A stretch of DNA of 41,998 nucleotides from an uncultured bacterium (GTDB lineage Bacteria; DYJV01): positions 1 to 41,998 of the forward strand of contig CAZIZE010000015.1 of assembly GCA_964543655.1 (NCBI GenBank), read 5' to 3'. The notes under the pieces are model-generated. The model saw only the letters and a list, made by a program, of their open reading frames with translations, had not been told where the DNA came from and made no database searches. Numbering within the stretch: the first letter of the stretch is position 1; each line of letters opens with the position of its first letter. Made by a program: the position numbers and the translations under genes. Below, piece by piece: positions 1 through 41,998 of this stretch.

Positions 1-2
1 TC

Positions 3-98
3 GCACAAATTACATATTATAAAGAAATAGGCTCATCCTATATTAGTGCAATGAAAAGTGCATGTGAAAGTGGAGGAGGAGAATTTTTGCTCCCTTAG
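3..98 (+). CDS. 3' end of an unidentified CDS entering from the left edge
   Basis: Open frame from nt 3 reads AQITYYKEIGSSYISAMKSACESGGGEFLLP, then TAG at 96-98. Too short to assign a family. Confidence 0.35.
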   Translation, partial: AQITYYKEIGSSYISAMKSACESGGGEFLLP

Positions 99-309
99 AA
101 AATAAATTTTAATAATAAAATGAAATACCTTACGTTTAAAGAATTTAGCAAGAGTTATACAAAAACTAACCTCAAAGCAAGAGATTTTTTCGGGTTAAAC
201 CTTAAAATAATGGTTTTATTGCTTAATAAACACCCCTCTTTGAAAAATCTACCACCTTCTTTTAAATTTATTTTTGTATTATTTCATACTCAGCCTGAAA
301 AAGTAATTT

Positions 310-325
310 TGGCACTTATATTGCA
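310..325 (+). promoter_or_regulatory. sigma54 (-24/-12) promoter
   Basis: TGGCACTTATATTGCA has exact GG-N10-GC spacing, ~45 nt before the ATG at 371 (SD GGAGG at 361). Confidence 0.85.
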
Positions 326-370
326 TTTAATAAGCAAATTATTTTAATAAAGTAAGCTTAGGAGGGTAAG

Positions 371-1528
371 ATGAATTTTGAATTGCCAGAAGAAATAAGA
401 ACATTGCAAGATATGGTTAGAGATTTTGTTGACAAAGAAGTTATGCCTAATGTTGATGAATGGGATGAAAAACACTATTATCCAAAAGACCTTATTAAAA
501 AAATGGCTGAGCTTGGTTTCTTTGGTTGCCTTATTGGTGAGGAATATGGTGGAAATGAAATGGGTTTTTTAGCTCAAACAGTTTTAACAGAAGAGCTTGC
601 AAGAGGTAGTAGCTCTTTGAGAGTTGCTGTTAATTGTAATGGTGCTGGTAGTGCTTTTGAAATTTATAAATATGGTACTGAGGAAGCCAAGAAAAAATAT
701 TTACCAAAACTTATGAGTGGTGAATATCTTGGCGCATTTGCAATAACAGAGCCAAATGCTGGTTCTGATACTCTTGCAATGAAATCCACAGCAGTTGATA
801 AAGGAGATCATTTTGTTTTGAATGGAACCAAAACATGGATTTCCAATGCGCAGGTAGCTGATGTTGCAATTATTTATGCTTATCATGATAGAAGTTTGAA
901 ATCAAAAGGATTATCAGCATTTATTTTAGATATGAATCAGGAAGGTGTTACTACAACAGAGCTTGACAAAATGGGTACAAGATCATCTCCTACTGGTGAA
1001 ATTATTATGGAAAATGCTATAGTTCCAAAAGAAAATCTCCTTGGTAACCTTGGAGATGGTGTTAAAATAATGTTTTCATCACTTAATCAGACAAGACAAT
1101 TTACTGCTGCTGGAGCAATTGGTGTGGCACAAGCATGTCTTGAAGTTGCAAGGCAATACTGCACAGAAAGAGAGCAATTTGGTAAGCAGGTAGGCCAGTT
1201 TCAAATGAATCAGGATTTAATTGCTCAGATGGCAGTTGAGATAGAAGCTGCAAGGCTACTTACCTACAAAGCTGCCTGGCAAAAAGATCAGGGAATGCTT
1301 AATAATACAAAGGAAACATCATTTGCTAAATATTTTTCTGGGTTAGTTGCACAAAAGTGTTCTCATTCAGCAATGAAAATACTTGGAGCCTATGGATACT
1401 CAACAGAATATCCAGTTGCAAGGCTTTATAGAGATGCTGTTCTTTATCAGATTGTTGAAGGAACAGAAAATATTCAAAAATGGATTATTGCTCTTGATGA
1501 ATTAGGTTATAGAAAAGCAAATAAATAA
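371..1528 (+). CDS. acd: glutaryl-CoA dehydrogenase, non-decarboxylating (glutaconyl-CoA-forming) type
   Basis: Acyl-CoA dehydrogenase motifs (AITEPNAGSD, NGTKTWISNA). Segments ARGSSSLRV, FQMNQDLIAQMAVE, GAYGYSTEYPVAR, IVEG and the C-terminal LGYRKANK closely resemble the Desulfococcus multivorans non-decarboxylating enzyme as recalled. Val, not Tyr, precedes the catalytic Glu. Confidence 0.85.
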   Translation: MNFELPEEIRTLQDMVRDFVDKEVMPNVDEWDEKHYYPKDLIKKMAELGFFGCLIGEEYGGNEMGFLAQTVLTEELARGSSSLRVAVNCNGAGSAFEIYKYGTEEAKKKYLPKLMSGEYLGAFAITEPNAGSDTLAMKSTAVDKGDHFVLNGTKTWISNAQVADVAIIYAYHDRSLKSKGLSAFILDMNQEGVTTTELDKMGTRSSPTGEIIMENAIVPKENLLGNLGDGVKIMFSSLNQTRQFTAAGAIGVAQACLEVARQYCTEREQFGKQVGQFQMNQDLIAQMAVEIEAARLLTYKAAWQKDQGMLNNTKETSFAKYFSGLVAQKCSHSAMKILGAYGYSTEYPVARLYRDAVLYQIVEGTENIQKWIIALDELGYRKANK

Positions 1529-1547
1529 ATTTTTCTACAATTTAATG

Positions 1548-1584
1548 TGGGGATATGAATGTTTAATTCTATCCCCATTTTTTT
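1548..1584 (+). terminator. intrinsic terminator between convergent genes
   Basis: TGGGGATA...TATCCCCA stem followed by a T7 tract. Confidence 0.75.
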
Positions 1585-1598
1585 ATGTAGTAAAATAT

Positions 1599-3248
1599 CT
1601 ACATCTTTATTCTGTATTTGTTTAATTTTTTATGCAGTCCTGTTCTATGAATTCCAAGAAGCTCAGCTGTTTTTGTTCTGTTGCCATTGGTTAGCTTTAA
1701 TGCCCTAATAATAATTTCCTTCTCCTTCCTTTCAAGCTCTTCTTTTAATTTGTTAACAGATTTTAAGGAAAAAGATTCAAGATTATCAACAGGATTTTCA
1801 AGATTTTCGAATAGATAGGCAGGAAGACATCTTGGGGTTAAAATATTTCCATCAGCTCTATAGATTGATAGCTCAATAACATTTTTTAATTCCCTGATAT
1901 TCCCTGGCCATGAGTATGCTTTTATTATATTTATGTATTCCTGGGACATCTCTCTTACATTTGTATATTTGGAAAGCAGACTTAGAAAATGGTATGCAAG
2001 CTTTTCTATATCATCTTTCCTATCCCTCAAAGGTGGAATTTTTATAGGAATTGTATAGATTCTGTAGTAAAGGTCTTCTCTAAATTGATTTTTTTCTACC
2101 ATTCTTTTTAAATTTTTATTTGTTGCGCATATTAGCCTAAAATCAACTTTTTTAGGAGAGGATTTACCTATTCTTTCAACCTCTTTTTCTTGTAAAACCC
2201 TTAAAAATTTTGCCTGCAAACTTAATGGTAGATCACCAATCTCATCAAGAAAAATAGTACCACCATTTGCAAGTTCAAATTTACCAGGTTTCCCCTGCTT
2301 TAAAGCACCAGTAAAAGCACCCTCTGTATAGCCAAAAAGTTCAGACTCTGCTAATTCCGCTGGAATGGATGCACAGTTAACTTTTACAAAAGGCTTGTCT
2401 TTTCTTGAGCTATTTAAATGAATTGCATGTGCAAATAGCTCTTTACCAGTGCCACTTTCTCCAAGGAGAATCACTGTTGAATCAGTAGGTGAAATTCTTT
2501 TTGCAAAATTTTTTGCTTCCAAAAAATCTTCATTTGAGCCTATCAGGTCATCAAATGTATATTGTGCGTGATGGAGAGTAGCTATCTGTTTTTTATATCT
2601 TTTTACTTCATGTTGTAAAATTTTAAGCTCTTTTAGAAGTTCATCAATATCTCTTTCGTTTTTAATCATTATTTTGCCAATAGCACCATAAACATTATTT
2701 TTGTATGTAACTGGAATCCTTGAAACCAATCTTGGCTCACCATTAATTTTCTGCAATTTGCCAATTTCCTCTTTACCGCTTTTAGCTATTAAATGAAGCC
2801 TGCTATTGGGAATTAGTTTGGTAATATGTTTTTCTTTGATTTTTGACAATTTAGTTCTAAAAAATCTTTCATTTAATGAATTAATATATTTTATATTGCC
2901 ATTGCTATCAACAAGTATAACTCCTTCATATGGGTTGTTTATAAGTGTATGCAGGGATAAAACTCCTTCAATGGAACTAAAAAGAGTTGATACAACTTCA
3001 TTTTTAACAAAATCAATAATTAAACATATTTCAATATTTTCAGATTCATAGTAGAACCGTTTTAAATAAAACTTAATACCCCTTTTATCAGTAAAACGGG
3101 ATACACCTTTAAAAATATGCTCAGAAACATCAAGGCCATCACTGAAAATTTCATTATAATTTGTATTTTTAAAAATTATTTCATTATTTTTTAAAATTAC
3201 TGCTGGGATTTTTATATAATCTAAAATATCTTGAATTAACTGTATCAT
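1599..3248 (-). CDS. PAS-domain sigma54-dependent enhancer-binding protein (AAA+, Fis-type HTH)
   Basis: PAS segment ([16 protein letters not shown]), Walker [15 protein letters not shown], Walker [17 protein letters not shown]-terminal [23 protein letters not shown]. No receiver domain. Confidence 0.95.
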
Positions 3249-3287
3249 ATAATTTACACCTCTGATTTATGTTGTATTTTTTATACA
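3241..3287. promoter_or_regulatory. pair of 18-bp TGT-N12-ACA palindromes (candidate activator sites)
   Basis: TGTATCATATAATTTACA (3241-3258, overlapping the regulator start codon) and TGTTGTATTTTTTATACA (3270-3287). Confidence 0.6.
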
Positions 3288-3323
3288 GTAAAATTTTTTA
3301 TGTGTCAAGAATTATAAATTAAA

Positions 3324-3339
3324 TGGTATATATTTTGCA
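3324..3339 (+). promoter_or_regulatory. sigma54 promoter
   Basis: TGGTATATATTTTGCA, GG-N10-GC, upstream of the ATG at 3378. Confidence 0.7.
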
Positions 3340-3377
3340 ATTTTTACAAAAATAAAAAAGCATTTTAAGGATGAAGT

Positions 3378-4544
3378 ATGGATATTAAAAAATTAGATTA
3401 CATTTGCCTTGATACTCTTTTAAAGGAAGATGAGCTTAAATTAAGGGATAATTTGAGACAGTTTGTTGATAAAGAAGTTATTCCTACTGTTGATGAGCAT
3501 TTTATTTCAGGAACTTTTCCTATGGATTTAATAAAAGAATTTGGTAAAAGAAAGCTATTAGGAGCTTTTTTAAATGGATATGAATGTGCTGGTTTAGATG
3601 CAGTAAAGTATGGGATTATCTGTATGGAAATAGAGAGAGGAGATGGTGGTATTAGAAGTTTTCTCACCACTCAAGGCTCTCTTGTAATGTATGCTATATG
3701 GAAGTATGGCTCAGAAGCTCAGAAAAAGAAATTTTTACCAGAAATGGCTAAAGGTAAATTAATTGGCTGTTTTGGGCTTACAGAAGAAGATGCAAGTGGC
3801 AATCCTGCTCAGATGAAAACATTTGCCATTAAAGATGGTAACAAATGGGTTATAAATGGTGAAAAAATGTGGATTACCAATGCCCCAATAGCTGATGTTG
3901 GTATTATTTGGGCAAAAACTGATGATGGAATAAAAGCTTTTATTGTTGATATGGGTAAAAAGGGAGTTGAAATAGTAAAAATGAAGAGCAGTATCTCTCT
4001 TCGTTCCTATATTACCTCAGGAATAAAATTGAACAACGTGGTTGTTTCAGAAAAAGATAGACTTGTTGAAGCAGACGGCTTAAAAGCTTCACTTTCTTGC
4101 CTTACAGAAAAGAGGTATGGAATGGCCTGGGGAGCAATTGGAGCAGCAATAGATTGTTACTGCCAATCATTATCTTATGCAAAGGAAAGGATAATGTTTG
4201 GAAGGCCAGTTGTTTCCTCGCAGTTAATCCAGAGAAAGCTTGTGAATATGCTGCTCGAAATTACAAAGGCAAGAGCAATTACAATTCAGGTTGGTAGGGT
4301 TAAGGAAAGAGAGAAGAACTTTAGGCATGAAATGGTTGCTTTAATTGCTCTGAACAATCTTACAAAATCAGTTGAAATAGCAAGAGAGGCTAAAGAGATA
4401 CATGGTATAAATGGTATATCAATGGAATCAAGGGTAATAAGGCATCTCTTGAACCTGGAATCATTAAATGCATTTGAAGGTACAAATGATATATACCTGC
4501 TCATTATAGGGAGAGACATTACAGGTATGCAAGCTTTTTTTTAG
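3378..4544 (+). CDS. glutaryl-CoA dehydrogenase-like (decarboxylating GcdH/BamM family), divergent
   Basis: GcdH-type segments EIERGDGGIRS, QGSLVMYAIWKYGSEAQK, GCFGLTE, KMWITNAPIAD, RYGMAWG, RHLLNLES..FEGT. Several usually conserved residues are substituted. Confidence 0.75.
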   Translation: MDIKKLDYICLDTLLKEDELKLRDNLRQFVDKEVIPTVDEHFISGTFPMDLIKEFGKRKLLGAFLNGYECAGLDAVKYGIICMEIERGDGGIRSFLTTQGSLVMYAIWKYGSEAQKKKFLPEMAKGKLIGCFGLTEEDASGNPAQMKTFAIKDGNKWVINGEKMWITNAPIADVGIIWAKTDDGIKAFIVDMGKKGVEIVKMKSSISLRSYITSGIKLNNVVVSEKDRLVEADGLKASLSCLTEKRYGMAWGAIGAAIDCYCQSLSYAKERIMFGRPVVSSQLIQRKLVNMLLEITKARAITIQVGRVKEREKNFRHEMVALIALNNLTKSVEIAREAKEIHGINGISMESRVIRHLLNLESLNAFEGTNDIYLLIIGRDITGMQAFF

Positions 4545-4620
4545 TGTATAATTTTATATACTATATGTGAAATGTATAATTTATTATTCATGTTTTGTTT
4601 AATGTGCTAAAAAAATTACA
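4545..4620. promoter_or_regulatory. three 18-bp TGT-N12-ACA-like sites
   Basis: TGTATAATTTTATATACT (4545-4562), TGTATAATTTATTATTCA (4573-4590), TGTGCTAAAAAAATTACA (4603-4620), spaced 28-30 bp, upstream of a sigma54 promoter. Confidence 0.6.
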
Positions 4621-4652
4621 AAAAAGTTTGACTTTTTTAACCTATATATAAA

Positions 4653-4668
4653 TGGCACATAGATTGCT
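4653..4668 (+). promoter_or_regulatory. sigma54 promoter of the thiolase-SDR-bamR-bamQ-bamA operon
   Basis: TGGCACATAGATTGCT, near consensus. Confidence 0.9.
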
Positions 4669-4718
4669 CACCTTTTATGGTTAAGTAAAAACTATAATCT
4701 CATAAAAATGGAGGAGCC

Positions 4719-5912
4719 ATGAGAAAATTAAGTGATGTTGTATTTGTAAGTGCAGTTAGGACACCAATGGGTAGATTTGGTGGTACTTTAAGAGATATGC
4801 CTGTGTATGAAATGGGAGTTTTTCCTGCAAAAGAGGCAATGAAGAGGGCTAATGTTAATGGTGATGAAATAGATGAAGCTATTATTGGCAATTGTAGGCA
4901 GGCAGGTAATAGAGTTAATCCAGGAAGAACTGTTGCATTAAAAGCTGGTTGTGCTCAACATGTTCCAGGTGTGACTATTAATAAAGCTTGTCCTGCTGGA
5001 ATGAAAGCAATTTCAATGGCAGTGAGTCAGATTGTTCTTGAGCAGGGTGACATTGTTTTAGCAGGTGGTATGGAATCTATGAGTACCATACCATTTTTAT
5101 TGAGAAATGTTAGGTGGAATGGTTTTAGAATGGGTGATAAAGTGCTTGAAGATGGTTGGAGTGATTCTCAAGATCCAGTTGCTCTTGTTAGTATGGGGAT
5201 GACAGCTGAAAATGTTGCTGAAAAATGGGGTATTAAAAAAGAGGAGATGGATGAATATGCTGTTAGATCCCATAGGTTAGCTTATGAAGCTCAACAAAAG
5301 GGATATTTTGATGAAGAAGTTACTCCAGTTGTTGTTCCTGCTACAAGGAAAACACCTGAGATAATTTTTGATAAAGATGAGTCCATTAGACCAGAGACCA
5401 ATATGGAAGCACTTGCAAAGTTAAAGCCAGCTTTTAAAAAGGATGGGCTTGTTACTGCTGGTAATTCATGTGGACTTACAGATGGTGCTGCAATGCTTGT
5501 GGCTATGACAAGAGAGAAAGCAGAAGAAAAGGGTGTTAAACCTCTTTTTTCAGTAATTGACTGGGCATCATACGCTGTTGATGGAAAGTTTATGGGAGAA
5601 GGGCCAGGTGTTGTAATACCAAGAGTTTTAAAGAGAGCAGGAATGACCATAGATGATATTGACCTTTTTGAAATAAATGAAGCTTTTGCATCACAGGTGC
5701 TTGCAAATGTTAAGCAATTAAATTTGGATATTGATAAATTAAATGTAAATGGTGGTGCTATAGCTCTTGGCCATCCAACTGGTTGCTCAGGAGCAAGAAT
5801 AGTGGTTACATTATATTACGCATTAAAGCGACTTGACAAAGAAATTGGTTGCGCTGCAATTTGTGGTGGTGGCGGTGCTACAATGGGAATAATAATAAAA
5901 AGAGAAAGTTAA
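4719..5912 (+). CDS. thiolase (acetyl-CoA C-acyltransferase), likely lower benzoyl-CoA pathway
   Basis: INKAC active Cys, AGGMESMS, NEAF, GGAIALGHPTG, CGGGG. Confidence 0.93.
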   Translation: MRKLSDVVFVSAVRTPMGRFGGTLRDMPVYEMGVFPAKEAMKRANVNGDEIDEAIIGNCRQAGNRVNPGRTVALKAGCAQHVPGVTINKACPAGMKAISMAVSQIVLEQGDIVLAGGMESMSTIPFLLRNVRWNGFRMGDKVLEDGWSDSQDPVALVSMGMTAENVAEKWGIKKEEMDEYAVRSHRLAYEAQQKGYFDEEVTPVVVPATRKTPEIIFDKDESIRPETNMEALAKLKPAFKKDGLVTAGNSCGLTDGAAMLVAMTREKAEEKGVKPLFSVIDWASYAVDGKFMGEGPGVVIPRVLKRAGMTIDDIDLFEINEAFASQVLANVKQLNLDIDKLNVNGGAIALGHPTGCSGARIVVTLYYALKRLDKEIGCAAICGGGGATMGIIIKRES

Positions 5913-5937
5913 AAACAATCTCCTCAGGAGGATAGAA

Positions 5938-6684
5938 ATGCTTGATTTAACAGGGAAAGTTGCAATAGTTACAGGTGGCACAAGAGGTATTGGTAAAGCT
6001 ATTGTTAAAAAATTATCTGCTCAAGGTGCTGCTGTTGCATTAAATTATAGAAAAAGTGCCAAAGAAGCAGAGGAACTTGTAGAAGAGCTTAAAAATGCTG
6101 GCAAAAAAGCAATTGCTGTGCAGGCTGATGTATCAAAGTTTGACGATGCAATTGCAATGGTTAAAAAGGTTGTTGATGAATTTGGAAAAATTGATATTCT
6201 TGTTACAAATGCTGGAATGAACTGGGATGGTGTTATCTGGAAAATGTCAGAGGAGCAGTGGGATAGAGTAATAGAGGTTGATTTAAAAGGGACTTTTAAC
6301 TATATCCGTGCAGTTGCACCATATATGAGAGAGCAGAAAAGTGGTAGAATAATCACAATAACATCTATAAATGGTTTAAGAGGAAAATTTGGACAGACCA
6401 ACTACTCTGCTGCAAAAGGTGGGGTAATTGGTTTAACAAAGGCATGTGCAAAAGATCTTGGAAAGTATGGAATTACTGCTAATTCAGTTGCTCCTGGTTT
6501 TATTCTTACTGAAATGGGTGAATCAATGCCTGATGAATTTAAGCAGGTTGCTATTAATGAAAGTGCATTGAAAAAGGCTGGAAAGCCTGAAGATATCGCA
6601 AATCTTGTTGTTTTCCTTGCTTCTGATGAAGGTGGACACATTACAGGTGAAGTAATCAAGGTTGATGGAGGGCAATATATTTAG
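5938..6684 (+). CDS. SDR-family 3-oxoacyl-/3-hydroxyacyl-CoA oxidoreductase (FabG/PhbB-like)
   Basis: TGGTRGIG, NAG, YSAAK, APGFI. Confidence 0.9.
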   Translation: MLDLTGKVAIVTGGTRGIGKAIVKKLSAQGAAVALNYRKSAKEAEELVEELKNAGKKAIAVQADVSKFDDAIAMVKKVVDEFGKIDILVTNAGMNWDGVIWKMSEEQWDRVIEVDLKGTFNYIRAVAPYMREQKSGRIITITSINGLRGKFGQTNYSAAKGGVIGLTKACAKDLGKYGITANSVAPGFILTEMGESMPDEFKQVAINESALKKAGKPEDIANLVVFLASDEGGHITGEVIKVDGGQYI

Positions 6685-6829
6685 TGCAGAGTTAGTTATT
6701 GGTGGTGAAGGTAATTTACAGAGAATTTTATATATTGATTATTGATTAATTACCAATTTATATTTTGAATTTCACTATTAAAATTGCTAACCTTGAACCT
6801 TGAACAATTAACATTATTGGGAGGGAAAT

Positions 6830-7600
6830 ATGGAATATAAATTTATTAAATTTGAAAAAAAAGAGAGAGTAGCTTTTATAAATATCAACAAGCCACCTTA
6901 CAATGTACTTGATATTCCCACAATGAAAGAGATGAATGTAGCTCTTGATGAAGTTAATAAAGATGAAAATATAGATATTCTTGTTTTAGGCTCAGAAGGA
7001 GAAAAGGCTTTTTCTGCTGGTGTTGATGTTGCAGATCATACAGATGATAAAGTTGATGAAATGATAGAGGTTTTTCATGGTATTTTTAAAAGGCTTGCTG
7101 ATTTTAAAGGTGTTACAATTGCTGCTGTTAAGGGTGCTGCTCTTGGTGGTGGCTGTGAAGTAGCAATTTTTTGTGATATGATTTTTGCTGCTGACAATAT
7201 TAAAATAGGACAGCCTGAAATTAAACTTGCAGTTTTTCCACCAATAGCACTGCTTGTTCTTCCTAAAATTATACCTACTAAAAAAGCTTTTGAAATTATT
7301 CTTGGTGGTGAAGTTATAAAAGCAGAGGAAGCTCTTAATATTGGTCTTGTTAATAAAGTTGTTCCAATTGCTAATTTTAATGAAGAGCTTGAAAAATTTA
7401 TAGCTATCTACTCAAATTTAAGTGGCAGTGCATTAAAAGTTACAAAAGAGGCTTTTAATAAAGTGAGAAATCTTGATTTTAAAGAAGGGTTACCTGTAAT
7501 AGAGGATATTTATTTAAATAAATTAATGAAGCTTTCAGATGCTGAAGAAGGTTTAAAATCTTTTCTTGAAAAGAGAAAACCTGTGTGGACGCATAAATAA
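6830..7600 (+). CDS. bamR: cyclohexa-1,5-diene-1-carbonyl-CoA hydratase (Dch)
   Basis: Crotonase motifs FSAGVDVADH, ALGGGCE, GQPEIKLAVFPP; lies directly before had and oah. Confidence 0.85.
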   Translation: MEYKFIKFEKKERVAFININKPPYNVLDIPTMKEMNVALDEVNKDENIDILVLGSEGEKAFSAGVDVADHTDDKVDEMIEVFHGIFKRLADFKGVTIAAVKGAALGGGCEVAIFCDMIFAADNIKIGQPEIKLAVFPPIALLVLPKIIPTKKAFEIILGGEVIKAEEALNIGLVNKVVPIANFNEELEKFIAIYSNLSGSALKVTKEAFNKVRNLDFKEGLPVIEDIYLNKLMKLSDAEEGLKSFLEKRKPVWTHK

Positions 7601-7621
7601 TCAAATATAAAGGAGGAAGTT

Positions 7622-8716
7622 ATGAGTTGTAGTCATTGTAAGGTTCCTGATAAAATTAAAACCTGGCAAATGGTAGAGCCAGGTAAATTAGAATTAAAAG
7701 AGATACCTGTTCCAGAATTAGCTGACAATGATGTTCTTGTTGAAGTTGCTGGATGTGGTGTATGCCATACTGATCTTGGATATTTTTATGATGGTGTTCC
7801 AACTGTATGTAAACCACCTCTTACTCTTGGACATGAGATAAGTGGTGTTGTTGTTGCAGCTGGAAAAAACAAAGGTGATATGATTGGTAAAGAGGTTATT
7901 ATTCCTGCTGTTATGCCATGTAATGAATGTGAAATTTGTAAATCTGGCAGAGGTAACAGATGTTTGTTTCAGAAAATGCCTGGAAATAGCCTTGGGATAT
8001 ATGGAGGTTTCTCAAGCCATATTCCAGTACCAGGTGATGATCTTTGTATTGTAAATGAAAGAAAATTCCCACTTGAGAAGCTTGCAGTTGTTGCTGATGC
8101 TGTTACAACTCCTTATCAAGCAGCAGTTAGAGCGGATCTTAAAGAGGGAGATAGAGTTGTTGTTATTGGTGCAACAGGTGGTGTTGGAACATATATGGTT
8201 CAAGTGGCAAAAGCATTAGGTGCATCTGTGGTAGTTGGTATGGCAAGAAATGAAGAAAAGCTTGCAAGAATCAAAGAGTATGGTTGTGATTATACAATTA
8301 ACACAAGAGATAAAACAACTAAAGATATTAAAAATGAATTAAAAGCTTATTGCAAAGAGAATAAAATTCCTCACAACTATGGTTGGAAAATTTTTGAAGT
8401 AACAGGTACAAAATTTGGTCAGACACTTGGGCTTGACCTGTTATCATTTGTTGGTAAACTTATACTTGTTGGTTATGGAATGCATAAAATTGAATTTATG
8501 TTTTCAAAAGTTATGGCATTTGATGCTGATATTATAGGTACTTGGGGATGCTTACCAAAGTATTACAATAATGTTCTTCAACTTGTAAATGAAGGTAAAA
8601 TTGCAATGGAGCCATTTGTTGATGTAAGACCAATGAGTAGTATTAAAGAAGCTTTTGAAGAAGCTCATAGTGGTAAAATTATGAGAAGAATAGTTTTAAA
8701 GCCAGATTTTGAATAA
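7622..8716 (+). CDS. bamQ: 6-hydroxycyclohex-1-ene-1-carbonyl-CoA dehydrogenase (Had)
   Basis: Zn-dependent ADH motifs GCGVCHTDLGYFYDGVPT, GHE, CxxCxxC, VVADAVTTPYQA, MAFDA...GTWGC. Confidence 0.92.
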   Translation: MSCSHCKVPDKIKTWQMVEPGKLELKEIPVPELADNDVLVEVAGCGVCHTDLGYFYDGVPTVCKPPLTLGHEISGVVVAAGKNKGDMIGKEVIIPAVMPCNECEICKSGRGNRCLFQKMPGNSLGIYGGFSSHIPVPGDDLCIVNERKFPLEKLAVVADAVTTPYQAAVRADLKEGDRVVVIGATGGVGTYMVQVAKALGASVVVGMARNEEKLARIKEYGCDYTINTRDKTTKDIKNELKAYCKENKIPHNYGWKIFEVTGTKFGQTLGLDLLSFVGKLILVGYGMHKIEFMFSKVMAFDADIIGTWGCLPKYYNNVLQLVNEGKIAMEPFVDVRPMSSIKEAFEEAHSGKIMRRIVLKPDFE

Positions 8717-8744
8717 AAGAGCAAAAAAATTAAAGGAGGTTTTT

Positions 8745-9881
8745 ATGGGTTTAGAATGGTTACCAAGAGATAATGAAGTAAAGGATCATAGGTTATTTGG
8801 AGATCAATATTGGGGAACTTTTGATGATGCTCCATGTGTTGTGTATGAAAAGAGACCACTTCTTGATGCTAATGGCAATCCAGTGGATGGACTCTATGTT
8901 GCATGGATTTGGTTAAATAATCCAAGACAGTACAATTCTTACACAACAGAAATGGTTAAAGGTGTTATTGCTGGTTTTGGTGCTGCCTCTGGTGATAGAA
9001 GTGTTGTTGCAGCAGTTTTCACAGGAGTTGGTGATAAAGCTTTCTGTACTGGTGGTAATACAAAAGAGTACTCTGAATATTACAGCAGAAGACCAAATGA
9101 ATATGGCGAGTATATGGATCTTTTCAATGGAATGGTTGATGCAATTTTAAATTGTAAAAAACCTACAATTTGTAGGGTTAATGGTATGAGAGTTGCCGGT
9201 GGTCAAGAAATTGGTATGGCATGTGATCTTGCAATAGTATCTGATACAGCTGTTCTTGGTCAGGCTGGTCCAAAACATGGCTCTGCTCCTGACGGTGGTT
9301 CTTCAGACTTTTTACCATGGTATCTCTCAATGGAAGATGCAATGTACAACTGTATTTCCTGTGAAATGTGGAGTGCGTACAAAATGAAAAGGTTAGGACT
9401 TGTAACTAAAGTTGTTCCTGTTCTTAAAAAAGATGGTAAATTTATTAGAAATCCTCTTGTTTACACAGATGAATACATTAAAGATGGTGAAATTGTATAT
9501 GGTGAATTTAAAACAGGTGAAGAAGCAAAAGCTGCAAAAGCATTAATGAAAGAGTGTGAAACAGATTTAAGCTTGCTTGATGAAGCTGTTAATGAAATTG
9601 TTTGGAGATTTGCAAATCTATTCCCAGGCTGTTTAATGAAATCAATTGATAGTGTTAGAGCTAAAAAGAAATTCTTCTGGGATCAAATGAAATTACCTAA
9701 CAGACATTGGCTTGCTGCAAATATGATGTGTGAAGCATATCTTGGTTTTGCTGCATTTAATACTAAAAAGATTACTGGTCAAGATACTATTGATTTTATT
9801 GAATACAGAAGGGCTATTGCAAATGCAGAGCTTATGGATGAGGAAGTTTTTGAAAGAGTTTTAGGTAAGCCACAAAAGTAA
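8745..9881 (+). CDS. bamA: 6-oxocyclohex-1-ene-1-carbonyl-CoA hydrolase (Oah)
   Basis: NNPRQYNSYTT, AFCTGGNTKEYSEYY, GMRVAGGQEIG, GQAGPKHGSAP. Start moved to ATG 8745, which follows SD AAGGAGG. Confidence 0.96.
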   Translation: MGLEWLPRDNEVKDHRLFGDQYWGTFDDAPCVVYEKRPLLDANGNPVDGLYVAWIWLNNPRQYNSYTTEMVKGVIAGFGAASGDRSVVAAVFTGVGDKAFCTGGNTKEYSEYYSRRPNEYGEYMDLFNGMVDAILNCKKPTICRVNGMRVAGGQEIGMACDLAIVSDTAVLGQAGPKHGSAPDGGSSDFLPWYLSMEDAMYNCISCEMWSAYKMKRLGLVTKVVPVLKKDGKFIRNPLVYTDEYIKDGEIVYGEFKTGEEAKAAKALMKECETDLSLLDEAVNEIVWRFANLFPGCLMKSIDSVRAKKKFFWDQMKLPNRHWLAANMMCEAYLGFAAFNTKKITGQDTIDFIEYRRAIANAELMDEEVFERVLGKPQK

Positions 9882-9934
9882 TTCTGCCTAATTTGGGGGT
9901 TTTTTGCCCCTTCCCCCTTTCTTTTGAATTTTAA

Positions 9935-9972
9935 ATAAAAAAAGAGGAGTTTTTAAGCTCCTCTTTTTTTAT
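9935..9972. terminator. bidirectional terminator between bamA and bamF
   Basis: Perfect 15-bp inverted repeat ATAAAAAAAGAGGAG / CTCCTCTTTTTTTAT, overlapping the bamF stop codon. Confidence 0.8.
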
Positions 9973-10786
9973 CTCTTTTTATAATTCTTTTATCTTCAGA
10001 AATAGGAGGAGGTGCTTCTTTTCCGATTAATTTAGAAATAGAATCAAATGGGCATGCTTCAAAGCAGGTGCCACATTTAATACATTTTTCTTGATTAATA
10101 ATATGAACAAGGTTTTTGCCACCGTTAATTGCATCCACCGGACATCTTCTGGAGCAGATACCACATGCTTTACATTTATCAGGTTCTATATAGTATGAAG
10201 GAACAGTGTTGAACATATCTTCAATTTCTTCTACAGTAAAAAAATTCTCCCTTTTTTCTGGATCAAGTAGTGGTGTGCCAAGTTTTTCTCTTTTACAAAT
10301 TTTTATGTAAGGTGTTAGTTTTAAAAGAGAGTTAAATTTAGCTTTTGTTTCTTCATCTGTAAAGCCTTCACTTATGCCAAGTTTACCAATCTCTCTAATT
10401 TTTTTTGTAAAATCATCAACAGTGTCTGCAAATTTATTACCATCAGCAGCTGACATAAATTCTATTCTAATCCTATCTGGATTAATACCATTATACCTTA
10501 AAATGTTTTTGCAGAGTAAAACCATATTTAGTGCATGATAATTGCCATTGGTAGTATAATTGCACTCATCAAGCTTGCATGCACCAATATATACTCCGTC
10601 AGCACCATTTAAAAATGATTTGAATACAAAGGAAAGGTCAACCCTTCCACTGCACATAACCCTAATTAATCTTATTTCGTTGGAATATTGTATTCTGGAA
10701 ACTCCAGCAAGGTCTGCAGCTCCATAACCTCACCAGTGACATACAAAACCAATTATTTTAGGCTTAAATTTAACTGCTGCACTCAT
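9953..10786 (-). CDS. bamF: MvhD-like class II BCR subunit, selenocysteine at codon 19, fused to a C-terminal 2x[4Fe-4S] ferredoxin domain (277 aa)
   Basis: ATG at 10786 after SD GGAG. Reads [21 protein letters not shown](10730-10732)[15 protein letters not shown]...RVMCSGRVD, so the TGA replaces the second Cys of the MvhD CxxC motif. Hairpin CTGGA-GTT-TCCAG at +23..+35 (10695-10707). Confidence 0.92.
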
Positions 10787-10803
10787 GTTTTATTAACTCC
10801 TTT

Positions 10804-13800
10804 CTAATGTATGGTTCCAAATAGCCCGTCTATTTCATTAATTATCTGCTCATCAGTGTAATGTTTAATGGTTATTGCACCTGTAGGGCATTTAGAGTTG
10901 CAAAGGCCGTCACCTTTGCAAAGAACTGGATTAACCCTTGCTTTTTTAACTTTTTTAACAGTAACCAGCTCTAACGCATCGTAATTGCAGACTTCCACAC
11001 ATGCTCCGCAACCCATGCATTTATCCTCATTAATACTGCACACAGCACCGGAAACAGTTACTTTGTCATGGGAAATCAGGGTGATTACTCTTCCTGCTGC
11101 TCCATAAGCCTGATTAATAACTTCCTGAATATGTTTTGGATAGTGTGCTGAGCCACACAGGAAAACGCCATCTGAGCTAAAATCAACAGGTCGTAATTTT
11201 ACATGTGCTTCCTGAAAGAATCCATCAGGACTCAAACCAACTTTAAAAAGTTGTGCTATTTCTATATTTTCATCTGAAGGCACAACAGCAGTTGATAATA
11301 TAATAAGATCTGCATCTATTTCAAGGTTTTTACCAATAATAGGTTCATAAACATAGAGTTTAAAATTATCTGATTCCATTTTAACTTCTGGCTTGTTTTC
11401 CAGCTCATATCTAATAAATCTTACATTCATTTCAGCAGCTTTTCTGTAATAATCCTCCCTGTAACCATACATTCTCATATCTCTGTAAAGAATGTATACA
11501 TCCATATCAGGATTAATTTCTTTAAGCTTTATTGCGTTTTTTACAGCCTGTGAGCAACAAATTCGTGAGCAGTAATTTCTCTCCTCATTTCTGCAACCAA
11601 CGCACTGAATCATTACAACTGATTCAATATTGGATAAAGATTCTTCATTAATAGCAATTTTTGATTCTAATTCAGATTGGGTAAGTACATTTTCACTTTC
11701 ATTGTAAAAATATTCATCAGGTTTATACTCAACAGACCCTGTTGCAATAACAGTAGCACCATGAATAATATCTTTTGTAAATCCATTAGATTTTATTTTT
11801 GTAGAAAAATTTCCAATATAGCCTGATGCCTCTTCAATTGTTGCATTAGTGTAAACATGTATTAAAGGATGCTTGTAAACATCTGCTTTAAGCTGGTTTA
11901 AAAATTTTTGAACATCAAACCCTTCAATAGTGTAATAGAGAGAGTTTGCTTTACCACCAAGCTCTTTCTCCTTTTCAACAAGATAAACATCAAACCCTTG
12001 CTTAGCAATGCTAAGGGCTGTTGTCATTCCAGCAACTCCGCCACCAAGAATAAGAACATTTTTATTAACAGAAAGCTCTATTTCCTGTAATGGTTCAAGG
12101 TGGAGTGCTCTTGCAAGAGACATTTTAATTAGATCTTTTGATTTTTCTGTAGCTGCTTCCTTCTCTTTTGAGTGAACCCATGAGCAATGCTCTCTAATGT
12201 TTGCCATATCTACAAAGTATTGATTTATGCCTGCTTCTCTTAATGAATCTTTGAAAGTAGCTTCAAGATTACGTGGACTGCAAGCTGCAACAATTACCCT
12301 GTTTAAATTTTTCTCCTTAATAACATCGGTAATTTCTTGTGCAGAACTTGTTGAGCATGAAAAGAGCTGCTCCTGAGCATGAACAACATAGGGTAAAGTT
12401 TTGCAAAATTCCACAACATGTGGTACATCAACAACCCTACCAATATTAGCACCACAATGACAGACAAATATACCAACTCGTGGCTCCTCTCCTGAGACAT
12501 CCCTTTCAGGTGGATACACTCTATCCTCTGTTAATTTATTTCGTCTGAAATTGAGATACTCTCCACATTGAGATACAGCACCACTTGCAGTAAAAACAGT
12601 TTCTGGAATATCAACAGGTCCCTGAAAAGCTCCTGTAACAAATATTCCTGGTTTTCTGGTTTTTATTAAATTAAAATTTTCAGTCTGACAAAAACCATGT
12701 TCATTTAATTCTATTCCAAATTTTTCAGCTATTATTTTAGCATCTTTTGCTGGTGTAAGACCAACACTTAATACCACCATTTCAAATTCTTCCTCTTTAA
12801 CCCCTTCATTTGGGGTAGAGTATCTTATTTTAATATTTTTATTTTCAGGATTTTCACCTGTTATAGTAACGTAGCTTCTAATAAATCTAACATCAGGAAG
12901 ATTTTTAGCTCTTTCATAATATCTTTCAAAATCTTTTCCATAAGCTCTGATGTCATTATGAAAAATAGTACATTGCACATCTGGATAGTGATCTTTGGTA
13001 AGCATTAATTGTTTCTGAGTATATGTACAACATACAGCAGAGCAGTAACTATGTGCTCCTTCCAATACTTGACGTGAACCAACACATTGAATCCAGGCAA
13101 TTTTCTTTGGATGTTTTAAATCTGAAGGTCTTAAAATTTCCCCTTCATAAGGGCCAGTTGAGCTTAAAATTCTTTCAAAATCCATACTTGTAACAATATT
13201 TTGATATTTACCATAACAGTACTCTTCACGAAGAGTTGGGTCAAATGGTTCAAAACCTGTTGAAAAAATAATAGATGCAACATTTACCTCAAGCTCTTCT
13301 TCGTGCTGTGTAAAATCTATTGCACCATTTTCACAAACAGCTTCACAAATACCACATTTATTTTCTTTTAGATAGAGGCAGTTATCCTCATCTATGTAGC
13401 TAATCAGTGGTATTGCCTGAGAAAAGTATATATGCACAGCTTTATTCATATTAAGTTCCTGATTAAATGGATCAGGAATCTTTATTGGGCAATATTCAAC
13501 ACAGGTGCCACAACCAGTACATTCATCCTCTATAATGTAACGTGGCTTTTTACGGAGCTTTACTTTAAAATCTCCATTTGTGCCCTTAACATCTTCAATC
13601 TCTGTATATGTTAACACTTCAATATTTTGATGCCGGCCGACCTCGACCAGTTTTGGTGAAAGAATTCAGATGGAGCACTCATTTGTTGGAAAAGTTTTAT
13701 CAAGTTGAGCCATATGCCCACCAATAGCTGGTAATTTCTCAACAAGATAAACTTTAAAACCAGAGTTAGCAAGGTCAAGAGAGGCTTGAATGCCACTGAT

Positions 13801-13887
13801 TCCACCACCAACAACCATTACATCGCCAAAATTTCTCTCTTTTAATTTCTCTATTAGAAGTTGACCTTCTATAGATTCAATTTTCAC
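10804..13887 (-). CDS. bamE: HdrA-like double-FAD Fe-S subunit of class II BCR, selenocysteine at codon 74 (1027 aa)
   Basis: ORFs 13666..13887 and 10804..13617 are one frame: GGGISG...[14 protein letters not shown](13666-13668)[12 protein letters not shown]. The TGA is at the conserved HdrA Cys. Two HdrA modules are present (QCVGSR/CSAVCC; QCVGCR/CSRICC; second GGGVAG). Confidence 0.93.
13633..13650 (-). promoter_or_regulatory. bacterial SECIS-like hairpin of bamE
   Basis: CUGGUCG-AGGU-CGGCCGG starts 16 nt after the UGA. It is a GC-rich patch built from codons that are rare in this AT-rich DNA. Confidence 0.8.
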
Positions 13888-13914
13888 TTTAAACTACCTC
13901 CACTCTTTTCTATC

Positions 13915-14679
13915 TTATGAATTATAACCCAATCTCTCAGGGTATGTAAATACAACAAGTTTTCTCTCCTTAATATGACCTACTAAAGTAATTCCCAATT
14001 CTTTTCCAATAGCAATTGCATTCTCAGTAGGAATCTTCAAAGTGCACGTAATAGGGATATTCATATTTGATGCTTTTAGTAACATTTCTGTGGAAATTCT
14101 ACCTGTTGTTAAAATAATTTTATCCTCTGTGTTAATATTTTTTAAAACAGCTTCACCTAAAATCTTATCAAAAGTATTGTGCCGTCCTATATCTTCTGCA
14201 ACAGTTATAACTTTATCATTATCAGCAAGAGCTGATGCATGAATTCCACCACTAATTTTGTAAATTTCCATTCTTGCATACATATCTTCAACATATGAGA
14301 ATATTTTTTCTGGTTCTATTTTTAATGCAGATTTAACAATAGTTCCTTCTGTTTTAAACATTGTACCCTTGCCAAAGCCAGAGGTGAGAATTTTACCATC
14401 TGGTAATTTAATATTTTTTTTTAACTGAATGTAAGCTATATAATTTTTATTATCAATTTTAAAATCAGTAATATCAACTAAATTGTTAATAATCCCCTCT
14501 GCAAATAAGAATCCAATAACAAGATATTTTAATTTATGTGGTGTTGCCAGTATGCTAACAAATCGGGAATTATTAATATAAATCTGAAGTTTAATCTCTT
14601 TTGGCGCTTTAATATTAAGCTTTTCCCACTTTTTATTAAAAAATGCAAAACCTTCCAATGATTTTGTAAGATTTTCCAT
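13915..14679 (-). CDS. fdhD: FdhD-family Mo/W-cofactor accessory protein
   Basis: LVIGFLFAEGII, GGIHASAL, EDIGRHNTFDKILG, TTGRISTEMLLKA. Confidence 0.9.
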   Translation of the reverse strand: MENLTKSLEGFAFFNKKWEKLNIKAPKEIKLQIYINNSRFVSILATPHKLKYLVIGFLFAEGIINNLVDITDFKIDNKNYIAYIQLKKNIKLPDGKILTSGFGKGTMFKTEGTIVKSALKIEPEKIFSYVEDMYARMEIYKISGGIHASALADNDKVITVAEDIGRHNTFDKILGEAVLKNINTEDKIILTTGRISTEMLLKASNMNIPITCTLKIPTENAIAIGKELGITLVGHIKERKLVVFTYPERLGYNS

Positions 14680-14682
14680 AAA

Positions 14683-15834
14683 TTAAATTACTTCCATTAA
14701 AATTTCAGTAATATCTTTAATCTCTATTTTATCTTCAAGTCCCATAACAACTCTACTGTCTTCAAACATGGAGATACAGTAAGGGCATGCTGTTATTAAA
14801 ATTTCAGCACCTGTTTTAACAGCTTGTTCAAGTCTTAAATTAGAAAAACGTTCCTCTTTGGCTGTTTCCATCCAAACTCTACCACCGCCGCCACCACAGC
14901 AGAGGCTATTTATCCCATACTCTTCCATTTCAACAAGTTCAAGCTCAGGAATGCTTTTTAATATTTCTCTTGGTTCATTAATTATTCCATTGTGTCGTCC
15001 AAGATAACAGGGATCATGGTAGGTAACTTTTTTATTTAATGCTTTATTGATTTTTAATTTCCCTGATTGAATTAAATTGCATATTAACTCTGTTATATGA
15101 GTTATTTCAAAGTTAACCATAAATTCTGGATATTCATTTTTAAAAGTATGATAACAGTGTGGAGAGGAAACTAAAATCTTTTTAACACCATTATCAATGA
15201 ATGTCTTTATATTTTCTTTTGCTAAATTTTGAAAAAGCTCTTCATCACCTGTTTTCCTGATACTTTCACCGCAGCAACTTTCTTTACTGCCAAGTATTCC
15301 AAAGCTAACATTGGCTTTTTTCAAAATATTAGCTGTGGCTATTGCCACATTTTTTAATCTTTTATCATAGCTTGGATAACAGCATGGGAAGTAAAGATAC
15401 TCTTTGCTTTTAGAAAAACTTTTTGCAGGTGTTCCTTTTGCCCATTTACCTCTTAATTTTCTCTCCTCACCAAATGGATTACCCTCAGCAACAAGACCAC
15501 CAATAATGGTTTTAACAGGTTTGACAGCTGGTGGAAATACCTGATATTCTGTACCAATCCTTCTAAGTGCAACTCCTACTTCAATTTGATTTACTCCTCT
15601 TGGACATCTCTGAACACACCTGCCACATGTGGTGCAGAACCAAATATCTTCACTTTCTATCTGAAAAACACCATAATTTGATTCATTCATTATTTTTCTA
15701 ATACTGAAATTTCTAACTTTATTCCATGGGCATACAGTATCGCAGATACCACATTGATAGCAAAATTTGGAAATTTCTCCACCACTATCCCTGATCTCTT
15801 CTACTATTTCCTTGAAAGGTGTTACAGTTTCCAC
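14683..15834 (-). CDS. bamD: HdrC/HdrB(D)-like Fe-S subunit of class II BCR
   Basis: CYQCGICDTVCP, CTTCGRCVQRCP, two CCG domains (ESCCG, YHDPCYLGR, CCGGGGG, TACPYC); GTG start with SD GAGGAG. Confidence 0.92.
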   Translation of the reverse strand: METVTPFKEIVEEIRDSGGEISKFCYQCGICDTVCPWNKVRNFSIRKIMNESNYGVFQIESEDIWFCTTCGRCVQRCPRGVNQIEVGVALRRIGTEYQVFPPAVKPVKTIIGGLVAEGNPFGEERKLRGKWAKGTPAKSFSKSKEYLYFPCCYPSYDKRLKNVAIATANILKKANVSFGILGSKESCCGESIRKTGDEELFQNLAKENIKTFIDNGVKKILVSSPHCYHTFKNEYPEFMVNFEITHITELICNLIQSGKLKINKALNKKVTYHDPCYLGRHNGIINEPREILKSIPELELVEMEEYGINSLCCGGGGGRVWMETAKEERFSNLRLEQAVKTGAEILITACPYCISMFEDSRVVMGLEDKIEIKDITEILMEVI

Positions 15835-15863
15835 TGTTATGAGCTCCTCTCTTTAATTCATAA

Positions 15864-16415
15864 TCATTTTTGAGTCTTTTTGGTTATTCTTGCAATGCTG
15901 TCAATAACTTTTTCAATGCCATATTTGTCAATTAAAGATTCAACAGCAACTTCCATTTCATTTAACTCAACCTCTTCATCATACTCTTCTTCTCTTTCCT
16001 CATAAATGAGAGCATCCAATTTACACCACTGCACGCACATTGGTTTTTCAAGATCAGGATCATCTTCGCACATATCGCATCTAAGTGGTAATCCAGAGTC
16101 TGGTTCTTTAAAAAGCTCTCTTGCAGGGCATGATGCATTGCAAAAATTACATTCACCATACTCTCTACCATCTATAATATAGGAAGGTCTACCTGCACAT
16201 TCAGATTTGGTGTAAGCTCCAGCTCTTATTGGTAAAAAAACATTTCTCAACTCATCTCTAATAACTCTAATTCTGGATCTTGCAGGGTTTATGCTGCTAT
16301 ACTTGGGTGTGGCATGAAAAGCAGCGCATGCTATTTCGCAAGATTTGCATCCAATACATTTTTCAATGTCAACCTTTATTGTTTTGATTATCCTTGTTTT
16401 TTTATTGCTGCTCAC
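15864..16415 (-). CDS. bamC: ferredoxin-like subunit of class II BCR
   Basis: CIGCKSCEIAC, FHATPKYSSINPARSRI, CNFCNASCP, FKEPDSGLPLRCDMC. Start moved to GTG 16415, which follows SD AAGGAG. Confidence 0.92.
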   Translation of the reverse strand: MSSNKKTRIIKTIKVDIEKCIGCKSCEIACAAFHATPKYSSINPARSRIRVIRDELRNVFLPIRAGAYTKSECAGRPSYIIDGREYGECNFCNASCPARELFKEPDSGLPLRCDMCEDDPDLEKPMCVQWCKLDALIYEEREEEYDEEVELNEMEVAVESLIDKYGIEKVIDSIARITKKTQK

Positions 16416-16429
16416 AGTGAATTCTCCTT

Positions 16430-18412
16430 TCACTTTGTTTCTTCTTCAGATTCTTTTAAAATACCTCTTTCCACTAATTCATCGTACACATAATCAAGCT
16501 TTAATTTGTAAAGAGTTTCTTTGGTTGGAACACCATCTTTGTTCCATCCTCTATATTTATAATACTCTTCAAGAAGTTTTGCTTCATACTCTGGAAATCT
16601 TTTTTTCCAATGATCCTCTGGAGGTTTTTCATCTTCTCTTCTTAAGCCTTCTCTAAAATTAATTGCTCTGATTAAGGTTCTTACCCTTGTTGCTGCTTCC
16701 CATAATTTGTCTTCATCAAAATCAAGGCCAGTGCCATATTTTACAAAAAGTGGAAGATTATGGATATGATATGCTGGTTTTAATGGAAATGAGGACAGTC
16801 CAGCACATAATCCAAGGCAATCATCTATGTAATGCATAATTTCCTGCCATTCAACAAGTTCGCATACTAAATCAATTGAAGGCCAGAATGGGAATACTTT
16901 ACCTTCATCTCCCCATTCAAGTATGAAATTTTTAAACCTTTCCTCTTTTCCAGTTGGAATATGTACCCAATCTCTAACAAATTCTTCCCTGTCCTCTTTT
17001 TTTAATGGTGCTTGAGGTATTTGACCTTCAATTTGAGTAATATTAATTTTTTCACCAGTTGACCACATAAGGTAGTATATTGGGTTAAGCATGCCAAGTT
17101 TAATTGGAATTTGTTCATGTTTTTTAATTGTGTTATGATCATATTTTTCAGCACCTTTGCCGATTTCTCTTGCTGCCCAGTAAACACCTTTTGCAAGAAT
17201 ATCACCTATTCCTTCTCGTTTAACAATCATATCAAGTAAGTAGAAAAATCTTTCTCTATTATCCTTTGGGAAATTAGGGAGCTCTTTATCTGTTAAAATT
17301 CCATCATCATACAGCTCAACAGCAAAAGCCATAACCTGTGGAGCTGTGTAACCATCGATACCGTAGGACTGGGCAAGAGATGCGATTTTTATACCAAACT
17401 CAAGATCATCAGCCATAGCAGCCATAACGTATGTTAATTTGGAGAAACATTTCATTACATAAGTAGGAAATCCCGGTAATTCAAGTATACCGTGGCATTT
17501 TGCAGGGCAATTGTAACAACCAATTAATTTTTTTCTTGCATTTTCCATTGTCTCTCGCCACTGCTCTTCTATTTCATCATTCCAGAAATCTTTCCTTCTG
17601 TATCGAGCATTTCCCCATGCAAAACTTATAGTGTGCCATTTTTCATCGTGAACAGCCATTTCTTGTGGTGAGCCTATCATTGAAAGAATTCCGGGTATTC
17701 CGGGCAAAGGGTTTTCAAGTCTATGGTTTATGTAATCAAGAATTTTAGTGGATTCTTCCATAAATGGGAGAGGTTCTGCTATATTTAAATCTTTTGTACC
17801 TCTAACCATTATTGCCTTGAGGTTTTTATCTCCCATAATTGCACCAAGTCCCAATCTACTTGCGCTGCTTGTCTCTGTTTCAATTGATGCAAAATATACT
17901 CTATTTTCACCAGCAAGACCAATTGCAAGACCTTGTGCATAAGGCTCATCAAGCTCTTTTTTTAAAGTGGTAATTGTGTCGTATGTACTTTTTCCTTTAA
18001 GATGAGATGCGTCTCTTAGCTCAACCTGATTGTTGTGAATCCATAAGTATACAGGGGTGGGGGATTTACCTTTAATTATAATTTTATCATATCCAGCATA
18101 TTTTAGCTCAGGTGCAAAATATCCTCCCATCATGGAGAATGCAAGCAGTCCAGTTTGAGGGGAGATTGATGTAATCATTGTTCTGTTAGCTCCAGGAGCA
18201 GGAGTGCCACATAATAAACCAGCACTAAAAATTATTAAGTTATCCTCTGAAAAGGGCTCTATTTCTGGAGGCACTCTATCCCAGATAATTTTTGCATTAG
18301 TTCCCAGGCCACCAAGATAAAGCTCTGTCAATTGCGGGTCGCTTTCTACTCGTTCAATTGTACCTTTGGAAAGGTCAATTTCTAAATAATATCCTGTTTC
18401 TGCATACCTCAT
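16430..18412 (-). CDS. bamB: class II benzoyl-CoA reductase tungstopterin active-site subunit (AOR family)
   Basis: MRYAETGY start, SPQEMAVHDEKWHT, MKCF (W-ligating Cys), TGEKINITQIEGQ, CAGLSSFPLKP; matches BamB of Geobacter metallireducens as recalled. Confidence 0.96.
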   Translation of the reverse strand: MRYAETGYYLEIDLSKGTIERVESDPQLTELYLGGLGTNAKIIWDRVPPEIEPFSEDNLIIFSAGLLCGTPAPGANRTMITSISPQTGLLAFSMMGGYFAPELKYAGYDKIIIKGKSPTPVYLWIHNNQVELRDASHLKGKSTYDTITTLKKELDEPYAQGLAIGLAGENRVYFASIETETSSASRLGLGAIMGDKNLKAIMVRGTKDLNIAEPLPFMEESTKILDYINHRLENPLPGIPGILSMIGSPQEMAVHDEKWHTISFAWGNARYRRKDFWNDEIEEQWRETMENARKKLIGCYNCPAKCHGILELPGFPTYVMKCFSKLTYVMAAMADDLEFGIKIASLAQSYGIDGYTAPQVMAFAVELYDDGILTDKELPNFPKDNRERFFYLLDMIVKREGIGDILAKGVYWAAREIGKGAEKYDHNTIKKHEQIPIKLGMLNPIYYLMWSTGEKINITQIEGQIPQAPLKKEDREEFVRDWVHIPTGKEERFKNFILEWGDEGKVFPFWPSIDLVCELVEWQEIMHYIDDCLGLCAGLSSFPLKPAYHIHNLPLFVKYGTGLDFDEDKLWEAATRVRTLIRAINFREGLRREDEKPPEDHWKKRFPEYEAKLLEEYYKYRGWNKDGVPTKETLYKLKLDYVYDELVERGILKESEEETK

Positions 18413-18458
18413 TTTATACTCCTCTTTTTTAAATGCATAATTGTCAAATTAATTTGCT

Positions 18459-18474
18459 TGCAAGGGTTGTGCCA
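18459..18474 (-). promoter_or_regulatory. sigma54 promoter of the bamB operon
   Basis: Minus strand reads TGGCACAACCCTTGCA. Confidence 0.9.
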
Positions 18475-18541
18475 TATAACTGTTTAAATATTTGTTGGAA
18501 TAAATAAAATAAATTTGCAGATTTTTCTATAAAAAAATATT

Positions 18542-18604
18542 TGTTTAAAAAAATATACTGTATAAAATTGTATTCATAAACTTAAAAGTATAAAATTGTA
18601 TACA
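18542..18604. promoter_or_regulatory. TGT-N12-ACA-like sites upstream of the bamB promoter
   Basis: TGTATAAAATTGTATTCA (18559-18576) and AGTATAAAATTGTATACA (18587-18604), 28 bp apart; weaker TGTTTAAAAAAATATACT (18542-18559). Confidence 0.6.
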
Positions 18605-18671
18605 ATAAAATGGGGATAGAATGATGCAGAATGGGAGTGAAAGGTTTTGTTTTGTGGTTTAAATAAATATG

Positions 18672-18794
18672 TAATACAAAACCAACCTTGAATCAAGAGA
18701 TTTTTCGGGCTGAAGCCCTCAAAATGACAGCTTTTATGATAAATAGGAGCACTTGTAAAAAAATTACTGAAGGATTTTACATTTGGTTTTGTAT
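18672..18794. repeat. ~125-bp structured element with terminal inverted repeats, copy 1 (MITE-like or ncRNA)
   Basis: ATACAAAACCAA...TTGGTTTTGTAT ends, internal hairpins; near-identical copy at 41831-41955. Confidence 0.85.
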
Positions 18795-18931
18795 AAGGTG
18801 GTGTTAATCTATTGTTTGCCAATCACTGAATGGATTTTGTATAAAAATAAATTTCTTGAAAAAAAAAGAATATTAAGTTAAGGGTGTAATATAAGGGGTA
18901 GTCTATTCTAAATCAATTCTGGAGGAGTTAC

Positions 18932-19528
18932 ATGAAGATAAAAAGAATCATAGTTAGTGTCTCTGATAAATCAGGTGTTGTTGAGTTTGTTAATAAGTTA
19001 GTAAATCTTGGTGTTGAAGAAATACTTTCAACAGGGGGGACAGCTAAGGTCTTGAAAGAAAGTGGTTTGAAAGTAAAAGATGTTTCTGAATACACAGGCT
19101 TTCCTGAAATGATGAATGGTAGGGTTAAAACCTTGCATCCTAAGGTGCATGGTGGAATACTTGCCATTAGAGATAATAAAGAGCATATGTTGCAGGCAGA
19201 GGAGAATAATGTTGCTATGATAGATATGGTTGTTGTTAATCTGTATCCATTTTATAAAACAATTTCAGACCCTGCTTCAACTTTTGACGATGCAATTGAG
19301 AATATTGATATTGGTGGCCCCACTCTTATTAGAGCAGCAGCTAAAAACTTTAAATATGTTGTTGTTGTTATAGATCCATTGGATTATGAAAAAGTTTTAT
19401 CAGAATTAGAAGATAGTGGAGATGTTTCATATGAAACCAGACTCTACCTTGCAGCTAAAGTTTTTAAAGCTATAAGTGAATATGATAGAACAATATCAGA
19501 ATATTTAGAAAAACATCTAAAAAAATAA
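18932..19528 (+). CDS. purH: IMP cyclohydrolase domain of PurH only (no AICAR transformylase domain)
   Basis: SVSDKSG, STGGTA, GRVKTLHP, VVNLYPF, IDIGGP, RAAAKN; ends cleanly at 198 aa just before purD. Confidence 0.88.
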   Translation: MKIKRIIVSVSDKSGVVEFVNKLVNLGVEEILSTGGTAKVLKESGLKVKDVSEYTGFPEMMNGRVKTLHPKVHGGILAIRDNKEHMLQAEENNVAMIDMVVVNLYPFYKTISDPASTFDDAIENIDIGGPTLIRAAAKNFKYVVVVIDPLDYEKVLSELEDSGDVSYETRLYLAAKVFKAISEYDRTISEYLEKHLKK

Positions 19529-19543
19529 TTTACAGGAGGTGTT

Positions 19544-20842
19544 ATGAAAGTATTAGTTGTTGGAGGTGGTGGCAGAGAGCATGCACTTGTATGGAAGATT
19601 AGCCAGAATCCTGATGTGAAAAAAATATACTGTGCACCTGGTAATGCAGGTATTTCAAAGCATGCTGAATGTGTAAATATTGCAGCTTCAGATATAGATG
19701 CGCTTTTAGATTTTGCTAAACGTAACAATATTGATATTACAGTTGTTGGACCAGAGGACCCTCTTGTTAGGGGAATTGTTGATATTTTTGAAAAAAATAA
19801 TTTGAAAATTTTTGGACCTACTAAAGATGGGGCTATTCTTGAAGGGAGTAAGGTGTTTTCTAAAAATTTAATGAAAAAGTATAATATTCCAACTGCTGAT
19901 TTTAAAGTTTTTGATAATTTGAACTTGGCAAAGGAATATATAAGAGAAGTTGCATACCCTGTGGTTGTTAAAGCTGATGGCCTTGCAGCTGGAAAAGGTG
20001 TGATTATTTGCAAAAATTATGAAGATGCGGAAAAAGCCCTGATAGATATTATGGATAAAAAGATTTTTGGTGATGCAGGAGATAAAGTAGTGATTGAAGA
20101 TTGTCTTGTTGGAGAAGAAGCATCATTTATAGCTATTACAGATGGAGAAACAATTTTACCATTTGATTCTTCTCAGGACCATAAGCCAGTTTTTAACAAT
20201 GATGAGGGGCCAAATACTGGAGGAATGGGTGCGTATTCTCCAGCACCTGTTGTTACAGAGGAGATTTATGGAAAAATTATGGATAGGGTTATGAAACCAC
20301 TTTTAAATGGTTTTAAGCAGGAAGGAATAGATTACAAAGGAGTAATTTATGCTGGTTTGATGATTGTAAATGAAGAGCCATTTGTTCTTGAATTTAACTG
20401 TAGGTTTGGTGACCCGGAAACACAGCCTTTACTTACAAGATTAGAATCTGATTTAATTGAAATAATAAATGCCTCAATTGAAGGTAATTTAAAAGATGTA
20501 GAAAATAGTGTTAAATGGAGTCAAGATGCTTCTGTGTGTGTTGTAATGGCCTCTGGTGGTTACCCTAAAAAGTATGAGAAAGGGATTGAAATAAATGGCC
20601 TTGATGAAGTTGATAAAATGGAAAATGTAATAGTTTTTCATGCAGGAACAAAGTTTCATAATGGTAAAATTGTAACTAATGGGGGAAGGGTTTTAGGAGT
20701 TACTGCTCTTGCACCAACTATTAATACAGCAATTGATAAAGCGTATGAAGCTGTTAATAAAATTTCATGGAATAATGTTCATTTTAGAACTGATATTGGC
20801 AAAAAAGCTTTAAAATATATAAATGGAGCAAATAATGAGTAA
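19544..20842 (+). CDS. purD: phosphoribosylamine--glycine ligase
   Basis: GGGGREHAL, KADGLAAGKGV, GPNTGGMGAYSP, EFNCRFGDPETQ, GGRVL. Confidence 0.97.
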   Translation: MKVLVVGGGGREHALVWKISQNPDVKKIYCAPGNAGISKHAECVNIAASDIDALLDFAKRNNIDITVVGPEDPLVRGIVDIFEKNNLKIFGPTKDGAILEGSKVFSKNLMKKYNIPTADFKVFDNLNLAKEYIREVAYPVVVKADGLAAGKGVIICKNYEDAEKALIDIMDKKIFGDAGDKVVIEDCLVGEEASFIAITDGETILPFDSSQDHKPVFNNDEGPNTGGMGAYSPAPVVTEEIYGKIMDRVMKPLLNGFKQEGIDYKGVIYAGLMIVNEEPFVLEFNCRFGDPETQPLLTRLESDLIEIINASIEGNLKDVENSVKWSQDASVCVVMASGGYPKKYEKGIEINGLDEVDKMENVIVFHAGTKFHNGKIVTNGGRVLGVTALAPTINTAIDKAYEAVNKISWNNVHFRTDIGKKALKYINGANNE

Positions 20843-21098
20843 AGATGGTGATAATAGTGAAAATTTGGAAAAATTAAAAAAAGCTTTAAAAATAAGAGAT
20901 ATGATATTTTATGTTAGCATTGCTATAGGTTTTTTATCAATGGCTGCTGATTTGATGATTACTAAAAATATTTTTAAGCATGTTGGAGAGCTTATGATTT
21001 TAAGTATTTTTGCATTTGGGTTTGCAATTTATAATGAAGGTGCAAGAAAAAGATTAAAAATTAAAATAGAGAAGATAGAAAATGGAAAGCAAACATAA
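20835..21098 (+). CDS. small hypothetical membrane protein (two predicted TM helices)
   Basis: Two hydrophobic stretches; overlaps the purD stop and the next start. ATG 20835 follows GGAG. Confidence 0.7.
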   Translation: MSKDGDNSENLEKLKKALKIRDMIFYVSIAIGFLSMAADLMITKNIFKHVGELMILSIFAFGFAIYNEGARKRLKIKIEKIENGKQT

Positions 21099-22974
21099 TA
21101 GAATAAAACAGGTTTTAAAGGAATTCCCTTTTATAAGGGATATTGATGATTTTAGGATTGAAGAGCTTTGTGAGCGAACAGATATTTTAAGTTTTAAAGC
21201 TGGTGATATAATTTTAAGAAAAGGTGAGCCATGCCACAAAGGTCTGTATTTAATAATTAAAGGAAAGATAGAGGTTGTTAATCCAGATACTGGTCTCTCC
21301 TACTTTGTTGAAAAGAATGATATAGTTGGAATTACAGCCTTTATTGGAAGAAGGACTTATGCTGTTACAGCTACATGTGTTGAAGATTCAGAGGTTATTT
21401 TTCTGCCAGATATTTGAATTTACAGATTAATTGGGGAGTATCCCCAATTTAAAGATTTTTTTCAGAAAAAAATAGATGAAAGATTATCCCAGATTAAAGT
21501 TGACACAAGGGAAAAAATTTATACGCCAACATATAGACCAATTGGTTCTTACATGACTTCTCCTATTATTTCTATTCCACTTGATACACCTTTTTTGCAG
21601 GCAGTAAAAAAGATGGGAGAGAACAAAGTTGGCTCTCTTGTAGTTATTAATAGCAGTAATGAACTTGCAGGATTAATAACTTCTAAAAATTTAATTCATA
21701 AATTTTTTGATAAATTTCCAGAAAAAAAGGTTAATGAATTAACAGCTAAAGATTTTATTGATAGATTTCCTGTGCATTTACCACCAGAGTATCCGCTTCT
21801 TGAGGCTTTGTATGAAATGCAGTCTAAAGATGAAGATTATGCTGTTGTATGTGAAAAATTAACTCCTGTGGGGATTATTTCTTCAAAAGATATTTTAAGA
21901 ATTCTTTTTAAAAGTGCCACGCTATATGAAACTCATATTGATAATGCTGATAATTTGAACGACCTTAAGGAAATCCATAAAAATTTGTACAAAATAGCAG
22001 ATAATTTAATAGAAAATACCCGTTATATTTCAGATGTGTTAACAATTCTATCTTCAATCCATCTAAAAATTCAGAGAAAAGTTTATGAAATTTCAGCAAA
22101 AGTTTTTTTTGAAAATAACAGATTAAGAATTAATGTAAAAAATATTCCCCATGCATTAATAGTAATGGGTAGTGGTGGTAGAAGGGAGATGTCCCTTGAT
22201 CCTGATCAGGACAATGGATTTATAATATCAGATAAAATTACAGATATTGAAAAAGAATATTTAAACGAATTCGGGAAGATGCTTGTGGAGAATTTAGCTT
22301 ATGTAGGATATGAGAAGTGTGAAGGTAATATTATGGTGACCAATCCTGAAATGAGTAAAACTTTATCTGAATGGAAAAAGGATATTAGTGAATGGATAGA
22401 AAATCCAGGTAAATGGGGAGTTAGATGGTCAACGATTCTTTTTGATTTTGATTGTCTTGTTGGTGATGAAAAGTTGGTTTGGGAATTAAGAGAGTTTATT
22501 TTAAAGAAAATTTCTTTAAGACCAGCATTTTTAATGCAAATATTACAGAGTGATTCTAACAAAGCAGTGCCAATTTCTATATTTGGAGGTTTTATTACTG
22601 AGAAAAAAGGTAAATATAAAGGGAAATTTAATTTAAAAAGAACAGGATTGATGTTTATAGTGGATATAGCAAGGGTTTTTTCACTTTATAAGGGAATTTC
22701 AGATTTAAATACAAAGTCAAGATTAAAGCATCTTGAGCGATTAAATGTTTTATCTGAGGAAACTGTTCAAAATGTGCTTGAAGCATATGAAATTATGACA
22801 AATATTATTCTTTCACATCAGATTGAACAGGCTAAAAATAATGAAGAGTTGGATAAGTTTATTAATCCAAAATCTTTGTCAGTGTTTAAACAGGAAAGGT
22901 TAAAGGAATCTTTAAAAACAGTTTCGAAATTTTTAGATATAGCAATGGGATATTTTGGAGGTTCTCCATTTTAA
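21082..22974 (+). CDS. cNMP-binding + CBS-pair + GlnD/GlnE-like nucleotidyltransferase (DUF294-type) protein with in-frame TGA at codon 112, probable selenocysteine (630 aa)
   Basis: ORFs 21082..21417 and 21553..22974 are in one frame, joined by 45 sense codons (IYRLIGEYPQFKDFF...RPIGSY). NTase motif GSGGRREMSLDPDQDNG is intact. A perfect hairpin follows the TGA. Confidence 0.85.
21429..21449 (+). promoter_or_regulatory. SECIS-like hairpin after TGA 21415-21417
   Basis: AAUUGGGGA-GUA-UCCCCAAUU: perfect 9-bp stem at +12..+32, with G as the first loop base (+21). Confidence 0.7.
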
Positions 22975-23673
22975 ATGATTAAAAGTTTTTTTAGTAAAAT
23001 TTTACAAAGCAAACCTGACGATTCAGGAAAGATTGATGATCCACTTGTGCTCTATGTTAGAAAATTATTAACACCTAAGAGTATAAATAATTGTCTTAAA
23101 ATAAATCTGGAAAATATTACTTTTACAGTAATTGATACAGAAACCACGGGGCTTGATAAAAAGAAGGATAAAATTTTAAGTATAGCAGGGGTAAAAATTA
23201 AAAAATTTCGAATAGTCAATATTTACAATGTTTTTGTTGATGCTGGAGTGCCTATACCAGAAGAATCAAAAAAGTTTCATGGGATTGATGATGAGCATTT
23301 AAAGGATAAGCCAAAATTAGTAGAAATTTTTCCAGATTTTTTAAAATTTTTAAAAGATACAGTAATAGTTGGTCATCACATTAAATTTGATGTTGAAATG
23401 ATAAATGTAGAACTTGAAAAAAATTATGGCGTCAAGCTTCCAAACTATATAATTGATACAGGACATCTCTACAATTTTTTAACAAACACAGAGGAGAAAG
23501 TTAGCCTTGATTATTTAATGAAAGAGTTTCATGTAAAATGTGAAGATAGGCATTCTGCTCTTGGAGATGCAATTGCCACAGCAGAAGTTTTTATAAAATT
23601 AATTTCAAAATTTGGAAATAAATTAAGTACTCTTGATGACCTTTATCAGAATAAACTTTTAAAAAGAATTTGA
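22975..23673 (+). CDS. DEDDh 3'-5' exonuclease (DnaQ/Pol III epsilon-like)
   Basis: IDTETTG, GHHIKFD, IDT, HSALGDA. Confidence 0.92.
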   Translation: MIKSFFSKILQSKPDDSGKIDDPLVLYVRKLLTPKSINNCLKINLENITFTVIDTETTGLDKKKDKILSIAGVKIKKFRIVNIYNVFVDAGVPIPEESKKFHGIDDEHLKDKPKLVEIFPDFLKFLKDTVIVGHHIKFDVEMINVELEKNYGVKLPNYIIDTGHLYNFLTNTEEKVSLDYLMKEFHVKCEDRHSALGDAIATAEVFIKLISKFGNKLSTLDDLYQNKLLKRI

Positions 23674-23674
23674 G

Positions 23675-25567
23675 GTGGTAATGAAATTTACAGAAGAAGA
23701 TTTAAACATACTTTGCAGAAAGTTTAAAAGGGGAAGCTTTACAATAGATGAGTTTAAAAAGCTTCATGAAGAGTACAGTAGTGATTTTAAAAATTTTTTT
23801 GATAAATTAGCTAAAAAATATATTGAATGGAACAAAAATTATTGGGAAGTTCTTGATGACTCTAATTTCCCTTTTTTTAAGTGGTTTACAAAGGGAAGAC
23901 TTGATATTTGTTACAATATTTTTGAAAAATTTCTTGATACACCAAAGAGGAATAAAGCAGCTTTTATCTGGCAGGGTATTGACAGAACAGAGAAAATTTA
24001 TACATACCAGACACTTTTTTATGAAGTGGGTAAATTATCCTATGGGTTAAAAGAATTAGGTGTTAAAAGAGGTGATAGGGTTTTTATATTTATGCCAAAT
24101 TTACCAGAGTTAATTATAGCTGTGCTGGCATGTGCAAAAATTGGTGCTGTGCATGTAATTTACAATTATAAATTTTCTTCAGAGGCTCTTCTTGAAAGAA
24201 TTTTAGATTGTACTCCAAAGGTTATTCTTACAGCAGATGGAAGTTATGAGGAGGGTTACTATAAGGTTAAATCAAAAATTGACAAAATTTTTAACCAGAT
24301 TGAAAGTATAGTAAAGTATGTTATTGTTGTGAAAAGAACTGAAAGAAAAATTAAAATGAAACCTCTGAAAGATATTTGGTATCATGAGTTAATTGATTCT
24401 ATTCCATTTGATCATGCTAAACTTCAGAAAAAAATTTATGCTGAATCAGAAGACCCATTATTTATAATTTATGCAGCAACCAACCAGATTACTCCTAAAG
24501 GTCTTATTCATACAACTGCTGGATATTTATTATGGATATTTTTTACAACTAATCTTATCTTTGATATAAATGAAACAGATACTTTCTGGTGTACCTTTGA
24601 TTTTTCATCAATAGTTACTTTAAGCTATGGTATTTATGGGCCATTATCTCTTGGTGGTACAATCTTTCTATTTGAAGGTGCAATAGATTATGAAGATGCA
24701 CATAGATTTTATGAAATAGTAGAAAACTATAAAATAACAAAATTGTACACTCATCCAAATATATTGAGAAACTTGATGAATGCAAATTTAAAGAAAAAAA
24801 TAGATGGTGATACGCAATCTTTAAAATTAATAGCCACTACTGGTGAAACAGTTAATTTAAGATTATTTGAATGGATTTACAAAGTTCTTGGTTACAAAGT
24901 TACTCCTGTAATTGATATTTGGTTTCAAACAGAATCAGGTGGTGCATTAATATCCTCCATTCCATGTCTTGTTGCACCAAAGCCAGAATCTATAGCAAAG
25001 CCACTTCCAGGAGTTGATGTAGCTATTGTTGATTCATTTGGAAATGAGCTTTCTAATGATAATACAGGAACTATTGTAATAAAAAAGCCGCATCCAGCCT
25101 TTATACGCAATATATGGAATGATCCTGATACTTATAAAAATTATTACTGGAAAAGACTTAATGAAAAAAATTATTTTATAACAGGTGATAGTGCCTATAT
25201 TGATAAAGATGGGTATATTTTCTTAAAAGGTAGAATTGATAACATTATAAATATAGAAGGAAAAAGGATAAGTTTGCTTGAAATAGAATCCACTATACTT
25301 AAAATAAAAGATATAGAGGAATGCTCAGTTATATCGTATAATCATCCACGTAAAGGTTCTATTCTTGCTGCTTTTTGTGTACCTGAAAAAAATATTTCAG
25401 AATGGCAGATTACAGAACTTGAAAATGAAATAAAAGAGAAAATAAAAAATAACCTTGGTGATTGGATAAACTTGCAGGAGATTAGATTTACTCAAGTTCT
25501 TCCAAAATCTCCATCAGGAAAGGTTTTAAAAGACCTGCTTAGAGAAATAGCGTTAGGTATGGAATAA
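23675..25567 (+). CDS. acetyl-CoA synthetase-like protein with degenerate AMP-binding P-loop
   Basis: Acs architecture (FFKWF, RNKAAFIW, DIWFQTE, TGD, GRID, PKSPSGK), but YAATNQITPKG replaces YTSG(S/T)TGxPKG. Confidence 0.8.
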   Translation: MVMKFTEEDLNILCRKFKRGSFTIDEFKKLHEEYSSDFKNFFDKLAKKYIEWNKNYWEVLDDSNFPFFKWFTKGRLDICYNIFEKFLDTPKRNKAAFIWQGIDRTEKIYTYQTLFYEVGKLSYGLKELGVKRGDRVFIFMPNLPELIIAVLACAKIGAVHVIYNYKFSSEALLERILDCTPKVILTADGSYEEGYYKVKSKIDKIFNQIESIVKYVIVVKRTERKIKMKPLKDIWYHELIDSIPFDHAKLQKKIYAESEDPLFIIYAATNQITPKGLIHTTAGYLLWIFFTTNLIFDINETDTFWCTFDFSSIVTLSYGIYGPLSLGGTIFLFEGAIDYEDAHRFYEIVENYKITKLYTHPNILRNLMNANLKKKIDGDTQSLKLIATTGETVNLRLFEWIYKVLGYKVTPVIDIWFQTESGGALISSIPCLVAPKPESIAKPLPGVDVAIVDSFGNELSNDNTGTIVIKKPHPAFIRNIWNDPDTYKNYYWKRLNEKNYFITGDSAYIDKDGYIFLKGRIDNIINIEGKRISLLEIESTILKIKDIEECSVISYNHPRKGSILAAFCVPEKNISEWQITELENEIKEKIKNNLGDWINLQEIRFTQVLPKSPSGKVLKDLLREIALGME

Positions 25568-26584
25568 ATGCGTTTGGAGGCTGAAATGGATAAAAAAATT
25601 TATTTTGTTTCATCTGGTTCTTATGTGCCTAAAAATATAATGAAAAATGATGATTTAAAAAAGTATATTGAAACCTCTGATGAATGGATTTATACCAGAA
25701 CTGGTATTAAAGAGAGAAGAATAGCAGATAAAGATGAAGCAGCTTCTGACCTTGCATATGAAGCTTCTAAAATAATACTTGATAGAGCCAAAGTTTTTTC
25801 AGAGGAAATAGAGCTGATTGTTATGGCGACAATTACTCCTGATACCTGTTGTCCAAGTGGTGCTAATTGGCTTGAGGCTAAATTAGATGCTGTTAATGCT
25901 GTTTCCTTTGATGTTACAGCTGCATGTACAGGATTTCTTTTTGCTCTTTCAGTTGCAATGCAATATTTAAGAACAGGGGCATTTAAAAATGCACTTGTTG
26001 TTGCATCAGAGGTTATGAGCAGAGTTGTTAATTGGTATGATAGGGATACATGCATATTGTGGGGTGATGGTGCAGGAGGATGTTTTTTAAGTGTTGAAGA
26101 TAGATTTGAAGGAGCCCCAATTTTAAAGGAGGTTTTTATCCATACTGATGGCAAAAATGGGCAAAATCTCCTAATGCCAGGAGGTGGCTCTAAAACCACA
26201 CCTATTTCACATGAAAGTGTAGATAAAAAGCTTCATTATTTAAAAATGATACATGCAAGCGATTCAATGAGAGTTGCTGTTAGAAGATTCTCAGAGAGCT
26301 GTTTTCAGGTAATGGAGTATTTTAACCTCAAAGCAGAAGATATATCTCTTGTAGTTCCTCATCAAGCTAATTATAGAATTATAAAAAATGTTGCAAAAAA
26401 AATAAATATTCCTTTAGAAAAATTCCATTTAACCATAGAAAAATATGGTAATTCATCCTCTTCATCAATGGCAATTGCTCTTGATGAAGCAATTGGTGAG
26501 GGAAGGGTGAAAAAGGGAGACAATATTATTTTAACAGGTTTTGGAGGTGGATTAACATGGGGAAGCGCACTGATTCAATGGTAA
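25568..26584 (+). CDS. fabH: beta-ketoacyl-ACP synthase III
   Basis: AACTGF, HQAN, YGNSS catalytic triad; GFGGGLTWG. Confidence 0.9.
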   Translation: MRLEAEMDKKIYFVSSGSYVPKNIMKNDDLKKYIETSDEWIYTRTGIKERRIADKDEAASDLAYEASKIILDRAKVFSEEIELIVMATITPDTCCPSGANWLEAKLDAVNAVSFDVTAACTGFLFALSVAMQYLRTGAFKNALVVASEVMSRVVNWYDRDTCILWGDGAGGCFLSVEDRFEGAPILKEVFIHTDGKNGQNLLMPGGGSKTTPISHESVDKKLHYLKMIHASDSMRVAVRRFSESCFQVMEYFNLKAEDISLVVPHQANYRIIKNVAKKINIPLEKFHLTIEKYGNSSSSSMAIALDEAIGEGRVKKGDNIILTGFGGGLTWGSALIQW

Positions 26585-27741
26585 ATGAAAATTTTAAAAA
26601 AAAGTTAGAGGAGATAAAAATTTTTGCTGAAAAAGAAGTTTTGCCAAAGGCAAAAGTTATTGATTTTAAAAATGAATTCCCCTATGATTTATGTGAAAGA
26701 ATGCATCATTTAAAGTGCTTTTCTTTAATAATTCCAAAAGAGTTTGGTGGAGAAGGATTTGGCATTTATGAAACAGCTAAAATTATAGAAACATTATCTT
26801 ATGCTTCAGCATCAATTGGATTGCTTGTAATATGCCATACTACTGGTTTATTACCAATATTGTTAACAGGTAGTAGAGAGCAGAAAGAGAGATTTTTTGG
26901 TGAGGTTATTGAAAATAAGAAATTATTTGCATTTGCTCTTACAGAAGCAAAAGCTGGGTCTGATGCAGCGTCAATAAAATCAATTGCCAAAAAAAGTGAT
27001 AATGGAGAAGGATATATAATAAAAGGGATAAAGGTTTTTGTTACAAATATTGGTATTTCAGATTTTTATACTATTTTTGCAAAAACAGAAGCACGTAAAG
27101 GTTCAAGAGGTATTAGCTGTTTTGTAATAGAAAAGAGCTGTGATGGTTTTGAAATTTTATCTGTTGAAGAAAAAATTGGTATGAGAGGGATTCCATGTGG
27201 AAATTTAAAATTGAGAAATGTTAAAGTTTCAAAAGATTGTTTAATAGGTAGAGAAGGGGAAGGTTTTAAAATAGGGTTAAACACATTGAATAATTCTCGA
27301 CCATTTGTTGCAGCTCAGGCTATAGGTATAGCTCGTTATTCTTTTAACAGGGCAATGGTTTATGCTGCTAATAGAAAGCAATTTGGCAAACCTATTGCCA
27401 AGCATCAGGCTGTTATGTTTAAATTATCAAAAATGGCTATGAATATTGAAGCAGCAGAATGCTTAACTGAAAAAACATGTAAAATGCTTGATAAAAAGGA
27501 CCCGGCAAGTAGTAAATTTTCTGCAATGAGTAAAGCTTTTGCAACTGATGTTGCAATGGAGACCACTATTGACACAATGCAAATTTTTGGTGGTTATGCT
27601 ACAAATCGAAATGGTGATATTGAAAGATTAATGAGGGATGCAAAAATTACACAGATTTTTGAAGGTAGTAATGAAATTCAGAATCTTGTAATAGGAAATC
27701 AATTATACAAGGAAGCAGGGATATTAGAAAAGATTGGTTAA
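26578..27741 (+). CDS. acyl-CoA dehydrogenase
   Basis: [39 protein letters not shown] 26578 overlaps the fabH stop. Confidence 0.9.
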   Translation: MVNENFKKKLEEIKIFAEKEVLPKAKVIDFKNEFPYDLCERMHHLKCFSLIIPKEFGGEGFGIYETAKIIETLSYASASIGLLVICHTTGLLPILLTGSREQKERFFGEVIENKKLFAFALTEAKAGSDAASIKSIAKKSDNGEGYIIKGIKVFVTNIGISDFYTIFAKTEARKGSRGISCFVIEKSCDGFEILSVEEKIGMRGIPCGNLKLRNVKVSKDCLIGREGEGFKIGLNTLNNSRPFVAAQAIGIARYSFNRAMVYAANRKQFGKPIAKHQAVMFKLSKMAMNIEAAECLTEKTCKMLDKKDPASSKFSAMSKAFATDVAMETTIDTMQIFGGYATNRNGDIERLMRDAKITQIFEGSNEIQNLVIGNQLYKEAGILEKIG

Positions 27742-28541
27742 TACTCTTTTAATGCATTTACGATTTTGACCACATTATTTTTAATTAAATGGAGATAATT
27801 TATCTTTTCATTTCCAAACAGCTCAAGGGTTACAACTTTTCCTGAGATACTTTTTGCAAAATTTTTTACAGTATTGTTATGTCCCTTTAATCCTACAACT
27901 ATTATTTTTACATTTTTTCTTTTAGCAATATTTATAAGCCTTAGATAATGTTTTAATGAAATATTCGCACCATGCTCTTTTGAAATTGTACCAACTATAT
28001 TAAGGCCAAAATCTTTTGCAAAATAATTCCATGCTGGATGGTATTGAATTATATTTTTAAATTTAATTTTTTCTATTCTCTTTTGCAATTTGCTATGTTC
28101 ATTTATTAATTTTTTCAAATAGTTTTCTGATTTTACTGTGATAATATTACACTGTTGTTTATCAAGTTTACATAAGATTTTGTTTAAAAATTTAATTTTT
28201 TCTATCATAATGGCAGGTGAAAGCCATATGTGAGGATTGAGTTTTTTATTCAATAAATATACTTTATTACATTTTTTTGATAAAAATTTTTCTATCCATC
28301 CATCAAAATCTTTTTCAATACCAATAAATATATCTGCTTTTTTCAATTGAACAGCTATTTTAGGTGTTGGCTCAAAGATATGGGGATTTGCATTTGGAGG
28401 AATCGTACAAAAAATATTGTAATTATCAGGGGATATATTTTTTATTATATCAGCTAAAGGATAAATTGAAGTAGCAATATTAATACAGAAAATTTTCAAA
28501 GGAAATAGTAGTATTAAAATTAATATAAAAATTTTTTTCAT
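27738..28541 (-). CDS. ZnuA/TroA-family metal ABC transporter substrate-binding protein
   Basis: Signal peptide, NPHIFEP, NPHIWLSP, YHPAWNYF. Confidence 0.88.
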   Translation of the reverse strand: MKKIFILILILLFPLKIFCINIATSIYPLADIIKNISPDNYNIFCTIPPNANPHIFEPTPKIAVQLKKADIFIGIEKDFDGWIEKFLSKKCNKVYLLNKKLNPHIWLSPAIMIEKIKFLNKILCKLDKQQCNIITVKSENYLKKLINEHSKLQKRIEKIKFKNIIQYHPAWNYFAKDFGLNIVGTISKEHGANISLKHYLRLINIAKRKNVKIIVVGLKGHNNTVKNFAKSISGKVVTLELFGNEKINYLHLIKNNVVKIVNALKEY

Positions 28542-28548
28542 AATAAAT

Positions 28549-28573
28549 AAAAAAAGCCGGCTAAAAGCCGGCT
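28549..28573 (-). terminator. intrinsic terminator after the lyase gene
   Basis: AGCCGGCT-TTT-AGCCGGCT stem followed by a U tract on the minus strand. Confidence 0.8.
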
Positions 28574-28578
28574 AAAAT

Positions 28579-29595
28579 TTATCTTCCTGTGTAAGATTTT
28601 GGAATTCTTCCAGAACGAATACATTCTGAACGCAATCTTCTACCTACAATTTTTTCTACCATCTGTCCAATTTCAAGTATTCTGTCAATATCAATACCTG
28701 TCTCAATACCCATTTCATCCATCATAACAAGAGTATCTTCAGTTGGAATAAGACCAACTATATTGGGATCTCTGTAATAATATTTACCTGTACCAGGAAC
28801 AGGAACACCATCTACAAAGTTTGCTGGTTGACCACCAATTCCACCAAGAGTGCCTTCAAAATGTGTGATACCAGCCTGAAGTGCCGCCAGAACATTGGCT
28901 GTTCCCCATCCTCTTGTTTGATGAAAATGTGCAATATGAAGGTCTGGATTAGGTAACTTATCCATAATCATTGAAAAGTATTCATAAACTTTATTTGGTG
29001 GAGCAGAGCCATCATGATCAGCATGTTCTATATCAGTAGCACCAATATCAAGCCATCTTTGGGTAAATTCAACAGCTTTTTTTAATTCTGTAGGACCTTC
29101 AATTGGACATCCCCAGATAGTGCTAACAGTACCACAAACTTGCAATCCAGCATCTCTTGCCATTTTAATATACTTTTCAGCCATTGCCCAATATTCTTTT
29201 AAAGATAGACCAGAATTTCTTCTATGATGAGATTCACTTGTAGAAACCATTAGCAATATTCTGTCTGGACCATAACCCTCTTTTTTAGCATTAATTGCTC
29301 TTTCTATTGAACGCTCTCTAATAGTAATAGCTGTGAAAACAACATCATTAATTTTGTCTTTAACTTTTTTGCTGTTTCTAATAGCTTTAAATAGTTCGTC
29401 AGCATCCTTAAACTGAGGCATAAATTTTGGTGGTCCAAAATTAGTTACTTCAAGATGCTTAACTCCAGCAAGTATAAGCTCTTCCAAAACCCATAATTTT
29501 GCTTCAGTTGGAATAAATTTCTCTTCATGTTGAAAACCGTCTCTAACAGTAATATCACCAAAAACAACTTTTTTGGGGTAATTTAATTCTGCCAT
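28579..29595 (-). CDS. HMG-CoA lyase-like DRE-TIM metallolyase
   Basis: DITVRDGFQHE, WGCPIEG, HFHQTRG, GGIGG. Start moved to ATG 29595, which follows SD AAGGAGG. Confidence 0.82.
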   Translation of the reverse strand: MAELNYPKKVVFGDITVRDGFQHEEKFIPTEAKLWVLEELILAGVKHLEVTNFGPPKFMPQFKDADELFKAIRNSKKVKDKINDVVFTAITIRERSIERAINAKKEGYGPDRILLMVSTSESHHRRNSGLSLKEYWAMAEKYIKMARDAGLQVCGTVSTIWGCPIEGPTELKKAVEFTQRWLDIGATDIEHADHDGSAPPNKVYEYFSMIMDKLPNPDLHIAHFHQTRGWGTANVLAALQAGITHFEGTLGGIGGQPANFVDGVPVPGTGKYYYRDPNIVGLIPTEDTLVMMDEMGIETGIDIDRILEIGQMVEKIVGRRLRSECIRSGRIPKSYTGR

Positions 29596-29657
29596 AAACC
29601 CTCCTTTAATATTTTCCAACTTATATATAAAATATTACGTAAACTGTCAAGTATTAT

Positions 29658-31391
29658 TTAGCCAACAATTGTTCTTGGTGTAAGCATCTGATGATGAGGG
29701 CAAACAGATGCTGGGTTTTGATAAGCGCATTCAGCAAAAGCAACCATATATTTTCTAATATTATCAAATGGAACAATTTCATCAACAAAACCTTTTTGAG
29801 CACAATAAATTGGCCTTGATTTATCATGGTACTCTTTTGCAAGAGCATTCATTTTCTCTATAACAGGTTGTATAGAATTACCTGCATCTCGCTCTTTTAC
29901 CAATCTCCTTGCAAAAGCAGCAGCAGCAGCTGTTTCTCCGTGCATTACGTATATTTCAGTGGTTGGTGTCCCAAGGGTAAAAGCATTGTTTCTGTTGCCC
30001 TGTGGACCTCCCATAATATAGTGTGCAGCAGCGGTCCCTTTTCTAACAACAACACACATCATAGGAACTTCAGAAGATTCTATAGAGTAAATTAGAGATT
30101 GTCCCAGACCAAGTAATTCTGCTTTTTCTGCAATATCACCAACATCAATGCCTGTAGTATCCTGAAACCAGATTATAGGAACTCTATCTCTACCACAAAG
30201 TGTAACAAATTCATTCATTTTTATTAAACCTTGTCTATACAACTTACCGCCAATTCCCATATATTCACCATTGGCATACTCAGGATAGTTGGCACCTAAG
30301 AAACCTTGTCTGTTTGAAATAACACCAACAAGAAGTCCATTCATTTTAGCAAGTCCACAGTAAACTTCTGGTCCATAACCTGGCTTATACTCAAGGTGTT
30401 CGCTACCATCAAACAGCCTTGCAAGAACTTCATCCATATTGTAAACAAGTTTCTGATTAAAAGGAACAAGGTAGTTAATATCATCTTGTGGAAATTCTGG
30501 CTCTTTAGGGTCATCAACTGCAAAAATTTCTTTGTCATAAGCAGGATATTTTGCAACATAATCTCTAATTGCATCAAGAACACCTTCCTCAGTATCAAAA
30601 ACTTTTTTGAAAAAACCAGTTTCATCATGATGAATTTTTACACTTCCAGGAGGAACAGCTTTAAACTTTCTTGTTGCTTCAATTAAAGCTTCAGCATTTT
30701 CTTCGTCAAAATAACCTTTTGGACTCATTCCACTAACAATACCGCCTCCTCCTACAGCCATATTACCATTTTTATGTGCAAAAATAATTGCTGGAGAAAT
30801 TGCATGATAACCACCACCTGCTGGATTGGTTCCGTAAACGCCCACTATAACAGGAATACCTTTCTGAATTAATTCTGCGTGTCTGAAAAATGTCCTACCA
30901 CCTGATCTTCTGCCAGCATAAACTTCGTCCTGCTCAATTAAGCTAACTCCGGAGCAGTTTAATATCCATACAAGAGGAATTCTCAAAGTTTCAGCAATAT
31001 CTTGAGCCCTAAACACATTTTCCATTTGCCCGGGTATCCAAGCACCTGCGAGCACTTTATTGTCTGATGCAATTAATGAAACCCATTTACCTGCTATTTT
31101 TGCAAGACCATTAATTACACCAGTGGTGCCATATTTATTAAAAACAGGGTTGTATAATGTGTTTAATGGTAAGAATTCATCACACAGATAATCTATTCTT
31201 TCCCATGCTGTTTTTTCACCTCTTTTGTGTAATCTTTCTGCTGCAATACCTGCATTTTTAACTTTTTCTATTGCTTCTTCAACTTCTTTTTCTACTTTCT
31301 TAATGTTGTTATAGCTTTCTTGCATCTTTTCCTTTTGCTTTTCTTTTAAAGGTTTACCAAACTTTTTCATTTGCTTAAAATATTTCCACAT
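29658..31391 (-). CDS. gcdA: glutaconyl-CoA decarboxylase alpha (carboxyltransferase) subunit
   Basis: ASDNKVLAGAWIPGQ, GTNPAGGGYH, GGKLYRQGLIKMNEFVTLC, QDTTGIDVG, RKGTAAAHY, YQNP..CPHHQM; these match Acidaminococcus GcdA as recalled. Confidence 0.88.
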   Translation of the reverse strand: MWKYFKQMKKFGKPLKEKQKEKMQESYNNIKKVEKEVEEAIEKVKNAGIAAERLHKRGEKTAWERIDYLCDEFLPLNTLYNPVFNKYGTTGVINGLAKIAGKWVSLIASDNKVLAGAWIPGQMENVFRAQDIAETLRIPLVWILNCSGVSLIEQDEVYAGRRSGGRTFFRHAELIQKGIPVIVGVYGTNPAGGGYHAISPAIIFAHKNGNMAVGGGGIVSGMSPKGYFDEENAEALIEATRKFKAVPPGSVKIHHDETGFFKKVFDTEEGVLDAIRDYVAKYPAYDKEIFAVDDPKEPEFPQDDINYLVPFNQKLVYNMDEVLARLFDGSEHLEYKPGYGPEVYCGLAKMNGLLVGVISNRQGFLGANYPEYANGEYMGIGGKLYRQGLIKMNEFVTLCGRDRVPIIWFQDTTGIDVGDIAEKAELLGLGQSLIYSIESSEVPMMCVVVRKGTAAAHYIMGGPQGNRNNAFTLGTPTTEIYVMHGETAAAAAFARRLVKERDAGNSIQPVIEKMNALAKEYHDKSRPIYCAQKGFVDEIVPFDNIRKYMVAFAECAYQNPASVCPHHQMLTPRTIVG

Positions 31392-31406
31392 TTTCTCCTC
31401 CTTGTT

Positions 31407-31464
31407 TGTATCATTTCTTATACAAATTTTCTTTTTTTTTATATTGTGTAGCGATATTTATACT
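31407..31464. promoter_or_regulatory. two TGT-N12-ACA-like sites in the gcdA leader
   Basis: TGTATCATTTCTTATACA (31407-31424) and TGTAGCGATATTTATACT (31447-31464). Confidence 0.55.
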
Positions 31465-31520
31465 TTAAAATTATAAAAATATTGCTATATTAAAAGATAA
31501 TTATAGCTTCGAAATTAAAT

Positions 31521-31536
31521 AGCAAGACGTTTGCCA
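31521..31536 (-). promoter_or_regulatory. sigma54 promoter of gcdA
   Basis: Minus strand reads TGGCAAACGTCTTGCT, GG-N10-GC. Confidence 0.8.
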
Positions 31537-31565
31537 GAATATTCTACTTTCCGTAAACTGGCAAA

Positions 31566-32348
31566 TTATTCACCTTTATATTGAGGTTTTCTTTTCTCCT
31601 TAAAAGCCTGTAATCCTTCTATTCTATCTTTAGTTGGAATAAGATTGTTGTAACATTGAGTTTCAAAAGCAAGACCTGTGTAAATATCTGTTTCACTACC
31701 ATAATTTATAGCCATTTTAGCTTGCTCAATTGCAAGAGGACCATTTTCACAGATTTTTTGTGCCATTGCCATTGCTTCATTAATTAATTCAGATGGCTCC
31801 ACTACTTTATTTACCATTCCTATTTCGTATGCTTCCTGTGCAGATATTCTTTTTGCAAGAAAGATTAACTCTTTTGCTTTCCCTTTTCCAACAGCCCTAA
31901 CAAGTCTCTGGGTTCCACCAGCACCAGGAATAATTGCTAAAGAGGTTTCTGTTAGACCCATTGTAGCTGTTGATGAAGCAATTCTAATATCTGATGCAAG
32001 TGCAAGTTCAGTACCACCACCAAGAGCAATTCCATTAACTGCTGCAATAACAGGTTTAGGTAAGTATTCAACAGCAGTAAATGTTGTCCTGATTGTAAAA
32101 ATATATCTTTTTACTTCATCAGGGGAAAGGGTTCTTCTCTCTTTTAAATCAGCGCCAGCACAAAAAGCTTTTTCACCAGCTCCAGTAATTATTATAACTC
32201 TAATTGATTTTTCAAAATTTGCTTCAGTAATAAAATGGTTAAGCTCTTTAAGTAATCCGAAATTTAGAGAATTCATAACTTCTGGCCTGTTTAAGGTGAG
32301 AAGAGCCACCGCATCTTTTAATTCAACTTTTAAAAATTCATAGTTCAT
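31566..32348 (-). CDS. enoyl-CoA hydratase (methylglutaconyl-CoA hydratase-like)
   Basis: FCAGADLKER, ALGGGTE, GLTETSLAIIPGAGGTQRL. Confidence 0.88.
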   Translation of the reverse strand: MNYEFLKVELKDAVALLTLNRPEVMNSLNFGLLKELNHFITEANFEKSIRVIIITGAGEKAFCAGADLKERRTLSPDEVKRYIFTIRTTFTAVEYLPKPVIAAVNGIALGGGTELALASDIRIASSTATMGLTETSLAIIPGAGGTQRLVRAVGKGKAKELIFLAKRISAQEAYEIGMVNKVVEPSELINEAMAMAQKICENGPLAIEQAKMAINYGSETDIYTGLAFETQCYNNLIPTKDRIEGLQAFKEKRKPQYKGE

Positions 32349-32707
32349 TATCTCCCTCCTTTGAAATTTATTTTATGATATTTTATATTGCCATAAATGT
32401 TATTATTTAAAAGGTATTTAAAATGAAAAATTTTTTGATTCAAGATATTTTTGCATAAGAATCAAAGAGCCTTCCATTGTAAAAATAGTTACAATGAACT
32501 CTTCACCTTTGCCTTACTCATTAATATAAAATCTCAAAAATTGCTACAAAAAAAGTTTAAAAATAAGGAAATTTGGTGAATGGTGAATATAGTGGGTTTT
32601 ATACCAATTTACAGTTCATAGTTCAACGTTAAATTAGGATCTGGGATTTAGGGATTAGGATTTAGTAATTCGTTGTTATTAATACAACTTTCTACTTAAA
32701 ATAAATT

Positions 32708-32733
32708 GTAGGCAATTCATGAATTGCCCCTAC
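32708..32733. repeat. GTAG-type REP-like palindrome
   Basis: GTAGGCAATTCATGAATTGCCCCTAC: GTAG...CTAC ends around a perfect GGCAATTCATGAATTGCC core. Confidence 0.65.
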
Positions 32734-32772
32734 TATAACTATATGAGCGTTGAGCTGTGAATTTATATAATG

Positions 32773-32811
32773 GGGTGAATTCAGAATTAATGTACAGTGT
32801 TGAATTCACCC
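32773..32811 (-). terminator. hairpin downstream of the reductase operon (possible terminator)
   Basis: GGGTGAATTCA-N17-TGAATTCACCC just after the stop at 32823; the U tract is weak. Confidence 0.55.
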
Positions 32812-32822
32812 TTTATCTATGA

Positions 32823-33404
32823 TTATTTTTTTCTAATGTAATATACTCTTGGCTTTGTACCTTGATCCTCTTTGAGTACGTAATAATCATTGGAATTTAA
32901 TTTTTTAAAGACTTCGCTATTTCTATCATTGATATTTCCAAAAGTTCTTGTACCAGCAAGGCATGTTTCAACACAAGCTGGTAAGAATTTTTCAAGCTCA
33001 TTATGTTTAATACCATAATCAAGTCTCTGTACACAAAATGTGCATTTATTTACAACTCCATATTCTTCATTTAAATACCTTGCATCATATGGACAAGCTG
33101 CTATGCATAATTTACAGCCAATGCATCGACGCTCATCTATTCTAACAATTCCATCTTCTCTCTTAAATGAAGCTCCTGTTGGGCAAGCTCTTATACATGG
33201 TGCATTGTCACAATGATTGCATTGTTGAGGTTGAAATTTTACAAAAAGATTAGGAAATTTTCCTTTTGAGAACTCAACAACCCAGTTTCTAAAAACTCCA
33301 TCTGGTACCTCATTTTCAGCTTTGCATGCAACCATACAAGCAAAGCAACCAACACATCTATCTTCTTCTATGAGCATTACCCAGCTATATTTACTTTTTT
33401 TCAT
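32823..33404 (-). CDS. four-cluster 4Fe-4S subunit (PsrB/NrfC/DmsB-like)
   Basis: CVGCFACMVAC, CNHCDNAPCIRACP, CIGCKLCIAACPY, KCTFC...PACVETC. Confidence 0.93.
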   Translation of the reverse strand: MKKSKYSWVMLIEEDRCVGCFACMVACKAENEVPDGVFRNWVVEFSKGKFPNLFVKFQPQQCNHCDNAPCIRACPTGASFKREDGIVRIDERRCIGCKLCIAACPYDARYLNEEYGVVNKCTFCVQRLDYGIKHNELEKFLPACVETCLAGTRTFGNINDRNSEVFKKLNSNDYYVLKEDQGTKPRVYYIRKK

Positions 33405-33438
33405 TTTATCCCCCTAAAAAATTTTGCCACAATTCTCA

Positions 33439-34629
33439 TTAATGTTTTAATTTAAAATTTAAAATATAATCTGCAATAGTATATAGGAGTACAGATAGTG
33501 CAACAACTCCAATTACTATTAAAACTTCATAAATTGATGGAGTGTATTGATTAAATTTGTGCATTTCTGCAAATCTGTAAATAGTAACTGGAATCTCTTT
33601 TAATCTGAGTGGAACAATTTCTCCTCCAATTACAAGGTCATATCTTATGATGAATATTCCAATTAAATTCAAAATTGCAGCTGAAAGATAACCATTGACT
33701 GTTCGCAGTTTTGGAGTAAGCAAAATAATGGTAGGAATTATTATTCCAATAAATACTTCAAAAATCCAAAAGTTTGCTGAGTAAGGTCCTTTGATAAACG
33801 CCATAATTGCCTCATATTCGTGAGGTGGCTTCCCATATATTCCAACTAATATTTTCCATGCTTCAAAAAATATATAAATAAAGAGAAGTAGTAGAAATAT
33901 CTTGGATAAAATTTCTAAACCTTCAATTTCTTCCTTGGTAAAAGGCTCTTTTTTTAGGACTTTTGGAAGGATATATATAATCATTATTAGTCCAGCACCA
34001 GAGAGCATAGCAGACATAATAAAATATACGGGCATTAATGGGCCATGCCAGAATGGCCTTGCAAGCTGGTAACCAAAAACAGCTCCAAGGTTTGAGTGAG
34101 CTGCAACAGCTGAAATTACTCCAAGAAGTCCAAATATATGGGCTTTTTTATGATCATTTACAGTGAGAAAAATAAATTCAAGAATCATAAACACAAGGTA
34201 AAATGAATACAAAATTCCCATCCAGAGAATAGGTGAGTCAAGATTAGGAGATATAATCCCCCAAGTAAAAAGTCTAAAAGGATGTTCAAGCTCTATAGCA
34301 ATTGTTGCAAAGCCCATTAATAAACAAACTATTGCCATAAAAATTGACCGTTTGGCAAAAATCATCATTTTTTTAACACCAAAAACGTGACCAATTGAGG
34401 AGACAAGACATAATCCTGTTGATGTAACAACAAAAAACACATATGTTGATAAAAGCAAACCAAGAGGAACTTTATCTGTGATGTTATATGCAGCTGAATG
34501 TCCTTTTATTATTGAATAAAGAGCTCCATAACAACCAATTAGCACCATTAAGAACCAGAAACCAGCCCATGGTTTGTTAATCTTTTTTAAATTTTCAAAA
34601 TTTATAAAATCAGAGATTTTTATTTGCAT
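33439..34629 (-). CDS. NrfD/PsrC-family integral membrane anchor
   Basis: About 10 hydrophobic segments; PLGLLLSTY, ELEHPFR, SPILWMG, RPFW, RYDLVIGG. Confidence 0.9.
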   Translation of the reverse strand: MQIKISDFINFENLKKINKPWAGFWFLMVLIGCYGALYSIIKGHSAAYNITDKVPLGLLLSTYVFFVVTSTGLCLVSSIGHVFGVKKMMIFAKRSIFMAIVCLLMGFATIAIELEHPFRLFTWGIISPNLDSPILWMGILYSFYLVFMILEFIFLTVNDHKKAHIFGLLGVISAVAAHSNLGAVFGYQLARPFWHGPLMPVYFIMSAMLSGAGLIMIIYILPKVLKKEPFTKEEIEGLEILSKIFLLLLFIYIFFEAWKILVGIYGKPPHEYEAIMAFIKGPYSANFWIFEVFIGIIIPTIILLTPKLRTVNGYLSAAILNLIGIFIIRYDLVIGGEIVPLRLKEIPVTIYRFAEMHKFNQYTPSIYEVLIVIGVVALSVLLYTIADYILNFKLKH

Positions 34630-34644
34630 ATTTCCCTCCTCTGT

Positions 34645-36840
34645 TTAAACTTTTTCAATGGTTACAAAAGTATTTTCATAACCATGAGCATGTGATATTG
34701 GATCAAAAGCAGGTTTGGTTATCAGTAGATTGTCATAAATTCCTTTTCTATAAGTTCTGATAAATCCCTTTGATAATCTTCCAAATGCATGTGCTGCAAA
34801 TACCAGTCCCTGCTTAATCCTTTCAGTAACATAGGCTTGTGCTTTATCTGTTTTTACCTTTCCAGAGACAAGCCTAATATAGTCTCCATTTTTAATGTTG
34901 AATTTTTTAGCATCTTCTGGATTTATCCATACCATATTTACAGGATAAAGTTGTAGTAGCCATTTGTTGTTTTGCGTTCTTGCATGGGTATGCATGGAGA
35001 CTTTTCCAACAGTGAGACGCAATGTCCCTTCTGGTGGTTGGGGAGCTCTATTATATTCTGGAAGAGGTGGAAAACCATTTTCTTCAAACTCTTTTGAAAA
35101 GAGTTCTATTTTTCCAGATGGAGTTTTAAAGTAAAGCATTTCTAAATCATATTCATAAAGTGGATAGTTTTTAAATTCTATAAAACCTTTCTTTTTTAAT
35201 TTTTTATAGCTCAGTTTTGATCTTTTTAATCTTATTTTGTTTACTTCAATTATATCTTTGAAATCAAAATAATCATCAAGACCAAGTTTTAACCCAAGAT
35301 TTTTAGCTATCCACCATCCAGGTTTTGTGTCGTATAATGGATCTATTGCTTTTTCACAAAGTGAAACAAAAGGATATGGCCATCTACCTATTCTAAGATT
35401 ATCATCTCTTTCAAGGTATGTTGCCTCTGGTAAAATTACATCAGAGTAAAGAGCTGTTTCTGTGAGCATTGTCTCTATGGTTACAACAAGAGGAATTTTT
35501 TTGAGCATATTTATTATCTTAGGAGTTTGCGGCATGTTGGTAAGTAGATTTGTACCGTAAACAAATAGAGCCTTTACTTTACCATTTTCAGTTAATTCTG
35601 GTAGAGAGTTTAAGAAGCCTTCAAATTTATCTCCTAATGGATAAGCTGATTTAACTCCAGCACCATCAACTCTCCTGGCTTTAGGATATCTTGGATGAGG
35701 ATAACCTTTTATCCTTTTCTTTAATGGAAGAAAAAAACCACCTTTCTTTCCATAATTGCCCATTAAGGCATTTAAAATTGCTATTGCTCGTGTTGCCTGA
35801 GTTTCAAGACCATATCTTGCGTTTCTTCTTGGTGGCATTACAAAGCATGAAGGTTTGTTAGCAGCTAACTCTCGTGCTACCTGAACAATATCAGACTCTG
35901 GAATTTCAGTTTCTTTAGAAGCCCATGATACAGAGTATTTTTTTATGAATTCTTTTACCTGCTCAAAACCTTCACAAACTTTTTCCACAAAATTTTTATC
36001 GTAAAGTTCTTCATCTATAATAACTCTTATAAGTCCAAGAGCTAAAGCAAGGTCAGTACCTGGTTTTACTGGTAACCATTTATGAGCTTTTGCTGCTGTA
36101 GTGTTAAATCTTGGATCTACAACAACATATTTCCCACCTTTTTGAAGAAATTTTACAAATTTTCTTGTTTCTCCAACCTGAAGGGCTTCAAGATTGTTCC
36201 TCCCAAAATTTATAATATATTTTGCGTTCTCAATGTCATATAGAGGAAAACTACTTAAATGATGTCCAAAAGTGACATGCCATGCCACTTCTCGTGAACC
36301 CTTTCATTGAGTCCAGGAGGCAGCGTAAATATTTCTGCTACCTAAAGCTTTGATTAAATATTTAAAATGAGCACCTCCATATCCATGTGATGCAAGGTGT
36401 ATTTTTTCTGGTTCATTTTCCATTACTGGTTTTAGCTTTTTCGCTATATATTCAAAAGCTTCAGACCAGGAAACTTTTTTCCACTTATTTGAGCCTTTTT
36501 CACCTGCTCTAATTAATGGATATTTAACTCTATTTTCATCATAAAGGGCTGCTATTCCAGAATTGCCTTTTGCACAAATTTTCCCATCATTTAATGGATG
36601 GTTAGGAATGCCTTCGATTTTCTTTACAACACCATTAACATTTTTAACTTTAACTCCACATGTCCAGAAACACATATTGCATGAGGTAAAAGTCCATTTA
36701 CCTTCTTCATAAGGTTTGTAAAAATCTTGCTCAACACTTCTAATAGGTGTTGCTTCTAACTCTTTTAACAGTGCTGGAGATATGGATAAAGCAGCAGTTG
36801 ATAAAGCTGTGGCTTTTAAAAAAGACCGCCTTGTTAACAT
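34645..36840 (-). CDS. Tat-exported Mo/W-bisPGD polysulfide/thiosulfate-reductase-like catalytic subunit, selenocysteine at codon 179 (731 aa)
   Basis: TRRSFLK Tat motif and CNMCFWTC...CAKG FS0 cluster. ORFs 36304..36840 and 34645..36288 are one frame: ASWTQ-TGA(36304-36306)-KGSREVAW, at the metal-ligating Cys position of PsrA-type enzymes. Also LPEATYLE, KTPSGKIEL, HTHART. Confidence 0.9.
36268..36292 (-). promoter_or_regulatory. SECIS-like hairpin of the reductase catalytic subunit
   Basis: AGAAGUGGCAU-GGC-AUGUCACUUUU, an 11-bp stem with the loop at +23..+25 after the UGA. Confidence 0.8.
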
Positions 36841-37093
36841 ACTATTCTCCTTTTGTTAGATTTTAAAATTTTTTAGCTTTCTTAATTTTAATGATAATTT
36901 GAATTAGGGTAGCTTATTACTAAAAAGTGTTTTTTGATGTTTGGTGGTGGCGGGGCATAATACAAGTTAATTTTTTAATTTTAAATATTAATAATAGATG
37001 GTGTAAATACTACAAATGTTATTTTTTTATAAAAAATTGTAAAATGCCCCTTCTTAAATAAATTAAAAAATAATTTCAGATGAAAATTAATTT

Positions 37094-37339
37094 TTAACAC
37101 CCACCACCTTCTTCATCTCCTCCACCATATAACATTTTTAAAGCTTTGTCATATTTTTTCCACAATTTTTCATTTTTTGGGTCCTGCTGTAATGCTTGCT
37201 TGTAAAACTTTTTAGCAGCCATAAAGTTCCCTATTTTACAGGCTTTATCACCTTTTGAAATAAGCTCTCCAATACTTGCTGCAAAAACAGTAGTCGCCAT
37301 AAACAGAGTAATAATAACAACTGAAATAGCCTTCTTCAT
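37094..37339 (-). CDS. small secreted single-TPR protein ending in ...GGGDEEGGGC
   Basis: Signal peptide (VFA|AS), TPR-like AKKFYKQALQQDPKN, SD AGGAGG. Confidence 0.8.
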   Translation of the reverse strand: MKKAISVVIITLFMATTVFAASIGELISKGDKACKIGNFMAAKKFYKQALQQDPKNEKLWKKYDKALKMLYGGGDEEGGGC

Positions 37340-37435
37340 CTTTTGCCTCCTAATTAGTTTTAAATTAATTCCTTACTATACTCAATATATTTTGAACTTG
37401 CTAAAAGTCAAGTTAAAAATTCTTTAATTAATTGA

Positions 37436-37463
37436 AACAAAGAGCACATTTGTGCTCTTTGTT
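37436..37463 (-). terminator. terminator-like hairpin after the rhodanese gene
   Basis: Perfect 13-bp inverted repeat AACAAAGAGCACA-TT-TGTGCTCTTTGTT. Confidence 0.75.
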
Positions 37464-37470
37464 AGTTTTA

Positions 37471-38106
37471 TTATTGGAAATCAGGTGGATACATATATTC
37501 TGGATCCATTTTATATGTTTGGCATAAGCCGTAGGATCTCCAACCATTAAGTCTGCCTTTAAAATTGTAGTAAAGAGAGTATTTTTTCATCAATTTTTTC
37601 TCAAGTTTGCTTCTACCATAACTGAGAGGCTTCCCTTCAAAGCCATAAATAACATTGTAAACATTTTTAAAACCAGCATCTGTTAAAATATCAGAAGCTA
37701 TTACAGAACGATCACCACTTCTACACATGATTATTAAGTTATCTGTTTTTTTAAATTTTTGCTCCATAACTTTTAAAAAGTTTTTGTTAAGAGCTTTGGA
37801 ATATTTGTTCTTCTTACCTACTTTACCTGTCCAGAATTTAATAGGAATGTTGTAAGCCATTTCCATCATACCATTTTTTTTGTAACATGCATGACCAATT
37901 AACTGATACTCTGCTCGAGTTCTTACATCTATAAGGTAGGTGTTTGGCTGAGTAACAAGCATATGATAAGCCTCAATAGATGTAATGGTTTTTGCTACTT
38001 TAGGCATTGGATGATTAGCTGAGTAGCATGTGGTAACTTTTTTTGCATTGAGCATTGTTGCAGTGAAAAAAATTAAAGCTAAAACTAAAAATAATTTCTT
38101 TTTCAT
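37471..38106 (-). CDS. secreted single-domain rhodanese (sulfurtransferase)
   Basis: Signal peptide, LIDVRT.AEY...GH, active loop CRSGDRS, GFEG...GW. Confidence 0.9.
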   Translation of the reverse strand: MKKKLFLVLALIFFTATMLNAKKVTTCYSANHPMPKVAKTITSIEAYHMLVTQPNTYLIDVRTRAEYQLIGHACYKKNGMMEMAYNIPIKFWTGKVGKKNKYSKALNKNFLKVMEQKFKKTDNLIIMCRSGDRSVIASDILTDAGFKNVYNVIYGFEGKPLSYGRSKLEKKLMKKYSLYYNFKGRLNGWRSYGLCQTYKMDPEYMYPPDFQ

Positions 38107-38197
38107 TTTTCCCCTCCTCCTTTGGTATTAAAACAATGTTATAATAGTTAATAGGGTATTTTTCACAAAAAATCAATTAAAAAATTTTGAAAAAGTA

Positions 38198-38214
38198 TTT
38201 CAATTTTATTGAAA
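38198..38214. promoter_or_regulatory. palindromic LysR-type (T-N11-A) site between divergent genes
   Basis: TTTCAAT-TTT-ATTGAAA, overlapping a candidate -35 (TTGAAA 38209-38214; -10 TATTAT 38232-38237). Confidence 0.55.
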
Positions 38215-38246
38215 TATTAATATGTTTGTTGTATTATAAAACTATA

Positions 38247-39128
38247 ATGGATATAAGCCTTAGATATTTAGAAATTTTTTCAGCTGTGGCAAAGTGGAAA
38301 ACCATTGGAAAAGCTGCAGAAGCGTTGTACCTTTCACAATCTGCTGTTAGTATGGGATTGTCTGAGCTTGAAAAAAGACTTGGTGTAAAACTTTTTGATA
38401 GAGTTGGAAAAAAATTAATTTTAAATGATTATGGTGAGAAAGTTTTATATGAAACAAACATTATTTTAAAAAAAACAGAAGAATTAGCAAATATTTTTAA
38501 AACTACCTCTCTTTTTGGTTCCCTTTCTGTTGGTGGAACACAAACCATTGGGAACTATGTGTTGCCACAAATTGTGGGTAAATTTAAAACAGATTTTCCT
38601 GAAGTTGACCTTTCTTTAATTATTGATAATACAGAAAAAATTGTTGAAAAATTGGCAAACTTTGAAATAGATATTGCATTTGTTGAAGGTATTGTTTACA
38701 CAAAGTCAGTTGAAATTATACCATGGATTGAAGATGAAATTATTATTTTTGCATCAGCCAATAATAGTTTAAGTAAAAAAAAGAGAGTTACAGTTAAAGA
38801 TTTAGAGAGAGCCAGATGGATTTTAAGGGAGCAGGGTTCAGGTACAAGGGATATATTTGAAAAAACAATTTTTAAACGGGTTAAAAATATAGATGTATTC
38901 CTTGAGGTTAGTCAAGCTGAAGCTATTAAGTATCTTGTAGAGAAAAATATAGGCATAGGTGCGCTTTCTCTTCTCACATTAAAGAGAGAGTTGGAAGCAG
39001 GTACTTTAAAAAAATTAAATGTGCCTTTTAAAATTTTAAGAGATTTCAAAATTTTGATTCATAAGAAAAAATATAAAACTTCAATTTTAAAAGAGTTTTT
39101 AAAATATTCCACTATTATAAATCAATAA
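38247..39128 (+). CDS. LysR-family regulator (YeiE/CysL-like)
   Basis: HTH AAEALYLSQSAVS..LE..LGVKLFDR, TIGNYVLP, REQGSGTR. ATG 38247 is the more plausible start. Confidence 0.92.
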   Translation: MDISLRYLEIFSAVAKWKTIGKAAEALYLSQSAVSMGLSELEKRLGVKLFDRVGKKLILNDYGEKVLYETNIILKKTEELANIFKTTSLFGSLSVGGTQTIGNYVLPQIVGKFKTDFPEVDLSLIIDNTEKIVEKLANFEIDIAFVEGIVYTKSVEIIPWIEDEIIIFASANNSLSKKKRVTVKDLERARWILREQGSGTRDIFEKTIFKRVKNIDVFLEVSQAEAIKYLVEKNIGIGALSLLTLKRELEAGTLKKLNVPFKILRDFKILIHKKKYKTSILKEFLKYSTIINQ

Positions 39129-39173
39129 AATGTCTCTTTTTTCTCTTTTCTTGACAATATTGATTTTTTTATA

Positions 39174-39191
39174 TAAATGAATATTCATTCA
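39174..39191. promoter_or_regulatory. palindromic operator resembling the B. subtilis FadR(YsiA) TetR-family box
   Basis: TAAATGAATATTCATTCA, between a TTGACA (39151-39156) and the SD of a beta-oxidation gene pair. Confidence 0.6.
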
Positions 39192-39207
39192 GAAAAGGAG
39201 GGTAAAA

Positions 39208-40365
39208 ATGCAATATGATTTAAATGAAGAGCAAAAACTTTTAAAAGAGACTGTTCGTAGAATTGCAAAGGATAAAGTTTCGCCAGGAGCAATTGAAAGA
39301 GATGAAAAAGGGGAATTCCCCTGGGATATGGTAAAAATTTTAAGTGAAAATGGTTTGTTTGGAATAGATTTTCCAGAGAAATATGGTGGTAGTGGTGCTG
39401 GTATGCTATCTTTTTGTATTGCAGTAGAAGAGCTTTCCAAAGCAGATGCAGCAGTTGGTGTACTATTGTTGATTCAGGAGCTTGGAACTTTACCCATTAT
39501 GCTTGCAGGCTCTGAAAGGTTAAAAGAAAAATATCTCCCAGCTCTTGCAGAAGGAAAGGCGCTTGCTGCTTTTGGTCTTACTGAAACTTCTGGTGGTTCA
39601 GATGTTGCAGGTTTTAAAACAAGAGCAATTAAAGATGGAGATAGTTATATTTTAAACGGTAATAAGATTTTTATCTCAAATGGTTCAGTTGCTGATATTG
39701 TAACTGTTTATGCTATAACAGATCAAGAAAAGGGAGCATATAAAGGTGCGAGTATTTTTGTTGTTGAAAAAGGTACCCCGGGATTTTCAGTTGGTAAAAA
39801 GGAAAATAAAATGGGGTTGAGAGCTTCGGATACTGCTGAACTTATTTTTGAAGATTGTAGAATTCCTGCTGAAAACCTTGTTGGTATTGAAGGTCAGGGA
39901 TTTCATATTACAATGAAAACTCTTGATCTTACAAGGCCAGGTGTTGGGGCACAGGCTCTTGGTGTTGCTGCAGGAGCATTTGAGTATGCAACAAATTATG
40001 CAAAAGAAAGGTATGTGTTTGGAAAGCCAATAATTAAGCATCAGGGAATTGGGTTTATGCTTGCTGATATGGCAATTGAAATAGAAGCAGCAAGGCAGCT
40101 TGTTTATAAAGCTGCATCATCTCTGGAAAAGCTCCCAAAAGATATGACAAAGCTTTCAAAAGAAGAGATAATGCTCTCTGCAATGAGTAAGACTTTTGCT
40201 TCTGATGTTGCAATGAAAGTTACAACTGATGCAGTTCAGGTTCTTGGAGGCTATGGTTATATTAAAGAATATCCTGTTGAAAAAATGATGAGAGATGCAA
40301 AAATTACTCAAATTTATGAAGGAACAAATCAGATTCAGAGATTAATTATTATGAATAATCTATAG
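39208..40365 (+). CDS. acyl-CoA dehydrogenase (short/medium chain type)
   Basis: [47 protein letters not shown]. Confidence 0.93.
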
Positions 40366-40395
40366 ATTTTAGCTATAAAGAATCAGGAGGGAAAA

Positions 40396-41592
40396 ATGAA
40401 AAATAAAAATGATGTTGTTGTGGTAGCAGCTGCAAGAACTCCTATTGGGAAATTTGGTGGAATTTTTAAAGATTTAAAGGCGTCCCACCTTGCAGCAATA
40501 TTGCTTGAAAATATTGTTAGAAAAGTTGATTTAGATAAAAATCTAATAGATGATATTATCTTAGGTGACTGTGTACAGCACCCTGCTGAGGCAAATACTG
40601 CAAGGACAGCAATGCTATTAGCAAAATTTCCAGTTGAAGTACCTGCATGTACAATTCAAAGGCAATGTTCATCAGCAATGCAAGCTGTTGAGCTTGGTTT
40701 TTTAAAAATTATTAATAAAGATGCTGAAATTGTTATTGCTGGTGGTGTAGAATCTATGAGCAGTGCACCTTTTTATGTAGATGGTGCACGATGGGGATTG
40801 AGATTGCAGCATGGTGAATTTACAGATACTATGTGGGAAATGTTGTTTTCTGGTAGTAGGATTTTAGGTGAACCAATGATTATGGGGCAAACTGCTGAAA
40901 ATTTAGCTGAAAAATATGGTATAAATAGAGAAGAGCAGGATGAGGTAGCTCTCAGAAGCCATAATAATGCTGAGCAAGCTACTATTTCTGGAAAATTTAA
41001 AGATGAGATTATCCCTGTGAAAATAAGTAAGAAAGGGAAAGAATTAATATTTGATACAGATGAACATATAAGATTTGGCTTGAAAATGGAAGATTTATCA
41101 AAGTTAAAACCAGTTTTTAAAAAAAATGGCACTGTTACAGCTGGGAATTCTTCCGGACTGAATGATGGAGCAGCTCTTTTAATTTTAATGACAAGAAGCA
41201 AAGCTGAAGAAATGGATTTGAAGCCAATTGCAAAAATTGTTAGTTTTTCAGTTGCTGGAGTTGACCCTAAAATTATGGGTTTTGGCCCCGTTCCAGCAAC
41301 AGAAAAATTATTGAAAAAAACAGGAATTTCATTAAATGATTTAGGTTTAATAGAGTTAAATGAGGCTTTTGCCGCACAATATCTTGCATGTGAAAAAGCT
41401 CTTAATTTAAATAGAGAAATAGTTAATGTTAATGGAAGTGGAATTGGTTTAGGTCATCCTGTTGGTTGTACAGGAGCAAGGATAATGGTTTCACTTATTT
41501 ATGAAATGAAAAGGAGGAATATAGAATTAGGACTTGCTTCTTTATGTGTTGGTGGTGGAATGGGTATGTCTGTTGTAATTGAAAATGAGTAG
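40396..41592 (+). CDS. thiolase (acetyl-CoA C-acetyltransferase)
   Basis: IQRQCSS, NEAFAAQ, GHPVG, LCVGGG. Confidence 0.93.
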   Translation: MKNKNDVVVVAAARTPIGKFGGIFKDLKASHLAAILLENIVRKVDLDKNLIDDIILGDCVQHPAEANTARTAMLLAKFPVEVPACTIQRQCSSAMQAVELGFLKIINKDAEIVIAGGVESMSSAPFYVDGARWGLRLQHGEFTDTMWEMLFSGSRILGEPMIMGQTAENLAEKYGINREEQDEVALRSHNNAEQATISGKFKDEIIPVKISKKGKELIFDTDEHIRFGLKMEDLSKLKPVFKKNGTVTAGNSSGLNDGAALLILMTRSKAEEMDLKPIAKIVSFSVAGVDPKIMGFGPVPATEKLLKKTGISLNDLGLIELNEAFAAQYLACEKALNLNREIVNVNGSGIGLGHPVGCTGARIMVSLIYEMKRRNIELGLASLCVGGGMGMSVVIENE

Positions 41593-41598
41593 ATTTGT

Positions 41599-41647
41599 GG
41601 GTTCGAAATTGTATCGAGCTGATACAGTTTTGTGCCCTTTCTTTTTT
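41599..41647 (+). terminator. intrinsic terminator after the thiolase
   Basis: GGG...TGTATC-GAGCT-GATACA...CCC stem followed by TTTCTTTTTT. Confidence 0.7.
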
Positions 41648-41830
41648 CTGTAATCCCTTTCGTTAGTCTAACCTATTTAAAATACATTAAATATCTTTTT
41701 TCTCCATTATGGAATAGCTATCAGAATTATAGTGGCTCTTTTAATTTTAATTAAAAATAGGTTGACTTAAAGTGATAAAACCATTAAATATTAAAAGAGC
41801 TTTGCAGAGCAAAAATGGTAAAAATTAATA

Positions 41831-41955
41831 TAATACAAACCAACCTTGAAGCAAGAAATTTTTCGGGCTAATGCCCTCAAAATGACAGCTTTTATGGGAA
41901 ATAGAAGCACCTGTGTAAAAAATTGCTGTTGGATTTTACATTTGGTTTTGTATTA
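41831..41955. repeat. ~125-bp structured element with terminal inverted repeats, copy 2
   Basis: TAATACAAACCAA...TTGGTTTTGTATTA; same orientation as the copy at 18672-18794, with about 14 differences counted by eye. Confidence 0.85.
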
Positions 41956-41987
41956 TTTATGGTAACAAAATTTGGCAAAGGAGCGAT

Positions 41988-41998
41988 ATGAAGTATAA
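41988..41998 (+). CDS. probable start of the next gene (truncated by the window end)
   Basis: AAGGAG SD followed by ATG AAG TAT. Confidence 0.45.

What the first reader, a model, noticed from the sequence alone, without database searches (positions are those of the whole stretch)
21082..22974. Candidate new selenoprotein: Sec in the cNMP domain of a cNMP-CBS-nucleotidyltransferase (DUF294-type) signalling protein
Seen: the two ORF pieces are one frame broken only by TGA 21415-21417 (SEVIFLPDI-U-IYRLIGEYP). Readthrough gives 630 aa with all domains and an intact NTase motif. A perfect 9-bp hairpin (AAUUGGGGA-GUA-UCCCCAAUU) lies at +12..+32 with a loop G at +21, close to the geometry behind the convincing Sec codons of bamE and the psrA-like gene in this window. 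Known: bacterial SECIS elements sit just 3' of the UGA with a G early in the apical loop, and most selenoproteins are redox enzymes. I do not recall this family among them, but cannot check. Inference: Sec112 falls in helix B after strand 8 of the cNMP fold. By analogy with CRP it could lie near Cys51 (KGEPC), giving a Se-S redox or metal switch that gates the nucleotidyltransferase.
Basis: partly seen in the sequence, partly recalled or inferred. Interest (0 to 1): 0.92.

Follow-up and report, generated by a model that had tools for sequence, protein, structure and literature searches.

The report
Selenocysteine in a signalling nucleotidyltransferase
A TGA "stop" inside a bacterial sensor-enzyme gene is almost certainly read as selenocysteine, which adds a signalling protein to a list of selenoproteins that is otherwise mostly redox enzymes.

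Summary
Window 21082-22974 is one frame broken only by TGA 21415-21417. A perfect 9-bp hairpin (21429-21449, loop GUA) lies 11 nt downstream.

The TGA is very probably a selenocysteine (Sec) codon:
- All six species genomes held for this uncultured phylum carry TGA at the same column, at 58-87% protein identity and with saturated synonymous sites.
- The 45 codons between the TGA and the next ATG are under purifying selection in frame.
- The nearest full-length homologues (Deferribacterales) have Cys there in 10 of 17 loci.
- On a tree, the Sec clade is sister to one of the Cys-bearing clades.
- The genome has selA, selB and tRNA-Sec(UCA) and at least two well-supported selenoprotein genes. selD is missing from this 94%-complete assembly but present in 5 of 5 relatives.
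- Such a hairpin follows 6 of 4000 random TGAs and 0 of 224 terminator TGAs.
- Rare GGG, GAG and CCC codons sit exactly in the stem.

A 2026 catalogue of 119 prokaryotic selenoprotein families has no cNMP, CBS or DUF294 entry.

Not supported: Cys51 as the Sec partner (4 of 6 genomes). Cys30 is conserved in all six. The role of Sec112 as a redox or ligand switch at the β8/αB hinge is inference only. No selenium incorporation has been shown.

The parts
21082..22974 (+). One gene for a 630-aa selenoprotein with cNMP-like, CBS-pair, DUF294 nucleotidyltransferase and DUF294_C domains. Public gene calls split it into 111-aa and 473-aa pieces.
   Evidence: Orthologues with the same single TGA occur in 6 of 6 genomes of the phylum. 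Purifying selection acts on both sides of the TGA.
21415..21417 (+). TGA read as selenocysteine (residue 112)
   Evidence: The same column is TGA in 6 of 6 orthologues. It is Cys in 10 of 17 Deferribacterales loci. The Sec clade is sister to a Cys clade.
21429..21449 (+). SECIS-type hairpin: 9-bp stem (21429-21437 with 21441-21449) and GUA loop (21438-21440), with 20 nt between the UGA and the loop
   Evidence: It is rare after other TGAs of the genome. A 5-9 bp core is kept in 6 of 6 orthologues. Rare codons GGG118, GAG119 and CCC121 and an invariant third base of codon 120 build the stem.
21190..21432 (+). cNMP-binding-like sensor domain (residues 37-117), which holds the Sec codon near its C-terminal end
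   Evidence: PF00027 scores 49.7 bits against a cut-off of 27.5. AlphaFold gives strands 34-109 followed by helices 110-119 and 121-138.
21541..21906 (+). CBS pair (about residues 154-275)
   Evidence: PF00571 gives two stretches, 70.2 bits. Foldseek matches CBS-pair structures.
21985..22941 (+). DUF294 nucleotidyltransferase (302-442) plus DUF294_C substrate-binding domain (482-620), a GlnE/DrrA-like fold
   Evidence: PF03445 scores 115.2 bits and PF10335 121.5 bits. The best Foldseek hits are GlnE 1v4a (E 3.6e-8), 3k7d and DrrA 6yx5.
22975..23673 (+). Co-operonic RNase_T/DEDDh exonuclease gene. Its start directly abuts the stop of the selenoprotein gene.
   Evidence: PF00929 scores 119.1 bits. 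It lies directly downstream in 6 of 6 Sec-form genomes and in 21 of 58 distant loci.
23675..25567 (+). Acetyl-CoA-synthetase-like AMP-binding enzyme, the next gene of the same tightly packed operon
   Evidence: PF00501, PF13193 and PF16177 match. An Acs-like gene was found in 6 of 6 Sec-form loci: downstream of the exonuclease in 4 of the 5 relatives' loci that reach that far, not found in L003 (cut by the contig end), and on the other side of the gene in L006.

Best explanation
TGA 21415-21417 is a selenocysteine codon. SelB with Sec-tRNA(UCA) is recruited by the hairpin at 21429-21449, so the ribosome makes one 630-aa protein instead of stopping after 111 residues.

The protein is a sensor-enzyme. 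It has a degenerate cNMP-fold domain, a CBS pair and a GlnE/DrrA-like nucleotidyltransferase with its HEPN-like substrate-binding domain. It is encoded at the head of an operon with a DEDDh exonuclease, an Acs-like enzyme, KAS III and an acyl-CoA dehydrogenase.

Sec112 sits at the start of helix αB, at the hinge between the β-barrel and the αB/αC helices. In other cNMP-fold proteins these helices carry the signal out of the sensor domain (recalled, not tested). Sec replaced a Cys that marks the Deferribacterales-type subfamily and is not a family-wide catalytic residue.

Comparative evidence here shows the recoding, the single gene, the Cys-to-Sec relation and the position in the fold.

The function is inferred. 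The selenol is proposed to be a reactive sensing group, either redox-active (selenenyl-sulfide or selenenic acid) or a metal or ligand contact. Its state would set the hinge and so gate the nucleotidyltransferase. The clade-specific Cys30 is a more likely partner than Cys51.
For: 1. Conserved TGA.
- The same column is TGA in 6 of 6 orthologues, which are all species genomes held for the phylum (2 families, 5 genera, 58-87% identity).
- Synonymous sites are saturated (pS 0.53-0.90).

2. Translation continues past the TGA.
- In codons 113-157, pN is 0.06-0.38, well below pS, in 15 of 15 pairs.
- Frame 0 is open in 6 of 6, while the other two frames hold 2-8 stops.
- Codon 113 is ATT, GTT or GTC, so there is no canonical restart codon.

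3. Sec/Cys pair.
- The column is Cys in 10 of 17 Deferribacterales loci (the rest are Y4, S2, T1) and in 11 of 17 proteins.
- The Sec clade is monophyletic (support 1.0) and sister to a 5-member Cys clade (0.996).

4. Sec machinery and other Sec genes.
- selB scores 390.7 bits and selA 604.6 bits, both over cut-off.
- tRNA-Sec scores 78.9 bits and has anticodon TCA.
- The same genome has TGA-bridged FdhA (878 bits, over cut-off) and GSU2204-family (389.5 bits, over cut-off) genes. It also has HdrA-like and PhsA-like genes with hairpins at spacing 18-22.
- TGA also ends 125 of 945 long ORFs, so the code is not reassigned.

5. SECIS.
- In G000 all four published constraints are met: loop 3 nt, stem 9 bp, G first in the loop, spacing 20, -10.9 kcal/mol.
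- An equal or better hairpin follows 6 of 4000 random TGAs and 0 of 224 terminator TGAs.
- In a genome-wide screen this hairpin ranks second of 12.
- Column 118 is the only one of 22 invariant Gly columns with GGG in at least 5 of 6 orthologues. Column 119 is the only one of 14 Glu columns with GAG in at least 5 of 6 (here 6 of 6).
- Codon 120 keeps a third-base T in 6 of 6 although the residue is Y, D or S. Pro121 is CCC or CCT in 6 of 6.
- Genome-wide, GGG is 9.6% of Gly codons, GAG 29.4% of Glu codons and CCC 5.5% of Pro codons.
- A geometry-fitting hairpin of -6 kcal/mol or better occurs in 3 of 6 Sec forms, 1 of 17 Deferribacterales and 0 of 41 distant homologues.

6. Public gene calls.
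- 17 of 17 protein clusters at 59% identity or more are the 470-473-aa C-terminal piece.
- 12 N-terminal clusters are 104-113 aa long, and 11 of them end in FLPDI.

7. Position in the fold: the AlphaFold model has pLDDT 86.1 and pTM 0.78, with residue 112 in helix 110-119 after strand 103-109.

8. Partner candidates: Cys30 and Cys257 are Cys in 6 of 6 Sec forms and 0 of 27 other aligned rows.
Against: - No physical evidence of selenium in the protein, and no expression data. No RNA run holds the stretch.
- selD was not found in this assembly (best 49 bits against a cut-off of 125; tblastn with the same-genus SelD found nothing). The assembly is 94% complete, and 5 of 5 relatives have selD.
- The hairpin is weak in three orthologues (-2.9, -3.4 and -4.4 kcal/mol). 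Only 2 of 6 reach -7.5 as an isolated perfect stem, although the MFE of +1..+57 is -7.5 or lower in 5 of 6.
- Covariation in the stem is not significant with six sequences: 291 of 500 shuffles do as well.
- Plain MFE does not separate Sec from non-Sec homologues.
- The stem overlaps the conserved residues G-E-x-P, so part of its conservation is protein-level.
- Rfam finds nothing in the window.
- For the functional part: there is no CxxU or UxxC motif. Column 112 is Cys in only 3 of 129 family representatives and is S, Y, L or T in some close homologues, so the residue is dispensable for the fold and for catalysis.
- The six Sec forms are one clade, so Cys30 and Cys257 co-occurrence may be shared ancestry only.
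- No distances could be measured.
Confidence: 0.85

Rival explanations
1. The TGA is a true stop and the locus is a split gene. It would give a free 111-aa cNMP-domain protein and a 473-aa CBS-nucleotidyltransferase started at ATG 21553.
For: Table-11 ORFs of exactly these sizes exist, and every public gene call has them. Met158 is a possible start. TGA is a normal stop elsewhere in the genome (125 of 945 long ORFs).
Against: - The 45 codons between the TGA and ATG 21553 are open in frame in 6 of 6 orthologues and under purifying selection, with pN well below a saturated pS.
- They are homologous to the same stretch of uninterrupted homologues.
- Met158 is invariant in the 33 aligned sequences, unsplit ones included, so it is an internal residue.
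- The stop column is Cys in the nearest relatives.
- No canonical start codon follows the TGA.
Confidence: 0.05
2. The UGA is read through without selenium. A near-cognate tRNA (Cys or Trp) or leaky termination would decode it, and the hairpin would only slow the ribosome.
For: selD is not found in this assembly. The hairpin is weak in 3 of 6 orthologues. No selenium data exist.
Against: - selA, selB and tRNA-Sec are present.
- selD is present in 5 of 5 relatives that carry the same TGA.
- The hairpin matches the geometry of the FdhA, HdrA-like and PhsA-like genes of the same genome and the published bSECIS model.
- A TGA kept in six lineages in place of TGT or TGC is hard to explain if Cys were the product.
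Confidence: 0.05
3. Sequencing or assembly error, or a recent pseudogene.
For: None beyond the presence of a stop codon.
Against: The same TGA stands in six genomes from different assemblies, in a metagenome contig and in a contig from a run of another study. The gene has an intact frame and shows purifying selection.
Confidence: 0.01
4. Sec is inserted but has no sensing chemistry. The UGA and SECIS would act mainly as a selenium-supply checkpoint, making the full-length regulator, and perhaps the downstream operon, only when Sec-tRNA is available.
For: The residue is not conserved across the family (3 of 129 representatives have Cys), so it is not catalytic. The gene heads a tightly packed operon.
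Against: The ancestral state in the sister clades is Cys, within a conserved motif P-[DE]-x-C-[IV]-Y-[KR]-L. This points to a function of the side chain itself. The hairpin is not scored as a terminator, so no polarity mechanism is evident.
Confidence: 0.1

Closest known systems
Bacterial selenoprotein genes with an in-ORF SECIS (FdhA as the type; also the TGA-bridged FdhA, GSU2204-family, HdrA-like and PhsA-like genes of this same genome)
   Same: - In-frame UGA followed by a stem-loop.
- 18-22 nt lie between the UGA and a small loop that has G in its first two positions.
- Cys-containing homologues exist.
- The genome has selA, selB and tRNA-Sec.
   Different: - The host protein is a signalling enzyme, not an oxidoreductase or metal or sulfur carrier.
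- There is no CxxU, UxxC or metal-cofactor context. The local motif is P-D-[IV]-U-[IV]-Y-R-L.
- The family is not among the 119 families of Table 1 of PMC13188914.
Cys-form homologues in Deferribacterales. Examples are P0010 (named by NCBI 'CBS domain-containing protein', Deferribacter autotrophicus, 50% identity) and P0028 ('putative CBS domain and cyclic nucleotide-regulated nucleotidyltransferase', Denitrovibrio)
   Same: - Same four-domain architecture and length (620-646 aa).
- Same motif around column 112.
- Tyr114 is present in 23 of 23 and His52 in 21 of 23 rows of the joint subfamily.
   Different: - Cys (or S, Y, L, T) stands in place of Sec.
- No hairpin at the aligned place: only 1 of 17 reaches -6 kcal/mol, and at another spacing.
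- No exonuclease gene downstream, 0 of 17.
- No Cys30 or Cys257.
GlnE, GlnD and DrrA protein nucleotidyltransferases (AMPylases and uridylyltransferases)
   Same: - The best structural matches of the model are GlnE 1v4a (E 3.6e-8, TM 0.56 on the target), GlnE 3k7d and DrrA 6yx5.
- It has a G-S...D-x-D NTase motif.
- DUF294_C is grouped with the GlnD/E C-terminal HEPN-like domains in passages of PMC3710099.
   Different: - Sequence identity is 12-14%.
- No GlnE Pfam match for this protein.
- The sensor domains differ (cNMP-like plus CBS).
- The substrate is unknown.
CRP/FNR/CooA-type sensors, in which a cNMP fold senses something other than a cyclic nucleotide (recalled from memory, not tested)
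   Same: - cNMP fold with a degenerate phosphate-binding cassette. Ile84 stands where PKG-type domains have Glu, and the cassette is two residues shorter.
- A reactive Cys-type residue sits at the barrel-to-helix junction.
   Different: - The output is an enzyme, not a DNA-binding domain.
- No cluster-binding Cys motif.
- Equivalence of residue 112 with any FNR or CooA ligand was not tested.
FmdB-family 'putative regulatory protein' selenoprotein (Table 1 of PMC13188914)
   Same: It is the only entry of that table whose name contains the word 'regulatory'.
   Different: It is a small zinc-ribbon-type protein with a UxxU motif and is unrelated in fold and architecture.

Membership tests
Bacterial selenoprotein (Sec-UGA decoded through a bSECIS) | In-frame TGA conserved at the same column in orthologues | tested here: met
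   6 of 6 genomes of the phylum. Synonymous sites are saturated.
Bacterial selenoprotein (Sec-UGA decoded through a bSECIS) | Cys-containing homologues aligned with the TGA | tested here: met
   Cys in 10 of 17 Deferribacterales loci and 11 of 17 proteins. The Sec clade is sister to a Cys clade.
Bacterial selenoprotein (Sec-UGA decoded through a bSECIS) | Coding sequence continues in frame, under selection, past the TGA | tested here: met
   Codons 113-157 have pN 0.06-0.38 against pS 0.53-0.90. The frame is open in 6 of 6.
Bacterial selenoprotein (Sec-UGA decoded through a bSECIS) | bSECIS geometry as given in PMC13188914 section 5: apical loop 3-9 nt, upper stem 4-16 bp, G in the first two loop positions, 16-37 nt from UGA to loop | tested here: met
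   G000 has loop 3 (GUA), stem 9 and spacing 20. All six orthologues have a hairpin within these limits (spacing 17-20).
Bacterial selenoprotein (Sec-UGA decoded through a bSECIS) | bSECIS stability, MFE of -7.5 kcal/mol or lower | tested here: inconclusive
   G000 gives -10.9 for the hairpin and -12.6 for +1..+57. As an isolated perfect stem, only 2 of 6 orthologues pass. By the MFE of +1..+57, 5 of 6 pass and the sixth is -7.4.
Bacterial selenoprotein (Sec-UGA decoded through a bSECIS) | Genome encodes SelA, SelB and tRNA-Sec | tested here: met
   selA 604.6 bits, selB 390.7 bits, tRNA-Sec 78.9 bits with anticodon TCA.
Bacterial selenoprotein (Sec-UGA decoded through a bSECIS) | Genome encodes SelD | tested here: not met
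   Not found in G000. The assembly is 94.3% complete in 102 contigs. selD, itself with a TGA, is found in 5 of 5 relatives, so a gap in the assembly is the likely reason.
Bacterial selenoprotein (Sec-UGA decoded through a bSECIS) | Selenium physically present in the protein | not testable with these tools
   Needs 75Se labelling or mass spectrometry.
DUF294-type cNMP-CBS-nucleotidyltransferase | Domain order cNMP_binding, CBS pair, DUF294, DUF294_C | tested here: met
   All four Pfam families score above their cut-offs.
DUF294-type cNMP-CBS-nucleotidyltransferase | Pol-beta-type NTase motif (G-S ... D-x-D) | tested here: met
   G363, S364, D375 and D377 are invariant in 33 of 33 sequences.
DUF294-type cNMP-CBS-nucleotidyltransferase | Nucleotidyl-transfer activity and its substrate | not testable with these tools
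   No member with a tested function was found in the papers searched.
Functional cyclic-nucleotide-binding domain | Match to PF00027 above the gathering score | tested here: met
   49.7 bits against 27.5.
Functional cyclic-nucleotide-binding domain | Phosphate-binding cassette with conserved Glu and Arg (defining residues recalled from memory) | tested here: not met
   Ile84 aligns with the Glu of PKG-type cassettes, and the cassette is two residues shorter. Position 84 is I, V or L in all 23 rows of the subfamily. Arg91 is present in 4 of 33 rows.
GlnE/GlnD adenylyl- and uridylyltransferases | Fold of the NTase plus C-terminal helical domain | tested here: met
   Foldseek matches 1v4a (E 3.6e-8), 3k7d (1.4e-7) and DrrA 6yx5 (8.9e-7).
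GlnE/GlnD adenylyl- and uridylyltransferases | Sequence membership (Pfam GlnE PF03710 or NCBIfam GlnE/GlnD models) | tested here: not met
   No such hit for P0001 in Pfam or NCBIfam. It works like GlnE at the level of fold only.

The most novel reading that the evidence does not exclude
This would be the first selenocysteine-based sensor in signal transduction. The selenol of Sec112 sits at the hinge of a cNMP-fold domain that has lost the canonical cyclic-nucleotide contacts. Together with the clade-specific Cys30 and/or the subfamily-specific His52, it would form a redox- or metal/ligand-sensing centre. The state of that centre would gate a GlnE-like protein nucleotidyltransferase. Redox or selenium status would thereby be coupled to the co-operonic exonuclease, Acs and fatty-acid genes.
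Probability: 0.25. Interest if true: 0.8.

Novelty: new member of a known kind. Interest (0 to 1): 0.62.

Why it matters
Known prokaryotic selenoproteins are overwhelmingly redox enzymes, metal or sulfur carriers and thioredoxin-fold proteins. The catalogue read here lists 119 families, and only one has 'regulatory' in its name.

A Sec residue in the sensor domain of a multidomain signalling enzyme would widen what selenium is used for. The Deferribacterales homologues provide a natural Sec/Cys pair. With it one can test what a reactive chalcogen does at the hinge of a cNMP-fold domain.

It also bears on annotation. Every public gene call seen for this clade splits the gene in two (17 C-terminal and 12 N-terminal protein clusters). 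The domain architecture of the protein, and one member of the selenoproteome of a barely known uncultured phylum, are therefore invisible in the databases.

Finally, it gives a handle on the uncharacterised DUF294 family. That family is large: 697 clusters at 50% identity match at E <= 1e-30.

Tried and rejected
- Rfam scan of the whole window at gathering thresholds: 0 matches.
- Covariation count on the 9-bp stem with six sequences: not significant, 291 of 500 shuffles do as well. RNAalifold keeps only a 6-bp core plus an A/U-rich outer helix.
- Plain MFE of +1..+45: means of -7.8 (Sec), -6.8 (Deferribacterales) and -8.6 (distant), so it does not discriminate. I replaced it with a geometry-constrained scan.
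- Metagenome scan with the single protein: only one, near-identical, locus.
- The look-up of sequencing runs: no RNA holder is listed, so there is nothing on expression. The laid data are contigs only.
- Terminator reading of the hairpin: the scan does not flag it. The four terminator-like sites in 20700-23800 lie elsewhere.
- selD in G000: not found with the family model or with the same-genus protein.
- NCBIfam: no specific family. Only weak CBS and cNMP-type matches, all far below cut-off.
- Cys51-Sec112 pairing: not supported by conservation. Distances could not be measured because the model's coordinates are not handed to the script box (one search lists /data).
- Five of the 12 hits of the genome-wide screen were rejected as false. 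In two (cytochrome, CheB) the TGA lies upstream of the evident start. Three are low-complexity frames with no family.
- Complex prediction, the second structure job and the atlas search were not used.
- Supplementary tables of BSepDB and deep-Sep, which hold the family lists, could not be seen. They might list this family.
Full report
**Observation**

The stretch 21082-22974 (+) is one reading frame with a single internal stop, TGA at 21415-21417. Under table 11 it falls into ORFs of 111 aa (21082-21417) and 473 aa (21553-22974).

Read through, it gives 630 aa. Pfam finds cNMP_binding 37-117 (spanning the TGA), a CBS pair, DUF294 302-442 and DUF294_C 482-620, all above cut-off. The NTase residues G363, S364, D375 and D377 are invariant in 33 aligned homologues.

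The hairpin is as described: 9 perfect pairs (21429-21437 with 21441-21449) and loop GUA. The fold energy has z = -2.66 against shuffles.

**Is the TGA real and conserved?**

A search of 41 genomes found full-length matches in six, G000 to G005. These are the only species genomes held for the phylum, and they span two families and five genera. Each match has exactly one internal stop, a TGA.

After extraction, the TGA stands at the same column in all six, in the context FLPD[IV]-TGA-[IV]YRLIGE, at 58-87% protein identity.

Independent assemblies agree:
- A metagenome contig differs by 1 nt in the gene and keeps the TGA.
- A contig from a run of a different study covers 21082-21538 with one difference, at 21475.

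This excludes error and recent decay.

**Is the part after the TGA translated?**

Between the six orthologues, synonymous sites are saturated (pS 0.53-0.90). In the 45 codons between the TGA and the next ATG, pN is 0.06-0.38, like the flanking segments. That frame is open in 6 of 6, while the other two frames hold 2-8 stops.

The codon after the TGA is ATT, GTT or GTC, so there is no canonical restart. Met158 is invariant in unsplit homologues too. The ribosome must therefore pass the TGA.

**What stands at this column elsewhere?**

I examined 81 distinct loci. Six have TGA, 17 are Deferribacterales, 41 are distant loci aligned over the column, and 17 are not aligned over it.
- The 17 Deferribacterales loci (40-47% identical) have Cys 10, Tyr 4, Ser 2 and Thr 1.
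- The 41 distant loci have variable residues, with no Cys and no TGA.
- In the protein alignment the figures are Sec 6, then Cys 11 of 17, then variable 10 of 10.
- Among 129 family representatives at 50% clustering, only 3 have Cys.

A FastTree of all 33 rows, rooted on the 10 distant ones, makes the Sec forms one clade (support 1.0). That clade is sister to a five-member all-Cys clade (0.996).

This is the classical Sec/Cys pair, with Cys ancestral in a small subfamily. The residue is not a family-wide catalytic residue.

**Sec machinery**

- selB (390.7 bits) and selA (604.6 bits) are over cut-off.
- tRNA-Sec scores 78.9 bits and has anticodon TCA.
- selD was not found in this 94%-complete, 102-contig assembly. 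It is present, each copy with its own TGA, in 5 of 5 relatives.
- TGA also ends 125 of 945 long ORFs, so the code is not reassigned.

**The hairpin as a SECIS**

The published bacterial model has four constraints: loop 3-9 nt, stem 4-16 bp, G in the first two loop positions, and 16-37 nt from UGA to loop, with MFE of -7.5 or lower (section 5 of PMC13188914).

The window's gene meets all of them: loop 3, stem 9, G first, spacing 20, -10.9 kcal/mol.

Such a hairpin is rare in this 29.7% G+C genome. One as good follows 6 of 4000 random TGAs and 0 of 224 TGAs that end ORFs of 200 codons or more.

I ran a genome-wide screen for TGA-bridged frames with a hairpin of -6 kcal/mol or better. It returned 12 hits:
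- The DUF294 gene, ranked second.
- FdhA (TIGR01591, 878 bits).
- A GSU2204-family (seleno)protein (NF041027, 389.5 bits).
- The window's HdrA-like and PhsA-like genes.
- A Sulf_transp/YedE-like candidate and an HMA-domain candidate.
- Five hits that I judged false.

The accepted genes have spacings of 18-23 and loops of 3-5 nt.

Across the orthologues, a core GGGGA-NNN-UCCYC is kept in 6 of 6, but it is weak in three (-2.9, -3.4 and -4.4 kcal/mol). Covariation is not significant with six sequences.

The better argument comes from codon choice within the gene:
- Of 22 invariant Gly columns, only column 118 uses GGG in at least 5 of 6 orthologues.
- Of 14 invariant Glu columns, only column 119 uses GAG in at least 5 of 6 (here 6 of 6).
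- Codon 120 keeps a third-base T in 6 of 6 although the residue is Y, D or S.
- Pro121 is CCC or CCT in 6 of 6.
- Genome-wide, GGG, GAG and CCC make up 9.6%, 29.4% and 5.5% of their codon sets.

A hairpin that fits the geometry at -6 kcal/mol or better occurs in 3 of 6 Sec forms, 1 of 17 Deferribacterales and 0 of 41 distant homologues.

**Public gene calls**

All 17 protein clusters at 59% identity or more to the query are the 470-473-aa C-terminal piece. The best uninterrupted protein is 50% identical.

Twelve N-terminal clusters of 104-113 aa exist, and 11 end in FLPDI. The DNA of these was not seen.

**Structure and function**

The AlphaFold model (33-row alignment, pLDDT 86.1, pTM 0.78) puts residue 112 third in helix 110-119, right after strand 103-109. 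This is the junction of the barrel with the αB/αC helices.

The NTase plus DUF294_C half matches GlnE (1v4a, E 3.6e-8; 3k7d) and DrrA (6yx5). This agrees with passages of PMC3710099 that group DUF294_C with the GlnD/E C-terminal domains.

The cNMP cassette is degenerate:
- Ile84 aligns with the cassette Glu.
- The cassette is two residues shorter.
- Arg91 is present in 4 of 33 rows.

The ligand may therefore not be a cyclic nucleotide.

On possible partners of Sec112:
- Cys30 and Cys257 are Cys in 6 of 6 Sec forms and 0 of 27 other rows.
- Cys413 is invariant in all 33.
- His52 (21 of 23 rows) and Tyr114 (23 of 23) mark the same subfamily as the Cys/Sec, and neither occurs in the 10 distant rows.

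Distances could not be measured, because no coordinates reach the script box. The redox or ligand-switch role is therefore inference.

The gene heads a packed operon: DEDDh exonuclease, Acs-like enzyme, KAS III and acyl-CoA dehydrogenase. The exonuclease follows the gene in 6 of 6 Sec genomes and in 21 of 58 distant loci, but in 0 of 17 Deferribacterales loci.

**Is it known?**

Searches and reading gave the following:
- 'selenoprotein' plus 'DUF294' returned 0 papers.
- Selenocysteine with cNMP, CBS or NTase terms returned one irrelevant paper.
- The main texts of deep-Sep (PMC12013277), BSepDB (PMC13326102) and two reviews (PMC9312934, PMC13188914) have no occurrence of nucleotidyltransferase, CBS, cyclic nucleotide or the family identifier searched in each (DUF294 in the first two, COG2905 in the two reviews) (find mode).
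- I read Table 1 of PMC13188914 in full (section 7, parts 1-2). It lists 119 families and subfamilies, and none has a cNMP, CBS or DUF294 domain.
- NCBIfam has no model for the protein.

**Verdict**

This is a well-supported new selenoprotein family that uses the ordinary bacterial recoding mechanism, so it is a new member of a known kind. It is unusual in that Sec sits in a sensor domain of a signalling enzyme.

My confidence that the TGA encodes Sec is about 0.85-0.9. My confidence in the switch mechanism is about 0.3.

Noticed in passing
window 10804-13893 (- strand), TGA at 13668-13666: HdrA-like flavoprotein with Fe-S domains (NF040770, 975 bits, below its cut-off of 1100). It has an in-frame TGA in a CxxU context and a hairpin at spacing 22 (loop 4, stem 7, -9.1 kcal/mol).
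   Followed up: partly
window 34645-36855 (- strand), TGA at 36306-36304: PhsA/PsrA-like molybdopterin oxidoreductase (NF012032, 514.6 bits, below cut-off). It has an in-frame TGA and an 11-bp hairpin at spacing 22 (-10.0 kcal/mol).
   Followed up: partly
G000 contigs C28 (TGA 5755), C83 (TGA 13646), C94 (TGA 16300), C7 (TGA 7647); loci L135, L137, L133, L138: Further TGA-bridged genes with SECIS-type hairpins. FdhA and a GSU2204-family (seleno)protein both score over the NCBIfam cut-off. A Sulf_transp/YedE-like protein and an HMA-domain protein are candidates only. The HMA hairpin has the same GUA triloop as the DUF294 gene.
   Followed up: partly
whole genome G000: selD is missing from this assembly (94.3% complete, 102 contigs). 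All five relatives have a selD that itself contains a TGA.
   Followed up: yes
window 22975-27741; loci L071-L125: The pair DUF294 gene followed by a DEDDh exonuclease, often then an Acs-like gene, recurs in 21 of 58 distant (mostly gammaproteobacterial) loci. It is absent in 0 of 17 Deferribacterales loci. This conserved module suggests a shared pathway.
   Followed up: partly
window 21169-21171 (Cys30) and 21850-21852 (Cys257): Two cysteines are found in all six Sec forms and in none of 27 other aligned homologues. Cys30 is also present in 12 of 12 N-terminal fragment clusters. They may be partners of Sec112, or only clade markers.
   Followed up: partly
window 21331-21372 (residues 84-97): The phosphate-binding cassette of the cNMP domain lacks the usual Glu (Ile84 instead) and is two residues shorter than in PKG-type domains. 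Cyclic-nucleotide binding is therefore doubtful.
   Followed up: partly
window 20823-21098: A 91-aa ORF with a hydrophobic middle and no Pfam match overlaps the start of the selenoprotein gene by 17 nt.
   Followed up: no
P0053, P0054: Two C-terminal-piece proteins of the Deferribacterales-type clade (47% identity). P0054 starts at the Met158 equivalent. They may be cut by contig ends or may hint at further interrupted genes. Their DNA could not be fetched.
   Followed up: no
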